DNA of 64,000 bases. It comes from Candidatus Marinacidobacterium sp. (GTDB lineage: Bacteria > Acidobacteriota > Vicinamibacteria > Marinacidobacterales > Marinacidobacteraceae). Under the pieces are notes generated by a model. It made no database searches, was not told the origin of the DNA, and was given only the letters and a program-made list of their open reading frames with translations. The position numbers were made by a program, and so were the translations under genes. This document shows positions 1 to 64,000 of this stretch, one piece after another. How positions within the stretch are numbered: the stretch's first letter is position 1; each line of letters starts with the position of its first letter. The DNA is taken from assembly GCA_965204755.1 (NCBI GenBank), contig OZ242011.1:3776001-3840000 (forward strand), given 5' to 3'.

Positions 1-1119
1 CCCTGCGTGACCGGTGTTCGCGGCCTCCTGCGTCACCTGCGCATCGGGGCCCCGATCGTGGTGGACGGTTTCGAAGGGATCGTCGTCGTCGGCCCCACGC
101 GGGACACGCTGCTCGACTACCGGAGGCGCCGGGTGCGCGTCCGGGAGCGCCGCCGCCGCCTGCGCGCAGCCGCCGCCGGCCGCGCGGCGACGGCGGACGG
201 CAAGGAGATCGCGGTGATGGCGAACCTGGACGAGCCCGGGGAACTCGACCTCGTCCGGCGGAACGGCGCCGACGGGGTGGGGCTCTTCCGAACCGAAGGG
301 CTCGCGGCGCGGGAGATTCCGGACGAAGAGGAGCAGTTCCGGATCTACCGCGGCCTGGCGGAGGCGCTTCGGCCCGACCCGTTGGTGATTCGCGCCTTCG
401 ACCTGGACGCCACCAGGATCGGGCGGGCCCCCGAGCCGAATCCGGCGCTCGGGTTGCGCGGCATGCGGCTCCTGGCCCAGGCCTCGACGATTTTCGAGAC
501 CCAGATCCGGGCGGTCCTCCGCGCCGCCTGCTTCGGCGATGTCCGGTTCCTGTTCCCGATGGTGGGCGGGCTGGAGGAATACCGGGCGGCGAGGACCCAT
601 GTGAACGCCGCGCAGCGCGCCCTCCGCCACCGGCGGGCGGAGTTTCGACCGGCGCCGCTCGGCGCGATGCTGGAGGTGCCCTCGGCGGCGGCCACGGCGG
701 ACCACTTGGCCGAAGAGGCGGAGTTCCTGAGCGTGGGGACGAACGACCTGCTGCAGTACCTCTTCGGCGCCGACCGGGCGAACGAGCGGGTGGCGGGAGT
801 GGGCGACGCCCTCCATCCGGCGCTGCTCCGCGCGATTCGATTCACCGCCCGCATGGCGGCCCGGAAGAAAACGCCGCTGACGGTGTGCGGCGAAATGGCG
901 GCGGACCCGCTGGCCATCCCGCTGTTGATCGGGTTCGGGGTCCGCTCCTTCTCGCTGACGCCTCACGCCGTTCCCGAAGCGAAGCGGATCGTCTCCGGGA
1001 TCCACACCGGGGAGGCGGCCGAACTCGCCCGCGCCAGCGTGCGCCTCACCACCGCCCGCCGGGTCCGCGCCCGCCTGCTGCGCCGAGCGGCCGGGGGGGC
1101 TTCGGCCGGTTCGAACTGA
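1..1119 (+). CDS. ptsI: Phosphoenolpyruvate-protein phosphotransferase (PTS enzyme I), C-terminal part; 5' end lies outside the window
   Basis: Motifs GADGVGLFRTE, EPNPALGLRG, GAMLEVPSAA, SVGTNDLLQY and VCGEMAADP; the frame is open to position 1. Confidence 0.9.
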   Translation, partial: PCVTGVRGLLRHLRIGAPIVVDGFEGIVVVGPTRDTLLDYRRRRVRVRERRRRLRAAAAGRAATADGKEIAVMANLDEPGELDLVRRNGADGVGLFRTEGLAAREIPDEEEQFRIYRGLAEALRPDPLVIRAFDLDATRIGRAPEPNPALGLRGMRLLAQASTIFETQIRAVLRAACFGDVRFLFPMVGGLEEYRAARTHVNAAQRALRHRRAEFRPAPLGAMLEVPSAAATADHLAEEAEFLSVGTNDLLQYLFGADRANERVAGVGDALHPALLRAIRFTARMAARKKTPLTVCGEMAADPLAIPLLIGFGVRSFSLTPHAVPEAKRIVSGIHTGEAAELARASVRLTTARRVRARLLRRAAGGASAGSN

Positions 1120-1195
1120 ACGGACGGACAGCGGCGCCGCGAGGGGGAAGCGTCGGAGGGATCTCGCTCTTCGGTGATCGAGGCGTCAACGGGAG

Positions 1196-4100
1196 TTACC
1201 GCCAACTGCGGGGTTCCTGGGCGCCCCGGATCTCCGGGAACGGCGTCCGGGTCGAGACTCCCGGTTCGAACAGGGCCTCCACGACCAAGTGGGCGGCGCC
1301 CCGTTCCGCTTCGATGCGGCCGGCGGCGCCGAGGAAAGTGCGCGTGCGGGCGAGCCGCCGGTTGCGTCGGAAGACATCGGCCCAGAGGATCAGGTTCACG
1401 AATCCGGTCTCGTCCTCGAGCGTCATGAAGACCACGCCGGAAGCCGTGCCCGGCCGTTGGCGGCAGATGACGATTCCGGCGTAGCGCGCTTCCGCGCCGC
1501 TCGGCAGCGCCGCCACTTCCTCCGCGGTGGGGAAGCCGGCGGCGGCGAGTCGGCTGCGGAGCGGCCGGAGCGGATGGCCGCGGGTGCTGTGGTGTTTCGT
1601 CCGGAGGTCCCAGACGATGGACTCGAAGTCGTCCGGGGAAGGAAGCGGCGGGGACGACTCCCGAAGCAGCGGCCGGCCCGGGGCGGCGCCGGCCGGGTTT
1701 CGGCCGAGCGCTTGCCAGATCGCCTCCCGGCGGTTCGCCGGGCCGAGCCGGTGGAACGCGTCGGCCTCGGCGAGCGCCAGGAGCGCCTTTCGCCGGAGAC
1801 CGGTGCGGCGGGCGAAAGCGGCGACCGAGCCGAAGGGGGCTTCGCCCCGGGCGGCGGTGACCCGTTCGCCATCGGCCTCGCCGAGCCCCTTCACATACCG
1901 GAGCCCCATGCGCACCGCCGGGTCGGGAACCGCCGGGTCGGCGTTCGCATCCAGGGAGCAGTCCCACTCGCTTTCCGCCACATCCACCGGGAGGAATCGG
2001 ACGCCCCGGCGCTTGGCGTCTTCGACGATGGTCGAAGGCGGGTAGAAGCCCATCGGCTGGGCGTTCAGCAGGGCGCAGGCGAACTCCGCCGGGTAGTGGC
2101 AGAGGAGGTACGCGCCGGCATAAGCGATCAGGGCGAAACTGGCGGCGTGGCTCTCCGGGAAGCCGTATTCGCCGAAGCCCCGAATCTGCTCGAACACCCG
2201 CTCGGCGAACTCCCGGTCTATCCCCTTCGCCTGCATCCGGGAGATGAGCCGCGCCCGGTGGCGGTCCATCTGCCCGGTGCGGCGAAAGGCGCCCATGTCG
2301 CGGCGCAATCGGTCGGCTTCCCCCGGGGTGTAGTCGGCGGCCACGATCGCAAGGCGCATCACCTGCTCCTGGAAGAGCGGGATGCCCAGGGTCTTCTCCA
2401 GCACCGGACGAAGCGAGGGATGGGGGTAGTGGATGGGCTCTTCGCCGTTCCGGCGGCGCAGGTAGGGGTGGACCATTCCTCCGGCGATCGGGCCGGGGCG
2501 AACGATGCTCACCTCCACCACCAGGTCGTAGTAGTTGCGGGGGGCGAGCCGCGGCAGCATGGCCATCTGCGCCCGGCTTTCGATCTGGAACACGCCGACG
2601 GTCTCCGCGCGCCGGATCATGGCGAAGGTCTCGGAGTCGTTCGGCGGGAGGTCGGACAGGGAGAGGTCGAGGCCCCTCGACTCCCGGAGGCTTCGGAAAC
2701 ACCGGTCGAGTTGGGTCAGGGCGCCGAGGCCGAGCAGGTCCACCTTGAAGATGCCCAGTTCCTCCAGGTCGTCCTTGTTCCACTGGATGACGGTGCGTCC
2801 TTCCATCGCGGCGTTCTCCACCGGCGACAGCCGACTGATCTCCTCGGCGCCCAGCACGAACCCGCCGGGGTGGATGGAGAGGTGGCGGGGAAACCCCCGG
2901 AGTTCGTCCACCAGTCGGATCAGGTGGCGGACCGCCGGGACTTCCGGCTTCCAGCCGGCGGAGCGCAAGCGGTCTTCGTCCACCTCCTCCCGGTGGGAAA
3001 AGGCGCGGGCCAGGCGGTCGAGCGGCCGCTCGGAAAAACCGAGCGCTTTCCCGACTTCGCGGATCGCCGAGCGCGCGCGGTAACGGACGGTGTTCGCCAC
3101 CATCGCGGCGCGCTCTTCGCCGTACTTCCGGTACGCGAACCGGATGACCTCTTCCCGGCGGGAGTGCATGATGTCGAGGTCGATGTCCGGCGGGGAGGCT
3201 CGCTCCGCCGAGAGGAATCTCTCGAACAGGAGCCCGAGCCGCACCGGGTCCACCGCGGTGATCCCGAGGCAATAACAGACCGCCGAGTTCGCCGCCGATC
3301 CTCGCCCCTGACAGAGGATCTGCCGTTCGCGGCAGAAACTCACGATCTCGTGCATCGTGAGGAAGTACCCGCCGTAATCGAGTTCCCCGATGACGGCGAG
3401 TTCGATTTCGAGTTGCCGGCGCACTTCCTCGGGGACGCCTTCCGGATAGCGGCGCCGGGCGCCGGCGAAAGTCAGTTGCCGCAGCCGACTCGAAGAATCG
3501 GCTCCGTCGGGGAGGTCGGGTTCGGGGTAGCGGTAACGGATCCGGTCGAGGGAGAACCGGCAGTCCTCCGCGATCTCCAGGGTGCGGGCGGCGGGTTCCG
3601 GGGAGTCGGCGAAGAGGGCCGCGAAGTCGGCCGGGGACCTCAGGAAGTGCTCGCCGTTCGGCCGCAGCCGGCGGCCGGCCCGGTCGAGGGTGACCCCGTG
3701 GCGGATGGCGGTGAGCACATCCTGCAACCGGCGTCGTTCGGGCCGGTGGTAGAGCACTTCGGTGGCGGCGGCCAACGGGACCCGGTACCGGGCGGCGCGC
3801 TCCCGCAGCCGGGCTTCGCGCGGCCGGTCGCTGTCCCGCCGGTGACGGGTCAGCAGGAAGTGGAGGCGGGGGCCGAAAGACTCCCGGAGAAGTTCCGCTT
3901 CGCGGTCGGGGGGCGGATCCCGCAGGAGGGAGGAGTCGCCGCCGCCCCAGAGGGCGTGGAGCCCCTCGGCCGAGGCGGCGATCTCGGCGAAGGAGACGCC
4001 TCCGGCGCCTTTTCGGGAACGGGGAGGGGGCTTCCTTCCCGAATCCGCGGAGGGAATCGCCGCCGGCCCCCGCCGCCGGCTGCGGGTGAGGAGGCTGCAG

Positions 4101-4651
4101 AGGTTCCGGTAACCGGTCTCGTCCGCGGCGAGCAGGAGCAGGTGGTCGCGCACCCGGCGCCGTTCTCGTCCGTTTGCCTTTCGGGTTGCCGGGTAGCCGG
4201 CCTCCTTCTCGGAGACCGAGACCTCGGCGCCGACGACCAGGCGGACTCCGAGTTCCCGGGCCCGGGAGTGCGCCCGGACCATTCCATGGACGCCGTCCCG
4301 GTCGGTCAGCGCGATTCCGGGCAGTCCGAGAGCGCGCGCCTCGGCGACCAGTTCCTCCGGGTGGCTGGCGCCGGTCAGGAAGGAGAAGTTGCTCCGGCAC
4401 CAGAGGGGGAAGTAGGACGAGGAACTCGAACCGCGCGCCGCCGGTCGCTCCCCGCTCGGGCCCGGCGACCGGGCGCGCTTTCCGAGAGGGGCTTCCCGGC
4501 CTCCCGGTGCGTTCGGCCCGACTATTCGACGCGCCCTTCGAGGAACCAGGAGTCCCGCTCCCGGTCGAAGAAGATCCAGCAGACCTCTCCCCGTTCCAGC
4601 CGGACGAAGTAGTAGTCGCGGGTGATCGGCCGCCCGGAGAGCCGGCGCCAC
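1196..4651 (-). CDS. dnaE2: Error-prone DNA polymerase III alpha (DnaE2/ImuC); start uncertain
   Basis: PHP start SNFSFLTGASHPEEL, QGRGSAANS, PPDIDLD, FPRHLSIHPGG, GFPESHAASFA and C-terminal OB motif RQRPGTASGVVFMTLEDETG; lies downstream of imuA/imuB. Confidence 0.93.
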   Translation of the reverse strand: MAPALRAADHPRLLLRPAGTGRGLLDLLRPGAGLLVPRRARRIVGPNAPGGREAPLGKRARSPGPSGERPAARGSSSSSYFPLWCRSNFSFLTGASHPEELVAEARALGLPGIALTDRDGVHGMVRAHSRARELGVRLVVGAEVSVSEKEAGYPATRKANGRERRRVRDHLLLLAADETGYRNLCSLLTRSRRRGPAAIPSADSGRKPPPRSRKGAGGVSFAEIAASAEGLHALWGGGDSSLLRDPPPDREAELLRESFGPRLHFLLTRHRRDSDRPREARLRERAARYRVPLAAATEVLYHRPERRRLQDVLTAIRHGVTLDRAGRRLRPNGEHFLRSPADFAALFADSPEPAARTLEIAEDCRFSLDRIRYRYPEPDLPDGADSSSRLRQLTFAGARRRYPEGVPEEVRRQLEIELAVIGELDYGGYFLTMHEIVSFCRERQILCQGRGSAANSAVCYCLGITAVDPVRLGLLFERFLSAERASPPDIDLDIMHSRREEVIRFAYRKYGEERAAMVANTVRYRARSAIREVGKALGFSERPLDRLARAFSHREEVDEDRLRSAGWKPEVPAVRHLIRLVDELRGFPRHLSIHPGGFVLGAEEISRLSPVENAAMEGRTVIQWNKDDLEELGIFKVDLLGLGALTQLDRCFRSLRESRGLDLSLSDLPPNDSETFAMIRRAETVGVFQIESRAQMAMLPRLAPRNYYDLVVEVSIVRPGPIAGGMVHPYLRRRNGEEPIHYPHPSLRPVLEKTLGIPLFQEQVMRLAIVAADYTPGEADRLRRDMGAFRRTGQMDRHRARLISRMQAKGIDREFAERVFEQIRGFGEYGFPESHAASFALIAYAGAYLLCHYPAEFACALLNAQPMGFYPPSTIVEDAKRRGVRFLPVDVAESEWDCSLDANADPAVPDPAVRMGLRYVKGLGEADGERVTAARGEAPFGSVAAFARRTGLRRKALLALAEADAFHRLGPANRREAIWQALGRNPAGAAPGRPLLRESSPPLPSPDDFESIVWDLRTKHHSTRGHPLRPLRSRLAAAGFPTAEEVAALPSGAEARYAGIVICRQRPGTASGVVFMTLEDETGFVNLILWADVFRRNRRLARTRTFLGAAGRIEAERGAAHLVVEALFEPGVSTRTPFPEIRGAQEPRSWR

Positions 4652-6225
4652 CAGCCGCCGGAAACCCGGTACGGCCCGGCGCAACCGCGGACCGACCCCC
4701 GTTCCAAGGCCCGCCGCAGCCAGTCCCGGGTTTCGGGGCCGCTCGGACCGGGCAGGGGGAGCGGGCGGTCGTAGATCCTCCGGACGAGCGCTCCCGGTTT
4801 CGACTTCGAAACGGGTTCCTGGCAGGGAACGGACTCCGGGCGAACGGGAAAGCGGAAGTTCCCGGGAGGGTCGGCGGAGGCGTCGGGCCGAGTGCCGGGC
4901 AGGGCAGGGGGTGTTTCGATCGCTTCCGTCGGTCCGACCGGCGCGAAGCGGAAACTGGCGCCGGGGAGGTGGGCGCTGCGCGATTCGATCCGCACCAGCG
5001 CGTCCTCCCCGAATTCGGCGCGGAGGGAAGCGAGCGCCTCCGCCGCCGGCTTGCGGTTCCGCCTCACCGCTTCCCGGCCGCTCCGGCCTTCCGGAACGGG
5101 CTTCCGGAGCCCCGGTCGGACGGAGGGATCCTCGAACAGGTTCTGCGGTTCGGACATCTGGAGACCGGCGCGGGCCGAGAGGACCAAGTCGGTCACTCCC
5201 GACGCCTCCCCGGAGCAGGTTTCGGTTCCGATCCGGAGCCGCAGCAGGGAGAGCAGCCGCAAGCCGTCCACCGAAGGGCCGGTCGGAGTCACGGAAGCGG
5301 CGGCGATCCGTCCGTCTTCGCGCCGCAGTTCGTAGGAGAGTTCGAGGACGGCGAGCCCTTCCCGGGTCAGTTCGTCGAGGATCTCGTCCAGCAGGCGCTT
5401 CGCCCGGAACACCAGCCGCTCGTGGCTCGACTCCGGCGGATCGAAAGAGGCCCGGCGCTCCACCGGCGGGTCGGGCCGAAAGACTCGGGCGGCCCGGATT
5501 TCGACTTCCCCGGAAGCGAGGCGGTGCAGGCGGTGAGCCGCTTCGCCGTACCGGTTGCCGAGTCCCCGGCCGGAGAGGCGGAGCAGGTCCTCGAGGCGGC
5601 GGACTCCGAGTTTTTCCAAGTCGGCGAGCAAGGCGTCGGGGAGTCCGAATCGCACCAGCGGCGCCCGGCCGGCGGCCCGTTTCTCCTCGGCGGGAGTTCC
5701 GAAGACCTGTTCACCGAACAGCGCCCGAGCCGCCGCGAAGGCGCCGAAGCGGGAGAAACCGACCGCCGCCGAAGAGCGGAAGCCGATCTGTTCCAAGTCG
5801 CTCCGCAGGGCTCCGACCCAGTCGGAGGGGGCGCCGAACATCGTGGAAAGCCCGGAGGCCCGAAGCCAGAAGGCGCCGACGGCGCCGAACCCGGCGAGCG
5901 AAGGGCGGACCTCCGCCGCGGACTCGACCTGCGGGCTCCAGCGGTAGAGGCGCTCGGCCAGCCGGGCGACCGCCGCCCGGATCTCGGAATCCGTGATCCG
6001 GCCGACCCGGAGGTCGGGGCAGCCGGCGGCGGCCGCCGCCGGACGCATCCCCGGACGGACCCCCTGCCGCGCCGCTTCGCGGTTCACCCAGACGATCGGC
6101 TCCCGGGTTTCGTCGCCGGAAACGACCGCCGCCGGCGCGTCCCGCCAATCGGGATAACGCCGGAGCAGCAGTTGCAGCGGCAGCGCCGGCACATCAACAC
6201 ATGCCAGACATGCCTGCGGGGACAT
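4522..6225 (-). CDS. imuB: ImuB, inactive Y-family polymerase-like protein
   Basis: N-terminal ACVDVPALPLQ and VNREAARQGVRPGM; C-terminal GPYRVSGGWW...RDYYFV...WIFFD...WFLEG; lies between imuA and dnaE2. Confidence 0.85.
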   Translation of the reverse strand: MSPQACLACVDVPALPLQLLLRRYPDWRDAPAAVVSGDETREPIVWVNREAARQGVRPGMRPAAAAAGCPDLRVGRITDSEIRAAVARLAERLYRWSPQVESAAEVRPSLAGFGAVGAFWLRASGLSTMFGAPSDWVGALRSDLEQIGFRSSAAVGFSRFGAFAAARALFGEQVFGTPAEEKRAAGRAPLVRFGLPDALLADLEKLGVRRLEDLLRLSGRGLGNRYGEAAHRLHRLASGEVEIRAARVFRPDPPVERRASFDPPESSHERLVFRAKRLLDEILDELTREGLAVLELSYELRREDGRIAAASVTPTGPSVDGLRLLSLLRLRIGTETCSGEASGVTDLVLSARAGLQMSEPQNLFEDPSVRPGLRKPVPEGRSGREAVRRNRKPAAEALASLRAEFGEDALVRIESRSAHLPGASFRFAPVGPTEAIETPPALPGTRPDASADPPGNFRFPVRPESVPCQEPVSKSKPGALVRRIYDRPLPLPGPSGPETRDWLRRALERGSVRGCAGPYRVSGGWWRRLSGRPITRDYYFVRLERGEVCWIFFDRERDSWFLEGRVE

Positions 6226-7081
6226 CGCATTCCTCCGAAAACCGGAAGCCCGGGGGGAAAGGGGAGCGGGAGAGCGGGCCTTCGCCGGATCTCTTGTCCT
6301 TGAGCACGGTGAGGGTGATCCCGTCTTCGCCGTGGCCGGCGTCGTAACGGCCGAGCACCCAGGGGTCGAGCGAGGGGGCGGACGGGGGTTTCTCCGTCAG
6401 GGCGACCACCGCGCTCCGGTAGCGCCGCGCCAACCCGGCCAGCCGGGTCAGCGGGGGAACTCTCGGCGTGGAGGCGCCCCTTCCCGCCGGGAGAGGTCGG
6501 GATGACGACAGGAAGGAGGAGGGGAAGGGGGCGGAAGCGGACTCGGCCAAGTCCAGCACGATGAGCCCGAAAGCCCCCGACCGGGCGAGCGTCGCGGCGG
6601 CGCGGACCTGCTCGGAAGCCGAGGCCAGGCGGAGAAGCGCCAACCGCTCCGGCGAGGCGCCCGCGCGGACGGCGTCGGGGGGGAAGAACGAACTCCCGGT
6701 CGTCCCCACCCAGGCGGCGAGGCCGTAACGGGCTTCGTCCCGCTGCGCTTCGGCGACGAGCCCGAGGGCGCAGGAGAGGATCCCGGTGGCGCCGATCCCG
6801 GAGACCTCGGTGAGCCGCCCGAGGAGCAGCGGCAGCCCCCAATCCCCGGCCTCCTCCGCCGCCCGCTCCTCCCGCTGCAGCGGAAAGCGGAAGGGGATCG
6901 GCTGGCCGTAAGTCCCTTCGCCGAGTTCGGGGAGGGCGGGAACAGCGGCGGCCCGGTTCGAAGCGGGTTCGGGGAGGGCCGGTTCGGGGAAGTTCGATGC
7001 GCCCGGGGCGCCCGGACCGAAAGACGGGGCGGGAAAGCGGGCCGGTTCCGGGGGGGGAAGAGGATGGGTGATCGGGTGCAT
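6194..7081 (-). CDS. imuA: ImuA, RecA-like accessory protein
   Basis: GRLTEVSG, FFPPDAVRAG, LARSGAFGLIVLDL; cassette position. Confidence 0.75.
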   Translation of the reverse strand: MHPITHPLPPPEPARFPAPSFGPGAPGASNFPEPALPEPASNRAAAVPALPELGEGTYGQPIPFRFPLQREERAAEEAGDWGLPLLLGRLTEVSGIGATGILSCALGLVAEAQRDEARYGLAAWVGTTGSSFFPPDAVRAGASPERLALLRLASASEQVRAAATLARSGAFGLIVLDLAESASAPFPSSFLSSSRPLPAGRGASTPRVPPLTRLAGLARRYRSAVVALTEKPPSAPSLDPWVLGRYDAGHGEDGITLTVLKDKRSGEGPLSRSPFPPGFRFSEECDVPAGMSGMC

Positions 7082-7195
7082 GCGGTCTTCTCGGTCGAAC
7101 GGGAGGGCAGCGGGGATTCGGTCGGGTTGCTTCGGGGAAGCGGGGGAGGGCGGTAGTTCGGGAGAGCGGTTCGGGAAAGGGGTTCCGGAAAGGGG

Positions 7196-7900
7196 TCAGG
7201 GCAGCCGCCGGCGCACTTCCACCACTTTGCCCAGGATGCGGCAACGGTCCGGGGGCGGGCGGAGGACCTCGAAGGCCGGGTTCTCCGGGCGGAGTTCGAG
7301 ACGGTTCCGGTCGAGGTGGAGCCGCTTCACCGTGGCTTCGTCCTCGACCAGCGCGACCACGATCTGGCCGGAAACCGCTTCGGTCCGGCGCTCCACGATG
7401 ACGAGGTCGCCTTCGAGGATGCCGGCGCCGGTCATGCTCTCGCCGCGCACCCGGAGCGCGAAGTAGTCCGACGGATCCCGGGAGTGGGGGATCTCCATCA
7501 GGAGGTCCCCGTCCGGGTTCTCCACGGCTTCTTCGAAACCTCCGGCGGCCACCTCGCCGAGCAGCGGAACCGGCGAGAAACCCCGGCGCCGCTCGAAGAG
7601 TTCCTCTTCCTCGGGCCCGGAGGGAGTGAACCGATGGTCGTCGAAGGAGATCGGCGGGGCGGCGGCGGCCCGGCTCGGGGTCCGGTCGGCGGGGAGGAGG
7701 TATCCGCGGGCGCGCCCCGGCTTCTTGAGCAGCCGCCCCTCGTCCACCAGCGCGGCGAGGTGGGAGCGGACGGTCTCGACGGCGCGGAACCCGAAGTGGT
7801 CGCGGATCTCGCGGAGGGAAGGGGAGTCGCCCCGGAGCAACCGCTTCTCGACGAAGCGGAAGATGCGGCCGCGGGTCTGGCCGGGAGGGGTCTTCGGCAT
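7196..7900 (-). CDS. lexA: LexA repressor
   Basis: wHTH PSLREI..HFGF, cleavage site VAAG, catalytic Ser in LRVRGESM and Lys in ATVKR. Confidence 0.93.
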   Translation of the reverse strand: MPKTPPGQTRGRIFRFVEKRLLRGDSPSLREIRDHFGFRAVETVRSHLAALVDEGRLLKKPGRARGYLLPADRTPSRAAAAPPISFDDHRFTPSGPEEEELFERRRGFSPVPLLGEVAAGGFEEAVENPDGDLLMEIPHSRDPSDYFALRVRGESMTGAGILEGDLVIVERRTEAVSGQIVVALVEDEATVKRLHLDRNRLELRPENPAFEVLRPPPDRCRILGKVVEVRRRLP

Positions 7901-7908
7901 GGACGGGG

Positions 7909-7937
7909 ACGATAACAGACATTTGTCTGTTTTTCAA
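7909..7937 (-). promoter_or_regulatory. Sigma70-type promoter of lexA with a palindromic operator in the spacer
   Basis: Minus strand reads TTGAAA-17 nt-TATCGT-8 nt-ATG; palindrome AACAGACA-N2-TGTCTGTT at 7914-7931. Confidence 0.7.
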
Positions 7938-8182
7938 GGCGCGCGATCCCGCGGCGGCTCTCGACCGCCCCGGCGGTCCTCGCGTTCCCTGCGAAGTCCC
8001 CTACGGAATTCGCGGCCGGCCGCCGCGCTGCCCGGGCGGCCTACGCCGTTTCTACCCGGACGCCGGCCCCCGGTTTCGGGTCCTCGCCGAAGGGGATGGA
8101 TCCCCAACCGCCAGGAAATCGCGCGGGGACTTCCGGTCTTCCGCTCGGGAAGGGGAGGGCGCGGCGCCCTCCCCGCCGGCCG

Positions 8183-8998
8183 CTAGAACGGGACCGGATC
8201 TTCCTCGTCGGAGGTGTCCACGCCGGAGACGCCGCCCCCGGCCCGGTCGCGCTCGCGCAGTTTCCGGTCGAGGCCCGGGTCGCCGCCGTAGGCGGAACCG
8301 CCCCGGGCGCCGGAGGAACCGGCGCCGCCCCCGCCGCCCCGGCCGCCGCTCGTGGACACCGACTGGGCGTAGGTCTCGGTGACGCGGCGCTCCACCCCGT
8401 TCTTGTCGGTGTACTTCCGGCCGCCCACCCGACCCTCCACCAGGACGCGGTGCCCCTTCTCGACCTTCCCCTCCAGCCGGCGGGCGAGGTCCTGGACGGC
8501 GGAGACCTGGTGCCACTCGGTCTCCTCCCCCTGCTCGCCGCTCCGCCGGTAGAAGGTCTCGCTCGTGGCGACCCGGATGTTCATCACCGAGAACCCCCGA
8601 TCCTCGAAGTGGCGCAGTTCCGGCTCGTTGCCCACATTGCCCAGGATGATCGAGCGGTTCATCTGCGGGTCCGCCGTCTCCGGCGTCCGCAGGAGGTCGG
8701 CGGCCACATCGGTCGCATAGACCTCGTGCCCGTCCCGGGTGTACTTCCGGGTGCGGAGGCGCCCCTCCACATACACGGGACTGTCGGAAGTGAGGTTCGA
8801 GGCGATCTCGGCGCTCTTCGCGCCCCGCACCGAGATGCGGTGCCAGGCGGGACGCTCCCGCATCGCGCCGCTGTCGTCGCTCTCCATGGTGACGGTCTTC
8901 ACCCCGAAGGTGACGAGTTTCCCGCCGTCCTCGAAGTTGCGCGTCGTCGGCGCGTCGGAGACCGTGCCGCGCAGCACGACCTTGCTGATGTCTCTCAT
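8183..8998 (-). CDS. ssb: Single-stranded DNA-binding protein with two tandem OB folds
   Basis: OB1 SKVVLRG...WHRI...VYVEGRLRTRKY; OB2 MNRSIILGNVG...TEWHQV...VLVEGRV; Gly-rich linker and acidic tail EEDPVPF. Confidence 0.88.
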   Translation of the reverse strand: MRDISKVVLRGTVSDAPTTRNFEDGGKLVTFGVKTVTMESDDSGAMRERPAWHRISVRGAKSAEIASNLTSDSPVYVEGRLRTRKYTRDGHEVYATDVAADLLRTPETADPQMNRSIILGNVGNEPELRHFEDRGFSVMNIRVATSETFYRRSGEQGEETEWHQVSAVQDLARRLEGKVEKGHRVLVEGRVGGRKYTDKNGVERRVTETYAQSVSTSGGRGGGGGAGSSGARGGSAYGGDPGLDRKLRERDRAGGGVSGVDTSDEEDPVPF

Positions 8999-9035
8999 CG
9001 GGTCTCTCCGGCGGGCGCGCTCGGCCGCCCGCCCT

Positions 9036-9956
9036 TCAGTCGCCGGGTTCTCGCGGAGTCAGCGACTCCAACTGCCTCCGGGCGGCGCGGGCCGCCGGAG
9101 TTCCGGCGTATATGTCCAGGATGTCTTCGAAAATGTCACGCGCATCGGATTCGTGTCCGAGGTGATGGAGGATGAAGCCCTTCTTGTACCAGGCCTCGCC
9201 GACCTTGTTGCTGTCGGGGAAATCGCGGATCACGATCTCGAACTGCTCGAGCGCCGGTTCGAGTTGCTCCACCGCGAGCAGCGCTTCGCCGATGCCGTAC
9301 CGGGCGTTGTCGGCGAGTTCGCCGCCCGCCGCCGCCACCCGCTCGAACCCGGCGACCGCGAGTTCGTAGCGGCCCTGCAGGTAGTCGGCCTGCGCTTCGA
9401 GATAGATCTCGGAGACGCTCGGTTCGTCGAGGACGACCGCCCCGGGGGCGGCCTCGTCCGCTTCGCCTTCGGCGTCCTCGTCCGGGGAGTCCGCCGGAGG
9501 CGGGCTGTCGGCGGGTTCCCCGCCGCCGTCCGAGGCCTCGCCGGACGCTTGGTCCGCCCCGTCGGCCGTCGCTCCGACCCTCGCCGCCCGGCGCTGCGCT
9601 TCGCGGACCGCCTCCACCTCGACCAGGAGCGCCGAGAGGCGGTCGTCGGCCTGGGCGAAGGACTCGCCGAGGGTCGAGACGCGCTGCTCCATCCGCTCGA
9701 GCGCGCTCGCGGTCTCGGCCCGGCTCCGCCGCTCGTCGGCGAGCGTTTCGCCGCGGTCGGCGAGCAGGGACTCCACCGCTTCGGCGAGGGAGTTCTGCGC
9801 GTCGGCCAAGGCGTTCAGTTGCGACTGGATCTGGCGGATCTCGGCCAGGATCCGGTCCTCTCCGCGCTGCGCGGCGGCCGCGGCCGGCAGCGCGAGGACA
9901 GCGGCGGCGACCGCGGCGAGCGGGAAGGGGCGGGGAGGCGCGGGCCGCGGGGTCAC
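9036..9956 (-). CDS. cpoB: Tol-Pal associated TPR protein CpoB/YbgF
   Basis: Signal peptide, coiled coil and TPRs (ADNARYGIGE, FPDSNKVGEAWYKKG); GTGA overlap with the pal stop. Confidence 0.8.
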   Translation of the reverse strand: MTPRPAPPRPFPLAAVAAAVLALPAAAAAQRGEDRILAEIRQIQSQLNALADAQNSLAEAVESLLADRGETLADERRSRAETASALERMEQRVSTLGESFAQADDRLSALLVEVEAVREAQRRAARVGATADGADQASGEASDGGGEPADSPPPADSPDEDAEGEADEAAPGAVVLDEPSVSEIYLEAQADYLQGRYELAVAGFERVAAAGGELADNARYGIGEALLAVEQLEPALEQFEIVIRDFPDSNKVGEAWYKKGFILHHLGHESDARDIFEDILDIYAGTPAARAARRQLESLTPREPGD

Positions 9957-10684
9957 CGGCCGATGATCTCCAGGTGGCCGCGGCGGTTGCGCCGCCAGGC
10001 GGTTTCGTCGTGGCCGGGATCGAGCGGGAATTCCTTCCCGTAACTGATGATCTGCAGGCGGTCGCCGGAGACGCCGAGGCGGACCAGGTAGTCCTGCACC
10101 GCGCGCGCCCGGCCCTCGCCGAGAGCCAGGTTGTATTCCACCGTCCCGCGTTCGTCGCAGTGGCCTTCGATCAGCACCCGGACGGTGGGGTAGCGGTTCA
10201 GCCAGGCGGCGTTCCGCTCCAAGGCCGCCCGGGCTTCGGCGCTGAGGTCGGCGCTGTCGTAGCCGAACTGGACATCGACCAGGACGCCCTGCTCGTTGAG
10301 TTCCTCGATGCTCATCGAGCCCACATCGAGAAGGTCCGCTTCCACCCCGGCTTCCGGGGGCAGCGCCAGGATCTCGTCTTCGGTGAGGCTGCTCGCCGAC
10401 CGGTCGGAACTTTCCGCGGCGGAGGAGGGCGTTCCGGCGGCGCCGGTCTCCGCCGGCGTCTCGGAGGGGGCGTCCGGGGCGCCGGTGGCGGGCGGGCGGC
10501 CGGTCGCGCAACCCGCGGCCCCGCCGAAGAAGGCCGAGCCGAGCGCGAACGCGAACAGGACCGGCGCCGCCCCGAGCCGGAGCGCCCGGCGCTCCCGCGC
10601 CGACGGGCGCTCCGTGGACTCTCTCCACGGGCTGTTCAGGGGGAGGCGGACGGGGCGGGCGGGGAGGGGCACGGGCGGAGTCAC
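9953..10684 (-). CDS. pal: Peptidoglycan-associated lipoprotein Pal
   Basis: Lipobox AAGC; OmpA-like motif IEGHCDERGTVEYNLALGEGRA...ISYGKEFP...NRR; GTGA overlap with the tolB stop. Confidence 0.9.
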   Translation of the reverse strand: MTPPVPLPARPVRLPLNSPWRESTERPSARERRALRLGAAPVLFAFALGSAFFGGAAGCATGRPPATGAPDAPSETPAETGAAGTPSSAAESSDRSASSLTEDEILALPPEAGVEADLLDVGSMSIEELNEQGVLVDVQFGYDSADLSAEARAALERNAAWLNRYPTVRVLIEGHCDERGTVEYNLALGEGRARAVQDYLVRLGVSGDRLQIISYGKEFPLDPGHDETAWRRNRRGHLEIIGR

Positions 10685-12144
10685 GGGGGCGCGGAGGGGG
10701 GGTTGCCCCAACTGGGCATCGTGTTGTTGCCCTCGCTGGTCAACTGGCGCAGGTTCGAGCCGTCCCGGTTCATGGCGAACACCTGCTCGCTCCCGGTGCG
10801 GTTCGAGGTGAAGACCAGGTGGAGTCCGTTCGGCGCCCAGGAGGGGCTCTCGTTGCTGCCGCGGCCGGTAGTGAGTTGGCGGGTCTGGCGGGTGCCGAAA
10901 TCGTGGACGACGATGTCGAAGGGGCCTCGTTCGATGCGGGAAGCGTAGGCGAGTTCGCTCTGCTGCCGGGAGGGTGACCAGGCCGGGGAGTCGTTGTAGG
11001 AGCCCTCGAAGGAGACCCGGCGCAGGTTCAGGCCGTCCCGATCCATCGAGTAGATCTGCGGGGAGCCGGTGCGGTCGGAGGTGAAGGCGATCGTCCGGCC
11101 GTTCGGCGACCAGGTGGGAGCGGTGTCGATCGCCCGGTTGTCGGTCAGGCGGCGGAGTTCGCTGCCGTCCGCCGCGGCCAGGTAGATCTCGGACTGCCCG
11201 TCCCGCGTGGAGGTGAAGGCGATCCACCGGCCGTCCGGCGACCAGGCGGGAGTGAACGACTGGTGGTCGCCGACCAATTTCCGGCCGCGGCCCTGGTAGA
11301 GGAACGCCAGGTAGAGCGCCGGGGCCCCCTCCCGGTAGGAGATGTAACTGAGCGCGCGGCCGTCCGGCGACCAGGTCGGGCTGAGGTTCAGGTGCCCGTT
11401 GGCGGTGACCGGGCGCTGCCCGAACCCGTCGTAGTCCATCAGGTAGATCTCTTTGCTGCGCTCCCTCCGCCGGTCGGTGGAGAACGCGATGCGCGTCCGC
11501 GCCACGCCCAGGTAGCCGCCCGCCTGCAGCAGGAGATCGTCGGAGATCCGGTGGGCGAGCGAGCGGGCGTCTTCCGGCCCGGCGGTGTAGCGGCGGGCGA
11601 AGACGCTCTCTTGGGCGCGCACCGCGTGGAGGCGCACCTCGGCGACCAGGCGGTCGTCCTCGATCCGGGCGGTCCCCCGGACCAGGATGTCGGCGCCGAT
11701 GGACTCCCACTGGTAGTAGTCGAGGTCCCCGGCCGGCGAGCCGGCTTCGGCGATCCGGTAGAAGCGGCGGGGCAGGAGCCGGTACACCGCGGCGTAGGCG
11801 ATGTCGTTCCACAGGACTTCTCCGATGGCTTCGGCCGCGGCGGCCGCCGCTCCTCCGGCGGGATCGTCCGGCCCCGCCGCCGCAGTCTCCGCCGCCGGCG
11901 GGTCGGCGACCGTGAAGTCCGGGATCGCCAGGCGCACCGGACGGCCGGGGCGGGTGATGTCCAGGTACCAGTCGCCGGACTGGCCGGACGCCCGGCCCGC
12001 GGAGAGCGTCTCCACGACGACGGCGCCGGCTTCGGGGGCCGGGCCGAGGCGGAGAGCCGCGCCCAGCCGGGGGGCGGCTGCGGCGGTGAGCGCGGCGGCG
12101 GCGGCCGCGGCCAGCGCCGCGCGGAGGAGCGGGGATCCCTTCAT
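10681..12144 (-). CDS. tolB: TolB beta-propeller protein
   Basis: TolB_N region followed by PD40 repeats (SPTWSPDG, TPAWSPDG, APTWSPNG). Confidence 0.9.
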   Translation of the reverse strand: MKGSPLLRAALAAAAAAALTAAAAPRLGAALRLGPAPEAGAVVVETLSAGRASGQSGDWYLDITRPGRPVRLAIPDFTVADPPAAETAAAGPDDPAGGAAAAAAEAIGEVLWNDIAYAAVYRLLPRRFYRIAEAGSPAGDLDYYQWESIGADILVRGTARIEDDRLVAEVRLHAVRAQESVFARRYTAGPEDARSLAHRISDDLLLQAGGYLGVARTRIAFSTDRRRERSKEIYLMDYDGFGQRPVTANGHLNLSPTWSPDGRALSYISYREGAPALYLAFLYQGRGRKLVGDHQSFTPAWSPDGRWIAFTSTRDGQSEIYLAAADGSELRRLTDNRAIDTAPTWSPNGRTIAFTSDRTGSPQIYSMDRDGLNLRRVSFEGSYNDSPAWSPSRQQSELAYASRIERGPFDIVVHDFGTRQTRQLTTGRGSNESPSWAPNGLHLVFTSNRTGSEQVFAMNRDGSNLRQLTSEGNNTMPSWGNPPSAPP

Positions 12145-13091
12145 GCCGCCCTCTCCGGCGGGATCGGCAGGGAAGCCGCCGGGGAGTCTCCGGAGGCCGG
12201 GTCGCCATCGCCGTCGCCGCCGGCGGTCTCCGATCCGTAGGTGAACAGCAGGTGGACCCCCACGCGGTCGCGGGGGTAACTCTCCGGCAGCCGGGGCAGG
12301 GGCTCCGCCAGGACGACCGCGCGGAGCGCGGAACGGTCGAGGAGGGACTGGCCGCTCGAGGTCTCGACTTCCGCGGCGGAGATCGAGCCGTCGCGGTGGA
12401 CCGTGAACCGGATCACCACCGTGGCCTTCCCCCGAACCGGGATCTGCTGCCAGTTGGTCGCGATGCGGGCGATCATCTGCCGCTGGTAGTAGGCGTACTC
12501 GAAGTCCTGGTCGAATCGGGCGCCGCCCGGCGCGCCGCCGAGGCCGATGCCGCCGGCGCCGCTCGAAGACTGGGCCGCAGCCTGGGCCGGCCGGCGGGAG
12601 GGGCGCGACTTCGTGTCCAGCGGGCGGCTCGCGGCGAGGCGGGCGGAGCGGGCCCAGGCGGCGTCCTTCCCCCGGAGCCCGGAGTCGGGTTGCTCCCGAG
12701 GGGGGCGCCGGCGTTCACGGGCGTCCGGTACGGGCATCCGGTCGCGGTCTTCGGTGGTGGGGCGGGCGACTCCGGGCCGGCTGTCGGGGGGTTCGGGCGC
12801 CGGCGCCGGTTCGGGTTCGGGCGGAGCGGGCGCCGGCGGCTCCGGTTCGATTTCCGGCTCCGGTTCCGGCGGCGGCGCCGGGGGAGGCGGAGCGGCTCCG
12901 CCGAGGGAGGGACTCGGGTTGGGTCCGGACATCCCGAGTTCGATGAACGCCGCGGAGGGAGGCGTGTCGGGCGGGGACTCGACGACGGAGACGGCGAACG
13001 CCGCGCCGCCGAGGAGGGCGAGGTGGAGGATCGCCGAGCGGAACAGGTGCCCGCCGAACCGGTCACCGGCGGAGGCGGCGGAGGCGGTCAC
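12141..13091 (-). CDS. TolA/TonB-family energy transducer
   Basis: N-terminal TM with SAILH, Pro-rich linker, TonB_C-like SSGQSLLDRSALRAV. Confidence 0.8.
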   Translation of the reverse strand: MTASAASAGDRFGGHLFRSAILHLALLGGAAFAVSVVESPPDTPPSAAFIELGMSGPNPSPSLGGAAPPPPAPPPEPEPEIEPEPPAPAPPEPEPAPAPEPPDSRPGVARPTTEDRDRMPVPDARERRRPPREQPDSGLRGKDAAWARSARLAASRPLDTKSRPSRRPAQAAAQSSSGAGGIGLGGAPGGARFDQDFEYAYYQRQMIARIATNWQQIPVRGKATVVIRFTVHRDGSISAAEVETSSGQSLLDRSALRAVVLAEPLPRLPESYPRDRVGVHLLFTYGSETAGGDGDGDPASGDSPAASLPIPPERAA

Positions 13092-13255
13092 GCGGGCGTT
13101 ACCGGGGATCGGGGAATGGGGAGTTCAGGCAGGGGAGCGGGGCGAGGGGTCGCAGCGGGATCGGGAGACGGGAGCGGACCGGTCAGGGGACGGGACGCGA
13201 ACCAGGGCGCGCGAACGGGCGGGCCTTCCGAAGGGCGTCGCGCGGGGAGAGCCGC

Positions 13256-13744
13256 TCACCGGCCTCGCTGTTCCCCCGGGTAGGCGTACACAAGACCTAC
13301 GCGGTCGAAACCCGCCCGTTTCATCGTGTCTATGACCTCGATGACCCTTCCGTATTCTAGCGAGGCGTCGCCCTGCAGGTAGCCCTCCCGGGCGCCGCCG
13401 AACTCGACGATCTCGCGCAGCCGGTCGCCCAACAGCACCGGGTTCACCGCGGTGTCCCCGACGAAAGTGCGCCCTTCGCCGTCCACGGTGACGATGATCC
13501 GTTCGGTGGCTTCGGCGGAGCGCATCCGGGCGGTGGGCAGGTTCACATCCAGCGAGCGGACGAGCAGCGGCGCGGTGACCATGAAGATGATGAGCAGCAC
13601 CAGCACCACATCCACGAACGGCGTCACATTGATGTCGCTGAGCGCGCCGCCGCCGGCCCCCGAACTCCGCGCGCCGAGCCGGCCGAGCGCCGAGCCGCCC
13701 CCGGCGGAGCCGCCGTCCGAACCGCCGGCGAGGTGGGCGCCCAT
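13256..13744 (-). CDS. tolR: TolR/ExbD biopolymer transport protein
   Basis: SDINVTPFVDVVLVLLIIFMVTAP. Confidence 0.85.
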   Translation of the reverse strand: MGAHLAGGSDGGSAGGGSALGRLGARSSGAGGGALSDINVTPFVDVVLVLLIIFMVTAPLLVRSLDVNLPTARMRSAEATERIIVTVDGEGRTFVGDTAVNPVLLGDRLREIVEFGGAREGYLQGDASLEYGRVIEVIDTMKRAGFDRVGLVYAYPGEQRGR

Positions 13745-13745
13745 C

Positions 13746-14579
13746 TCAACGGACGAAGTGCCGTTCCAACTTCGTCACATACTCCATCGAGAACTCGTCC
13801 ATGCTCGTCCCGATGCGCCGGATCCGGCCCTGGAAGGCGTTGTAGGCGATGACCGCCGGAATCGCGGCGGCGAGTCCGGCGGCGGTGGCGATGAGCGCCT
13901 CCGAGACGCCGGGGGCGACCACGCTGATGTTCGCGGTCTGCGTGAAGCCGATGTCCTGGAAGGCGTTCATGATGCCCCAGACCGTGCCGAAGAGGCCGAT
14001 GAACGGCGTGGCGCTGCCGGTGGTGGCGAGGAAGGTCATCCGGTCCTCCAACCGGGCGGTCTCCGTCGAGGAAGCCCGGAGCAGGGAACGGGCGACCGCT
14101 TCCATGTTGCGGACCGAGAGCCGGCCGCCGTCGCCCGAGCCGGAGCGCGACTGGTACCGCATCTCCTGGTACCCGGCCGAGAAGACCTGCGCGAGCGGGC
14201 TCTTCGGCATCTTGGGCAGGGCGTCCACCACATCCCCGAACCGCGGCGCCGAGCGGAACAACTGCAGGAATTCGGCGGAGCCGGTCTCCGCCGCGCGCAG
14301 CCTCCGGGACTTGCTGAAGATGATCGCCCAGGACACCAGGCTGAAGGCCAGCAGGACGAGCAGCACCGTCCAGGCGACCGGCCCGGCCTCGATGATGAGC
14401 GAGAGGACATTGTCGGCGCCGAAAACGCTGCCCCCGGGGTCGAGATCCACGCTGGTGACCCCGCCCGGATCCCCCGCCGGCGGATCCTGCGCCGAAGCGC
14501 GCGCCGGCGCCGACACCGGGAGGAGGACGGAGAAGGACGCCGGGAAGAGGAGGACGCCCCGGCGGGTTCGGCGGCGCAT
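13746..14579 (-). CDS. tolQ: TolQ/ExbB/MotA proton channel protein (alternative start at 14627)
   Basis: LATTGSATPFIGLFGTVWGIM...APGVSEALIATAAGL. Confidence 0.88.
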   Translation of the reverse strand: MRRRTRRGVLLFPASFSVLLPVSAPARASAQDPPAGDPGGVTSVDLDPGGSVFGADNVLSLIIEAGPVAWTVLLVLLAFSLVSWAIIFSKSRRLRAAETGSAEFLQLFRSAPRFGDVVDALPKMPKSPLAQVFSAGYQEMRYQSRSGSGDGGRLSVRNMEAVARSLLRASSTETARLEDRMTFLATTGSATPFIGLFGTVWGIMNAFQDIGFTQTANISVVAPGVSEALIATAAGLAAAIPAVIAYNAFQGRIRRIGTSMDEFSMEYVTKLERHFVR

Positions 14580-14902
14580 TTCGAGGGAGTCGGGCGGCCG
14601 GCCGGCCGCCCGCGATCCCGCCTTCACGAGACCGGCGCCGACGGCCGTCCGAGGCGCGGCCGGCCGATACCGGAACCGGCTTCGCGGGCGGGGATTCGGG
14701 TGGCCGGCGGAATCACCGAAAGCACAATATATAGTAGCCGACTCGCTTTGACACCACTACCGGTTGGGGTTCGGCCTCCGGACGGCCCGGTCGCCGCCGG
14801 CCGCTCCGAAGCGAGTTTTTCCGGCCTCGGAACACCGGCCCGGGGCCTCCCGGAATCGGGCCCGCGAAGCCGTCGCGGGGGGCCGGAGGCGAGGACGCTC
14901 CG

Positions 14903-14938
14903 CTGAGGTCGCCCTGAGGTCGCCCCGCTGAGGTCGCT
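14903..14938 (+). repeat. Three near-tandem copies of CTGAGGTCGC just upstream of recN
   Basis: Sequence ctgaggtcgc c ctgaggtcgc cccg ctgaggtcgc read directly. Confidence 0.6.
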
Positions 14939-14944
14939 GCAACG

Positions 14945-16702
14945 ATGCTGGACTGGCTGCGCGTCCGGAACCTGGCGATCCTCCGGGAGGTGTCCCTAGA
15001 ATTCGGCGCCGGGCTGAATGTGCTCACCGGGGAGACCGGCGTCGGGAAGAGTGTCCTCCTGGAGTCGTTCGCGCTGGCCCTCGGGGGTCGGGCGCGCGGC
15101 GGGTTGATCGGTCCCGCCGCGGACCGGGCGGTGGTCGAGGCCGGGTTCTCGGCGGCGGATTTCTCATCCGTCGAGGAAGCGGCGCTCGCCGCGGCCCTTT
15201 CGGCGGCGGGGGCCGACGGGGAGGGCGGGGAAGTGGTCGTGCGGCGGGAGATCCGCCCGAGCGCCGCCGGATCGGTCGTGAACCGGATCACGATCAACGG
15301 GGCCGCCGCGCCGGTGGCCGGGCTCCGCTCGGTCGGCCGCCGGCTCGCCGAGGTGTACTCTCAGGGAGAGCACTTGGCTCTCCTGCGACCCGGCGCGGCT
15401 CGGGAGACCGTGGACGAGACCGGCGGGCACGCCGCGCTCCGCCTCGAGACGGCCGCGGCGTTCCGGGCGTTCGTCGAAGCGGAGCGCCGGCTCGCTCGAC
15501 TCGACCAGCGCCTCCGCCGCGCCGCGGAGGAACGCGGGGAGATGGAGCGCGCGGTCGCGGAGATCGGGGAGGCGGATCCCCGGCCGGGAGAGCGGGAGGA
15601 ACTCGGCCGCGAAAAGCGGCTGCTCGGCGACGCGGACCGGTTGATCGCCCGGCTGGACGAGGCCTGGGAGGCGCTCTACGGATCCGAGCGTTCCGCCGGC
15701 GTCCTGCTCGGGGTCGCGCGGCGGGCGCTGGACTCCGCCGCCGAGATGGATCCGGTGACGGAGGCGATGCTCCGGGAGCGGCCGGACCTGGTCGCGGAGA
15801 CCGAGGACCTGGCCTCCTCGATCCGGGAGCGGCGCGAGGCGGTGGATTCCGGGCCGGAGCGGCTGGCGGAGATCGAGGAGCGGCTGGCGTTCCTCCGCCG
15901 GCTGGAGCGGCGCTACGGGGCGCCGGCGGACGAACTGGCGGACCTGGCCCGGAAATTCGCGGCGACCTTGGGGGAGTTGACCGAAGAGGAAGACGCGAGA
16001 CGCCGGGCGGAGTCCGGGACCCGGGAGCGCCGGTCGGCCTACCTGGACGCCGCCCGCCGGCTCACCGAAGCGCGGAAGGCGGCCGGCGCCGCCTTGGGGA
16101 AGGCGGTAGAGGCGGAACTGGCCGGTTTGGGCATTCCCCGGGCGCGGCTCCTCATCGCGGTCGAGCCGGCCGGGCCGGACTCCGGGGACGGGGAAGAGGC
16201 GCCGGCCGACTCCGCCGAGGCCTTCTCCGAACACGGTCTCGACCGCGTGGAGTTCCGGTTCAGCGCCAATCCGGAGTTGCCGCCGGCCCCGATCTCCGAG
16301 GTCGCGTCCGGCGGGGAGGCCTCGCGGTTCTTCCTCGCGCTCAAGGCTGCCGGCGCCGGAAAGGGAGGCGGGCGAACGCTGGTCTTCGACGAAGCGGACA
16401 GCGGCACCTCGGGCCGGATCGCCGATGCGGTGGGGCGGCGGCTGGTCCGCCTGGCCGCCGGGCGACAGGTGCTATCCGTGACCCACCTGCCGCAGGTGGC
16501 GGCGCTCGGCCGGTCGCACCAGGTGGTCGAGAAACTAGAATCGGGGCCGATGGTGCGCGTCCGCTCGGTGAGCGGGGCGGACCGCACGGAAGAAATCGCC
16601 CGAATGCTCGCCGGCCCCGAGGTCACGGACAGCGCCCGCCGCCATGCCGAGCAACTCCTCGCCGGAGTCCGGGAACCGGCTGCCGCCGGCGCCGTCGGCT
16701 GA
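14945..16702 (+). CDS. recN: DNA repair protein RecN
   Basis: LTGETGVGKS Walker A, coiled coil, ASGGEASR signature, LVFDEAD, VTHLPQVAA, EEIARMLAG. Confidence 0.92.
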   Translation: MLDWLRVRNLAILREVSLEFGAGLNVLTGETGVGKSVLLESFALALGGRARGGLIGPAADRAVVEAGFSAADFSSVEEAALAAALSAAGADGEGGEVVVRREIRPSAAGSVVNRITINGAAAPVAGLRSVGRRLAEVYSQGEHLALLRPGAARETVDETGGHAALRLETAAAFRAFVEAERRLARLDQRLRRAAEERGEMERAVAEIGEADPRPGEREELGREKRLLGDADRLIARLDEAWEALYGSERSAGVLLGVARRALDSAAEMDPVTEAMLRERPDLVAETEDLASSIRERREAVDSGPERLAEIEERLAFLRRLERRYGAPADELADLARKFAATLGELTEEEDARRRAESGTRERRSAYLDAARRLTEARKAAGAALGKAVEAELAGLGIPRARLLIAVEPAGPDSGDGEEAPADSAEAFSEHGLDRVEFRFSANPELPPAPISEVASGGEASRFFLALKAAGAGKGGGRTLVFDEADSGTSGRIADAVGRRLVRLAAGRQVLSVTHLPQVAALGRSHQVVEKLESGPMVRVRSVSGADRTEEIARMLAGPEVTDSARRHAEQLLAGVREPAAAGAVG

Positions 16703-16709
16703 GGGGGCC

Positions 16710-18221
16710 GTGGATCCCGCCGCCGCTCCTTCCGGCGGCGCGTTCGCGCCGCAACTCGCCGGCGGCGCCGGCAAGTTCCGGATCGAGACCTGGGGCTGCC
16801 AGATGAATGTCCACGACTCCGAGAAGATGGCCGCCGGGCTCGGTTCGCTCGGCCTCGCTCCCGGAGGAGACGGGGAGTCCGAAGTCGTCGTGCTGAACAC
16901 CTGCTCGGTGCGGGAAAAGGCGCAGGAGAAGGTGTTCACCCGGGTCGAGCAACTGGCGCGGGCCGGCCGGCGACCGACCTTCATCGGGGTGGCCGGATGC
17001 GTCGCCCAGCAGGAGGGTGAGGCCATCTTCGCCCGCGCGCCGGCGGTGGACTTCGTCCTCGGGACGCAGAGCCTGGTCCGCCTTCCCCAAGTCGTGCGCC
17101 GGCTGCGCGAGGGGGAGACCCGGATCGTGGAGACCGGGCGGGATCCCGGCAACCTGGACATTCCGCCGGAGCAGATCTCGCGGATTCCGGGGGTGAAGGC
17201 CTACATCACGATCATGGAGGGCTGCGACAACTTCTGCTCCTTCTGCGTGGTGCCCTTCACGCGGGGCCGGGAAAGGCGCCGGAGCGTCGCCGCCATCGTC
17301 CGGGAGGCCGAGTCCCTCGTCGAATCCGGCTTTTCGGAGATCCAGTTGCTCGGCCAGAATGTGAACTCCTATCGGGATCCGGACGACGGGCGGGGGTTCT
17401 CCGCCCTCCTCGGCGAAGTGAGCCGGGTCGAAGGAATCCGGCGCATCCGCTTCACCAGCCCGCACCCGAAGGACTTCGACCGGGAGTTGATGCTGCGGTT
17501 CGCCGAAGGCGGGCCGCTCATGCCCTCGATGCACCTGCCGGCGCAGTCGGGTTCGTCGAGCGTCCTCGCCCGCATGAGGCGGGGATACACCCGGGAAGAG
17601 TTCCTCGACCTGGTTCGCGAAGCCCGCGAAATCGCCCCCGGGATCGAGTTCTCGACGGACTTGATCGTCGGGTTCTGCGGCGAGACCCGCGCCGAATTCG
17701 AGGAGACGATGACGCTGCTCGACGAGGTGCGTTTTTCTTCGGCGTACTCGTTCCTGTATTCGGAGCGTCCGCACACCCTGGCGTCCAAACGGCTTCGCGA
17801 CGATGTGCCGCGCGAGGTGAAGACCGCCCGGCTCATGGAGTTGCAGGCGCGTCAACGGGAAATCCAGATCGAGCGGCACCGGGAGATCGTGGGCCGGGAG
17901 GTCGAAGTGCTGGTCGAAGGGCCGAGCCGCAAGGGGAACGGGCTCTCCGGGCGGGCGCCGGACAATCGGGTGGTGAATTTCCCGGTTCCCGAATCGGACG
18001 ACGCCGGGTTCGCCGACTGGGTGGGCGCCTTCTGCACGGTGCGGATCACCGGCTACGGCCCGAACAGTTTGGTCGGCGCCCTGGTGCGCGCCGCCGGCCG
18101 GCCGCGGCCGCTGCCGGACTTCACCGAATCCGCTGCGGGCGGAGCCGAGGCCGACCGGCTGCTTCCCCTGCCGGTGGTCCAGCCCGCCCGCCCGAGCGCG
18201 GCTTCCACCCACCTTTCCTGA
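16710..18221 (+). CDS. miaB: tRNA ms2i6A37 methylthiotransferase MiaB
   Basis: TWGCQMNVHDSE, NTCSVREKA, radical SAM CDNFCSFC and TRAM domain; start set at the GTG after the recN stop. Confidence 0.93.
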   Translation: MDPAAAPSGGAFAPQLAGGAGKFRIETWGCQMNVHDSEKMAAGLGSLGLAPGGDGESEVVVLNTCSVREKAQEKVFTRVEQLARAGRRPTFIGVAGCVAQQEGEAIFARAPAVDFVLGTQSLVRLPQVVRRLREGETRIVETGRDPGNLDIPPEQISRIPGVKAYITIMEGCDNFCSFCVVPFTRGRERRRSVAAIVREAESLVESGFSEIQLLGQNVNSYRDPDDGRGFSALLGEVSRVEGIRRIRFTSPHPKDFDRELMLRFAEGGPLMPSMHLPAQSGSSSVLARMRRGYTREEFLDLVREAREIAPGIEFSTDLIVGFCGETRAEFEETMTLLDEVRFSSAYSFLYSERPHTLASKRLRDDVPREVKTARLMELQARQREIQIERHREIVGREVEVLVEGPSRKGNGLSGRAPDNRVVNFPVPESDDAGFADWVGAFCTVRITGYGPNSLVGALVRAAGRPRPLPDFTESAAGGAEADRLLPLPVVQPARPSAASTHLS

Positions 18222-18234
18222 GAGCGGGCGGGGC

Positions 18235-18780
18235 GTGGCGGCGGAACGGACGGCCGAACGGCGCCCGCGGGTCGAGAAGGACTCGGCCCGCGAGATCGAG
18301 ATGACCATCAAGGCCATCCTCATGGTGCCGAAGACCAGCGCCGCGGTGGTGTTGCTCAAGGAAGAGCCGGGCGAGCGGGAGATCCCGATCTGGGTCGGGG
18401 CGGCGGAAGTGCGGGCCATCGGCCTCCAGGTGGAGAACTACGAGCCGCCGCGCCCGTTCACCCACGACCTGATCCGGGAGTTGCTCCGCGAACTCGATGT
18501 CCGGGTCACCAAGGTGGTCATCCACGATGTGCAGGACAACACCTTCTTCGCGCACATCCACATGGAACAGAAGCGCCAGCGGCTGGCGGTGGACGCCCGG
18601 CCGAGCGACGCGATCGCGGTGGCGCTGCGGACCCGGGCGCCCATCTATGTCCATGCCCGGGTGATGGAGCAGAGCGCCCGGACCACCGAGGAACTGGTCG
18701 CCGATCCCCCGGACGACACCGAGGCGCTCGGCGACTGGCTCGAGGGGCTGGACGAGGACGATCTCGGGGATCCCCACTGA
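18235..18780 (+). CDS. Bifunctional nuclease family protein (DUF151)
   Basis: IPIWVG, PPRPFTHDL, VDARPSDAIAVALR. Confidence 0.88.
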   Translation: MAAERTAERRPRVEKDSAREIEMTIKAILMVPKTSAAVVLLKEEPGEREIPIWVGAAEVRAIGLQVENYEPPRPFTHDLIRELLRELDVRVTKVVIHDVQDNTFFAHIHMEQKRQRLAVDARPSDAIAVALRTRAPIYVHARVMEQSARTTEELVADPPDDTEALGDWLEGLDEDDLGDPH

Positions 18781-18801
18781 CGGCCGTCCGCCGAATCCCG
18801 C

Positions 18802-19578
18802 GTGGCCGTAACCATCACCGTCGCGAACCAGAAGGGCGGCGTCGCGAAGACCACGACCTCGGTGAACCTGGCGGCGGCCCTCGCGGCGGCCGGACGCGCC
18901 ACCCTGCTGGTGGACGCCGACCCCCAAGCCAACGCCTCGGTCACTTTCCTCGGGCCGGACCTCGAAGGGCCGACGATGTTCGAGGCGTTGACCGACGAAG
19001 CGAAGTTCCGCGACATCATCCGCGAGACGCCGGTGGAGGGCCTGTCCGTCGCCCCGTCCCGCATCTCGCTCGCCCGGCTGGAGCGCCAACTTCTCGGCGA
19101 CCTGGACGCGCACTACCGGCTGCGTGACCGCATCCAGACCACGCGGGGAGAATTCGACTTCGTGGTCGTGGATACGCCCCCGACGCTGGGCATGACCACC
19201 GTGAACGCGATGGTGGCGAGCGACTGGCTGCTCCTGCCGCTGCCCCCGGCCTACTACGCGCTCGAAGGCGCCGACGACCTGCTCGACACCCTCGAGCAGA
19301 TCCGCCGCCGCCCGAACCCGGACCTGGCGCTCCTCGGGGTGCTGATCACCATGGTGGACGGACGGACGCGGATCGCCCGGGATGCCGCTCGCCGGATCCG
19401 CGGCCATTTCGGCAAGGCGGTGTTCCGAACCCAGATCCGCCGCAATGTGCGCCTCGAAGAGAGCCCGGCCTACCGCGAGGACATCTTCGCCTTCGCCCCC
19501 TCGTCCGTCGGCGCCAAGGACTACCGGCGGTTGTCCCGCGAGGTGCTCGCCCGTGTCCAGGCGAACCGGTCTTCCTGA
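18802..19578 (+). CDS. parA: ParA/Soj family ATPase
   Basis: NQKGGVAKTT, VDADPQAN, VDTPP, NVRLEESP. Confidence 0.88.
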   Translation: MAVTITVANQKGGVAKTTTSVNLAAALAAAGRATLLVDADPQANASVTFLGPDLEGPTMFEALTDEAKFRDIIRETPVEGLSVAPSRISLARLERQLLGDLDAHYRLRDRIQTTRGEFDFVVVDTPPTLGMTTVNAMVASDWLLLPLPPAYYALEGADDLLDTLEQIRRRPNPDLALLGVLITMVDGRTRIARDAARRIRGHFGKAVFRTQIRRNVRLEESPAYREDIFAFAPSSVGAKDYRRLSREVLARVQANRSS

Positions 19579-20566
19579 CGCCGTGCGGCTCAAGCCGCGC
19601 GCCGGCCACTATGTGGAAGCCCTCGTCCCGGAGGAGCCGACTGCCGCGTGGCGAATGATTCCGGTCGCGCAGATCCACCCCAACCCGAACCAGCCCCGGC
19701 AGCGGATCGGCCGGCTGGACGCCCTGGTCACTTCCATCCGGGAGCACGGCGTCCTGCAGCCGATCCTGGTGCGGCGGCTGGGCGCCAAGGACTACCAGAT
19801 CATCGCCGGGGAGCGCCGCTTCCAGGCGGCCCGCCAGGCCGGGCTGCGCGAAGTGGCGTGCGTGGAGCGCGAGGCCGGGGAAGGGGAGTCGCTCGAACTC
19901 GCGCTCGTCGAGAATGTCCTGCGGGACGACCTCACGCCGTTCGAGGAGGCTTCCGCCTACGAGTGGCTCATCGAACAGCACGGCCACACCCACGAATCGT
20001 TGGCCCGGCGGGTCGGGAAGCCGCGGACCTCGGTTACCGAGTCCCTGGCGCTCCTGAACATCCCGGAGGGCATCCGCGAGATGTGCGCGGCGGCCGGTCT
20101 CCGGTCCCGTCGGCAACTGCTCCGGATCGCGCGACAGCCGGACGAGGCGGCGATGGCGGCGGCGGTCGAGCGCCTCGCCCGCGGCCTCGAGGCGGAGGAC
20201 GCGGCGGCGTCTTCCGGCCCCGCCGGCGCGACCGCGGAGAAAAAGCAGGAAAAGCCGACTCGACCGAAGCCGTTCGTCTTCCGCTTCGCCCCCCGGGGCG
20301 CGCCCTTCCGGCTGCAGATGACCTTCCGCAGGAGTCGGGTGGACGAGGGCGAGGTCCTCGAGGCGCTCCGCGATTTGGTGCGCCGGTTGGAGGAGTCCTC
20401 CGCCGGCGGCAGTGAGCCCGAGGGGGCGGAGGGAGCCGGGGAGCCCCGGGCGCCGGCTGCCGCGCCCGACGCCGCCGAACCGGGCGCGAACACCTCCCGA
20501 GCCGGGCGGGTCGCCGCTCCGATCCCTACCGCTCCGCCGGCGGTTCCCGAAGGCTCGAAACGCTAG
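19553..20566 (+). CDS. parB: ParB/Spo0J family protein
   Basis: PNPNQPR, GVLQPILVR, IIAGERRFQAA, ALVENVLRDDL and HTH; start set at GTG 19553, overlapping the parA end. Confidence 0.85.
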   Translation: MSRRTGLPDAVRLKPRAGHYVEALVPEEPTAAWRMIPVAQIHPNPNQPRQRIGRLDALVTSIREHGVLQPILVRRLGAKDYQIIAGERRFQAARQAGLREVACVEREAGEGESLELALVENVLRDDLTPFEEASAYEWLIEQHGHTHESLARRVGKPRTSVTESLALLNIPEGIREMCAAAGLRSRRQLLRIARQPDEAAMAAAVERLARGLEAEDAAASSGPAGATAEKKQEKPTRPKPFVFRFAPRGAPFRLQMTFRRSRVDEGEVLEALRDLVRRLEESSAGGSEPEGAEGAGEPRAPAAAPDAAEPGANTSRAGRVAAPIPTAPPAVPEGSKR

Positions 20567-20577
20567 GATCGCCGCCC

Positions 20578-21204
20578 ATGCGGACGCTGTTCTCCTCCCG
20601 CGGCCGAGGCCGCCTTCCGTTCTCGCGCCCATGGGTCGCCGCCGTCGCCGCGGTCGGTCTCGCCGCGTTCGTCTTCCCGGCGAACCCGGAGGCCGCTGTC
20701 GAAGGGCAGGCGGAGACCACCGGGACGATCGCGGTCGGCGAGCCGGCGCCCGACTTCGAGTTGCGGGACGCCGAGGGCGAGTCCTACCGGCTCTCCGAGT
20801 TGACCGCGAAGGGCCCGGTGGTGCTCGAATTCTTCCGGAGCGGCGGTTGGTGACCGTTCTGCAAGGCGCAACTCGGCGAGTTGCAAGAGGAACTGGCGCG
20901 ATTCGAGGCGGCGAACGCCACCGTCCTCGGCATCTCGAAGTACGACGCGGCGGAGACCGGGCGCTGGCTCGCCGAGAACGACTGGACCTTCCCGCTCCTC
21001 GTGGACGGCGGCCCGGTGATTCGCGACTACGGCATCCCGAACCCGGACCACGACGGCACGGAGCGGGAGGGGATCCCGCACCCGGCGACGATCATCGTCG
21101 GTGGGGACGGGATCGTGCGCTTCGTGAATGTGTGGGTGAACTACCGCGAACGCACCACGCCGGACGAGATCCTCGACCGGATCGCCGACCTCCCGTCCCG
21201 ATGA
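20578..21204 (+). CDS. AhpC/TSA peroxiredoxin-like selenoprotein (UxxC motif; Sec at TGA 20851-20853)
   Basis: ORFs 20578-20853 and 20881-21204 are in one frame separated only by TGA: VGEPAPDFEL...FFRSGGW-U-PFCKAQL; hairpin downstream. Confidence 0.8.
20868..20884 (+). promoter_or_regulatory. Putative bacterial SECIS hairpin
   Basis: GCAACTC-GGC-GAGTTGC; G-first loop about 21 nt after the UGA. Confidence 0.6.
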
Positions 21205-21773
21205 CCGCCCGCCGCGCCATTCCGCCGCCGGCGCGCGCCTTCCGGTCGGCGCTTCTCTTGGCCGGCCTCTCGGCTTTCGGCGCCGGAACGGCGGCGGGAC
21301 AGATGTTCGAGATCCCGGACTGGGAGAACTCCGCCGAGTTCCGGCTCGTCGCCTCCCAGTCCCCGGTTCGTCCCGGGGATGCCTTCGAGTTGGCGGTCGT
21401 CGCCCGGCTCGACCCCGGTTACCACCTCTACGGCCCGGAGGAGGCGCCGCCCACCGCGACCGTCGTCGAATGGACCGGCGGCCCGGCGCTGGAAGCCGGC
21501 GCGCCGCTCTACCCGGAGCCGATCCGCCGGGACCTCTCCGGACTCGGGGAATACGACCTCTACGAGGGCACGGTCGCGTTCCGGATCCCGGTGACCTCCG
21601 CCGCGCCGGAAGCGGGCTCGACCGCCGCGGAAGTGCTGCTCCGCTACCAACTGTGCACCGACAACGCCTGCAGCGCGCCGACCAGCACGACCCTGACGCT
21701 GGACCTGCCGCTCGCGGGGAAGGGGACGGAAGTGCGGAGCCTCCATCCAGAAGTGTTCGGAGACTCTCCGTGA
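21201..21773 (+). CDS. DsbD N-terminal-like disulfide reductase domain protein (secreted)
   Basis: Signal peptide; LDPGYHLY...YEG...LRYQLCTDNACSAP; ATGA overlap with the upstream stop. Confidence 0.7.
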   Translation: MTARRAIPPPARAFRSALLLAGLSAFGAGTAAGQMFEIPDWENSAEFRLVASQSPVRPGDAFELAVVARLDPGYHLYGPEEAPPTATVVEWTGGPALEAGAPLYPEPIRRDLSGLGEYDLYEGTVAFRIPVTSAAPEAGSTAAEVLLRYQLCTDNACSAPTSTTLTLDLPLAGKGTEVRSLHPEVFGDSP

Positions 21774-22294
21774 CCGCGGGCGCTCCGGAATCGGGATCCC
21801 CGAGTCCCGAGCCGCGGGTGGTCCACACCTGCCGCGCCCGGATCGTGAAGCGGGCCGGCCCGGAACGCCAGGCCTTCCTGGAGGGATTTCCCGACCCGGT
21901 CCGCTTCGGCGTCCACACCGGGATCGCCGCGTTCTACGGGGTCACGCCGTCTGAAGAACTCCCGGCGACGCTCGACTATGTGGTGGCCGCCACCGGCGGT
22001 TGAATGGTCGGGACTTTCGGGCGGGCGCTCGAAGCACGCGGGATACCCAGCCAGCCGGATCGGCTGACGGCCGAGGTCGAAGGCGACATCGTGGACGAGG
22101 GCGGGGTGATGGCGCTCCGCCGGATCCGCATTCGCTACCTCCTCCGACTCGACCCGGCGCAGCGCGAAGCGGCGGACCGGGCGCTCGAGTTCCACGAACG
22201 GGGCTGTCCGCTCGCGAACACGCTGCGCGGCGCGGTCGCGGTGGAATACGCCGCGGAGTATCGAGACACGGAAGACCCTGCCGGCTCCGCATGA
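21770..22294 (+). CDS. OsmC/Ohr-like selenoprotein (Sec at TGA 22001-22003)
   Basis: TLDYVVAATGG-U-MVGTF in frame, second Cys in GCPLANTL; GTGA-coupled start; hairpin downstream. Confidence 0.78.
22016..22033 (+). promoter_or_regulatory. Putative bacterial SECIS hairpin
   Basis: TTCGGGC-GGGC-GCTCGAA (one G-U pair); loop about 19 nt after the UGA. Confidence 0.5.
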
Positions 22295-22349
22295 GCCGGC
22301 GCCCCGTTCGCCGCCCGGCGCCGGCGTTCCGGGCGGCGCCCGCCGGTTC

Positions 22350-22856
22350 GTGACGGACGCCGGCGACGGGCTGCGGGCGCTGATGCGCGCCGCCCCGCAA
22401 CTCGTGACGGTGGTGACCGCGTGGGGCGCGGACGGCCCCCGCGGGATCACCGTGAGTTCCTTCATCTCCGTCAGTCTGGCCCCGGCGACCGTGCTCGTCT
22501 CCATCATGAAGTCCGCCCGGGCCCACGCGGCGATCGCGGCGGGAAGGTTTCGGGTGCACCTGCTCGCCGAGGACCAGGCCGCGGTCTCCGCGCACTTCGC
22601 CCGCCCCGGACTCGGCGCCGACGAGCAGTTCGGCGGCGCTTTCCGGGGGGCGCTGGACGGACGGCGGAAAGGGGAGCCGCCCCGGTTGCCGGATTGCCTC
22701 GGCTGGGCCGAGTGCGAGACGGTCTCGGCGGTGGACGGCGAAGACCACACGCTGTTCCTCGGCCGCGTTCGCGAAGTCTCGGTGGAGCGTGGGGAGGCGC
22801 CGCCGCTGCTCTATGTCTCGCGCAGCTATCGGCGGGTGGGGGAGGCCCTGGCGTGA
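22350..22856 (+). CDS. Flavin reductase-like protein
   Basis: VTVVT...GITVSSFISVSLAP...GEDHTLFLGRV...PLLY. Confidence 0.85.
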   Translation: MTDAGDGLRALMRAAPQLVTVVTAWGADGPRGITVSSFISVSLAPATVLVSIMKSARAHAAIAAGRFRVHLLAEDQAAVSAHFARPGLGADEQFGGAFRGALDGRRKGEPPRLPDCLGWAECETVSAVDGEDHTLFLGRVREVSVERGEAPPLLYVSRSYRRVGEALA

Positions 22857-23764
22857 AACGGCCGCGGAGGGGGCGCCTCTCGGGGCGGACGCCGGCGTCC
22901 CCGGCGGCGCCGCTCGTCCTGGCCCTCCTCGCCGCGGGCTGTGGCGGGGGCGAGGAACCGGAGGCGCCTTCCCGGGTGGAAGAGCCGGCGGCGCCCGTCG
23001 AGACCCCGCGCGAGCCGTCGCCTCCGCCGCCGCCCGAGCCCGCTCCGGCGCCGCCGGCGACCGGGACGCTCGAGGTGGTCGGTACCGAGGGGGCTTCGGT
23101 GTTCCTCGACGGCGAGCCCGTCGGAACGGTGCCCGGCGTGTTCGCCGACCTGCCGGCGGGAGAACATCAGGTGCGGGTCGAGCGGGCGGACTTCCATCCG
23201 CTCGAGGTGGCGGTGACCATTCGGGGCGGCCGCAGCCGCACCCTCGACGCCCGGCTGGTCGAGAGGCTCGGCTCCATCGCGGTGGAGAGCGAGCCGGCGG
23301 GCGCGATGGTCTTCCTGAACCGGGACTTCAAGGGGAACACGCCGGTGGTCATCGAGGACCTGCGGCCGGACACCTACGCGCTGATGCTTTCCGTCGAGGG
23401 CTTCGATGTCCACAACGAAAGAGTGGAAGTCGGGAGGGCCCGGGTTCCGGTGCGCGTCGCGTTCGAGGCTTCGGCGGCGACCTTGGATGCGGCGGTCGAG
23501 GTGGTGCACAAGCACCGGTTCGGCTCCTGCGCCGGGACGCTGGTGGCGACGGAGTCGGGGTTCGACTACCGGACGGAGCACCGCGATGCGTTCGAGTTGC
23601 CGTTCGCCCGGGTCGAACGGTTCGAGTTGGACTATGTGGAGAACAACCTGCGGCTGAAAGTGCGCGGCGGACGCACCTACAACTTCGAGGCCCCGAACGG
23701 AGAGGTGGACCCGCTGTTCGTGTTCCACCGTGATGTCCAGGCGTTCCGGGAAGCGGGGAACTGA
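22853..23764 (+). CDS. PEGA-domain lipoprotein
   Basis: Lipobox LAAGC; two PEGA repeats (GASVFLDG..VG; SEPAGAMVFLN...GNTP). Confidence 0.75.
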   Translation: MKRPRRGRLSGRTPASPAAPLVLALLAAGCGGGEEPEAPSRVEEPAAPVETPREPSPPPPPEPAPAPPATGTLEVVGTEGASVFLDGEPVGTVPGVFADLPAGEHQVRVERADFHPLEVAVTIRGGRSRTLDARLVERLGSIAVESEPAGAMVFLNRDFKGNTPVVIEDLRPDTYALMLSVEGFDVHNERVEVGRARVPVRVAFEASAATLDAAVEVVHKHRFGSCAGTLVATESGFDYRTEHRDAFELPFARVERFELDYVENNLRLKVRGGRTYNFEAPNGEVDPLFVFHRDVQAFREAGN

Positions 23765-23797
23765 CCACGCGGAGTCGTACATTCGCCTGCTTCTATT

Positions 23798-23825
23798 TCT
23801 TAACATAACATCTCTTATCGGAAGT
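23798..23825 (-). other. dif-like XerC/XerD recombination site
   Basis: Minus strand ACTTCCGATAA-GAGATG-TTATGTTAAGA has the 11-6-11 architecture and a canonical TTATGTTAA XerD arm. Confidence 0.7.
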
Positions 23826-24162
23826 TGCCGGGTGCGCACTCCGCGCGCCCGGCATCATCCGATAAGAGCGCTCCGTTCTCCGAAGCGGCAAGGGCCTCGG
23901 CGCCGAAAGCCCGGTGTCGCGACGCTCCTCGGGGCCGCTTCCGATAGCGGACCGTCCAGCACCGGGCGCCGAATCTGTGTGGAGCGCGCCCCCGCATCGT
24001 CGGAGCGAGAGCGTTCCGTTATCCGATGCGACGGTCTCGGGACCGGATATTGATCGAGCCACTTGGTAGGCGACGATTGTTCCGGCGATCACCCTTATCA
24101 TCTGTCCCCGAAAATCTCGGCCGAGCCTCGGGTCACGGGCGTGGTTCTCTTCCGGTTCCACG

Positions 24163-26664
24163 ATGTCCTTCCGCAGTTTCCTGAAACGCCTGAGCGGCCC
24201 GCTCCGCGCTGTTCCCGTGCGCTTGATGGGCCGCCTGGTCCGCGTCTTCCGACGGGCTGACGGTTCGAGCGGGCCTGCATCTGGGTGTGGAGAGACGGGA
24301 CAGCCGGAGTTGAACGAATCAACGCCGGACAAGCGGTCAACCGGTTCGGAGCCCGCGGGCACTGCTTCCCCGGACATCGAAGACCGAGATGGACCGACGC
24401 CGGGGCGAAATGACGGCAGTTCGCATGCGCCGGCACCCCTGCCCCAAAAGCCGGGGTCGCCCAACGGCGAAGGGCGCGCCGCCGAACCCGAGCCGGAGGC
24501 GGAAGGGACGATGGACATCACACCGCCGGTTGACGAGAGCCATGCCGATGCGGCAACCGGAGGTGCCCTCCCGGACACGCCGACTCGCGAACCCGACGAC
24601 CGTGCTGATCCCGCGTCTGCGGAGCCAAGACCACCGACGGTGTCTCCGCCGCGAGTGACGACCGAGGGGTCGAGGAGAGCGGGAGAACCTTGGAGGTTCG
24701 GACCGCGTCGCACGCAACATGACTCTGCCCTCGGAATCCGAAGTGACGCGGGCGCTTCTCCACCCGAACTCAGGATTCGCTACGCCGGCGGCAGGTGGGA
24801 AGTACTGCTCTCGGTTGACCCGAAAGCAGGCCCGTCCGAAGTGCTGCAAGGTGGGAATCCGCTTCGTCCTGCTCGGGATGGGGCTTGGCGCGTGCCCGAT
24901 TTCCGGCGAGACATCGAGGTAAGAACCGACAACGCTGGCGACGCAACGATACCCCTCTACACAGGAAGAGAGCCGCTTATCTTCCGGCTACCGGGGGCCG
25001 ATGGCGAGGGAACTCAGCGTCGTCGAATGACCGATCGTGGACGGTATGTCGTAATCGCGCCGGCAGGAGAACTCCGCCGCGACGAGATCGCGGTCTTTCG
25101 GGAGCACGAACCCTGTGGCGATCATCGTTTTGTCGCACATTTCTTCGACTCGTCTGCCGGGAGGGGGGCGGAAACGGTCGAGGGTTTCCCGGAGTGGGAC
25201 TACGGCGCTACAACGGGAAGTGCCTCCTTGGCCGGGCGCTCTATTTTCGACAGTTCCGAAGACGGAAAGTTGTTCGTTGGAGACGCGCCGACTTTGGATT
25301 CGACGGACGGAATCAAATGGGCTCGCATCGGTGAAGAGCGAGAGGGTGGGTGGAAGGGACGGAACTTTCTCGTCGCAGAAGAGAAGCCAGGCGATGTCCT
25401 GAACGGGGCATGTGGGAGATTCTTTCTCCGCACATATCGAACGGGGGAGACGCATCTGGCCGACTCGCGATCGTTTCGCTATTGGCCTGACCTGGAGAGG
25501 ATCGAACTCAACGGGAGAAAATTCGACTCGGAGCGCATCCTGATTCCGGGCACAGCGGGGCATGGGAAGGCGACCGTTCGGTTGGTCGGCCGAGTCGGTA
25601 GCGATCTGAAATTCGAACTCATGAACACCCAAGGGGCATCAGTCTCCACCGACGGGACGATTGCGGTTGCTCCGGACATCACGGCAGACGAGTTGCGCGT
25701 GCGCCTTTGCCGCGCTCCGTGGCACATGGATTTGGTCGTCGCCCTGCCGAGGGTCTGGTGGCGGCTGCAAGGAGATCGGAGCAACTGGAAATCTACTCCG
25801 CTCTCCATGTCTCGTCGAGAGTTCCGGAGCATCGCAACTCAGCGGCTTGAGATGCTCGTGCCGGAGTCCATCCCATCCGTCGAAGCCACACTTGGAAGCC
25901 AAATCGGCGAGTTCCCTGCGACGAGAACTGACGAGTCCGTTCACAAACGACTCTGCGCCATTCCTCTTGAGTACTTCGCGGATCACTCTGCCCTTCAAGA
26001 CGCCGGCGCACGGGAAGACGCTACGATCCGCGCCCGACTAAACGGATCGGAGGTGTGCATCATACATGTGCCCCCTGAACGGCCGCGACGAGCACTCAAA
26101 CCCCAATCGTCGCCCGTCCCCGCTCCGCCACACGAGATGCCGGCGACGCCGAGCCGGACGGAGCACACGGTTCTCAAGAACAGCGTGGTCGCCGTAGGTT
26201 GCGTGAGGGTTCGGGAACGCGACAAGAACATCTCCTTCACGGCTATGGCGATCGTCAGCGACGGGAACGGCCGCGTCGGCGTCGGTCATGGAACGGGGCG
26301 CGATGTACCGGCCGCGACCAAGAAGGGAATCGAGATCGCGACGAAGAATCTGGTGTCGGTGCGGCGGCAGGGACGTACTATCGCCCATGAGGTCGTTGGC
26401 GCCTTCGGTGGCGTTCGTGTCCTGATGAGTCCCGCTCCGGAGGGAACGGGGATCGTCGCGCGTAGATCGACGCGGGCAGCGGTGCGGGCCGTCATCGAAC
26501 TGGCGGGGATCAAGGACATCCTGATCCGATCGAGCGGGACTTCGAACCAGGAAAAGGCCGTCGCGGCGGTCGTCGAGGGCTTGCGTTCGCTCCGCTCGCC
26601 AGAAGTCGTAGCCGAATCTTCCGAAAGGGAGACCGGAGAGAGTCTCCCTGAGACGAGGAGGTAG
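24163..26664 (+). CDS. Uncharacterised 833-aa protein with a disordered N-terminus, a beta-rich core and a C-terminal ribosomal protein uS5-like domain
   Basis: C-terminal ~150 aa SFTAMAIVSDGNGRVGVGHG...DVPAA..KGIE.A.KNL...TIAHEVVG.FG...L..PAPEGTG...AVRAVIELAGIKDIL..S.G..N...LRSPEVVA matches the uS5 pattern; lies 8 nt upstream of the helicase. Confidence 0.75.
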   Translation: MSFRSFLKRLSGPLRAVPVRLMGRLVRVFRRADGSSGPASGCGETGQPELNESTPDKRSTGSEPAGTASPDIEDRDGPTPGRNDGSSHAPAPLPQKPGSPNGEGRAAEPEPEAEGTMDITPPVDESHADAATGGALPDTPTREPDDRADPASAEPRPPTVSPPRVTTEGSRRAGEPWRFGPRRTQHDSALGIRSDAGASPPELRIRYAGGRWEVLLSVDPKAGPSEVLQGGNPLRPARDGAWRVPDFRRDIEVRTDNAGDATIPLYTGREPLIFRLPGADGEGTQRRRMTDRGRYVVIAPAGELRRDEIAVFREHEPCGDHRFVAHFFDSSAGRGAETVEGFPEWDYGATTGSASLAGRSIFDSSEDGKLFVGDAPTLDSTDGIKWARIGEEREGGWKGRNFLVAEEKPGDVLNGACGRFFLRTYRTGETHLADSRSFRYWPDLERIELNGRKFDSERILIPGTAGHGKATVRLVGRVGSDLKFELMNTQGASVSTDGTIAVAPDITADELRVRLCRAPWHMDLVVALPRVWWRLQGDRSNWKSTPLSMSRREFRSIATQRLEMLVPESIPSVEATLGSQIGEFPATRTDESVHKRLCAIPLEYFADHSALQDAGAREDATIRARLNGSEVCIIHVPPERPRRALKPQSSPVPAPPHEMPATPSRTEHTVLKNSVVAVGCVRVRERDKNISFTAMAIVSDGNGRVGVGHGTGRDVPAATKKGIEIATKNLVSVRRQGRTIAHEVVGAFGGVRVLMSPAPEGTGIVARRSTRAAVRAVIELAGIKDILIRSSGTSNQEKAVAAVVEGLRSLRSPEVVAESSERETGESLPETRR

Positions 26665-26672
26665 ATGGACCG

Positions 26673-29600
26673 ATGCCCCATCGAAAAGACATCGACCGGT
26701 GGGTCGAGAAGATTCGGTCCCGGTATACGAGTTATCTTGCGACCTCGTTCTACTTTCGTGACCCGGCGCTTCGGAAATCTTTCGGGGACGCGCTCGGTGG
26801 CGAGGAACTGCTTCGTGGCCCGTACCCGGAATACGGGCGCCGCTTCCCTAAGGGAGTCTCCGCCCGAGAGTTGGCCTCCGAGACGTTCCCGAGCGGGGCG
26901 GAGGACCTGTTCCCTGCCCTCTTGGACGGACGCCTCCACGCGCATCAGGAACGGGCGATTCGGGCTGCCCATTTCGAGAATCGGAACATCGTCGTGGCGA
27001 GCGGTACGGCCAGCGGGAAAACCGAGTGCTTCCTCTATCCGATACTGTTCTCCCTCTTCGATGAGCACTTGGCGGGGACCGTCGACGAGAACGGTGTTCG
27101 GGCGGTGGTTCTCTATCCGATGAACGCCTTGGTGAACGATCAGCGGGAGCGACTTGGTGAACTACGCCGAAGGCTGGACGGACACGGGTCCGGGTTTGAG
27201 TTCACTTTCGGTCAGTACATCGGCCAGACCCCCTACAACTCACGAGACAGGTTTCGGCACGGTGCCGAGCGCGGACGAAGCGCTCTGCCGGGAGAGATCG
27301 TTTTTCGAGAGGAGATGTGGGAGAAGCCGCCCCACATCCTGTTTACGAACTACTCGATGCTCGAGTACCTCTTGCTGCGCCCGCAGGACACGCCCCTGTT
27401 CGACGGCGGCAGGGGCAGACACTGGCGCTTTTTGGTTCTCGACGAGGCGCACGCCTACCGGGGAGCCAAGGGCATCGAGATGGCGATGCTCGTTCGTCGC
27501 CTGAAACAACGGTTGAGAGAGGGTGGACGGACGCGGCCGTTTCGGTGCATCGCCACCAGTGCGACGATTGCGTCCGGGCACGGCAGAGAGGATCGCAGGG
27601 CCGTGGCCGACTTCGCGACGACGCTGTTCGGTGAAGAATTCGAGGATGAGGGTGTCGTGTTCGGCCTTCCCGAGAGTCGATCTGGCGCCGAGTCGGGCGA
27701 CATTCGTCGTCACCATGTGTTCGTGAGGGCGCTGGAAGGCGCCTTCCTGCTGCACGAAGAGGGCCGTGACCGCGTCGTCCTGAATCGCGTCCTCGGGGAC
27801 GCGGGATCGAGAGCTCCGGCGGTTCCGCTCGAGATCGCGCTGTGTCGGGAGTGTGGCCAGCACTACTATGTCGGTCGGGTGAGGAACGGGAGGCTGGTCG
27901 AGGCCGTGCGCGACCGTAGTCGTGGAGATTTCGGAGTGGATTTTTTCCGTCCGCTGTCGACGGATGAACCGCAGGCGTCCGGCCTTTCGCTGTGCCGGAG
28001 GTGCGGGGCGATCGGCCGAGGCGCGACCGGGTGCGGTTGCGGTGTGGAGGCAGCCGTTCAGAAGTGTGCGAACCGACCCGGCCATCCGGACCAGATCAAG
28101 AAATGTGGGAGTTGTGAGTACGCCCGCGGCGGCGTCGGGGATCCGGTTCAGGAAATCGTGCACGGCGCCGACGGGCCCAACGCCGTTCTTGCTACTGCGG
28201 TGCATGAACTGCTGCCTTCCGCGTCGAGACGAATCCTGGCGTTCGCGGACAGCAGACAGGACGCGGCCTTCTTCGCGTGGTACGCGGAGGACTCGTACAC
28301 GACGATTCGAGATCGGAATCTCATGGCGAGGGCGCTTCGCCGGGGAACGGAGGGTTGGCGACGAACCGATGAGGGGGGCGACGAAGGGTTGTCGATCGGG
28401 GATCTGGGTCGTCGGCTCGCGGCAGTGCGTCGCGAACGCGGTCTGACGAAGGCCGCCGACAGTTGGGAAACCGAGATCCGGGCGTCCCATGAGGCCGTTT
28501 TGCGGGAGGCCGTCGCCGAGGATGCGAGGTTGTCACTATCCGGCGTGGGACTCGCGGCGTGGGCGGTGGCCATTCCGAGCGACTTGCGTGTTCCGGCCGA
28601 ACTCCTTGCGCCGCCGTGGAATCTCAGTCCGCCGGAGGCTCGTCTGCTGCTTGAGCACCTTCTCGACGGGTTCCGGAGAGAGCCAGCCTTGTGCCTTCCG
28701 AAGTCACCGGATTTCCCGGCATGGAAGGCGGTGAGCACCCGGCCGGCAATGGCGTTCGCGCGCGGAACGCCGGCCGGGAGAACCAAGGTTCGAGAGTGGG
28801 GAGGCGCGCGGAGCGCGGTCGTCAGCCGGTTCCTGCCGCGGGTCGCCGACGCCTCGGGGCTCAGCCTGGCCGCGGCGCAGGTGGCGAGCCGCAGTCTCAT
28901 GAAGGCGATCTGGGTGGCTCTCAGGGATCGCGACGAGGCGGTGCGCGCCGAGGATCGGATGCTCGAACGGGCCGGGTCCGAGGGAACTTTCGCGCTGAAC
29001 AGCGGATGGTTGCGAGTTCGCTCGGCTGGGGCATCGGAATTGTGGGAATGCGAGACCTGCGCGCGTTTGACCGCGCGAAACATCCGAGGCGTCTGCCCGC
29101 GCAACTGGTGCCCCGGAATCCTTGCGCCGGCGGATCGAGGACGGCTCGACGAGAATCACTATCGGTCCCTGTACGAAGCGACAGACCTGCCGCCGACCTT
29201 GAAGGCGGCGGAGCACACGGCGCAGTTGGCGGACGACGAAGCCAGACGACGGCAGGCCGAGTTCAAGAGCGGCGACATCCATCTGCTCAGTTCGTCTACT
29301 ACCTTCGAGGTCGGAGTCGATCTGGGAGCGCTCGAAGTGACTTTTCTGCGAAATGTGCCCCCGGAGCCCTTCAACTACGCGCAACGGGTGGGACGGGCGG
29401 GGCGAGCGGCGCGCACCGGCCTGGCGCTCACTTACTGTCGCCGCAGTCCTCACGATCTGCACCACTTCTCGAATCCGGAGTCCTTGATCGAGGGGCGGGT
29501 TACGCCGCCTCGGCTTCTCGTCTCAAACGAGCGGATCGTTACGCGGCACATGACCGCGATCGCTCTGTCGGCGTTCTTCCGCGACTCGAATCGTGGCCAG

Positions 29601-30953
29601 GGGCTGGGCAGCGTCGAGGAGTTCATCGGTCCGGACTGGCGCCCGGCGTCAGCGCCGGAGGCGTTGCGGCAGTATTGTGAGAGTGATCGGGCCCCGCTCA
29701 CGACACTGCGTAGCGTCGTTCCTTCGGACATGCACGAGACTGTGGGACTTCACGACGGCGGATGGGTCGGACGGATTGCGGGTCCCGAGAGCCGGCTCGC
29801 GCGCGCTGCGGAGGAAGCGTGTGATGAATTCCGGAAACTGCAGGAATTGGTGGCCGATTTCATGAAGACCCGCGACTCCAGAATCAACCGTCTGCATCGC
29901 AGGATGGACACGATCGCGGGGATGAATGTCGTCCAATTCCTCGCGAGAAAAGCGGTCATTCCGAAGTACGGGTTCCCGGTGGATGTCGTCGAGTTGCACA
30001 CCGGTTCTTGGCGTGAGGGCGGGTCCGTGCAACTCGACCGGGATCTTTCCTTGGCCATTTCGGAGTACGCCCCCGGAAGTCGCGTGGTCGCGAATAAACT
30101 CGAGTGGCAGTCGTGCGGTATCCGGAGAGTGGATGGGCGGGAACCGCCTCGGCGACTGTACGCCTACGACCGGCAACGCTTTCTCGCGACGAACCTCGGT
30201 GATGCGGAGGGGCTGGTAGACGGGCACCGCCCCAAGGGCAAGTACTTGGTGCCGGAGTTCGGGTTCGTCGTGTCCGACAAGGAGAAACCGAGGCCTCCGG
30301 AGCGTCGCAGCCAAAGGCTGTTTTCGACTCGTCCCTTCTTCAGGAATTTCGTGCGCACGGAGTCGCTCGTGGCCGAGAGATCCGTCTTTGGCGTGCACGT
30401 GTCGGAGCCGCAGCCCGGTGAACTCGTCGTCCTGTGTGAGGGGAAGGAGGAGGGAGGGTTTCACCTCTGCGGACAGTGTGGCCGGTATGCGGAGAAACCG
30501 GGACCGCAGCACACTACGCCTTGGGGAGGATCCTGCTCTGGGGTCTTCTCCAGGTTCTCGCTGGGGCACGAAGTGACCACGGATGTCGTCAGAGCCCGAT
30601 TCCCGGAAGCGCTGGATGTCGCGGGGCTCTACTCGCTTGCGTACGCCTTGGCGCTCGGCGCTGCGGATGCCCTCGCCGTGCCGCAGCAGGACCTCGATGT
30701 CACCTTGAGTGGCGACGCCATCGTTCTCTACGATGATGTGCCCGGGGGAGCGGGCCTCGTACGGCAATTGACCGACGAGAGGGCGTTTCGCCGGGTGCTG
30801 GTGAAGTCCCGCGAACGCGTCGACGGGCGATGCGGGTGCGACCGTAGTTGCTACGGGTGTCTTCGCAGTTATCGCAACCAGTTCGTTCACACCCAGCTGG
30901 ACCGCGGGAAGGCGCTCGCGGTGCTTGACGAGGCTCTTCGGCGGACCGGCTGA
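26673..30953 (+). CDS. DEAH-box SF2 helicase with a C-terminal DUF1998 (MrfA-like Zn-binding) domain; DruE-like
   Basis: LHAHQ Q-motif, SGTASGKTE, YPMNAL, DEAH, TSAT, TTFEVGVDLG, YAQRVGRAGR, several CxxC pairs, LYDDVPGGAG and CGCDRSCYGCLRSYRNQ. Confidence 0.9.
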   Translation: MPHRKDIDRWVEKIRSRYTSYLATSFYFRDPALRKSFGDALGGEELLRGPYPEYGRRFPKGVSARELASETFPSGAEDLFPALLDGRLHAHQERAIRAAHFENRNIVVASGTASGKTECFLYPILFSLFDEHLAGTVDENGVRAVVLYPMNALVNDQRERLGELRRRLDGHGSGFEFTFGQYIGQTPYNSRDRFRHGAERGRSALPGEIVFREEMWEKPPHILFTNYSMLEYLLLRPQDTPLFDGGRGRHWRFLVLDEAHAYRGAKGIEMAMLVRRLKQRLREGGRTRPFRCIATSATIASGHGREDRRAVADFATTLFGEEFEDEGVVFGLPESRSGAESGDIRRHHVFVRALEGAFLLHEEGRDRVVLNRVLGDAGSRAPAVPLEIALCRECGQHYYVGRVRNGRLVEAVRDRSRGDFGVDFFRPLSTDEPQASGLSLCRRCGAIGRGATGCGCGVEAAVQKCANRPGHPDQIKKCGSCEYARGGVGDPVQEIVHGADGPNAVLATAVHELLPSASRRILAFADSRQDAAFFAWYAEDSYTTIRDRNLMARALRRGTEGWRRTDEGGDEGLSIGDLGRRLAAVRRERGLTKAADSWETEIRASHEAVLREAVAEDARLSLSGVGLAAWAVAIPSDLRVPAELLAPPWNLSPPEARLLLEHLLDGFRREPALCLPKSPDFPAWKAVSTRPAMAFARGTPAGRTKVREWGGARSAVVSRFLPRVADASGLSLAAAQVASRSLMKAIWVALRDRDEAVRAEDRMLERAGSEGTFALNSGWLRVRSAGASELWECETCARLTARNIRGVCPRNWCPGILAPADRGRLDENHYRSLYEATDLPPTLKAAEHTAQLADDEARRRQAEFKSGDIHLLSSSTTFEVGVDLGALEVTFLRNVPPEPFNYAQRVGRAGRAARTGLALTYCRRSPHDLHHFSNPESLIEGRVTPPRLLVSNERIVTRHMTAIALSAFFRDSNRGQGLGSVEEFIGPDWRPASAPEALRQYCESDRAPLTTLRSVVPSDMHETVGLHDGGWVGRIAGPESRLARAAEEACDEFRKLQELVADFMKTRDSRINRLHRRMDTIAGMNVVQFLARKAVIPKYGFPVDVVELHTGSWREGGSVQLDRDLSLAISEYAPGSRVVANKLEWQSCGIRRVDGREPPRRLYAYDRQRFLATNLGDAEGLVDGHRPKGKYLVPEFGFVVSDKEKPRPPERRSQRLFSTRPFFRNFVRTESLVAERSVFGVHVSEPQPGELVVLCEGKEEGGFHLCGQCGRYAEKPGPQHTTPWGGSCSGVFSRFSLGHEVTTDVVRARFPEALDVAGLYSLAYALALGAADALAVPQQDLDVTLSGDAIVLYDDVPGGAGLVRQLTDERAFRRVLVKSRERVDGRCGCDRSCYGCLRSYRNQFVHTQLDRGKALAVLDEALRRTG

Positions 30954-31340
30954 ATCGCCCGAATCCGGAGTCGCCCCGATGTCGGAGACGCCGAAGACCT
31001 TGATGCGGGAGGCCGGGATGAGTGGGCGATCGGGTAAGTCGGGGCGCCGGTATGCAGAGGACTACCGGCGGCGGATCGTGGAACTGGCGCGGGCCGGGCG
31101 TACGCCCGCGGATTTGGCCCGTGAGTTCGAGCCGAGCGCGCAGACGATCCGGAACTGGGTGGCGCAGGCGGATCGGGATGAGGGTCGGCGGTCGGACGGG
31201 TCGACGCGGGAGGAGCGGCGGGAGATCCGGGATTTGCGTCGTCAACTGCGGGATCTGAAGGAGGAGGTGGCCGTCCTGAAAGCGGCGCAGTCGTGGTTCG
31301 ATCGGGAGACCGAGTCCGACGGTTCCGATTCCTGACGGGC
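30951..31340 (+). mobile_element. IS3-family remnant: IR-like left end plus orfA (31018-31335); orfB absent
   Basis: TGAATCGCCC... end; orfA RRYAEDYRRRIVELARAGRTPADLAREFEPSAQTIRNWV with a leucine zipper; no DDE domain follows. Confidence 0.75.
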
Positions 31341-31483
31341 TCGGAGTCCCTGGTCCGGGCCTCGCCTGCCTCCCCTTCCCTCGCGCTTCTCGTCCGCCCG
31401 GTCGCCGTCGGGCGCGGAGCGGTTGGCCGTGTCGATGCCGGAGCGACTCGTCGCTCCCGGGCGCCGGTCCGGAATTCTCCGGC

Positions 31484-32770
31484 CTACCGGGTCCAGAGTT
31501 CGTGGAGGGATACGGCGAGGAGGCGGCGGTCGGGGAGGCGGTGGTTCTCGGGGCCGGTGTGGAGGATGAAGCCCCCGGCGAAGTCGTTGCCGCACCGGTC
31601 GGCGAGACGTTGGAGGCCCTTGCCGTCGGTCGGGCGGACGCTCCCGGAGGCCTTCACTTCGATACCCCAGACGCGTTCGTGGCGAGTCAGGACGAGATCC
31701 ACTTCCGCGCCGGCCCGGTCGCGGTAGTGGGACAGGCGCAGGTCGGGGTCGGTCCACGCCGCCTGCGCGGCGACCTGTTGGACGACGAAGGTCTCGAGCA
31801 AGGAGCCGAAGCGGTCCCGGCGTTCGAACCAGTCCGCTTCGGTGATGCCGGAGAGGGTGGCGGCGAGGCCGGCGTCCGCGAGGTGGATCTTCGCGGCCCG
31901 AGCCGGGCGCGGGACCGCGGGGTGGTGCCAAGCGGGAAGGCGGCGGATCAGGAACAGGCGTTCGAGGATGGCCAGGTACCGCTCCACGGTCGCCCGGTCG
32001 AGCGTCAGGTCGCGCGCCAGCCGCGCCTGGTTCAGCGGCTGGGCGGTGAGGGCGGCCAGGTGTTCGAGCAGCCGTTCCAGTCGCGAGGCGTCGCGGATGC
32101 GGTTGGCGTCGCGCGCGTCCTTCGCCATGATCGCCATCAGGTAGTCGCGCCTCCACTGCCGCGCATCGGCGGGGTCGCGGCGGACGGCCTCCGGGTAACC
32201 GCCGGCCACGACTCGGCGGGCCGCGTCCCTGCCCCCCTGCCCTCCGCCTTCGGCGCCGGCGGGCAACCGGACGGGAATGGCGCCGTCGAGGAGCGCCCGG
32301 AGGAAGAGCCCCGGCCGACGCCCCTTCTCGGACTCGGTGAGCGGGTGCAGGCGGATGATCGCCACTCGTCCGGCGAGGGACTCCGTCACGGTGGGCAGGA
32401 GGAGCAGGTCGCTCGATCCGGTGAGCAGGAAGCGGCCCGGCCGCCGGGCCTCGTCCACGGAGACCTTGATCGCGGGCAGGAGCGCCGGCGCCCGCTGGAC
32501 CTCATCTATGGCGACCCGATCCGGGAGATCGCCCACGAATCCGTCGGGATCCTCCCGGGCCAGCCGGCGCAGGCGCTCCCGGTCGAGATCCAGATAGGCC
32601 CGCTCCCGGTCGAGATGACGGACGAGCGTCGTCTTCCCGGCTTGGCGCGGCCCGGTGACCAACACCACCGGGGTGTTCTTCAGGGCCGCTCGGACGACCC
32701 CTTCCATGGAGCGCGGAAGAAGCCGCCCGCGAAACGGATCTGGGTTTCCGGGCGTGTCAGATTGCGGCAT
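31484..32770 (-). CDS. AAA+ ATPase with DUF4143 C-terminal domain
   Basis: GPRQAGKTT, IDEVQRAP, FLLTGSS, ESLAGR, GGYPEA, KIHLADAGL, EVDLV...IEVKAS. Confidence 0.88.
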   Translation of the reverse strand: MPQSDTPGNPDPFRGRLLPRSMEGVVRAALKNTPVVLVTGPRQAGKTTLVRHLDRERAYLDLDRERLRRLAREDPDGFVGDLPDRVAIDEVQRAPALLPAIKVSVDEARRPGRFLLTGSSDLLLLPTVTESLAGRVAIIRLHPLTESEKGRRPGLFLRALLDGAIPVRLPAGAEGGGQGGRDAARRVVAGGYPEAVRRDPADARQWRRDYLMAIMAKDARDANRIRDASRLERLLEHLAALTAQPLNQARLARDLTLDRATVERYLAILERLFLIRRLPAWHHPAVPRPARAAKIHLADAGLAATLSGITEADWFERRDRFGSLLETFVVQQVAAQAAWTDPDLRLSHYRDRAGAEVDLVLTRHERVWGIEVKASGSVRPTDGKGLQRLADRCGNDFAGGFILHTGPENHRLPDRRLLAVSLHELWTR

Positions 32771-32934
32771 CGCGGGTCTGATTAGTGTAGGTCAACGGCC
32801 AAAATTGATGTAAAGATGATCCGAATGCGGTTTATCGAGTTCGAAGACTGCTGCCCCTCTGGACCCACCTGCGGATGAAGGGAGAACTCCGGTAGTCGGA
32901 TCGGGCCGACGGCAGCCAGGCGATCCCGCTGGCG

Positions 32935-33861
32935 TTGTCGCGCCTGCTGGAACGGATCGGCGCGGACAATCCCATGAGACCGTGCGCCGGGGGCCCCTAC
33001 GACTTCGAGTACCGCACCTATCCGGAGGTCGCTCTCCGGGAGGCGCTGATGAACGCGCTCTGCCACCGCGACCATCGGGTCGCCGGCCCGATCCTGGTGA
33101 AGCAGTACCGGGATCGGATCGAGATGACGAACGCCGGCGGCCTCATCGGCAACACCACCCCGGACAGCCACCTCCACCGGGCGCCGGCGGCCCGCAACCC
33201 GTGCCTCGTCGGGACGCTGCTGCGGTTGCGCCTTGTCAACCGCAGCAACTTGGGGAGGCATCGCATCTTCTCCCGCCTGCTGATGGAGGGGAAGGCGCCG
33301 ACGACGATCGAGGACCGCGACGGGGTCTATCGGATCGAGTTCCGCGCCTCGCCGGTGTCACCGGCGTTCCGCGCGTTCGTGGCCGACGAGGCGACGGAGC
33401 GCGGCGTGGCGCTCGGCGTGGACCAATTGCTCGTGCTGAACCACTTGCTCTTGCCGGCGGGGGAGGCCGATACGACGGAGTTGGCCCGGCGGTGTCAGCG
33501 CGCGGCCGGGGCGATGGAGGGAATCCTCGAGCGCATGGAGCAGGACCTCGGCTACCTGGAACGGAACGGGGAAGGTGATGTCCGGCGGGCGATCGAACTC
33601 GGAACCCCGGCGCGGCTGACGGCGGCGCGGAGCGCGGGCCCCGTGCCTCCCCGCGAGTGGGAGCCGGCGCGGGCGAGAGTCGAAGGGGTGATCCGGCGCC
33701 GGGCCGAGGGCGCCCGGGAGCCTCTTTCGAACTCCGATGTGCGCCGCATCACCGGGCTCGCCCGGAGGCAAGTGAACCGGTTGATCCAGGAACCGGTGCC
33801 GGACGGGAAGATACGGATCGTCGGCCAAGGCCGCGCCGCGCGGTATCTTCGGACCGGGTGA
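32935..33861 (+). pseudogene. N-terminally truncated AlbA_2/RecG-C (HATPase_c_4) transcriptional regulator-like gene
   Basis: YPEVALREALMNALCHRD, RIEMTNAGG, RNP and a C-terminal wHTH ending GQGRAARY; no N-terminal domain or good start. Confidence 0.6.
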
Positions 33862-33884
33862 CGGACGGCCCCCGGTGTCTCGGG

Positions 33885-34075
33885 GGAATGTACCGGAGGG
33901 CGGTCCTCGGTACATTCCGGGGTCGGAATTGGCTTGGAATGTACCGGGAATCGCCGGAAATGGACCGAGACCCGGTCGAAATCGCTTGATGTCAAGGCGA
34001 ACCAAGGAGGGCGGCCGATCGCGGGGAAGGGTCGGAGGCGAGGAGTCGACGAGGAATGTCGGCGTGCCGACATTC
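33885..34075. repeat. Cluster of short palindromes (REP-like)
   Basis: GGAATGTACCG (33885)/CGGTACATTCC (33908) hairpin; third copy at 33936; GAATGTCGGC-GT-GCCGACATTC at 34054-34075. Confidence 0.55.
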
Positions 34076-34100
34076 TTGGAAGTACAAGACGAATCAGAAG

Positions 34101-34919
34101 TTATCGAGTAGTTCGGGCGAGATTCCCCAATGCGCCGACAGGGGCTGCCGGTGGAAGGCAGGCGGCTACGGCGAGTGTGAACGAAGAGTGGGTCGTCGTC
34201 CAGAAACGCCAGGGCGACCGCTGTCGGAGAATGGACGGCGCCCCGGGTCGGAGTGCGTGGTGTTCGCGCGCTGCGGCTTCGGACGACGGCCGCGGGGTGG
34301 CGAGGTCGAAAGCGATGCGGGAGAGGGCGCCGGGCACTGCGACGCCGGCGGCCTTGCCCCAAGCCTCTTTCAGGGTCCACGCCCGGAGGAAGGCCGCCGG
34401 ACGGGCCGGTTCGGGAAGCGCGAGGAGCGCCCGAACCTCCGGCGGGAGGAAGTGGCGGCGGGCGATGGCCTCCGGACGGGTACGGCGGTCGAGGCGCTCG
34501 ACATCCACGCCGATGCGGGATGCCTCCGCGCTGGCCGCGGCGGCGACCAAACCGCGGGTGTGGGTGACGCTGACCGCGACAGCCTCGGCCGCCGAGGCCC
34601 CGGGCGAAGGCGGCCGGGACTCGGGATGGCCGGGCGCTCGCGCGTAGGGTGCGCCTGCCGGGCTCGCGCCGGTTACGACCTCCTCCGCGGCGATGCCGAG
34701 CAGGTCGGCGGCCAGCAGACGGACCAGGCCGCGGCCGATTCGCGTGCGGCGGCGGGCCTCCGGGCGCCGGCGGAGGGAGGCTCGTCGGTGGTCGGCGGCG
34801 CCGAGCAGCGGCGAGAGCGCCTCGTCGGCGGGGGCGCTGTCCGGGGCGGTGAGCAACCGCACCGCCGGGTGGATGGGGAGAGGCGCCATTCCGGCGCGCC
34901 GCGCCCGCGCCTCGTCCAC
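34101..34919 (-). CDS. 4'-phosphopantetheinyl transferase (Sfp-type)
   Basis: SVTHT, IGVDVE, FLRAWTLKEAWGKA. Confidence 0.82.
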   Translation of the reverse strand: MDEARARRAGMAPLPIHPAVRLLTAPDSAPADEALSPLLGAADHRRASLRRRPEARRRTRIGRGLVRLLAADLLGIAAEEVVTGASPAGAPYARAPGHPESRPPSPGASAAEAVAVSVTHTRGLVAAAASAEASRIGVDVERLDRRTRPEAIARRHFLPPEVRALLALPEPARPAAFLRAWTLKEAWGKAAGVAVPGALSRIAFDLATPRPSSEAAAREHHALRPGAPSILRQRSPWRFWTTTHSSFTLAVAACLPPAAPVGALGNLARTTR

Positions 34920-35060
34920 CCCCCTACCCCGGCGCCCCGCAGCGGTCGGTGCCCGGGAACCCGCCTGTATCTCCCGGCCGCGGCGCGGCCCTTCGGGGCC
35001 GGGAGTGTTCCCCCCCGGCCCGAGGGCGGCCCGCCGCGCCGGCGCCGATCCGGGTCGGGA

Positions 35061-35990
35061 TCAGCGGGAGCGGTTCAGGAAGTCCAGGAACTCGCTGTCG
35101 CTGCCGATCACCAGGGTCACGCCGTCGTCGAGCGCCGTGCGGTAGGTGTCCAGCGACTTCATGAACCGGTAGAAGTCCGCGTCCCGCTGGTAGGCCTGCG
35201 CGTAGATGCGGGAGGCCTCGGCGTCCGCCCGGCCGCGGACCTCCTCCGCCTGGCGGAAGGCCTCGGACTCGATGGACTTGAGTTCCCGTTCGCGCTGGCC
35301 CCGGATCTCGGCGGCCCTCCCCTGCCCTTCCGACCGGCTGCGCTCGGCGATCCGCTGGCGCTCCGAGATCATCCGCTCGTACACCTTGGCGCGGACCTCT
35401 TCCACATAGTTGAGCCGCTTGATGCGCACATCCACCAACTCGATCCCGAAACTCGGCGTCACCTCGGACGCCTTTTCGAGGATGCTGCGGGTGATGGCGT
35501 TGCGGCCGTGTTCGATGTCGCCGACCGCCTCCTCGGCGGCGAACGACACCAGGTCCTCGGTGATTTCGAACTCCCGGTCGGTGATGCGGACGATCTCGAT
35601 CAGGTCGAAGGTGGCGACCGCGTTCCGGGTCTCGCCGTCGATGATGTCGTCGAGGCGGCTCTGGGCGCCGCGCTCGTCGTGGACCGACTGGAAGAACAGC
35701 AGGGGGTCGGCGATCCGCCAGCGGGCGTAGGTGTCCACCCAGATGAACTTCTTGTCGCGCGTGGTGATCTGGTTCGCGTCACCGTCCCAGGGCAGCCACC
35801 GCTGGTCGAACCGGGTGACCCGGTGGATGAACGGGGCCTTGAAGTGGAGCCCCGGCTCGGTGACGGCGTCGCCGATGGGCTCGCCGAACTGCGTGATGAT
35901 GACCTGCTCGGTCTCGGAGACGGTGTAGGTCGCCGAGGCGAGCAGGATGAGCGCGAGGATCGCGCCGCCGACGGTCAGGAGCCCCTTCAT
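35061..35990 (-). CDS. hflC: FtsH protease modulator HflC
   Basis: SPFH domain: QFGEP..EPGLHFKAPFI, VYERMISERQRIA..RSEG, FYRFMKSL. Confidence 0.9.
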   Translation of the reverse strand: MKGLLTVGGAILALILLASATYTVSETEQVIITQFGEPIGDAVTEPGLHFKAPFIHRVTRFDQRWLPWDGDANQITTRDKKFIWVDTYARWRIADPLLFFQSVHDERGAQSRLDDIIDGETRNAVATFDLIEIVRITDREFEITEDLVSFAAEEAVGDIEHGRNAITRSILEKASEVTPSFGIELVDVRIKRLNYVEEVRAKVYERMISERQRIAERSRSEGQGRAAEIRGQRERELKSIESEAFRQAEEVRGRADAEASRIYAQAYQRDADFYRFMKSLDTYRTALDDGVTLVIGSDSEFLDFLNRSR

Positions 35991-37105
35991 CGCCGGCTCT
36001 CCCCGTCACGGACGCCGCCTCCCGGCGCCCCTCCCCCCGACGACCCCGACGGTCTGGCGGGCGCCTGCGCCCCCGGCCCTCCCCGAGCGCCGTTCAGGTT
36101 CAGCAACGGCAGGACATTCGCCCCGCTCTCGTCCACGATCACCTTCTGACCCAACCGGGGCATCACCTCCGAGATCGTCTCCAGGTACATCCGCGCCCGG
36201 GTCACCCGGGGGGCGTTCCGGTACTCGGCGTACACCGCTTCGAACCGGGAGGCCTCGCCCCGCGCGCGGTTCACCCGCTCGGCGGCGTAACCCTCGGCTT
36301 CCTGGATGAGCCGCTGCGCGTCGCCCCGGGCGCGGGGGATCGCCTGGTTGTACTCGGCGAGCGCCTCGTTGGTCAGCCGCTCCTTCTCCTGGATCGCCTC
36401 GTTGACCTCGTTGAAACTGGGCTTCACGGTGTCCGGCGGGTTCACATCCTGGAGCACCAACTGCTGGATGCTGATCCCGGTCTGGTAGCGGTCGTTGATC
36501 TCCTGCAGGAGGTCCTTGGCCTGGGCGGCGATCCGTTCCCGGCCCACGGTGAGCACCTCGTCCACGCTGTGGTCGCCGACCACATCGCGCATCGCCGCCT
36601 CGCTCATGTCCCGGAAGGTCGAGCGGATTTCCCGGACATTGAAGAGGTAGGCCCGGGGGTCCTGCACCTTGAACTGGACGATCCACTCCACGACCGCCAC
36701 ATTGAGGTCGCCGGTGAGCATGAGCGACTCCTCGAGGAAGTGGCGCTCGTCGTACACCGTCCGCACGCCGGCGCTCACCGTGCGGAAGCCGAACTCTTCC
36801 TTGAGTTGCCGCTCCACCGGGACCTTGGTGACCGACTCGATGAACGGGAGGACGAAGTGGAGGCCGGGGTCGGTGACCCGCGAATAGCGGCCGAACCGGG
36901 TCACCACGCCGGCCTCGTCGGGCTGGACCTGATAGACCGAGGTGAAGAACAGGATCAGCGCCAGAACCCCGCCGCCGATCCCGTAGAGCGTCCGTTTCGA
37001 AGTCCCGGCGAGGCGCGTCAGCAGCGCCTCGATGTCCGGGCGGCCGGAGCCGTCCCCCCGGAACGGCGAAAACGGGCCGTTTCCAACCCCATCCTGGAAT
37101 GCCAT
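35987..37105 (-). CDS. hflK: FtsH protease modulator HflK
   Basis: ESLMLTGDLN, LQDVNPP, IPRARG.A, APRVTRARMYLET. Confidence 0.9.
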   Translation of the reverse strand: MAFQDGVGNGPFSPFRGDGSGRPDIEALLTRLAGTSKRTLYGIGGGVLALILFFTSVYQVQPDEAGVVTRFGRYSRVTDPGLHFVLPFIESVTKVPVERQLKEEFGFRTVSAGVRTVYDERHFLEESLMLTGDLNVAVVEWIVQFKVQDPRAYLFNVREIRSTFRDMSEAAMRDVVGDHSVDEVLTVGRERIAAQAKDLLQEINDRYQTGISIQQLVLQDVNPPDTVKPSFNEVNEAIQEKERLTNEALAEYNQAIPRARGDAQRLIQEAEGYAAERVNRARGEASRFEAVYAEYRNAPRVTRARMYLETISEVMPRLGQKVIVDESGANVLPLLNLNGARGGPGAQAPARPSGSSGGGAPGGGVRDGESRR

Positions 37106-37191
37106 GACTCGACTGCCTCCTCGTAAGCGGCGGATGCCCCGGATGCTATCGCGCCCTCCCGCCGGAAGCGGTCGCAGATAGCATTTCCCGC

Positions 37192-37707
37192 ATGGAACTT
37201 CCCGACCGATCGAGGACTTCGCGCCCGCTGCTCCGGGCGCTCGCCTCCGCCGCCGGCGCCGCTCTCGCCGCCTGCGGCGGGAACTCCCCGGCGAATCCCC
37301 CGGCCTCGGTCCCCGCCGCCCTCGCGCAGGAGGTTCCCTCGGACGCCGCCGATGCCGTCACCGCCGTGCTGGAGGAACAGGCGAGGGCCTGGAACGAGGG
37401 CGACCTCGAGACCTTCGTGGCCCACTACCTCGATTCGCCCCGGACCCGGTTCGTCTCCGGGAACACCGCGCTCTACGGGGTCGCCGACCTCCTCGAGCGC
37501 TACCGGCGCAACTACCCGGACCGGGCGGCCATGGGCCGCTTGTCGTTCGCCGAACTCGATGTGCGCGTCCTCTCGCCCGATTTCGCGTTCGTGTTCGGCC
37601 GGTTCCATCTCGAACGGGAGAACGACGCGCCCACCGGCCTGTTCACGTTGCTGTTCGAGAACACTCCCGACGGCTGGAAGATCTCGCACGACCACACGAG
37701 TTCCTGA
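37192..37707 (+). CDS. NTF2/SnoaL-like (DUF4440/YybH) lipoprotein
   Basis: Lipobox LAAC; AWNEGDLETF...GLFTLLF...GWKISHDHTSS. Confidence 0.8.
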   Translation: MELPDRSRTSRPLLRALASAAGAALAACGGNSPANPPASVPAALAQEVPSDAADAVTAVLEEQARAWNEGDLETFVAHYLDSPRTRFVSGNTALYGVADLLERYRRNYPDRAAMGRLSFAELDVRVLSPDFAFVFGRFHLERENDAPTGLFTLLFENTPDGWKISHDHTSS

Positions 37708-37737
37708 CCGGCGCCGCCGCCGGCGCCGAACGGCCGC

Positions 37738-40700
37738 CTACCGGTTGCGGCTGAGCGCCCGGAAGTACTCCTCCACCATCTCCCGGTAGGCCTCCGGGAC
37801 CCGCTCCGCGCCGAGGGCGGCGACCCCGGCGTCCTCGCCGCCGAACCGGGAGCGGCGCAACTCGAACTCGAACTGGCGGAGCGAGTCGAGCACTTCCGAT
37901 TCGAGGAGTTCCATCCCGCGGGGATCACGGCTCAGCCGCTCGGCGGAGAGGCCGCGCAGCGCCGCCAGCGCCGGGTCGAGGCGATCCGGCGAGATTCCAT
38001 CCGGGGGGGCCTGCCCCGAGCGGCCGATCCCGGTCATCGCCCGGCGCAGCGCCTCGGCGTCCTCGATCCGCTGCCGGAGTTCGCGTTCGAGTTGACGGAG
38101 GTCCTGCTCGCCATCCCCGCCGCCGGCACCGCCTTCCGCTCCCGGCGCGCCGGCATCCTCCGACGACGGCGCCGCACCGGAGGGAGGCGCGCCGCCTTCC
38201 CCATCGGCGCCCCCGCGTTGGGCCAGTCGGTCGCGCATCGCCTCCAACCCGCGGACCAAGGACTCGGCGCGTTCGAGCACCTGGTCTTCGCCGGCTCGCC
38301 GGGAGCCTTCGGCGACGCCCCGGGCGCGCTCGATCTCCTCGGCCAGCGCCGCCAGGTCCTCCCCGATCATCGCCTCGAACCGGTCGGCGTAGTCGGGGGA
38401 ACGTTGGGTGGCCACTCCCCGGGAGTACTGGATCTTCTCCTTGATCTTGCGCCGGCGGATCTCCTCCGCCGCGCCGCGGGCCGCTTCCGCCGCTTCCGGC
38501 TCGTCCCGGCTCCAGGAGCGGCCCACCGCGTCGAGGCCGCGTTCGAGGGCCTCGACGCGGCCGGCCAGTTCCTGTTTTCGCTCGTGGAGTTCGGCGATCC
38601 GTTCCTCCGACCGCCCCTCGGCGAGTTCGGCGACCGAGGAGCGGATCCCCTCCTGGGCAGACCGGAGGCGCCGGGCTTCTTCCGCCGCCCCGGCGAGGTC
38701 GCGCCCCAGGCGGCCGCGGCGCTCGCCGTCGAGTTCGCGCCGGGCGCTCCGCAACTCGTTCTCCGCCGAGAGGCCCTGCTCCAGTCCCTCGCCGCTCCCG
38801 GCCCTCATCTGCTGCGCCGCGTTCCGTAGCCGGCGGGCGACCTGGGAGAGGTCCGGGAGCGACCGCTCGCGAGCCAGCCGTTCCAGCCGCCGCGCGGCTT
38901 CCTCGGTCTCGTCGGCGATCCGCTGCTGGGAGGAGCCGGCGCCGCCCCCGGGCGCCGACAGCCCGCGCCGGCGGCGCTCGTTCTCCTGCTCCTGGCGCCG
39001 CGCCAACTCGGCGAGCCGCTCCATCACCTCGTCCACTTCCTCATCCGCCGAGGAGCGGCGCTGCTGCTCGACGGTCTCGTACTGGTTGCGCAGCCGATCC
39101 ATCTCCAACTCGAAGAGATGGGCCAGGTCCTCGGCCTCCGGCGGCGGGGCGCCGCCGCCCCCTCCCCCGCCGCCCTGGCCGAAGCCGACCTGGACTTCGC
39201 GGAACACCGCGTCAGCCCGCTGGAGGTGGGTGAGCGCCTTCTGCTCCGGCGGGAGGGCTTCGGCCGGTTCCCCGGCGATGAGCAGTTCCTCGGCGGCGGT
39301 CATCTCCACGAGGCCCCGGTCGAGATGGGCGACGATCTCCCCGAACTCGGCGGACCGGGCGATGCCGCGGTTCCGCAGCCGATGGACGAGCGTCGCCACC
39401 TGTTCGCGAAGCCGCCCCTGCGCGAGCCCGATGGTGGTGACCTGCTCGGCGGCGTCTCTCTCGTCGATCTCCTCGTCCCGGAGCACCCGGAAGGTGGCGA
39501 GCACGACCTGCCGCTGGCGCAGCGACAGGGTGCCGTCGAGGCCGTCCCCCCCGCCCCCGCCCCCGCCGGGAGCGGACTCCATCTGCCGGTATGTGCGGTC
39601 GAACGGCCGGATCGCCACGAAGAACAGGTCGGAAGCGGTCTCGCGCCCGGTTCCGTCGGCGGCGACCGCGTAGTAGGACACCAGGTCGCCGGGAACCAGG
39701 TCCCACTCTTCGAGGAACAGCGTGTGGCCGGACTGGGCCGAGCCTCCCGCCCCGGCGCCGGCCAGCCGGACGACCGTCTCCTCCCCGCCGTTCACCGCCG
39801 AGCGCAGTTCCAGCCGGGTGATCCGGTAGTCGTCCTCGGCGCGCACCTCGGTGAACACCTCCTCGACCGGGCTGGCCCGCGTGTCCCGGCCCGGCCGGAG
39901 GATGCGGACGATCGGCGGCAGGTCGTCGAGGACTTCGATCGCGTAGTCGCGCGAGGCGTTGCGGAGCGTCCCGGCGCCGTCCCGGAGCGCGATCCGGTAG
40001 GCGCCGCTCGCTTCGAGGAGGAGGGTGGCGGCGAGGACTCCCTCGGCCTCGGCGTCCGACGGGAGTCCCTCCGGGGCCGGGGCGAGCGGGATCGGCTCCT
40101 CGCCGCTGCCGAAGCGGACTTCCCCGCCGTCGGCGCGCACGCTGGGGCGAACGAAGACCCGCACCTCGGTCCCGGCCACCGCGGCGATGTCCCCGCCGGC
40201 GGTCACCGGGCGCGGCGAGAGGCCGGTGTAGGCCGGGTAGCGGTAGAGGAGATCGATCTGCTCGGTGTAGGGGACATCCTCGACTTCGATGCGGAAGACC
40301 GGGGAGCGGACGCCGTCCGCCTCGACGAAGTAGTCGGTCGCCGCGGCGACGCCGAGGAGCAGGTGGCGGAAGGCGCCGTCCTCGGGGTCGGGATCGAGGG
40401 CGAGGGACTCCCACGACGAGTCCCCCGAGGCTCCCCCGGAAGACTCGTTGTCGGCGCCGGGTTCCGCGCGGGTGTGGAGGACGGCGGACTCGGCGCCGAA
40501 GCCCTCCAACCGCGCGGTGATCCACTGGTCGGCGCCGGTGGCGATCGCGGCGTCGCCGGGCTCGACCAGGACGCGGTAGGGCGTGTGCTCGTCCGGGTCG
40601 GCCCAAGGGGTGAGCAGCAGGGCCGCGCCCCGGGAGACCGCCGGCGGCGCGAGCAGCGCCGCCGCCAGCGTGATCCCGAACACCGCGGCGACCGCGCCGG

Positions 40701-41226
40701 CGGCGCGGCGGAGACTCCGCGTCTCCACCGCCGCCCCGGCGTCCATCCCTTCGAGCCGGCGGACCGCCTCCTCGACGACCAAGGCGGTCAGTTCCGGCGA
40801 CGCGCCCGTCTTCGGCGGCCCTTCCCCGGCCTGCTTCCCCGGTTCCCTTCCCAGTTCGACGCCGCTCAGCACCGACTCGCGGAGCGAGGGATCGTGCTCC
40901 TCGACATAGAGGGCCACCTGCCGGTCGCTCCGGCGGGAGCGCAGCGGCCGCCAGACCGCCCGCCAGAGCGCCAACGCGAGGAGGGCCCAGGCCGCGGCGC
41001 CGAGCGCGCGGACGAGGGCCGCCGGGTAGCGGAGAGCGTCCATCGCCGCCGCGGAGGCGAACAGGAGCAACAGCGCCGCGGCGACCGTGACCGCGGCGCC
41101 GGCGAGCAGGCGGCGCGCGCGCCAGCGCCGCCGCACCCGGCGGACGACGGCGAGGAGTTCCGCGTAGGAACCGTTCTCGGGAGAACGCCCCCGATCCGGG
41201 GTCGGGGAGAGGAGCGAGAGCGCCAT
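37738..41226 (-). CDS. Large membrane-anchored coiled-coil protein (DUF4175-like)
   Basis: N-terminal TMs, Ig-like segments (YPAYTGL, DDLPPIVRI, AEDDY), long coiled coil and VPEAYREMVEEYFRALS end. Confidence 0.65.
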   Translation of the reverse strand: MALSLLSPTPDRGRSPENGSYAELLAVVRRVRRRWRARRLLAGAAVTVAAALLLLFASAAAMDALRYPAALVRALGAAAWALLALALWRAVWRPLRSRRSDRQVALYVEEHDPSLRESVLSGVELGREPGKQAGEGPPKTGASPELTALVVEEAVRRLEGMDAGAAVETRSLRRAAGAVAAVFGITLAAALLAPPAVSRGAALLLTPWADPDEHTPYRVLVEPGDAAIATGADQWITARLEGFGAESAVLHTRAEPGADNESSGGASGDSSWESLALDPDPEDGAFRHLLLGVAAATDYFVEADGVRSPVFRIEVEDVPYTEQIDLLYRYPAYTGLSPRPVTAGGDIAAVAGTEVRVFVRPSVRADGGEVRFGSGEEPIPLAPAPEGLPSDAEAEGVLAATLLLEASGAYRIALRDGAGTLRNASRDYAIEVLDDLPPIVRILRPGRDTRASPVEEVFTEVRAEDDYRITRLELRSAVNGGEETVVRLAGAGAGGSAQSGHTLFLEEWDLVPGDLVSYYAVAADGTGRETASDLFFVAIRPFDRTYRQMESAPGGGGGGGDGLDGTLSLRQRQVVLATFRVLRDEEIDERDAAEQVTTIGLAQGRLREQVATLVHRLRNRGIARSAEFGEIVAHLDRGLVEMTAAEELLIAGEPAEALPPEQKALTHLQRADAVFREVQVGFGQGGGGGGGGAPPPEAEDLAHLFELEMDRLRNQYETVEQQRRSSADEEVDEVMERLAELARRQEQENERRRRGLSAPGGGAGSSQQRIADETEEAARRLERLARERSLPDLSQVARRLRNAAQQMRAGSGEGLEQGLSAENELRSARRELDGERRGRLGRDLAGAAEEARRLRSAQEGIRSSVAELAEGRSEERIAELHERKQELAGRVEALERGLDAVGRSWSRDEPEAAEAARGAAEEIRRRKIKEKIQYSRGVATQRSPDYADRFEAMIGEDLAALAEEIERARGVAEGSRRAGEDQVLERAESLVRGLEAMRDRLAQRGGADGEGGAPPSGAAPSSEDAGAPGAEGGAGGGDGEQDLRQLERELRQRIEDAEALRRAMTGIGRSGQAPPDGISPDRLDPALAALRGLSAERLSRDPRGMELLESEVLDSLRQFEFELRRSRFGGEDAGVAALGAERVPEAYREMVEEYFRALSRNR

Positions 41227-41293
41227 TCGGGAGCGGCGGGCGCGAGTATAGAGAGGCGGGGGGAGGCGGCGCGGCGGTCGGATCAGGCGGGGA

Positions 41294-43369
41294 TCAGGCG
41301 CGGGCCAGGCGCGTTTCCGCCAGCAGGAGCAGGAGCAGCGCCGCGAGCAGGGGCCACCAGAAGGAAAACGCCGCCGGCGCGGCGAGGGTTTCCCGCGGCT
41401 CGCCGCCGCTCCGGGCGGGCGCGGCCGCCGCGATCTCCACCTCGGCCCCGTCCAGGGCTTCCAGGTCGGACTCGGCGAGCGGGGAATTCGCGGCCAGCAG
41501 CCGGAATTCGGTCTCGCCGGGACGGCGGGCCCGGTAGAAGCCGGCCTCGGCGAGGCGGAGCGCCGCCCGGCCGGCGAGCACCGTCCGCCCGCCGGAGGGC
41601 GTCTCGACCAAGATCTCCCCGTTCCCTCCTTCGACCTCCCCTTGCGGGAGGCGGAAGGCTTCCGCCGGGTCCACGGTCTCGCCGACCCGGTAGGCCGCCG
41701 GCGCCGCCCGGAAGTCGGCGGCGAACTCCACCAGGCGGTGCAGGAACGGCACGAACGCCGGCCGGCGCGGAAGGTCGCTCCAGACCGGATCGAAGGAGGA
41801 GGCGAACAGCGCGACCCGCCCCGAAGCGCCTGCTTCCTCGCCCGGCGCCGCCCGGGTGACGAGCGCCGGCCGGCCGTCCGCGAACCGGGCGGCCACTTCC
41901 GCCCCCGGCGCCGGGCCGTCCAGCCGGCGGTAGCGGAAGAACGAGGCGCGGCCGAGCGCCGAAGAGCCGGCCGCGAACGGCGAGAACACCGGATGCCCGG
42001 CGGCGAAGTCGGTCAGTCGGGTCGGAGGAAGCCGATCGGCCGTTTCTCCCGGGACGGCCGGCAGTGCTCCGGAGAGCGCCTCGACCACCCCGCCGGCCGG
42101 CCGGCGCGGCCCCATCGCCGCCACCAGCCCGCCCCCGCCCCGGACGAAGGCCGCGAGCGCCCGCGCGCCCCCGGCGTCGAGGCGTCCGAGGTCCCGGACC
42201 AGGGCGACCGTCTCGAGACCCTCGTCGTCCGAGGCGAGCGCGGCGCTCACCGCCGCCTCCCCCCGGGCCGGGGCGGCGTCGAGCCAGAACGCCGGGGAGA
42301 CGCCGACGGCGAGCGCTTCCCGGACATGGATCGGCGCCCCGGCTTCCTGGCCCCCGAGATCGGCCACGCGGAGCGCCGACTCCGGGTGGATCACGAAGCG
42401 GTAGCGGTCGTCGGCCGGGAGGGCGTCCGCCGGGCCGTCCCCGGCGCCTCCCAGCCGGACTTCGGCGCGGAGAGGCTCCGCCGGGCGCGAGAACGGCGGG
42501 GACTCGCTCCGCGCTCCTTCCGCCGCGGACCGGGCCGGGACTTCGCTCATCCCGCCGGCCACCCGGCCGCCGAGGACGAGTTCCGGTCTCCGCGGGCGCG
42601 CGTCCGGCGAGGCGTTCCCCGAAGAGCGCACTTCCGCGTTCGCCACCTGGCGGCCGCGTCCGGCGGGTCGGAGCGAAACGCCGGCCGCGTAGAAGTTCGG
42701 CGTCGGCGCGCCGACCGCCCGGACGCGGAGGCCGATGCCGGGTGGGAGCGCGGTCTCCGGGCGGCCGTCGGGGAAGCCGGATCTCTGGAGGTCGGAGACC
42801 AGGACCGCTTCGCGGCGCCGGCCGGGGGACTCCGGGAGGAGTCGGGCGGCGAGGCCGAGCGCCGCCGGGAAACGCGTCCCGCCGTCGCCGGGCGCCACCG
42901 AAGCGACGGCCGCCTCCAGGGCGCCCCGGTCGTCGGTGAGTTCGGTGAGCGCTTCGGCCCGGTCGTCGAAGGCGATCACCACCGCCCGGTCGCCGGGCGA
43001 GAGCGCGCCGATTTCCGCCGCCGCCGCCTCGGCGAGCGCGGCCATCCGTCCGGGAACGGACATGCTCAGCGAGCGGTCGAGGAGAAGCGCCGCATCGCGC
43101 CGGGCGCCCTCGCCGGCGGCGCCGGCTTCGCGGCGGAGGATGGGCTGGGCGAACGCCAGGGCGAGCAGCAGGAGCGCGGCGGCGCGGAGGAGGAGCAGCG
43201 GGAGGTCGCGGATCCGCCGCCGCTTCCTCCGCGCCGCCGCTCCGAGCGCCTTGAGGAAGAGGAAACTGGGGAACGGGAGCGGCGGCCGGCGCCGGCGGGT
43301 GAGGTGGAGGACGACAGGGACCGCCGCGAGAAGGCCGCCGAGCAGGAACAGCGGGGCGAGGAGGCCCAT
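41294..43369 (-). CDS. BatA-domain/VWA membrane protein
   Basis: LAAVPVVLHL...FPSFLFL, LLLRAAALLLLALAFAQP, MIDAS DRSLSM, VSDLQ. Confidence 0.8.
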   Translation of the reverse strand: MGLLAPLFLLGGLLAAVPVVLHLTRRRRPPLPFPSFLFLKALGAAARRKRRRIRDLPLLLLRAAALLLLALAFAQPILRREAGAAGEGARRDAALLLDRSLSMSVPGRMAALAEAAAAEIGALSPGDRAVVIAFDDRAEALTELTDDRGALEAAVASVAPGDGGTRFPAALGLAARLLPESPGRRREAVLVSDLQRSGFPDGRPETALPPGIGLRVRAVGAPTPNFYAAGVSLRPAGRGRQVANAEVRSSGNASPDARPRRPELVLGGRVAGGMSEVPARSAAEGARSESPPFSRPAEPLRAEVRLGGAGDGPADALPADDRYRFVIHPESALRVADLGGQEAGAPIHVREALAVGVSPAFWLDAAPARGEAAVSAALASDDEGLETVALVRDLGRLDAGGARALAAFVRGGGGLVAAMGPRRPAGGVVEALSGALPAVPGETADRLPPTRLTDFAAGHPVFSPFAAGSSALGRASFFRYRRLDGPAPGAEVAARFADGRPALVTRAAPGEEAGASGRVALFASSFDPVWSDLPRRPAFVPFLHRLVEFAADFRAAPAAYRVGETVDPAEAFRLPQGEVEGGNGEILVETPSGGRTVLAGRAALRLAEAGFYRARRPGETEFRLLAANSPLAESDLEALDGAEVEIAAAAPARSGGEPRETLAAPAAFSFWWPLLAALLLLLLAETRLARA

Positions 43370-43405
43370 TTTGCGGAGTCGGGGGGCGGCCGGGGGCTCG
43401 GCGGC

Positions 43406-43504
43406 TATATCGGCGGCTGGGGGGCCGGATCTATCGGCGGCTGCGCGGCCGGATCTATCGGCGGCTGCGCGGCCGGATCATCTATCGGCGGCTGCGCCGC
43501 CGGC
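43406..43504. repeat. Four copies of a 24-bp tandem repeat (TCTATCGGCGGCTGCGCGGCCGGA) spanning the DUF58 stop
   Basis: Units start at 43406, 43430, 43454 and 43481. Confidence 0.8.
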
Positions 43505-44438
43505 TCTCTCGCTCGGAGAGGTAGCGGAAGAGGGCGAAGTCGAGCGGGGTGGCGGTATCCGTCAGGAGGTGGTCCACCCCTCGCCGGCCGAGTTCCGAGC
43601 GGATCTCCGCCAGGTGGGTCCGCAGCGCGTCCCGGTAGGCGTCCCGGATGCGGCCCGGGGCGAAGTCGAGCACCGCGCCCGACTCCAGGTCGCGGAGGCG
43701 GGCGCCGGAGTCGTCGAACTCCGGATCCGGGCCGAGTTCGAGGTCGAGTTCCGAGGGGTCGAGCACCTGGAACGCGATGACTTCCTGTCCGGCGCCGAGC
43801 AGGCGGTCGAAGGCCCGGGCGACCGCCTCCGGCGGTTCGTAGAAGTCGGAGAGGACGGCCACCAACCCCCGCCGCCCGAGCGCGGCCCCGACTTCGGCGA
43901 GCGGGCGCTCCAGCCGGGATTCGCCGCGCGGGTCCGCGGGCCCCGGGCGGGAGGCGGCGAGCGTTTGGAGCACGGTTTCCAGGTTCTTCGCCGACGGGGG
44001 GACGAACGAGACCACCTCGCGGTCGAAGGTGGCGAGCCCGACCCGGTCGCGCTGGCGCCGGGAAAAGGCGGCCAGCACCGCGCCGAGGAGCCGCGCGTAG
44101 TCGAACTTGGAGGCGCCGCGGCGTCCGTAGTCCATCGAGGCCGAGATGTCGAGGAGGACCACGAAGTTGGCGTTCGTGTCCGCCTCGAACTCCTTGATGT
44201 GGAACCGGTCGGAGCGGGCGAAGAGCCGCCAGTCCAGCCGCCGGATGTCGTCTCCCGGCATGTACGGCCGGTGCTCGGCGAAATCTATGGATCGCCCGAG
44301 GAAGGTCGAGCGGTGGAGGCCGCTGATGAACCCCTGGACGACGGTCCGGGCGACCAGCGACAGGTTCGCGATCCGGGCGAGAGCCCGGGGGTCCACGAAC
44401 CGGGCGCCCGCGCCCGCTGCCCGGGTTTCGAGAGTCAC
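43482..44438 (-). CDS. DUF58 (VWA-like) protein
   Basis: SGLHRS...FAEHRPYMPGDDIRRLDWRLFAR...IKEFEADT...LDISASM. Confidence 0.88.
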   Translation of the reverse strand: MTLETRAAGAGARFVDPRALARIANLSLVARTVVQGFISGLHRSTFLGRSIDFAEHRPYMPGDDIRRLDWRLFARSDRFHIKEFEADTNANFVVLLDISASMDYGRRGASKFDYARLLGAVLAAFSRRQRDRVGLATFDREVVSFVPPSAKNLETVLQTLAASRPGPADPRGESRLERPLAEVGAALGRRGLVAVLSDFYEPPEAVARAFDRLLGAGQEVIAFQVLDPSELDLELGPDPEFDDSGARLRDLESGAVLDFAPGRIRDAYRDALRTHLAEIRSELGRRGVDHLLTDTATPLDFALFRYLSERESRRRSRR

Positions 44439-44469
44439 CGGGGGGAGCGTCCGGGCCGTGGACGGGCGG

Positions 44470-45582
44470 TCACATCCCCGAAACCGGGGTTGCGACTTCC
44501 TCGAGCAGCCGGGCGGTGATCGTTTCGGAGTCCACCTTCTCCGACTGGGCGTGGAAGTTGGGGAGGATCCGGTGCCGGAAAATCGGCGGCGCGACCGCCC
44601 GGACATCCTCGAAGGAGAGGTGGCGGCGGCCGCGCATCAGCGCCCGCGCCTTGCCGGCGAGGATCACGAACTGCGCGGCGCGGACGCTCGCGCCGTATTC
44701 CACCTGCTCCCGGATGAAGTCCGGGGCGCCCGCTGCGCCGGGGCGGCTGCGGCGGGCGATCTCCACGGCGTAGCCGAGCACCGCCTCGGACACCGGCACC
44801 CGGCGCACCAGCCGCTGGAAGCGGAGCAACTCCTCGCCGCTGACCACGCCGCGCGGCGCCGGTCGGTGGTCGGAAGTCGTCGCCCGGACCACTTCGCGCT
44901 CCTGGTCCTCCGGCAGGTAGCCGATCACGATGTTGAACAGGAAGCGGTCGAGTTGCGCTTCCGGCAGCGGATAGGTGCCTTCGAGTTCGATCGGGTTCTG
45001 GGTGGCGAACACGAAGTAGGGCTTCGGGAGCGGGTAGGTGCGGCCCTGCACCGTGACCTGGTGTTCCTGCATCGCTTCGAGCAGCGCGGACTGCGTCTTC
45101 GGCGGCGTCCGGTTGATCTCGTCGGCGAGGACGATGTTCGAGAACACCGGCCCGGGGACGAAGACCAGGTTGCGCTTCCCGGTCTCCGGGTTCTCCTGGA
45201 TGATGTCCGTGCCGGTGATGTCCGAAGGCATCAGGTCCGGCGTGAACTGGATGCGCCGGAAGTCCAGGTCGAGCACCTGCGAGAGGGTCTGGACGATCAG
45301 GGTCTTGGCGAGGCCGGGGACGCCGGTGATGATGCTGTTGCCGCCGACGAAGAGGTTGATGAGGACTTCCTCGACCGCCCGCTCCTGGCCGACGATGACC
45401 TTGCGGATCTCCGCGGTGAGGGCCTCGGCGGCTTCGGCGAGCCGGTCGGCGAGGACGGCGTCGGAGACTTCGCCCTCGGGAGCGGGCGCCACGGCGCCCG
45501 GAGGGGCTTCCGCGGCGGCCTCCGGCGCCGACGGCGAATCGGTGGGGGAATCGATGCGGGAATCGGTGGGTGGTTCGGTCAC
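44470..45582 (-). CDS. MoxR-family AAA+ ATPase
   Basis: IVGQ, GVPGLAKT, RIQFTPDLMPSDITG, LADEINRTPPKTQSALLEAMQE, YPLPEAQLDRF. Confidence 0.92.
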   Translation of the reverse strand: MTEPPTDSRIDSPTDSPSAPEAAAEAPPGAVAPAPEGEVSDAVLADRLAEAAEALTAEIRKVIVGQERAVEEVLINLFVGGNSIITGVPGLAKTLIVQTLSQVLDLDFRRIQFTPDLMPSDITGTDIIQENPETGKRNLVFVPGPVFSNIVLADEINRTPPKTQSALLEAMQEHQVTVQGRTYPLPKPYFVFATQNPIELEGTYPLPEAQLDRFLFNIVIGYLPEDQEREVVRATTSDHRPAPRGVVSGEELLRFQRLVRRVPVSEAVLGYAVEIARRSRPGAAGAPDFIREQVEYGASVRAAQFVILAGKARALMRGRRHLSFEDVRAVAPPIFRHRILPNFHAQSEKVDSETITARLLEEVATPVSGM

Positions 45583-45629
45583 TTCGTCTCTCTCGGATTC
45601 TGCGGAGGGCCGCTCCGCGGGCGGGCGGG

Positions 45630-46511
45630 TCAATGGGTCATCCCGTAGACCACATAGTTGACGCCCAACTTGAACGCCTCGTTGGTCAGGGACACCGGCC
45701 AGTACCCCTCCCCCGAGTGCTCCCAGTAGTCGCCGATGTCGTGGTTGTAGTTCGCCACGATCATCAGCCGCGCGGCCGGGTCGTTGTCCTCGAACCAGCC
45801 GTAGTACACCGGGACCAGGTCGGGCCGGCCGATGTGCTCGAAGTCGAGGGTCTCGATGTGGAAGAAGGAGTCGAAGACGGGGTGGGTGACTTCGAGTTCC
45901 ACCGGATCGTAGCCGGGCAGCACCCGCTCCATCTGCCGCAGGAAGTTGGCGAGTTGCGGCGGCTGGACGAAGTCGTCCACCACCAGGAAGCCCCCCTTCA
46001 GCAGGAAGGCGCGCAGGTTCTCCGCCTCCTGGTCGCTCGGATGCCAGAAGCCGACTTCGCAGAGGTAGGCGAAGGGGTGGAGGAAGAGGTCCGGATCGTT
46101 CAGCGAGTGGATGTCGCTGCCGTCCAGGTTCGTCGAGATCGTGGTGTAGGCGTCCAGGATGCGCTTCAGGTTCTCCTCGCCCCAGGGGTAGTCGTGGTTC
46201 CACTTGAGGTCGAGGTTCCAGTAGAACGGCCCCCGGCCGTAGTACGGCGGCTCGAAGCGGATGCGGGCGAAGGAGAACCGGCCGTCGTGGGGTTGGTTCT
46301 CGTAGTCGAGCGGCAACTCGACGGCGTTCGGGTCGGGCCGGAAAGTGGCGGTCAGTTCGCTGTCCGGGGCGGCCGGGAGCAGGCCGCCGGCGAGGACGCC
46401 CCCACCGGCGAGGACGCCCCCGCCGGCGAGGAGGACCGCCGCCGGTCCGCCGAATGCCGCGGCCGGGCCGGCGATCGCGCGGCGGCCGGAGCGCCGTCGT
46501 TCGAGCCTCAT
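45630..46511 (-). CDS. DUF4159 domain protein
   Basis: WNHDYP, GGFLVVDDF, HPVF, NHDIGDYWE, LGVNYVVYGMTH. Confidence 0.8.
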   Translation of the reverse strand: MRLERRRSGRRAIAGPAAAFGGPAAVLLAGGGVLAGGGVLAGGLLPAAPDSELTATFRPDPNAVELPLDYENQPHDGRFSFARIRFEPPYYGRGPFYWNLDLKWNHDYPWGEENLKRILDAYTTISTNLDGSDIHSLNDPDLFLHPFAYLCEVGFWHPSDQEAENLRAFLLKGGFLVVDDFVQPPQLANFLRQMERVLPGYDPVELEVTHPVFDSFFHIETLDFEHIGRPDLVPVYYGWFEDNDPAARLMIVANYNHDIGDYWEHSGEGYWPVSLTNEAFKLGVNYVVYGMTH

Positions 46512-49207
46512 CCTTCGCGCCGGAGGTCGAGGAGCAGGCGGAGGGCCGGGTCGTAGGTCGGGGCGATCTCCAGCGCTTCGAGCACCCGCCGCCGGGCCCC
46601 CGGCCGGTCGCCGCTCCGCCGGAGGGCCGCCGCCAGGAGGAACAGCGCTTCGGCGCGGTCCGGCGGGTCGGCGGCGAGGGCGGCGCGCCGTTCGCGCACC
46701 TCGATCCGGTGGTCCGCCGCGGCCGCCGCCGCCTCGGCCAGCAGTTCGTGCGGCTCGGCGAACAGCGGATAGGCGAGGAGCGCCGACTCGAGCGCCTCGG
46801 CGGCGGCTTGGTGGTTCCCGGCCTCGCGCTCGATCTCCGCGAGGAGCAACCAGTCCTCGTACGCGGAGGGGACGCGGGCCAGGTGGCGGCGGAGGGCGCC
46901 GGCGGCCTCGGGCCCGCGTCCGGCGCGGCGGTGGATCCGGGCGAGGAGGCGGAAGGGGCCGTTCGGGCCGCCGTATTCGGGGATCAGTTCGGCCGCGCGA
47001 CGGAGGTGATCGGCGGCCTCCTCGTCGCGTTCCGCCTCGAACAGCGCCACCCCGGCCCGCAGTTGGGAGGGGAAGTCCTCCGGCGAGCGCTCGGCGGCCT
47101 CGACCGAGGCTTCCAACCCCGACGGGGCCCCTTCCTCGACCGGGCGGGCGCCGGGCGCCGGGCGCGTCGGCGCGCCCCCGCGAGCGGCGCCGAGGCTCGC
47201 GGCGGCTCGGCCGAACCGCTCCTCGATCCGGGCGCTCACCGCGGCGTCCAGGGCCTCGACCGGGGCGCCGAGGACCGTCTCGATCGCCTCCGCGCTCGAC
47301 GCGCCGCGCCGGAACGCCCGGAGCATGCCCAGGATCGCCGGGAACCCGTGGTCGGCTTCGATCTGTTCCACCACGAGCGAGGCATGGTAGTAGGAGACCC
47401 CCACCTGCCCCGGCCACTTCGGACGGACGAAACCCTCGTTCATCTCGCCCACCGGGAGCAGCCGGTCGTCCCGGAGCGCCGCCAGGAAGGGCGCCGGAAC
47501 GCCGTCGCCGAATCGGCGCCGTTCCTCGTACTGGCTGAGCCCCTCGGTGAACCATCGGGGGATCCGGTTGTCGGTCAGCCCCATCGTGATGGTGTGGCCG
47601 AGTTCGTGCCAGAGCGTCGAGGCCCAGTGGTACGCGCCGGGCGGCCGCGCCGACGGGGACTCCATCGCCAGCGTGTCGCCGAAGCAGACGCCGTGGGCGC
47701 CGATCCCGGCGAGGCCGACGGTGCGGACCGAGAAGTCGGCGGAGCGGTCGTAGAGTTCGATGCGGACCCCCGCTTCGGGGCGGAACCCGTAGCGGTCGGC
47801 GAACTCGGCCAAGGCTTCCCTCGCGACTTCCTCCACATACGGGGCGAGGAGGTCGGCCTCGGCTTCGGGCAGGACGAGGGTGAGCGGCGGGAGATCGAGG
47901 ACCCGGAACCCGTCCAACTCGTCCAGCAGGTCGAGCGTGTTCTTGACCAGGGCGTCGAACGGGTCGCGCCGGAAGGCGTCCCGCAGGACGGCGCGGCCCT
48001 CGTCCATCTCTCCCAGCCGGAGCAGGTTCTGGCCGAGCAGGCGCGCCGCCGCCGGGGAATCCGGACGGAGGGCCGCGGCCGCCCGGGCGCGCTCCGCGGC
48101 TTCCCGGTAGCGCCGTCCCCGCTCGGCCGCCTCCGCGAGCCCGAGGTCGAATCGCGGGTCACCGGGCCGCAGGGCGCGGAAGCGGCTCTCCGTTTCGGCC
48201 AGCCGCTCCCCGCGATCGGCGAGGAAGAAGGCGGCGCCGAGCGCGGCGAGGGGTTCGGGGGCCTCCGGCAGGAGAGACGACGCGGCTTCGGCGGCGGCGA
48301 TCGCTTCCTCGGTCCGCTCGGCCTCCAGCAGCCGCCGGACGCGGAACGCGGCGGCGTCCGGGTGGCCGGGGTTGACGGCCAGCGCGGCGGCGAGCGGGTC
48401 TTCGCCTTCGGGGTGGGCCTGCCCGCGCTGCCGGGCCACCCGGGCCAGTCCGAGCAGGGCGTCGGGGTGCCGGGGGTTCCGCTCCAGCACCGAAGTGAAC
48501 GAGTCGAGCGCGTCAGCGGTGTTGAACTTCTCGAGCAGCAGGTTCCCGGCGCGCAGGCGGGGCGCGGGGTCGGCGGGATCGAGGAGCGCCGCTTCGTCGA
48601 ACACGCGCAACGCGTCCCGGAAGAGACCGGTGCTCCGGAACCCGAGGCGCGCCGCTGCGGCGCCGGCGGCGGTCAACGCCGGCGCGCCGAGCGCGCCCGA
48701 CGGGGCGCGGTTGTACGCGGTGATCACCCGGTCGAGGCGGTCGAGAGCCGCCTCGCGCTCGCCGGCGGTCATCTCCAGTTCGGCGAGTTCCACTTGAGCG
48801 GGAAGGTCGAGGTCGGCCGGAAGACCGGGCTCGGCCAGGAGCGCCCCGAGCAGCCGGCGGGCCGGGGCGGTCTCGCCCGTTTCCCGGTGGAGGCGGGCGC
48901 GGGCGAGCCGGCGGGCGGGGCTCGCCTCCCCGGACTCCAGCGTCTCCAGCGCCTCGCGGTACCGCCCGGTGAGCCGAAGGGTCTCGACCAGCCCGAGCCG
49001 GGCGCCGGGGGACTCGATCTCCTCCCGGTAGGCCGACTCCGCCTCTTCGTAGGCCCCGCGCCGCAGCGCCTCGGCGGCCGCTTCCGGGCCCCCCGGCCAC
49101 GCGCCGGCGGGAACGGGCTCCTGCGCGGCGGCGGCGGGCGCGAAGCCGGCCGCCAGCAGGCCGAGAGCCGCCGCCCGCGCCGGGCCGAGCGGCAGCGGCG
49201 GTCTCAT
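46508..49207 (-). CDS. TPR protein with a zincin (peptidase MA-like) domain
   Basis: Signal peptide, many TPRs, LWHELGH...PRWFTEGLS. Confidence 0.78.
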   Translation of the reverse strand: MRPPLPLGPARAAALGLLAAGFAPAAAAQEPVPAGAWPGGPEAAAEALRRGAYEEAESAYREEIESPGARLGLVETLRLTGRYREALETLESGEASPARRLARARLHRETGETAPARRLLGALLAEPGLPADLDLPAQVELAELEMTAGEREAALDRLDRVITAYNRAPSGALGAPALTAAGAAAARLGFRSTGLFRDALRVFDEAALLDPADPAPRLRAGNLLLEKFNTADALDSFTSVLERNPRHPDALLGLARVARQRGQAHPEGEDPLAAALAVNPGHPDAAAFRVRRLLEAERTEEAIAAAEAASSLLPEAPEPLAALGAAFFLADRGERLAETESRFRALRPGDPRFDLGLAEAAERGRRYREAAERARAAAALRPDSPAAARLLGQNLLRLGEMDEGRAVLRDAFRRDPFDALVKNTLDLLDELDGFRVLDLPPLTLVLPEAEADLLAPYVEEVAREALAEFADRYGFRPEAGVRIELYDRSADFSVRTVGLAGIGAHGVCFGDTLAMESPSARPPGAYHWASTLWHELGHTITMGLTDNRIPRWFTEGLSQYEERRRFGDGVPAPFLAALRDDRLLPVGEMNEGFVRPKWPGQVGVSYYHASLVVEQIEADHGFPAILGMLRAFRRGASSAEAIETVLGAPVEALDAAVSARIEERFGRAAASLGAARGGAPTRPAPGARPVEEGAPSGLEASVEAAERSPEDFPSQLRAGVALFEAERDEEAADHLRRAAELIPEYGGPNGPFRLLARIHRRAGRGPEAAGALRRHLARVPSAYEDWLLLAEIEREAGNHQAAAEALESALLAYPLFAEPHELLAEAAAAAADHRIEVRERRAALAADPPDRAEALFLLAAALRRSGDRPGARRRVLEALEIAPTYDPALRLLLDLRREG

Positions 49208-50268
49208 CGGGCGCCCGGCTCCCGACTCCCGGTCCGCTCCCGGATCTCCTCCTGGATTCGGGCGAGATCCAGCAGCAGCCGTTCCAGTTCGGCGAAGTAC
49301 TCCTCCTCCGGCATCCCCTCCCGGGTCTCCCGGAGGGCGTCCACCCGCGCCGCCAGTTCGTCGCGTTCGGCGGCGAGGGCCCGCACCTCGTCGCTGTCCG
49401 CGGACCCGGCCGGGGCGCCGGAGGCCGGGGAGAGCGGGTAGGTGCGGGCGGCGAGCACGCCGTCCGAGCCGGGGGCGGCCCGGGGCGCCCCGCTTCCCTC
49501 CCCGTCCCCGTTGTCGTCGAGAAGCGGGTGCTCCGTGCGCAGCAACCCCTCCCGTTCGTACTCCCGCTCCACCTCGGAACGGGCGAACTCGAAGACCTCG
49601 AGGGCGGAGAGCCGGTCGTCCCGGTTGCGGTCGGCCCCGCCCCCGGCGAAGGCGGCCACGAAGTGGCGGGGGAACCGGGTTTCGTTCGTCTCGTGGGCGC
49701 GGGAGGCGGCGAGCACGATCCGGCCGGGCGCGGAGAGCGCGGGGACGAAGCCGCCGGCGGCGCTGCCCAGGTGGGCGACGGTCACCGGGGATCCATCGAA
49801 GGCGTCCAGCATCGGCGCGAGGTCCTCCGGGGCGAGGTCCGGCCCCGGCAGGTTGAACCGCGCGCCCTGCCCTCCCCCGGCGCTCCCGTGCCCGATGAGC
49901 ACCACCGTGAGCGGGTCTCCCCGGGAGTGGGCGGCGGCGAGTTCGGCCAGTTGGCGGCCGATCTCGTCGCGGGCGCTCCGGCCCGCCGGGGCGCACCCTT
50001 CGGAGGCGTCCGCCGCCTCCGCGGGGCGCTCGACCAGAACGCGGACTTCCACCGGCCACGGCAGCGACCGGGCGGCGGCGCAGAGTTCCCCGGCCCACCT
50101 CGTGAACCGCGCGCGGCGTTCCGCGCCCCCGGCGACTCCGGCGACGACCAGGAGGGCCGGCCCGGCCGGCGGCCCCTCCACGCGGGCGCCGGTTCCTCCG
50201 GGCCGCCCTTCGGCGCCGAGCGCCCCCCCGGCGAGCAACGCCGCCGCCAGCGCGGCCGGGCCGATCAC
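49204..50268 (-). CDS. Secreted hypothetical protein (possible caspase/C13-like fold)
   Basis: Signal peptide, VLIGHGS, FNLPGPDL, EF-hand-like DRNRDDRLS; coupled to both neighbours by 4-nt overlaps. Confidence 0.6.
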   Translation of the reverse strand: MIGPAALAAALLAGGALGAEGRPGGTGARVEGPPAGPALLVVAGVAGGAERRARFTRWAGELCAAARSLPWPVEVRVLVERPAEAADASEGCAPAGRSARDEIGRQLAELAAAHSRGDPLTVVLIGHGSAGGGQGARFNLPGPDLAPEDLAPMLDAFDGSPVTVAHLGSAAGGFVPALSAPGRIVLAASRAHETNETRFPRHFVAAFAGGGADRNRDDRLSALEVFEFARSEVEREYEREGLLRTEHPLLDDNGDGEGSGAPRAAPGSDGVLAARTYPLSPASGAPAGSADSDEVRALAAERDELAARVDALRETREGMPEEEYFAELERLLLDLARIQEEIRERTGSREPGAR

Positions 50269-52670
50269 CGGAGGCCCCAGGCGCGGCGCAGACCCCATTC
50301 GGAGACCAGCAGTCCGACCAGCAGGAAGAAGATCGCCGGCATGTTCCAGAGCGGGCGCCGCTCGACCACGGTGGCGCCCGTCTCCGAGAAACTCAGGTCG
50401 GCGGCCAGGGCGCGCGCGTCTTCGACTTCGAAGAGGCGGCCCCCGGTCTCTTCCGCGATCCGGGCGAGGAGCGGCCGGTTCGTCCCCGTCCCGAAGTACT
50501 CGTCCTCCACCTCCCCCACCTCGAAGAAGGCCGCCGCGGCGGCGTCCTCCGGCGCTTCGCCGGCCCCGGTCCCCCGGGCCCGCGCCTCAACCCGGTGGAG
50601 CCCGGACGAGCGGGGGACGAACGACGCGGAGTACTCGCCGTGCCGCCGCCCGGTCCAGCGCAACGGGACGACCTCGACCTCGCCCGACCCGGTCTCGACC
50701 GCCGCCTCGACGGAGGCGCGGCTGACGGCCAGGTAGGCGGCGTCCTCCACCCGGGCGGTCACGGTCACCCGCTCCCCGGCGAGCGCGCTCACCGGCTCGA
50801 CCGAAACCTCCACCCGGCGCGGCGCTTCGGCGGCGAGGAACCGCAGCAGCCGCCGCCAGAGCAACTCGTGGGTCTGGTCTTCCACCGGTATGTCGGCGTG
50901 CATCTGCCAGAGCCAGAAGTCCTGCACGGTGAGGCTCGCCACCCGCCCCCGTCCGAACCGCTGGACGGAGAGCACCGGCTCCGGTTCCCCGCCGCCCTCC
51001 CCGGAGACGCCTTCGAGCAGGGTGACCGCGCCCGGTTTCGGGTTCGCCAGCCGGTTCACCGTGGAGAGCAGCGGCAGCGCGGCGTAGCGGTCCCGGTTCC
51101 GTTCGGCGTCCGGTTCGAGCCGGACGACCGGATGCGAGGCGCCGGCGCGGGTGGGGCGGACCCGCAGCCGACGGAACGCGGCGGGCGAGTCCGCCGAAGC
51201 GCTCCCTCCCGCCGCGGCCCCGGCGCCGTCGCCGAACAACAGGGGCAGCACCTCGGCGACCGGGGTTTCCCGATAGCCGCCCTCCGCATAAGCGCTCCGT
51301 CCGCCGAGAGTCAACAGGCCCCCGCCGCGGCGGCTCACGAAATCCCGCAGCATCCGGAGTTGGTCGGCCGTGAAGAAACTGGCCTCGACGCTGCCCAGGA
51401 TCACCGCCGAGTACCGGAAGAGTTCCTCGCGGGTTTCCGGGAAACCGCCGGCGAGTTCGTCGGCGTCGGCCACATCCACCCGGTAGAACTTGCCGCCGGC
51501 GGTGCGCAGCAGGCACGCGACCCGGAGGCCGGGGTCACCCCGCACCGCCCGGCGGAGGAACTTCATCTCCCACCGTGGCTGCCCCTCGAAATACAGCAGG
51601 TCGAGCGCCCCTTCCTCGACCAGCGTGAGCGCCGTCCGCTCGTTGTTCCGGGTCATCTCCTCGCCCGGCGCCGGGGCGACCCGGAAGCGGAGCCGCCGCA
51701 CGCCCGGCCGCTCGGCGGGCACGGTGAGCGCCACGACCCGGGTGGAGTCCCCCCGTTCCAGCCGGACGGAGCGGGACGCGGCGATGCGGCCTTCGTCCAG
51801 CGCCTCGACCCGGACGGTCTGCCCGCCGTAGCCGCGGGAGAAGACCGGCACCCGCACTTCGACTTCCGACCCGAGCAGGAGGCGCGGGGGGAGGTCCGGC
51901 GGCCCGATCTCCAGGTCCCGTTCGGGCGCGGAGCGGCCGACGGCGACCGGGTACACCCGGATCCCGCGCCCGCGCAGGTCGAGCAGCGCCTCGCCGAGGG
52001 CGTCCTCCCGCTCCTCCGCGGTCCCTTCCTTCCCGGCGGCGGTGTCCGCTCCGTCGGTGAGCAGGACCAGGCCGGCCACGGGAAGCGACGAGAGGTCGGC
52101 CGCCGCCGAGCGGAGCGCGGAGGCCAGGTCGGTGCGCGGCGCCGAAAGCGTCAGGACTTCCTCCGGCGGCGAATCGGGCGGGAGCCGCTCCGCCCCGTCG
52201 CCCCCGAACCGGTAGCGGCGCAGGACGAACTGCTCCCGAAGCACCGGCCCGAGCGCCCCGTCACCACCCGCCCCGTCCGGAGGAAAGAAGGCCTCGCGGA
52301 TCCGGTCGCCCCGGCGGAGGGGCGTTCCGTCCGGGGCCTCGCCGGCGTCCGGGAGGCGCATGCTGGCCGAGTCGTCGAAGAGGACGCCGACCACATTCTC
52401 CTGCGGGACGACGGTGGAGATCACCAGTTCCGGACGGAACAGCGCGAACAGGAGCAGGACGAGAGTCGACGCCCGGAGTCCGGCGAGCAGCAGCCGGCCG
52501 GCCCGGCCGGCGCGTCCCCGGCCCGGACGCCGGTAGCCGGAGAGGAAGAGGGCCGCGGCCAGCGCGGCGAGAACCCCGGCGGCGAGGAGCGGCCAGGGCC
52601 AGGCGAACTCGATCCGCCCTCGCTCGAACGCGGCGAGCGGGCTGCTCAGCAGCCAGTCGAGCCAGGACAA
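50265..52670 (-). CDS. Membrane protein with VWA-like and glutamine amidotransferase-like domains
   Basis: DDSASM, LLTDG, EGQPRWEMKFLRR, GGGLLTLGG, C-terminal TM EWGLRRAWG. Confidence 0.7.
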   Translation of the reverse strand: MSWLDWLLSSPLAAFERGRIEFAWPWPLLAAGVLAALAAALFLSGYRRPGRGRAGRAGRLLLAGLRASTLVLLLFALFRPELVISTVVPQENVVGVLFDDSASMRLPDAGEAPDGTPLRRGDRIREAFFPPDGAGGDGALGPVLREQFVLRRYRFGGDGAERLPPDSPPEEVLTLSAPRTDLASALRSAAADLSSLPVAGLVLLTDGADTAAGKEGTAEEREDALGEALLDLRGRGIRVYPVAVGRSAPERDLEIGPPDLPPRLLLGSEVEVRVPVFSRGYGGQTVRVEALDEGRIAASRSVRLERGDSTRVVALTVPAERPGVRRLRFRVAPAPGEEMTRNNERTALTLVEEGALDLLYFEGQPRWEMKFLRRAVRGDPGLRVACLLRTAGGKFYRVDVADADELAGGFPETREELFRYSAVILGSVEASFFTADQLRMLRDFVSRRGGGLLTLGGRSAYAEGGYRETPVAEVLPLLFGDGAGAAAGGSASADSPAAFRRLRVRPTRAGASHPVVRLEPDAERNRDRYAALPLLSTVNRLANPKPGAVTLLEGVSGEGGGEPEPVLSVQRFGRGRVASLTVQDFWLWQMHADIPVEDQTHELLWRRLLRFLAAEAPRRVEVSVEPVSALAGERVTVTARVEDAAYLAVSRASVEAAVETGSGEVEVVPLRWTGRRHGEYSASFVPRSSGLHRVEARARGTGAGEAPEDAAAAAFFEVGEVEDEYFGTGTNRPLLARIAEETGGRLFEVEDARALAADLSFSETGATVVERRPLWNMPAIFFLLVGLLVSEWGLRRAWGLR

Positions 52671-52728
52671 CGGGAGCGCGCGGGGAGGGGAATCGGCGGC
52701 GGCGGGATCTCGGAGTGCGGCGCCGCCG

Positions 52729-53553
52729 TCAGTGGGTCATCGCGTAGATGATCAGGTTCACTCCCATCTCGTAGGCGTAGGTCGAGTAGCGCAGCGGGTA
52801 GTGCGGGTTTTCCCACCACTCCCAGGCGTCGCCCAGGTCGGTGTTCCAGTTGGCGACCACCATCAGGCGCCGCTCGTCGTCGAAGATGCCGTACACCGTG
52901 GGCGTGTAGCCGTCGCGCTCCCAAGTGGGACCGCCGCGGATCCCCTGCCCCACATTGGGCACCTGGACGATCTCGTCCACCACATACAGCGAGCGGAAGA
53001 TCGGGTGGTCGAGGGGCACCTCCTCGATGGCGCGGCCGGGGAACACCCGGTCCATCTCCCGGGCGAAGTTGAGCCACTCCTGGGTGCCCCAGAAGTCGTC
53101 CACCATCAGGAAGCCGCCGGAAAGGAGATAGCGCCGCAGCCCGGCGACTTCCTCGTCGGTCATCGCCATGTAGCCGACTTCGACCGCGTAGAGGAACGGG
53201 TAGCGGCCGAGTTCGGGATCGTTCAGCAGCACCTCGTTCTCCCAGGCGTACGCGTCCAGGTTCGTGTACCGGCGAAGCCCGATGAGGAACTGCCGGTCCG
53301 CCTTGGGGTAGTCCACATGCCACCCGCGCCAGCCGTAACTCGAATAGACGGCGCGGGTGAAGTAGAAGTCGTGGGGCGGGCGGAGGCCGGGGGCCGGGCC
53401 GAACGGGTCCGCCCCGGCGCGGGCGTCGCCGGTGGCCGACCGCAGGAACTCACGGATCTGCTCCGGGCTCGGCTGCGTTTCGAGCGCCGGCGCGGCGAGC
53501 AGCAGCAACCCGGCGGCGCCGAACGGCCGAAGACCGCGCCAGCGGCCGGTCAC
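52729..53553 (-). CDS. DUF4159 domain protein (start uncertain)
   Basis: WHVDYPKAD, GGFLMVDDFWG, NTDLGDAWEW, MGVNLIIYAMTH. Confidence 0.8.
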   Translation of the reverse strand: MTGRWRGLRPFGAAGLLLLAAPALETQPSPEQIREFLRSATGDARAGADPFGPAPGLRPPHDFYFTRAVYSSYGWRGWHVDYPKADRQFLIGLRRYTNLDAYAWENEVLLNDPELGRYPFLYAVEVGYMAMTDEEVAGLRRYLLSGGFLMVDDFWGTQEWLNFAREMDRVFPGRAIEEVPLDHPIFRSLYVVDEIVQVPNVGQGIRGGPTWERDGYTPTVYGIFDDERRLMVVANWNTDLGDAWEWWENPHYPLRYSTYAYEMGVNLIIYAMTH

Positions 53554-53912
53554 CGGGGCGGGGCCGGAGGGGTGCGGCGGGCGCCGGGCGCTGACGGCAG
53601 GGACGGGCGGCGCACCGAGTTCGTTCGCGGGCCGCCCGCGCGGCGAAGCGCCCGGCGGGAAGCGGGCAGGCGAATCACGGGCGGCGGCGCGGGAGAGTAT
53701 CGCGCCCCGCAGCCCCCTCCGGGAGCGCTTTTCGACCGCCGGGGAGCGGGCGCCCGGCTGGTAGAATCGGCGGTTCCGCCGGGGGCGCCGCGCGGCTGCC
53801 GCCGCGTCCGGCGGGGCGGTCGTTCGCCGGGTTTCGAGAGGTCCGGGAGACCGGGCGCCGACTTGCGGAACGACGAACACCGGGCAAGACATCGAACAAC
53901 GGAGGTAAGGCC

Positions 53913-54986
53913 GTGACATCGAGCCTTCGCATCCTGCTGCCGGCGGCGCTCGCCGCAGCCGCGGCCTGCGGCGGCGGGCCGCCGACGGACGACCCGATGC
54001 CCGCGGCTTCCACGCCGGAAGCGTTCGTCCCCGGACCGCCGGCGGACTTCGCCGACCCGGTGATCCCGGCGGACAACCCGCAGACGCCGGAGAAGGTCGC
54101 CCTCGGCAAGCAGTTGTATTTCGACGAGCGCCTGTCCGCTGACGGAACCCGCTCCTGCTATTCCTGCCACCTGGTCGAGAACGGACTCACGGACGGCAAG
54201 CCGGTCGCCGAGGGCGCGCTGGGGCGGGTGCTGACCCGCTCGAGCCCGACGCTGTGGAACATCGCTTACCACACGCAGTTCTACTGGGACGGGCGGAGCG
54301 GCTCGCTGGAGGCGCAGGCGCGCGCGGCCTGGACCGGCGGCAACATGGGGGCGGACGCCGACGAGGCGGTGGCCGCGCTGAACGGGATCGAGGGCTACCG
54401 GACGCAGTTCGAGGAGGTCTTCGGCGGGCCGGCCACCCCGGAGAATGTGGTGCAGGCCATCGCCGCGTTCGAGCGCGACGCCTTCTACTGCGGCGACACC
54501 GACTACGACCGCTGGCGGCGGGGCGAGGCTTCCGCGATCCCGGAGGCGGCGCAGCGCGGCGCGGAACTCTTCACGGCGGGGGCCGGCTGCGCCGCCTGCC
54601 ACAGCGGCGTCCTGTTCACCGACCTGAAGTACCACAATGTGGGAATCGGGATGGACGCCGAGGAGCCCGACCTCGGCCGCGGACGGGTCACCGAGGAAGC
54701 GCAGTGCAGCACGACCGACGACGAGCCCTGCCAGGGGGCGTTCAAGACGCCGACCCTGCGCGACATCACGAAGAGCGCCCCGTACTTCCACGACGGGAGC
54801 GTGGCGACGCTCGAAGAGGCGGTGCGGCTCATGGCGAGCGGCGGGCTGCCCAACGAGTACCTGGACACCGACGAACTGCAGGACCGGAACCTGGACGACG
54901 CGCAGATCGCCGACCTGCTGGCGTTCCTCGGGACGCTGGAATGCCGGAACGCGGAGGACATCTTCGCCCGGCCGTCCCTGCCCTAG
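53913..54986 (+). CDS. Dihaem cytochrome c peroxidase/MauG-family lipoprotein
   Basis: RBS GGAGGT; lipobox AAAC; two CxxCH (CYSCH, CAACH); QFYWDGR; FKTPTLR; PYFHDG. Confidence 0.88.
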   Translation: MTSSLRILLPAALAAAAACGGGPPTDDPMPAASTPEAFVPGPPADFADPVIPADNPQTPEKVALGKQLYFDERLSADGTRSCYSCHLVENGLTDGKPVAEGALGRVLTRSSPTLWNIAYHTQFYWDGRSGSLEAQARAAWTGGNMGADADEAVAALNGIEGYRTQFEEVFGGPATPENVVQAIAAFERDAFYCGDTDYDRWRRGEASAIPEAAQRGAELFTAGAGCAACHSGVLFTDLKYHNVGIGMDAEEPDLGRGRVTEEAQCSTTDDEPCQGAFKTPTLRDITKSAPYFHDGSVATLEEAVRLMASGGLPNEYLDTDELQDRNLDDAQIADLLAFLGTLECRNAEDIFARPSLP

Positions 54987-55021
54987 CGAAGGATCACGCG
55001 GACACGGAGGGTTCGATCCGG

Positions 55022-55321
55022 ATGGAAGTGCGTTTCGAGGGGCGGGGCGACCGCTGGAGCGGCGCCGCCGAGAAGGCCGAGCGGGGCGAAGCGGACAAGC
55101 ACCAGCCGTATTCGGTGCGGGTGACGAACGAGGGCGGCGAGACCGCGGAAGGCACGATGCTGGTCACCGCCCTGGCCGAGCAGAAGGCCGCCGAGTCGGA
55201 GGACGGAGGCGCCCGCCTCGGACGCGCCTTCTCACAGGCGCTCACCGCGGAGTTGGGCCTGAGGCCCCTGAAGTCCGGATTCCGCTTCGTCCTCGACCAC
55301 CGCTGGGTGGTCGGCTACTGA
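55022..55321 (+). CDS. Small hypothetical protein (99 aa)
   Basis: ATG preceded by GGAGG; GC3-rich coding pattern; follows the peroxidase. Confidence 0.55.
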   Translation: MEVRFEGRGDRWSGAAEKAERGEADKHQPYSVRVTNEGGETAEGTMLVTALAEQKAAESEDGGARLGRAFSQALTAELGLRPLKSGFRFVLDHRWVVGY

Positions 55322-55520
55322 CCGCGACCGAACCCTGAGCGCCGCCCGCCGGCGGCCTTCTTTTACCGCGGATCCTTCCGCGATCGCGCCCCGCACGGTG
55401 TCCGGCAGTCGGACCGAAGCGTCGGCTCTCGGCCTTGCCGGCGGAGGAGGCGCGGGGCTCCGGGCTTCCCGGCTATCGAGGAGGATGGATCCTCGCGGCA
55501 AGCGGACTCGACCACGCGGC

Positions 55521-55838
55521 TCAGCGTCGGGTCACCTGAATGAGAGCCCTCACTATGGCGGCGGCGGGCGCGGCGACCGCGCCGAATCCGGCCAGAGTGT
55601 GGCCCGCGTCCACGAGCCACAAGCCTGCCGCGACCAAGGATAGAGCCAGGAAAGCAGCAATCCACTGTGTTTGAAGCGCCAACATCCGCCGCCCCCGATC
55701 GTTCTTCCAACCGTTGGCGGCGTGGCCCTCGGCCATGGCGATGATGCGGGCGGCGAGCCCGGGCAGAGTCGCTTCGTATCTCTCGAGATCAGCCGCCGAT
55801 GGCAGTGGGCCGATGTGGATCTGCTGGCGGACGGCCAC
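55521..55838 (-). CDS. DUF2335-like membrane protein
   Basis: GPLPS...LERYE..LPG.A.RIIAMAE followed by two TM helices. Confidence 0.7.
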   Translation of the reverse strand: MAVRQQIHIGPLPSAADLERYEATLPGLAARIIAMAEGHAANGWKNDRGRRMLALQTQWIAAFLALSLVAAGLWLVDAGHTLAGFGAVAAPAAAIVRALIQVTRR

Positions 55839-55872
55839 CGACCTACCGGGATCCCCCGGCGACGGTCGCTGC

Positions 55873-56160
55873 CTATCGCGGTGGCTCGAGTTGCTCAGTG
55901 CGCCGCGCCGCCCGGGCCCGCTCGTATTCGGGCTCCACGGCGCCCATCGCCGATCGCAGGTCGTCTCCGACTCGCATCCAAGTCTCCCGCATGGCTTCTT
56001 CCGGCGTCTGGCTCGGAATCTCGATGACGGGATCCAAGCGGAAGATCTGCTTCAGGGCCTCAAGCAGCGATGGCGGCCGCCCGGCGACGGAACTTCGTCC
56101 GGATTGGGCCGGTCCGGCGCTTCTCCGGCGTGCCTGGCGGTCATGCTCGGTCATCGACAA
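55873..56160 (-). CDS. Small hypothetical protein upstream of the DUF2335-like gene
   Basis: EAMRETWMRVGDDLRSAM resembles a motif I recall in small genes preceding DUF2335. Confidence 0.5.
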   Translation of the reverse strand: MSMTEHDRQARRRSAGPAQSGRSSVAGRPPSLLEALKQIFRLDPVIEIPSQTPEEAMRETWMRVGDDLRSAMGAVEPEYERARAARRTEQLEPPR

Positions 56161-56163
56161 GCA

Positions 56164-56909
56164 TCATAACGGGAAAGCCCGCCGCGCCCGGCAGTCTCGT
56201 CGGTTCTGCTGATGCGACGGCGGCGCCGGACGATGCGCGCCACCGCCTCTATGCGTTCGCGGCTGTCGGCGCCCCGTCGGAAGCCCTCGACGGCTTGGCC
56301 GGCATCGGAGGGATGAGGTCCGGCAGGAGGGCGGATGCCTCCGGCGGACGCGCGGAGGCGCTCGGCGGCGGAGGGCCAGGAAGTCTGCCCGGAGCGTCTC
56401 CTCCCCGCGCTTGCCGTGGATCCGCCGGCACCCCCGCACGCCCAGGTCGCCGTAGCGCGCGATCTTGCCCTCGTCGGCGTGGGTAATCTCGACTTCCACG
56501 ACGAGGTCCGGGCCGTTCTCTTCGAAGAAGGCGTCCGCTGCTCTCTCGCTCTCGGCCAAGGCCGCGAGATGCGCATGGCGCGCTCGCCGACATGGAAGGA
56601 GCAGTCCGGCTCCATGCCGGCGCCGGGGGGCTCCTCTTTCCCGCGCAGGCGAGCGCTCCTGAGTTCGACGGAGGCGAGGTCCAACTCGCTCGCCGCACCG
56701 TCCACGATGTCGTCGAACCCGGTCAGGCGCTGGTGGAGATGCGAGGGGGCCATGAGGACGACCACTCCTCGCACCGGGTCCAGGCACACCCGGCGGAACC
56801 GGCTGGTCCGGTCCAAGCCGGCGAGGGCGGCCACCGTCGCCGCGTCCGCCCGGAGGTGATAGATGGTCGAGCCGAGCGGCCCCACGAAACTCGTGCTCGC
56901 GCCCGGCAT
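56164..56909 (-). pseudogene. Uma2/DUF820 endonuclease copy 5, frameshifted
   Basis: Starts MPGASTSFVGPLG; homology continues across three reading frames (ORFs ending 56151, 56164 and again 56151). Confidence 0.75.
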
Positions 56910-57733
56910 CAAGGATCCCCGGCGCTCGAGCCTTCGACCGGGACGCTCTCGGCGGAGACTGCGGCGGCGGGCGGCTCGCCATCCGCTGACGCCTCCCCGC
57001 CGGAGGCCGGTTCCTCCCGCGGCCGGACGCTCCGCTGTCGGCGTCGCCGGACGATGCGCTCCACCGTTTCGATGCGTCGGAAGACATCCCCGCTCGTCCT
57101 TATGCCTTCGGCCGCCTCGGCGACATCGGACGGAGTGAGGTCCGGCAGCACCTCCGAGGCCTCCAGCCGGCGGGGCGCCGCTCCCCGGCGCAGGGCCAGG
57201 AAGTCCGCCCGGAGCGTCCCTTCCCCGCTCCGGCCGTGGATACGCCAGCACTCCCGCACCCCCATGTCGCCGTAGCGCGCGATCTTCCCCTCGTCCGCAT
57301 GGGTGATCTCGACCTCGACGACGAGGTCCGGAACATTCGCTTCGAGGAAGGCGTCCGCCGCTTCTTCGCTCTCGGCCAAGGCCTCGAGGTGCGCATGGGC
57401 GCGCTCCCCGACAAGGAAAGAGCAGTCCGGTTCCAGGCCGACGCCGACCGGTTCCCCTTCCCCGCGCACGCGAACGCTCCCGAGTTTGATGGAGGCGAGG
57501 CCCAGCGCGCTCGCCGCGCTGTCTGCGATGTCGTCGAAGAGCCGGGTCGAGCGCTCGTGGAGGAGCGAAGGGACCATGAGGACGACGACCCCTCGCACCG
57601 GGTCGAGGCACACCCGGCGGAACCGGCTCGTCCAGTCCAGACCGGCGAGCGCGGCCACGGTCTCGGCGTCCGCCCGGAGGTGGTAGATGGTCGAGCCGAG
57701 CGGGCCGACGAAACTCGTGCTCGACCCCGGCAT
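56909..57733 (-). CDS. Uma2/DUF820 family endonuclease copy 4
   Basis: LM.PS..HE, EPDCSF, PDLVVEVEITH, K..RY..MGV.E.W; TGATG coupling. Confidence 0.8.
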   Translation of the reverse strand: MPGSSTSFVGPLGSTIYHLRADAETVAALAGLDWTSRFRRVCLDPVRGVVVLMVPSLLHERSTRLFDDIADSAASALGLASIKLGSVRVRGEGEPVGVGLEPDCSFLVGERAHAHLEALAESEEAADAFLEANVPDLVVEVEITHADEGKIARYGDMGVRECWRIHGRSGEGTLRADFLALRRGAAPRRLEASEVLPDLTPSDVAEAAEGIRTSGDVFRRIETVERIVRRRRQRSVRPREEPASGGEASADGEPPAAAVSAESVPVEGSSAGDP

Positions 57734-58554
57734 CAGGCCTCCTCGGTGCTCAGGCCTTCGAGCGGGATGGCGCCGATTGGGACTGCCGCAGCCGGCTCGC
57801 CGTCCGCCGGCGCCTCGCCGTAGGGCGCCCGTTCCTCGCGCAGCCGGATGCTCCGCTGTTGGCGGCGCCGGACGATACGGGCCACCGCCTCCGTGCGTTC
57901 GTGGCGGTCGAGACTCCGTCGGACGCCTTCGACGGCCTGGCAGACATCCGATGGAGTGAGCCCCGGCAGGACCACCGACGCCTCCAACCGACGGGACGGC
58001 GCTCCCCGGCGGAGCGCCAGGAAGTCCGCCCGGAGCCTCTCTTCCCCGCGCTTGCCGCGGAGCCGCCAAATCTCCCGCGCGCCGAGGTCGGCGTACCGAA
58101 CGACCTTGCCCTCGTCGATGTGGGTGATCTCGACCTCGACGATCAGGTCCGGGCCGTTCTCCGCGAGGAAGGCGTCCGCCGCCTTCTGGCTCTCCGCCAT
58201 GGCCCCCAGATAGGCGCGGGCGCGCTCCCCCACATAGAAGGAGCAGTCCGGCTCCATGCCGGCGCCGCGGGGCTCTCCTTTCCCGCGCAGTCGAACGCTC
58301 CCCAGTTTGGCGGTGGCGCGGCCGAGCGCGCTCGCGGCGGCGTCCACGATGTCGTCGAAGACCCGGGTCAACCCCTCGTGGAGGGACGACGGGGACATGA
58401 GGACTACGACTTCCCGGACCGGGTCCAGCCACACCCGGCGGAACCGGCTCGTCCAGTCCAGGCCCGCGAGGGCGGCCACGGTGGCGGCGTCCGCCCGCAG
58501 CCGGTAGATCGTCGAGCCGAGAGGCCCCACGAAACTCGTGCTCGACCCCGGCAT
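57733..58554 (-). CDS. Uma2/DUF820 family endonuclease copy 3
   Basis: Same motifs; TGATG coupling. Confidence 0.8.
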   Translation of the reverse strand: MPGSSTSFVGPLGSTIYRLRADAATVAALAGLDWTSRFRRVWLDPVREVVVLMSPSSLHEGLTRVFDDIVDAAASALGRATAKLGSVRLRGKGEPRGAGMEPDCSFYVGERARAYLGAMAESQKAADAFLAENGPDLIVEVEITHIDEGKVVRYADLGAREIWRLRGKRGEERLRADFLALRRGAPSRRLEASVVLPGLTPSDVCQAVEGVRRSLDRHERTEAVARIVRRRQQRSIRLREERAPYGEAPADGEPAAAVPIGAIPLEGLSTEEA

Positions 58555-59372
58555 CAGGGCTCCTCGGTGCTCAAGCCTTCGAGCGGGACGGCGGAGACTG
58601 CGGCGGCGAGCGGTTCGCCGTCCGCCGACATCTCCCCGTAAGGCGCCCGGTCCTCGCGCAGCCGGATGCTCCGCCGTTGGCGGCGCCGGACGATGCGGGC
58701 CACCGTCTCGATGCGTTCGCGGATGTCGCCGCTCCCCCGGACGCCTTCGGCGGCCTGGCAGACATCCGAGGGAGTGAGCCCCGGCAGGACCTCCGACGCC
58801 TCCAGCGAACGCGGCGGCGTTCCCCGGCGGAGCGCCAGGAAGTCCGCCCGGAGCGTCTTCTCCCCTCGCTTGCCGCGCAGTTTCCAGAACTCCCGAACGC
58901 CCAAGTCGGCGTAACGACCGATCTTGCCCGAATCGGCGTGGGTGATCTCGACCTCGACGACGAGGTCCGGGCCGTTTTCCTCGAGGAAGGCGTCCGCCGC
59001 CTTCTCGCTCTCGGCCAAGGCCTCGAGATACCCGCCGGCGCGCTCTCCCACATAGAAGGAGCAGTCCGGCTCCATGCCGGTTCCGGGGGGCTCCCCTTTC
59101 CCGCGCAGGCGAACGCTCCGGAGTTTGGTCGAGGCGCGGCCCAGCGCGCTCGCCGCGGCGTCCACGATGTCGTCGAAGACGCCGGTCAGGCCTTCGTGAA
59201 GGCGCGAGGGGGTCATGAGGACGACCACCTCCCGCGTCGGGTCCAGCCACACTCGGCGGAACCGGCTCGTCCAGTCCAGGCCCGCGAGCGCGGCCACGGT
59301 CTCGGCGTCTGCCCGGAGGTGGTAGATCGTCGAACCGAGAGGCCCCACGAAACTCGTACTCGCGCCCGGCAT
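58554..59372 (-). CDS. Uma2/DUF820 family endonuclease copy 2
   Basis: Same motifs; TGATG coupling. Confidence 0.8.
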   Translation of the reverse strand: MPGASTSFVGPLGSTIYHLRADAETVAALAGLDWTSRFRRVWLDPTREVVVLMTPSRLHEGLTGVFDDIVDAAASALGRASTKLRSVRLRGKGEPPGTGMEPDCSFYVGERAGGYLEALAESEKAADAFLEENGPDLVVEVEITHADSGKIGRYADLGVREFWKLRGKRGEKTLRADFLALRRGTPPRSLEASEVLPGLTPSDVCQAAEGVRGSGDIRERIETVARIVRRRQRRSIRLREDRAPYGEMSADGEPLAAAVSAVPLEGLSTEEP

Positions 59373-60190
59373 CAGGGCTCCTCGGTGCTCAGGCCTTCGA
59401 GCGGGACGGCGGAGACTGCGGCGGCAAGCGGCTCGCCGTCCGCCGATTCCTCGCCGTAGGGCGCCCGTTCCTCGCGCAGCCGGATGCTCCGCCGTTGGCG
59501 GCGCCGGACGATGCGGGCCACCGCCTCCGTGCGTTCGCGACGGTCGCCGCTCCTCCGGACGCCTTCGACGGCCTGGCAGACATCCGACGGCGTGAGCGCC
59601 GGCAGGACCTCCGACGCCTCCAGCGGGCGGGGCGGCGCTCCCCGGCGGAGCGCCAGGAAGTCCGCCCGGAGCGTCTTCTCCCCTCGCTTGCCGCGCAGTT
59701 TCCAGAACTCCCGAACGCCCAAGTCGGCGTAACGACCGATCTTGCCCGAATCGGCGTGGGTGATCTCGACTTCGACGACGAGGTCCGGGCCGTTCTCTTC
59801 GAGGAAGGCGTCCGCCGCCTTCTCGCTCTCGGCCAAGGCCTCGAGATACCCGCCGGCGCGTTCTCCCACATAGAAGGAGCAGTCCGGCTCCATGCCGGTG
59901 CCGGGGGGCTCCCCTTTCCCGCGCAGGCGAACGCTCCGGAGTTTCGTCGAGGCGCGGCCCAGCGCGCTCGCCGCGGCGTCCACGATGTCGTCGAAGACGC
60001 CGGTCAGGCCTTCGTGAAGGCGCGAGGGAGTCATGAGGACGACCACCCCCAGCATCGGGTCCAGCCACACCCGGCGGAACCGGCTCGTCCAGTCCAAGCC
60101 GGCGAGCGCGGCCACGGTCTCGGCGTCCGCCCGCAGGTGGTAGATCGTCGAGCCGAGAGGCCCCACGAAACTCGTACTCGAATCCGTCAC
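59372..60190 (-). CDS. Uma2/DUF820 family endonuclease copy 1
   Basis: GTG start VTDSSTSFVGPLG; same motifs. Confidence 0.8.
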   Translation of the reverse strand: MTDSSTSFVGPLGSTIYHLRADAETVAALAGLDWTSRFRRVWLDPMLGVVVLMTPSRLHEGLTGVFDDIVDAAASALGRASTKLRSVRLRGKGEPPGTGMEPDCSFYVGERAGGYLEALAESEKAADAFLEENGPDLVVEVEITHADSGKIGRYADLGVREFWKLRGKRGEKTLRADFLALRRGAPPRPLEASEVLPALTPSDVCQAVEGVRRSGDRRERTEAVARIVRRRQRRSIRLREERAPYGEESADGEPLAAAVSAVPLEGLSTEEP

Positions 60191-60310
60191 CGACGCTCCT
60201 CCGAAGCCTCCGAAGCGTAACGCGGGGGTGATCGCGCCACCGCCGCCGGTCGCTTTCCCCGTCCGCCGGGAGAAGAGCGGCGCGGCGCGCCGGGCGGCTG
60301 CGATCTCCTC

Positions 60311-60400
60311 CCGGTCTTCCGAGCGGGCCGGGGCTCGCCGCGGGAGTCCCAACCCTGCCCGTCGGCGGGGACCGGTCTTCCGAGCGGGCCGGGGCTCGCC
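60311..60400. repeat. 29-bp direct repeat CCGGTCTTCCGAGCGGGCCGGGGCTCGCC
   Basis: Exact copies at 60311-60339 and 60372-60400. Confidence 0.8.
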
Positions 60401-60480
60401 CTTCTCGTAGGCGCCGTCCGCCAGTCGCGGGCGAAGGCGGCCGCCCGGACCCGGATCTCGTTCCCGGAGAGGCGCGCGAC
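60395..60480 (-). pseudogene. Fragment of the N-terminus of an MmeI-like type IIG/IIL restriction-modification enzyme
   Basis: RLSGNEIRVRAAAFARDW then, after a frameshift, ADGAYEKGE; resembles the LSWNEIRARA..FA.EW..A.YEKGE N-terminus. Confidence 0.5.
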
Positions 60481-60803
60481 GGGAGGCGCCCATGGCTCGC
60501 CCGGCGCCGCGCCGGTGAGTGGGGAACGCCGCGCTCCATCGCCGCGGAAGGGCGCGGCGCCCCAGTCCGTCGGGATCGTGGGCATCGTCATGGCGCGCGG
60601 GGACCGGGGCTGCGGCTCGTACGGGCTTCGGCGGTGACGCCGCCGGCAAGAGCCATCGCCGGTCTCGGCATTTCACGACGAAGGCGCTGCAGGGCCGAAG
60701 GCAGCGGCCCGTGGGCGAGACGAGGCCGCGGAAGCGGAAGACGACCCGACCGGCGCGGGGCTCGCTCCGAGGCCGGCCGGGCCGGGTCGGCCCCCGAGGA
60801 AGG

Positions 60804-63800
60804 TCAGAACCGGAGGGTTCCGCGGAGGCCGAGGCGGAGTACGGGGGCGGTTTCCGCGTAGGCGCTCCGTTCCCCGGAGAACTCCAGGTCGAAGGCGCGG
60901 CCCGCGCGGAGCGGGTCGCCGTAGCGGAGGCCGAAGCGCAGCCGGTTCCGGCCATTCCCGCAGCCGAGGTCGGAGAACGGGGTGAGGACGCCGGGGAGTC
61001 GGCCGGCGGAGAGCCCGTAACCGAGGCCGGCCTCGAACACGCCGCCCTCGGCCATCCCCCCGACCCGCCGCGCGGCGGGGAGGCCGCCGTCCGGCCGCCA
61101 GAGCGCGTCCTGCCGCCCCGGCGCGCCCCAGCGCGGCGCGAGCGACACCGAGAGCCCCCGGCCGTCCCTCTTCGAGTGCAGCATCGCGGTGACTCCCACG
61201 CCCCGCTCCCGGAAACCGGACTCGCTGTACGCCGCCAGCATCCGGCCCTGTGCTTCCAGCCGCAAACGCGATCCCGCCGTCAGGCGCAATCCCCCGGACA
61301 CCTCGACGCCCCGCCCGGTGATCGCCGAGTCCCCGTCCGCGCGCGCCGAGACCGCCGCGAAGGGCTCCACCGCCCCGCCCCGGCCGAGGCGCTGCCGGTA
61401 CCGGGTCTCGGCGCCGAACCGCAACCGGAATGTCCGCGCCGCGAGATCTCCAGAAACGCCGGCGCCCTCCCTCGTCGCCAGCCGGCTGAGGCCGGCGTCC
61501 CCCCGGAACGCGAGGCTCAGCCCCTCCGTCGAACCCGCGATCCGGAGGCGCAGGCCGGCGAGCGCCATCCCGAGCGCCAGTTCCCGCGACTCCCGGCCCC
61601 GATCCCCCCGGTCGGTCTCCAGCGTCCCCCGGCCCGCGCCCCCGATCGCCCACAACTCCAACCAGTCGGTCGGCCGGACGCCGGCGTAGGGCAGCAGGCT
61701 GTCGATCCTCGTCGTCACTTTCCCGCCGCCGGTCGTCTCGCCGGCGAAGGCGTAGTCCGCACGGCCCCAGGCCCGCGCCGCCGCCACTCCCACCAGCCAG
61801 GACTCGCCGGAGACATCCGCCCCCAAGTACGGAGTGCGCAGGTCGCCGGAGTAGGTGGATCCTTCCTTCGGGGAACCCTCGAAGGACACCAGGTCCCCGG
61901 CGCCCCAGAGGCCCCAGCGGGGGCCGCCGCCGTCCTCCGGGGCGAAGGACAACTCGAAACTGTCCCGCAGCGGGTCGTAACCCGCCGCCGCGGCGGCATC
62001 TCGGACCGGGTTCTCCGCCCGGAACAGCGAGCGGGCGCCCGCGTTCCCGATCCCGCCCGCCGACCGGCCGCCGTTCCCGCCGGAGAGCGCCGCCATCGCT
62101 ACGCGACTGCCACCGCCCCGCGCCTCCATCCGCCGGCCGATCACCTCGGACGCGCTCGACAGCAGGCCCCGGCCCATCGCCGAAAGCGTCTCCCGGACCG
62201 CCGCCGTCTCCGCCGGATCGGTGATCACCGTTACGGCGAACGACTGCTCGGCGCTTCCGGCGCGGTTCGACGCCGTGACCGTCACCGACGCCTCGCCCTC
62301 GGTCAGCGGCGAGACCGACACCGCCGCCGCCCCGACGAGCGCCGCCGACGCCACGCCCGGCGCCGAAGACGCCGCCGCGTACCGCTCCGCCCCGGAGAAC
62401 GCCGCCGCCACCTCCACCGGGCGGGGTTCGGTCCCGGCGATCAGGGTCAGCGCCGGGAGCGTCCCCACCGCCCGCGGCGGCGAGATGCCCCGCACCGGGT
62501 GCGCCGGCCGGTCGGCGAGCGCGGCGTGCGTGAGGTCCACCCGCTGGCCCGGGACCCCGGTGACCGCGGAAGGAACCGCGTCCGCCGGAACGGAGATCCC
62601 GTTCTCGTCCCAGTCGCCTTCGACCACCCGGTAGGCGAACCGCAGCACCGGAGTCCCCGACCCCGACCGGTAGCCGGCCGGACGCTCGGAGAGACCCACC
62701 GTCAGCGGCAGCGACGGCGCCCCGGCCACCCGCGCCGCCGAACGGAACTCCACCGACACCTCCACCGTCTGGCCCGCCCGGTACGCGATCCCGTCCGGCG
62801 GGGTCGAGGAGATCCGCACTTCCCGCACCGTCAGCGGCTCGATCCCCCGCACCCGGTGGAAACTGCCTCCGGCGACCGCCGCGTGACGGAGGTCCGCCGG
62901 CCGGTCGGATTCGCCGGAGGCCGCTCCGGAGAGCCCGTTCGCCGCTACTTCCACGCCGTCATCGTCCCAGTCGGTGACCTCCACCCGGTAGGCGAACCGC
63001 CACAACGCCGTACCGGCCCCGTCGGCGTACGCCGCGGTCCGGGGCGAGTCGCCCAAGATCAACTGCAGGCTCGCCGAACCGCTCGCCGATGCCGGGGCGC
63101 TGAAGGCGACTTCCGCGGTGATCGTCTCCCCCGCCCGGTAGGCGGCGCCGTCCGCCGGGCGCGAGGTCAGCGACACGCGCTCCACGGTGAGCGCGGCCGG
63201 CGGCGGGGGAGGCGGAGGCGGCGGGGGAGGAGGCGGCGCCCGGGCGTCCACGCGGTGCGCCGGGTCGTCGTCGAGCCCCGGGTGGGTCAGCGTCACCGAC
63301 CCGCCGTCCGGCGTCCGGATCTGCCCTCCCCGGATCGGGTCGGCCGGGACGGCGATCCCGTCCGCATCCCGGTCGCCCTCCGCGACCCGGTAGCGGAACA
63401 CCAGCGGGGCGCTCCCCGCCCCCTCGCGGTAGGCCGCCCTTCGCGGCTCTTCGCCCACCGTCAGGGTGAGCCGCGGCCGTCCGGACACGGAGACCGGCCG
63501 GTCGAACGACGCCGCGATCTCGATCGGTTCCCCGGCGCGGTACGCCCGGCCGTCCGCCGGCGCGGAGACGATCGACAGGGAAGCGAGACGCGGTCGGCCG
63601 GAACTCCCGCCTCCGCCACCGCCACCTCCGCCCCCTCCGCCCCCTCCGCCGGTCGTCGGGACCACCGCGAACTGGCCGTCGTCGCTTACCGCATGGACGC
63701 CGAGCGCCAGGTTCGCCGCATTCGGCGTCGCCGCGCCGTCGCTGATCGCCCCGCCGTTCAGGGCCAGCGCCCCGGAACCGATGCTGATCCCGTTCGCGTC

Positions 63801-64000
63801 TTCGTCCCCGGAACGCACCCGATACGCGAACAGCAGACCCCGACGATCCTCCGTCTGTCCGGTGTAGGCGGCGTCCACCGTCCGCGCGCCCGGCGTTCCT
63901 CCCTGGCCGCGCCGGAGCGCGCCGGACGACCCCGGAAGCGCCGGCGAGGTCCCGCCGCCCAGCACCAGCCGCAGCACGGGCATCCCCGTAACCGTCACCG
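60804..64000 (-). CDS. Large surface/autotransporter-like protein with repeated Ig-like domains and a C-terminal beta-barrel; 5' end lies outside the window
   Basis: At least four ~120-aa repeats (S.P.DG.AYRAG...F...V.G.P.L.L.VG...A.Y..G.G...L.F.YRV..GD.D.DG), poly-G and poly-P linkers, amphipathic barrel strands, terminal Phe. Confidence 0.75.
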   Translation of the reverse strand, partial: VTVTGMPVLRLVLGGGTSPALPGSSGALRRGQGGTPGARTVDAAYTGQTEDRRGLLFAYRVRSGDEDANGISIGSGALALNGGAISDGAATPNAANLALGVHAVSDDGQFAVVPTTGGGGGGGGGGGGGGGSSGRPRLASLSIVSAPADGRAYRAGEPIEIAASFDRPVSVSGRPRLTLTVGEEPRRAAYREGAGSAPLVFRYRVAEGDRDADGIAVPADPIRGGQIRTPDGGSVTLTHPGLDDDPAHRVDARAPPPPPPPPPPPPPAALTVERVSLTSRPADGAAYRAGETITAEVAFSAPASASGSASLQLILGDSPRTAAYADGAGTALWRFAYRVEVTDWDDDGVEVAANGLSGAASGESDRPADLRHAAVAGGSFHRVRGIEPLTVREVRISSTPPDGIAYRAGQTVEVSVEFRSAARVAGAPSLPLTVGLSERPAGYRSGSGTPVLRFAYRVVEGDWDENGISVPADAVPSAVTGVPGQRVDLTHAALADRPAHPVRGISPPRAVGTLPALTLIAGTEPRPVEVAAAFSGAERYAAASSAPGVASAALVGAAAVSVSPLTEGEASVTVTASNRAGSAEQSFAVTVITDPAETAAVRETLSAMGRGLLSSASEVIGRRMEARGGGSRVAMAALSGGNGGRSAGGIGNAGARSLFRAENPVRDAAAAAGYDPLRDSFELSFAPEDGGGPRWGLWGAGDLVSFEGSPKEGSTYSGDLRTPYLGADVSGESWLVGVAAARAWGRADYAFAGETTGGGKVTTRIDSLLPYAGVRPTDWLELWAIGGAGRGTLETDRGDRGRESRELALGMALAGLRLRIAGSTEGLSLAFRGDAGLSRLATREGAGVSGDLAARTFRLRFGAETRYRQRLGRGGAVEPFAAVSARADGDSAITGRGVEVSGGLRLTAGSRLRLEAQGRMLAAYSESGFRERGVGVTAMLHSKRDGRGLSVSLAPRWGAPGRQDALWRPDGGLPAARRVGGMAEGGVFEAGLGYGLSAGRLPGVLTPFSDLGCGNGRNRLRFGLRYGDPLRAGRAFDLEFSGERSAYAETAPVLRLGLRGTLRF

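What the first reader, a model, noticed from the sequence alone, without database searches (positions are those of the whole stretch)
24163..30953. Candidate new two-gene defence system: ribosomal-protein-uS5 fusion plus DUF1998 DEAH helicase
Seen: an 833-aa ORF whose last ~150 aa are a recognisable but diverged uS5 (RpsE) domain, attached by a Pro-rich linker to an unrelated beta-rich core. It lies 8 nt upstream of a 1426-aa SF2 helicase with Zn knuckles and a DUF1998-type end. Both genes are visibly less GC3-biased than flanking housekeeping genes, sit next to a dif-like site and an IS remnant, and have no neighbouring ribosomal genes. Known: DUF1998 helicases are core to Druantia (DruE) and DISARM (DrmB), and type III Druantia pairs DruE with one large partner. 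Inference: this is a Druantia-III-like module whose partner has captured a ribosomal protein domain, used as a decoy for phage ribosome-targeting factors, an RNA-binding sensor, or a ribosome tether for the helicase.
Basis: partly seen in the sequence, partly recalled or inferred. Interest (0 to 1): 0.9.

Follow-up and report, generated by a model that had tools for sequence, protein, structure and literature searches.

The report
Druantia-like helicase pair with uS5-tipped partner
A horizontally acquired two-gene unit pairs a Druantia-type helicase with an unannotated partner protein whose tail, here a diverged copy of ribosomal protein uS5, is swapped in relatives for other ribosome or RNA-polymerase proteins, which suggests a new kind of anti-phage sensor.

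Summary
ORF 24163-26664 (833 aa) ends in a complete but diverged uS5. This tail is joined by a Pro-rich linker to an all-beta core of tandem Ig-like domains. Eight nt downstream lies a 1426-aa DruE/YprA-type helicase (DEAD, Helicase_C, MZB/DUF1998). Both genes have low GC3.

The pair is a conserved module. The core family has 387 representative clusters. A full-length, same-strand helicase follows in 38 of 39 loci that hold downstream DNA, from several bacterial phyla, and no third gene is conserved.

The tail is modular:
- Most members carry an archaeal-type eL13-like motif.
- Others carry uS5, bS18, NusA KH domains, NusB or a CarD-like protein.
- Several tails are 83-93% identical to the Acidobacteriota-type host's own proteins.

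No PADLOC model matches the partner, and a profile comparison with DruH gave 0.5% probability.

My best reading is a Druantia-III-like defence module. Its partner would be a sensor or adaptor whose exchangeable head binds RNA, ribosomes or RNA polymerase. An integrated-decoy role is not excluded. Nothing was tested functionally.

I rate it a new variant of a known kind, of high interest.

The parts
23797..23824 (.). dif-like site (TTCTTAACATAA-N6-TTATCGGAAG) at the left edge of the low-GC3 island
   Evidence: Sequence read. The ACATAA-N6-TTAT architecture occurs once in the genome. No second copy in the window at up to 9 mismatches. The likeness to the E. coli dif site is from my recall.
24163..26664 (+). 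Partner gene (833 aa, P0001): basic N-terminal segment and disordered acidic/Pro-rich region, Ig-like core, Pro-rich linker, uS5 head
24163..24699 (+). aa 1-179: conserved basic N-terminal segment (MSFRSFLKRL...), a variable low-complexity region, then the conserved EPWRFGxRR motif
   Evidence: Translations; alignment consensus. Not modelled.
24700..26097 (+). aa 180-645: conserved core of tandem Ig-like beta-sandwich domains, which defines the family
   Evidence: 387 representative clusters. AF2 pLDDT 87.6 and pTM 0.81. Foldseek hits are multi-Ig proteins.
26098..26166 (+). aa 646-668: Pro-rich linker, the point where tails are exchanged between relatives
   Evidence: P0001 against P0011/P0012; pLDDT below 50
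26167..26625 (+). aa 669-821: complete but diverged uS5 (both Pfam domains)
26655..26661 (+). GAGGAGG Shine-Dalgarno-like motif for the helicase gene, inside the end of the partner gene
26673..30953 (+). Compact DruE/YprA-type helicase (1426 aa, P0002), with no nuclease domain detected
26940..27572 (+). DEAD/RecA1 region (aa 90-300; GTASGKT and DEAH motifs)
29196..29408 (+). Helicase_C/RecA2 (aa 842-912)
30636..30863 (+). MZB (DUF1998) zinc-binding domain (aa 1322-1397)
30925..31335 (+). IS remnant (HTH_Tnp_1 only) that overlaps the helicase stop codon
31484..32770 (-). AAA_14/DUF4143 ATPase. The same family also lies beside the pair in 2 of 104 neighbour ORFs elsewhere.
32935..33861 (+). HATPase_c_4 protein, towards the right end of the island

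Best explanation
This is a self-contained, horizontally moving two-gene module of the Druantia/ARMADA helicase lineage, most likely an anti-phage system.

Gene B is the motor and effector, a compact DruE-type 3'-5' helicase with an MZB domain.

Gene A is its sensor or adaptor. It has a fast-evolving chain of Ig-like domains that carries an exchangeable head at its C-terminus. Every identified head is a protein or motif that binds RNA, the ribosome or RNA polymerase. In this genome the head is a diverged copy of the lineage's own uS5.

I infer that the head docks the partner, and through it the helicase, on RNA or on the transcription-translation apparatus, or reads its state. Phage gene expression or replication intermediates would then be met there.

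What is shown:
- the gene anatomy;
- the conservation of the pair;
- the modular heads;
- the host origin of several heads.

What is inferred:
- the defence role;
- binding of the head to RNA or the ribosome;
- coupling of the partner to the helicase.
For: Helicase type. P0002 matches DruE1 at 4.5e-139 and DruE3 at 7.3e-137. It matches solved large DEAD/DEAH helicases (9tu7_Y, 9.3e-73) and YprA.

Pair conservation.
- The helicase follows the partner in 28 of 31 genome loci and 10 of 12 metagenome loci.
- Four of the five exceptions are contig ends.
- Record titles name Acidobacteriota, Dehalococcoidia, Alpha- and Gammaproteobacteria, Binatia, Poribacteria, Spirochaetia and Thermodesulfobacteriota.

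Evolutionary rates. The partner evolves faster than the helicase. Partner identity to P0001 is 25-40%. Helicase identity to P0002 is 53-64%. The same pattern is reported for DruH against DruE (section 13 of 10.64898/2026.05.12.724681, read).

Distribution and context.
- Patchy: 1 of 400 other genomes of the phylum has the core.
- Low GC3 and an IS fragment alongside.
- Some neighbours elsewhere are defence or mobile genes: PDC-S01, PsyrTA, type II RM, DpdF, MkoA, PIN, a transposase and TrwC. No third gene is conserved.

Heads.
- eL13-like in 110 of 150 representatives, uS5 in 5, NusA-KH in 3, NusB plus eL13 in 1.
- bS18 at 73 bits, above its 38.75-bit cut-off; NusB at 96.7 bits, above 88.35; NusA positions 202-335 at 2.6e-33; archaeal L13e at 3.9e-14.
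- The family profile matches solved eL13 at 1.7e-9.

Host origin of heads.
- The fused uS5 of L005 scores 212.7 bits on TIGR01021, against 211.5 for that genome's own rpsE.
- It is 92% identical to that rpsE, with dS 0.38, against 0.8-1.1 between genomes.
- CarD-like tails are 83-87% identical, and the bS18 tail 85% identical, to genes of the window genome.

Constraint on this copy's uS5. P0007 is 90% identical to P0001 in the tail against 74% in the core. dN is 0.31 and dS 1.16 against the host rpsE.
Against: - There is no functional test of any kind.
- No nuclease or other killing domain was found in either protein.
- The partner matches no PADLOC model.
- The family was not found in phage, IMG/VR or plasmid collections.
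- Many neighbours are housekeeping genes.
- The dominant eL13-like head has no counterpart in bacterial ribosomes. What it binds in bacteria is unknown.
- The uS5 head here is below the rpsE cut-off.
- The segment corresponding to ...KVVKGGKNLSF... in the host uS5 reads ...RVRERDKNISF... here. By my recall this is the rRNA-contacting loop of uS5, so ribosome binding of this copy is doubtful.
Confidence: 0.55

Rival explanations
1. Integrated decoy. The head is a bait copy of a host protein that phage factors bind or modify (uS5, bS18, NusA, NusB or a CarD-like protein). Attack on the bait would switch the helicase on, as in plant NLRs with integrated decoys.
For: - The heads are whole host proteins, not just motifs.
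- Several are 83-93% identical to the host lineage's own proteins.
- L005's uS5 is closest at the DNA level to its own host's rpsE (dS 0.38).
- Heads differ between close relatives. P0011 and P0012 have cores 65-68% identical to P0001 and, by eye for P0011, the same N-terminus, but a CarD-like tail instead of uS5.
Against: - 110 of 150 representatives carry an eL13-like head.
- Five of five bacterial host genomes tested have no free-standing eL13-like gene. The only match in each is the tail itself. Most members therefore cannot be mimicking a host protein.
- High identity may simply reflect recent capture.
- No phage factor that targets uS5 or bS18 is known to me (recall).
Confidence: 0.2
2. 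Not defence. The pair is an accessory DNA repair, R-loop or conflict-resolving helicase that is recruited to stalled RNA polymerase or ribosomes by the head, by analogy with Mfd's RNA-polymerase-interacting domain and the repair branch of the YprA family.
For: - The YprA family has a repair branch (MrfA), as stated in sections 5 and 7 of 10.1101/2025.09.15.676423.
- The heads bind the transcription and translation machinery.
- No nuclease or toxin domain was found.
- Many neighbours are housekeeping genes.
Against: - The best matches are DruE models, not repair helicases. TIGR03817 scores 111 bits against a cut-off of 874.
- The distribution is patchy: 1 of 400 other genomes.
- The genes have foreign GC3.
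- The partner diverges rapidly.
- An IS fragment and defence genes lie nearby.
Confidence: 0.12
3. In this particular copy the uS5 tail is a decaying relic of a capture and contributes nothing. The Ig-like core and the helicase do the work.
For: - The tail scores 117 bits against a cut-off of 164.
- It is only 57% identical to the host uS5.
- The segment matching the host's KVVKGGKN stretch has changed, and a few residues are inserted.
- 15 of 150 representatives have no tail or a short one, though many of these may be truncated gene calls.
Against: - The reading frame is intact.
- The tail is modelled confidently in the uS5 fold.
- In P0007 the tail is better conserved than the core, 90% against 74%.
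- dN/dS against the host is about 0.26.
Confidence: 0.1
4. The fusion is an assembly or annotation artefact near position 26100.
For: None found.
Against: - The same core-linker-uS5 arrangement appears in 16 of the 167 family proteins examined.
- It appears in three other genome assemblies, L005, L006 and L030; L005 and L030 are complete chromosomes.
- It appears in JGI contigs L061 and L062.
Confidence: 0.01

Closest known systems
Druantia type III (DruH-DruE), subtypes III-A and III-B
   Same: - A two-gene operon with the large partner gene first.
- A DruE/YprA helicase with CxxC-rich inserts and an MZB/DUF1998 end.
- A partner rich in Ig-like domains that diverges faster than the helicase (DruH described in passages and section 13 read).
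- A compact DruE without a nuclease is described for III-B-like systems (passages read).
   Different: - The partner is not detectably DruH. No PADLOC DruH hit in 10 family members or in the genome. The hhalign probability against four DruH sequences is 0.5%. There is no YjiT-type N-terminal domain.
- It has a disordered N-terminus and a swappable translation or transcription head instead.
- Helicases linked to DruH score only 246-254 bits against P0002. Helicases linked to this partner score 1157-1986 bits.
TALON/TOTE and CoCoNuT systems (defence systems that recruit gene-expression proteins)
   Same: These defence operons contain domains borrowed from the transcription or translation apparatus: TBP and a cold-shock domain in TALON, an SmpB-like fold and Hsp70 in CoCoNuT. 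I read this in section 5 of 10.1101/2025.09.15.676423 and in passages of PMC10542128. TALON also has a YprA-family helicase.
   Different: The domains, the gene content and the architecture all differ. None of the texts I searched mentions uS5, bS18, eL13, NusA, NusB or CarD in such systems.
Plant NLR immune receptors with integrated decoys (recalled, not looked up)
   Same: An immune-type protein that carries a fused copy of a host protein, with different copies in different relatives.
   Different: A different kingdom and a different receptor scaffold. Bait function is not shown here, and the commonest head (eL13-like) is not a host protein copy.
Housekeeping ribosomal protein uS5 (RpsE)
   Same: Both Pfam domains, near full-length coverage and the uS5 fold. 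The sequence derives from an Acidobacteriota-type uS5: 55-58% identity to four such uS5 proteins, against 39-42% to two from other phyla.
   Different: It is fused behind 668 other residues, scores below the rpsE cut-off and lies outside the ribosomal operon. The genome keeps a normal rpsE at 214 bits.

Membership tests
Druantia type III | DruE-type YprA helicase with DEAD, Helicase_C and DUF1998/MZB domains | tested here: met
   PADLOC DruE1 at 4.5e-139 and DruE3 at 7.3e-137. Pfam DEAD, Helicase_C and MZB.
Druantia type III | Partner is DruH (YjiT family) | tested here: not met
   - No PADLOC hit at E<=1 for P0001 or for nine relatives.
- PDLC00038 (DruH3) does not match the genome.
- hhalign of A4 against four DruH sequences gives 0.5% probability.
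- The DruH profile finds solved DruH 9tud_A at 4.5e-55. The family profile showed only eL13 among the 60 listed of its 82 matches.

Caveat: the DruH profile is thin. It also failed to match the partner of a DruE-like helicase on a C. butyricum plasmid, a protein that no PADLOC model matched either. A common origin of the Ig-like parts is therefore not excluded.
Druantia type III | Two-gene operon, partner upstream, no other conserved gene | tested here: met
   An 8-nt gap with an internal SD-like motif. 38 of 39 informative loci have the helicase. No neighbour family occurs in more than 2 of 104 ORFs.
Druantia type III | PLD-type nuclease domains at the DruE C-terminus (III-A) | tested here: not met
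   No PLD or other nuclease family in Pfam. The protein ends 29 aa after MZB. It has 1426 aa, against 2066-2075 aa for DruH-linked DruE.
Druantia type III | Protects against phages | not testable with these tools
   No experiment was possible.
uS5 / RpsE (TIGR01021) | Score above the equivalog cut-off | tested here: not met
   117 bits on the protein and 121 bits in the genome search, against a cut-off of 164. The host rpsE scores 214 bits.
uS5 / RpsE (TIGR01021) | Both uS5 domains and the uS5 fold | tested here: met
   Pfam at 4.7e-12 and 3.3e-20. Foldseek target-normalised TM-score up to 0.81 against solved uS5.
uS5 / RpsE (TIGR01021) | Free-standing gene in the ribosomal protein cluster | tested here: not met
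   It is fused to an 668-aa N-terminal part, with no ribosomal genes nearby. The real rpsE lies elsewhere, next to what I read by eye as rplR.
Integrated-decoy immune receptors (concept) | The fused domain is a copy of a host protein | tested here: inconclusive
   Met for uS5, the CarD-like protein and bS18, at 83-93% identity to the host lineage. Not met for the eL13-like majority, where 5 of 5 host genomes have no free-standing copy.
Integrated-decoy immune receptors (concept) | A pathogen factor acts on the fused domain and this triggers immunity | not testable with these tools
   Needs experiments.

The most novel reading that the evidence does not exclude
A widespread bacterial immune family keeps capturing whole host gene-expression proteins (uS5, bS18, NusA, NusB, a CarD-like factor) onto an Ig-like receptor that controls a Druantia-type helicase. 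The captured copies would act as baits for, or as plugs into, the ribosome-RNA polymerase machinery that phages take over. This would be a bacterial counterpart of the integrated decoys of plant NLRs, and a direct link between translation or transcription hijack and a DNA-targeting defence.
Probability: 0.2. Interest if true: 0.9.

Novelty: new variant of a known kind. Interest (0 to 1): 0.8.

Why it matters
How Druantia systems sense infection is still debated in the 2026 preprints I read. This family offers a natural experiment. It has one conserved helicase and one conserved scaffold, plus a set of interchangeable heads of known biochemistry, several of them fresh copies of host ribosome or RNA-polymerase proteins.

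If the heads direct the system to RNA, ribosomes or RNA polymerase, a DNA-helicase defence would be tied to the host's gene-expression machinery. If they act as baits, integrated decoys would exist in bacteria.

The work also does three practical things:
- It gives a name and a context to a family of about 390 representative clusters. The one named member among the eight I looked up is called 'hypothetical protein'.
- It flags fused uS5, bS18 and NusB copies that score at or above NCBI's naming cut-offs. These could be mis-annotated as second ribosomal or Nus genes.
- It shows an archaeal-type eL13 motif that is widespread in bacteria.

Tried and rejected
- Alignment A1 (36 sequences) was too diverse for the search for related loci. 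The 12-sequence A2 worked.
- BLASTP of P0001 against the partner of a C. butyricum plasmid DruE-like helicase found nothing. That partner also gave no PADLOC hit and no match to the DruH profile. Negative sequence tests between DruE partners therefore have little power.
- The first fold search, on core plus tail, was swamped by uS5 hits. A core-only model was needed. Its TM-scores to multi-Ig proteins are low (0.07-0.26), so only the domain type is supported, not a specific relative.
- The tree of uS5 domains was unresolved, with 10 of 20 inner branches open. One identical row, P0026, was dropped. Single against multiple captures is not settled.
- The ESM Atlas gave scores of 0.75, below the level of a lead.
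- The core was not found in the plasmid, IMG/VR or phage collections.
- Complex prediction on helicase residues 300-840 with partner core residues 16-461 gave no answer, with score 0.00 against a mark of 0.32. This counts neither for nor against binding, and other helicase parts were not tried.
- The CarD label is weak.
  - Pfam CarD_TRCF_RID scores 22.7 bits against a cut-off of 23 for P0012.
  - P0012 has no PDB hit.
  - PF02559 does not match the source gene in the window genome, only Mfd and a 210-aa CarD.
  - I read the likeness to CarD by eye.
- The tail of L010 and L013 has a 39%-identical free-standing 173-aa acidic paralogue in its genome, with no PDB match. My impression that it resembles an RNA polymerase delta/HARE-HTH protein is recall only.
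- The tail of L008 has no paralogue in its genome.
- About 16 of 150 representative tails remain unidentified.
Supplementary Tables S1 and S2 of 10.1101/2025.09.15.676423 may already list this helicase clade or its partner.
- 'Not in print' rests on searches, and on term look-ups. Only the held library was searched.
Full report
**1. The observation.**

The window holds an 833-aa ORF at 24163-26664 (+) and a 1426-aa ORF at 26673-30953 (+). They are 8 nt apart. A GAGGAGG motif sits inside the last codons of the first gene.

Three results bear on the tail of the first protein:
- Pfam Ribosomal_S5 matches aa 682-734 (E 4.7e-12) and Ribosomal_S5_C matches aa 746-819 (E 3.3e-20).
- TIGR01021 (rpsE) covers positions 7-151 of 156 at 117 bits, below its 164-bit cut-off.
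- An AlphaFold2 model of aa 180-833 (pLDDT 84) matches solved uS5 chains with target-normalised TM-scores of 0.75-0.81.

A Pro-rich, low-confidence linker (aa 646-668) joins the tail to an almost purely beta-stranded core.

The second protein has DEAD, Helicase_C and MZB (PF09369, DUF1998) domains. It matches PADLOC DruE1 at 4.5e-139 and DruE3 at 7.3e-137. GTASGKT, DEAH and several CxxC clusters are visible in the translation.

GC3 is 0.68 and 0.75, against 0.83-0.96 in the flanking genes. The upstream genes are housekeeping: MiaB-like, a bifunctional nuclease, ParA, ParB, a flavin reductase and a PEGA protein. Downstream lie an IS fragment (HTH_Tnp_1), an AAA_14/DUF4143 ATPase and a HATPase_c_4 protein.

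The genome has a normal rpsE at 1.338 Mb (214 bits), next to what I read by eye as rplR.

**2. The pair is a conserved module.**

A search of 1.84 billion representative proteins with the core alone (aa 180-656) gave 387 proteins at E<=1e-3 and 237 at E<=1e-30.

Context comes from these loci:
- Thirty loci from species-representative genomes and one from a phylum sample. Of these 31, 28 have a full-length or contig-truncated relative of the helicase directly downstream on the same strand.
- Two of the three exceptions are 3-kb contigs that end at the partner. The third (L034) is a truncated partner fragment with no helicase within 10 kb.
- Twelve loci from JGI metagenome contigs, of which 10 have the helicase. 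The other two end 87 and 164 nt after the partner match.

Record titles name Vicinamibacteria and other Acidobacteriota, Dehalococcoidia, Alpha- and Gammaproteobacteria, Binatia, Poribacteria, Spirochaetia and Thermodesulfobacteriota.

Within the window's own phylum, only 1 of 400 other sampled genomes has the core.

I scanned 104 neighbouring ORFs from 27 loci. No family occurs in more than two. Some are defence or mobile genes (PDC-S01, PsyrT/PsyrA, type II restriction and methylase, DpdF, MkoA, HEC-09, PIN, a DDE transposase, a TrwC relaxase). Many others are housekeeping.

The helicases linked to this partner form a tight group:
- They score 1157-1986 bits against P0002, and the 22 recovered as a single ORF have about 1400-1540 aa. 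Seventeen of them are 53-64% identical to P0002.
- Helicases next to true DruH genes have 2066-2075 aa and score 246-254 bits.
- Two plasmid DruE-like helicases score 395 and 477 bits.

The partners are only 25-40% identical to P0001.

**3. The partner's anatomy.**

The core-only model (pLDDT 87.6, pTM 0.81) consists of beta-sandwich domains. Its Foldseek matches are multi-Ig proteins such as SbsC, contactin Ig1-6 and Robo (E down to 4.8e-7). TM-scores are low, as expected for flexible chains.

Before the core lies a conserved basic N-terminal segment, then a variable acidic or Pro-rich stretch, then a conserved EPWRFGxRR motif.

**4. The tail is a swappable head.**

I classified 167 family proteins with HMMs built in the script box and checked examples against Pfam and NCBIfam. 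The set combined the best 150 representatives with the 19 proteins found with P0001 as query; two proteins are in both lists.

Among the 150 representatives:

| Head | Representatives |
|---|---|
| eL13-like tail | 110 |
| uS5 | 5 |
| NusA-KH | 3 |
| NusB plus eL13-like | 1 |
| Other, mostly unidentified | 16 |
| Short or none | 15 |

In the full set of 167, 72 have the plain core-Ig-eL13 order, with an extra Ig-like domain before the eL13-like tail. The full set also contains 16 uS5, 5 NusA-KH, 3 CarD-like and 1 bS18 tails.

A further search added one bS18 tail, two NusA-KH tails and several uS5 tails.

The checks were:
- KH_5 at E 2.9e-18 and Ribosomal_S18 at 9.3e-21.
- NusB at 1.4e-20.
- NusA model positions 202-335 of 340 at 2.6e-33.
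- bS18 at 73.1 bits, above its 38.75-bit cut-off.
- NusB at 96.7 bits, above its 88.35-bit cut-off.
- Archaeal L13e (NF008914) positions 6-75 of 83 at 3.9e-14 (which also gave the three results above).
- The family profile against solved structures gives eL13 as best hit, at E 1.7e-9.
- One tail is TrcR-like (2.3e-10) and one weakly HhH-like.

The CarD label is borderline; see Tried and rejected.

**5. Where the heads come from.**

The uS5 heads grade from near-native to highly diverged.
- L005, P0015 and P0013 are 86-93% identical to the uS5 of four Acidobacteriota-type genomes, including the window's.
- P0010 is 73-76% identical, the P0001 group 53-62%, and others 32-38%.
- In L005's genome the fused copy scores 212.7 bits on the rpsE model, against 211.5 for the real gene.
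- The two differ by dN 0.048 and dS 0.38, whereas rpsE genes of different genomes differ by dS 0.8-1.1. This points to capture from, or conversion by, that host lineage's own gene.

The CarD-like tails of P0011 and P0012 are 87% and 83% identical over 171 aa to a free-standing gene of the window genome. The bS18 tail of P0019 is 85% identical to its bS18. P0011 and P0012 have cores 65-68% identical to P0001. By eye, P0011 also has nearly the same first 30 residues. Their tails nevertheless differ completely from the linker onward.

The eL13-like head is different. In five of five bacterial genomes that carry it, the only match to the L13e model is the tail itself.

**6. This copy's uS5.**

- It is 57% identical to the host uS5, with dN 0.31 and dS 1.16.
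- The stretch that reads KVVKGGKNLSF in the host reads RVRERDKNISF here, and a few residues are inserted before VRAVIELAGI. By my recall that stretch is an rRNA-contacting loop, so ribosome incorporation of this copy is doubtful.
- The tail is still constrained. Against P0007 it is 90% identical where the core is 74%. Against P0008-P0010 it is 56-69% where the core is 77-78%.

**7. Relation to Druantia.**

Texts I read describe Druantia III as DruH plus DruE, with a compact III-B form whose DruE lacks the PLD domains. They describe a branch of III-like helicases that mostly lack nucleases (passages).

They describe DruH in three ways:
- as a YjiT-family protein with Ig-like domains;
- as binding ssDNA;
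- as the likely sensor that diverges faster than DruE.

These points come from passages, the abstract and section 13.

The present partner shares that general logic but is not detectably DruH.
- No PADLOC model matches P0001 or nine relatives.
- The DruH3 model does not match the genome.
- A profile comparison with four DruH sequences fetched from Pseudomonadota genomes gave 0.5% probability.

The power of this test is limited.

None of the texts I searched mentions ribosomal, Nus or CarD domains in such partners.

**8. Mechanism.**

Three things are shown:
- a mobile, patchy, strictly linked gene pair;
- a DruE-type motor;
- an Ig-like partner with exchangeable heads, all of which bind RNA, ribosomes or RNA polymerase, and several of which are recent host copies.

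I infer a defence module in which the head docks or senses at RNA or at the transcription-translation apparatus and the helicase acts on phage DNA (confidence 0.55).

The decoy reading (0.2) gains from the near-native host copies and loses on the eL13-like majority. A repair or conflict-resolution role (0.12) and a relic tail in this copy (0.1) remain possible. An assembly artefact is excluded by the independent assemblies.

**9. Verdict.**

It is a new variant of the Druantia kind, with an unusual modular sensor. Interest 0.8.

Noticed in passing
window 23797-23824; whole genome G000: The dif-like site is the only ACATAA-N6-TTAT in the 3.98-Mb genome. It lies on the plateau of maximal cumulative GC skew (about 3.8 Mb to the contig end), yet parA and parB lie 4 kb upstream. 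Whether this is the terminus, and whether the island entered by Xer recombination, is open. No second site flanks the island.
   Followed up: partly
G000:C1:276405-276917 (outside the window): The genome has a second CarD-like gene with a long Pro/Ala/Glu-rich N-terminal extension. The Pfam CarD model does not match it at E<=0.01. It is the apparent source of the tails of P0011, P0012 and P0014 (83-87% identity for the first two).
   Followed up: partly
L034 (Dehalococcoidia MAG), 9299-10648: A truncated partner fragment (residues 211-425 only) with no helicase within 10 kb. It is probably a decayed remnant of the module.
   Followed up: no
P0145, P0100, P0084 (family members): Compound or unusual forms. 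P0145 has NusB followed by the eL13-like motif. P0100 has the eL13-like motif split by an insertion. P0084 has an N-terminal DUF4389 domain (1.3e-17).
   Followed up: no
L074 1381-1899 (-), genome G404: A 173-aa protein with a very acidic C-terminal end and an acidic N-terminal region is 39% identical to the unidentified tail of the partners in L010 and L013. This suggests yet another host-derived head of unknown family.
   Followed up: partly
window 31484-33861: An AAA_14/DUF4143 ATPase and a HATPase_c_4 protein follow the IS fragment. The AAA_14/DUF4143 family also lies beside the pair in two other loci.
   Followed up: no
window 35061-37105 (-): Two adjacent SPFH/Band_7 genes lie where the local cumulative GC skew stops rising (about 35-36 kb) and GC3 returns to host level.
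   Followed up: no
G401 (genome of L005), C1:2429681-2430136: A fused uS5 that scores above NCBI's rpsE equivalog cut-off. The bS18 tail of P0019 and the NusB tail of P0145 do the same on their models. Automatic annotation could call such genes second ribosomal or Nus genes.
   Followed up: partly
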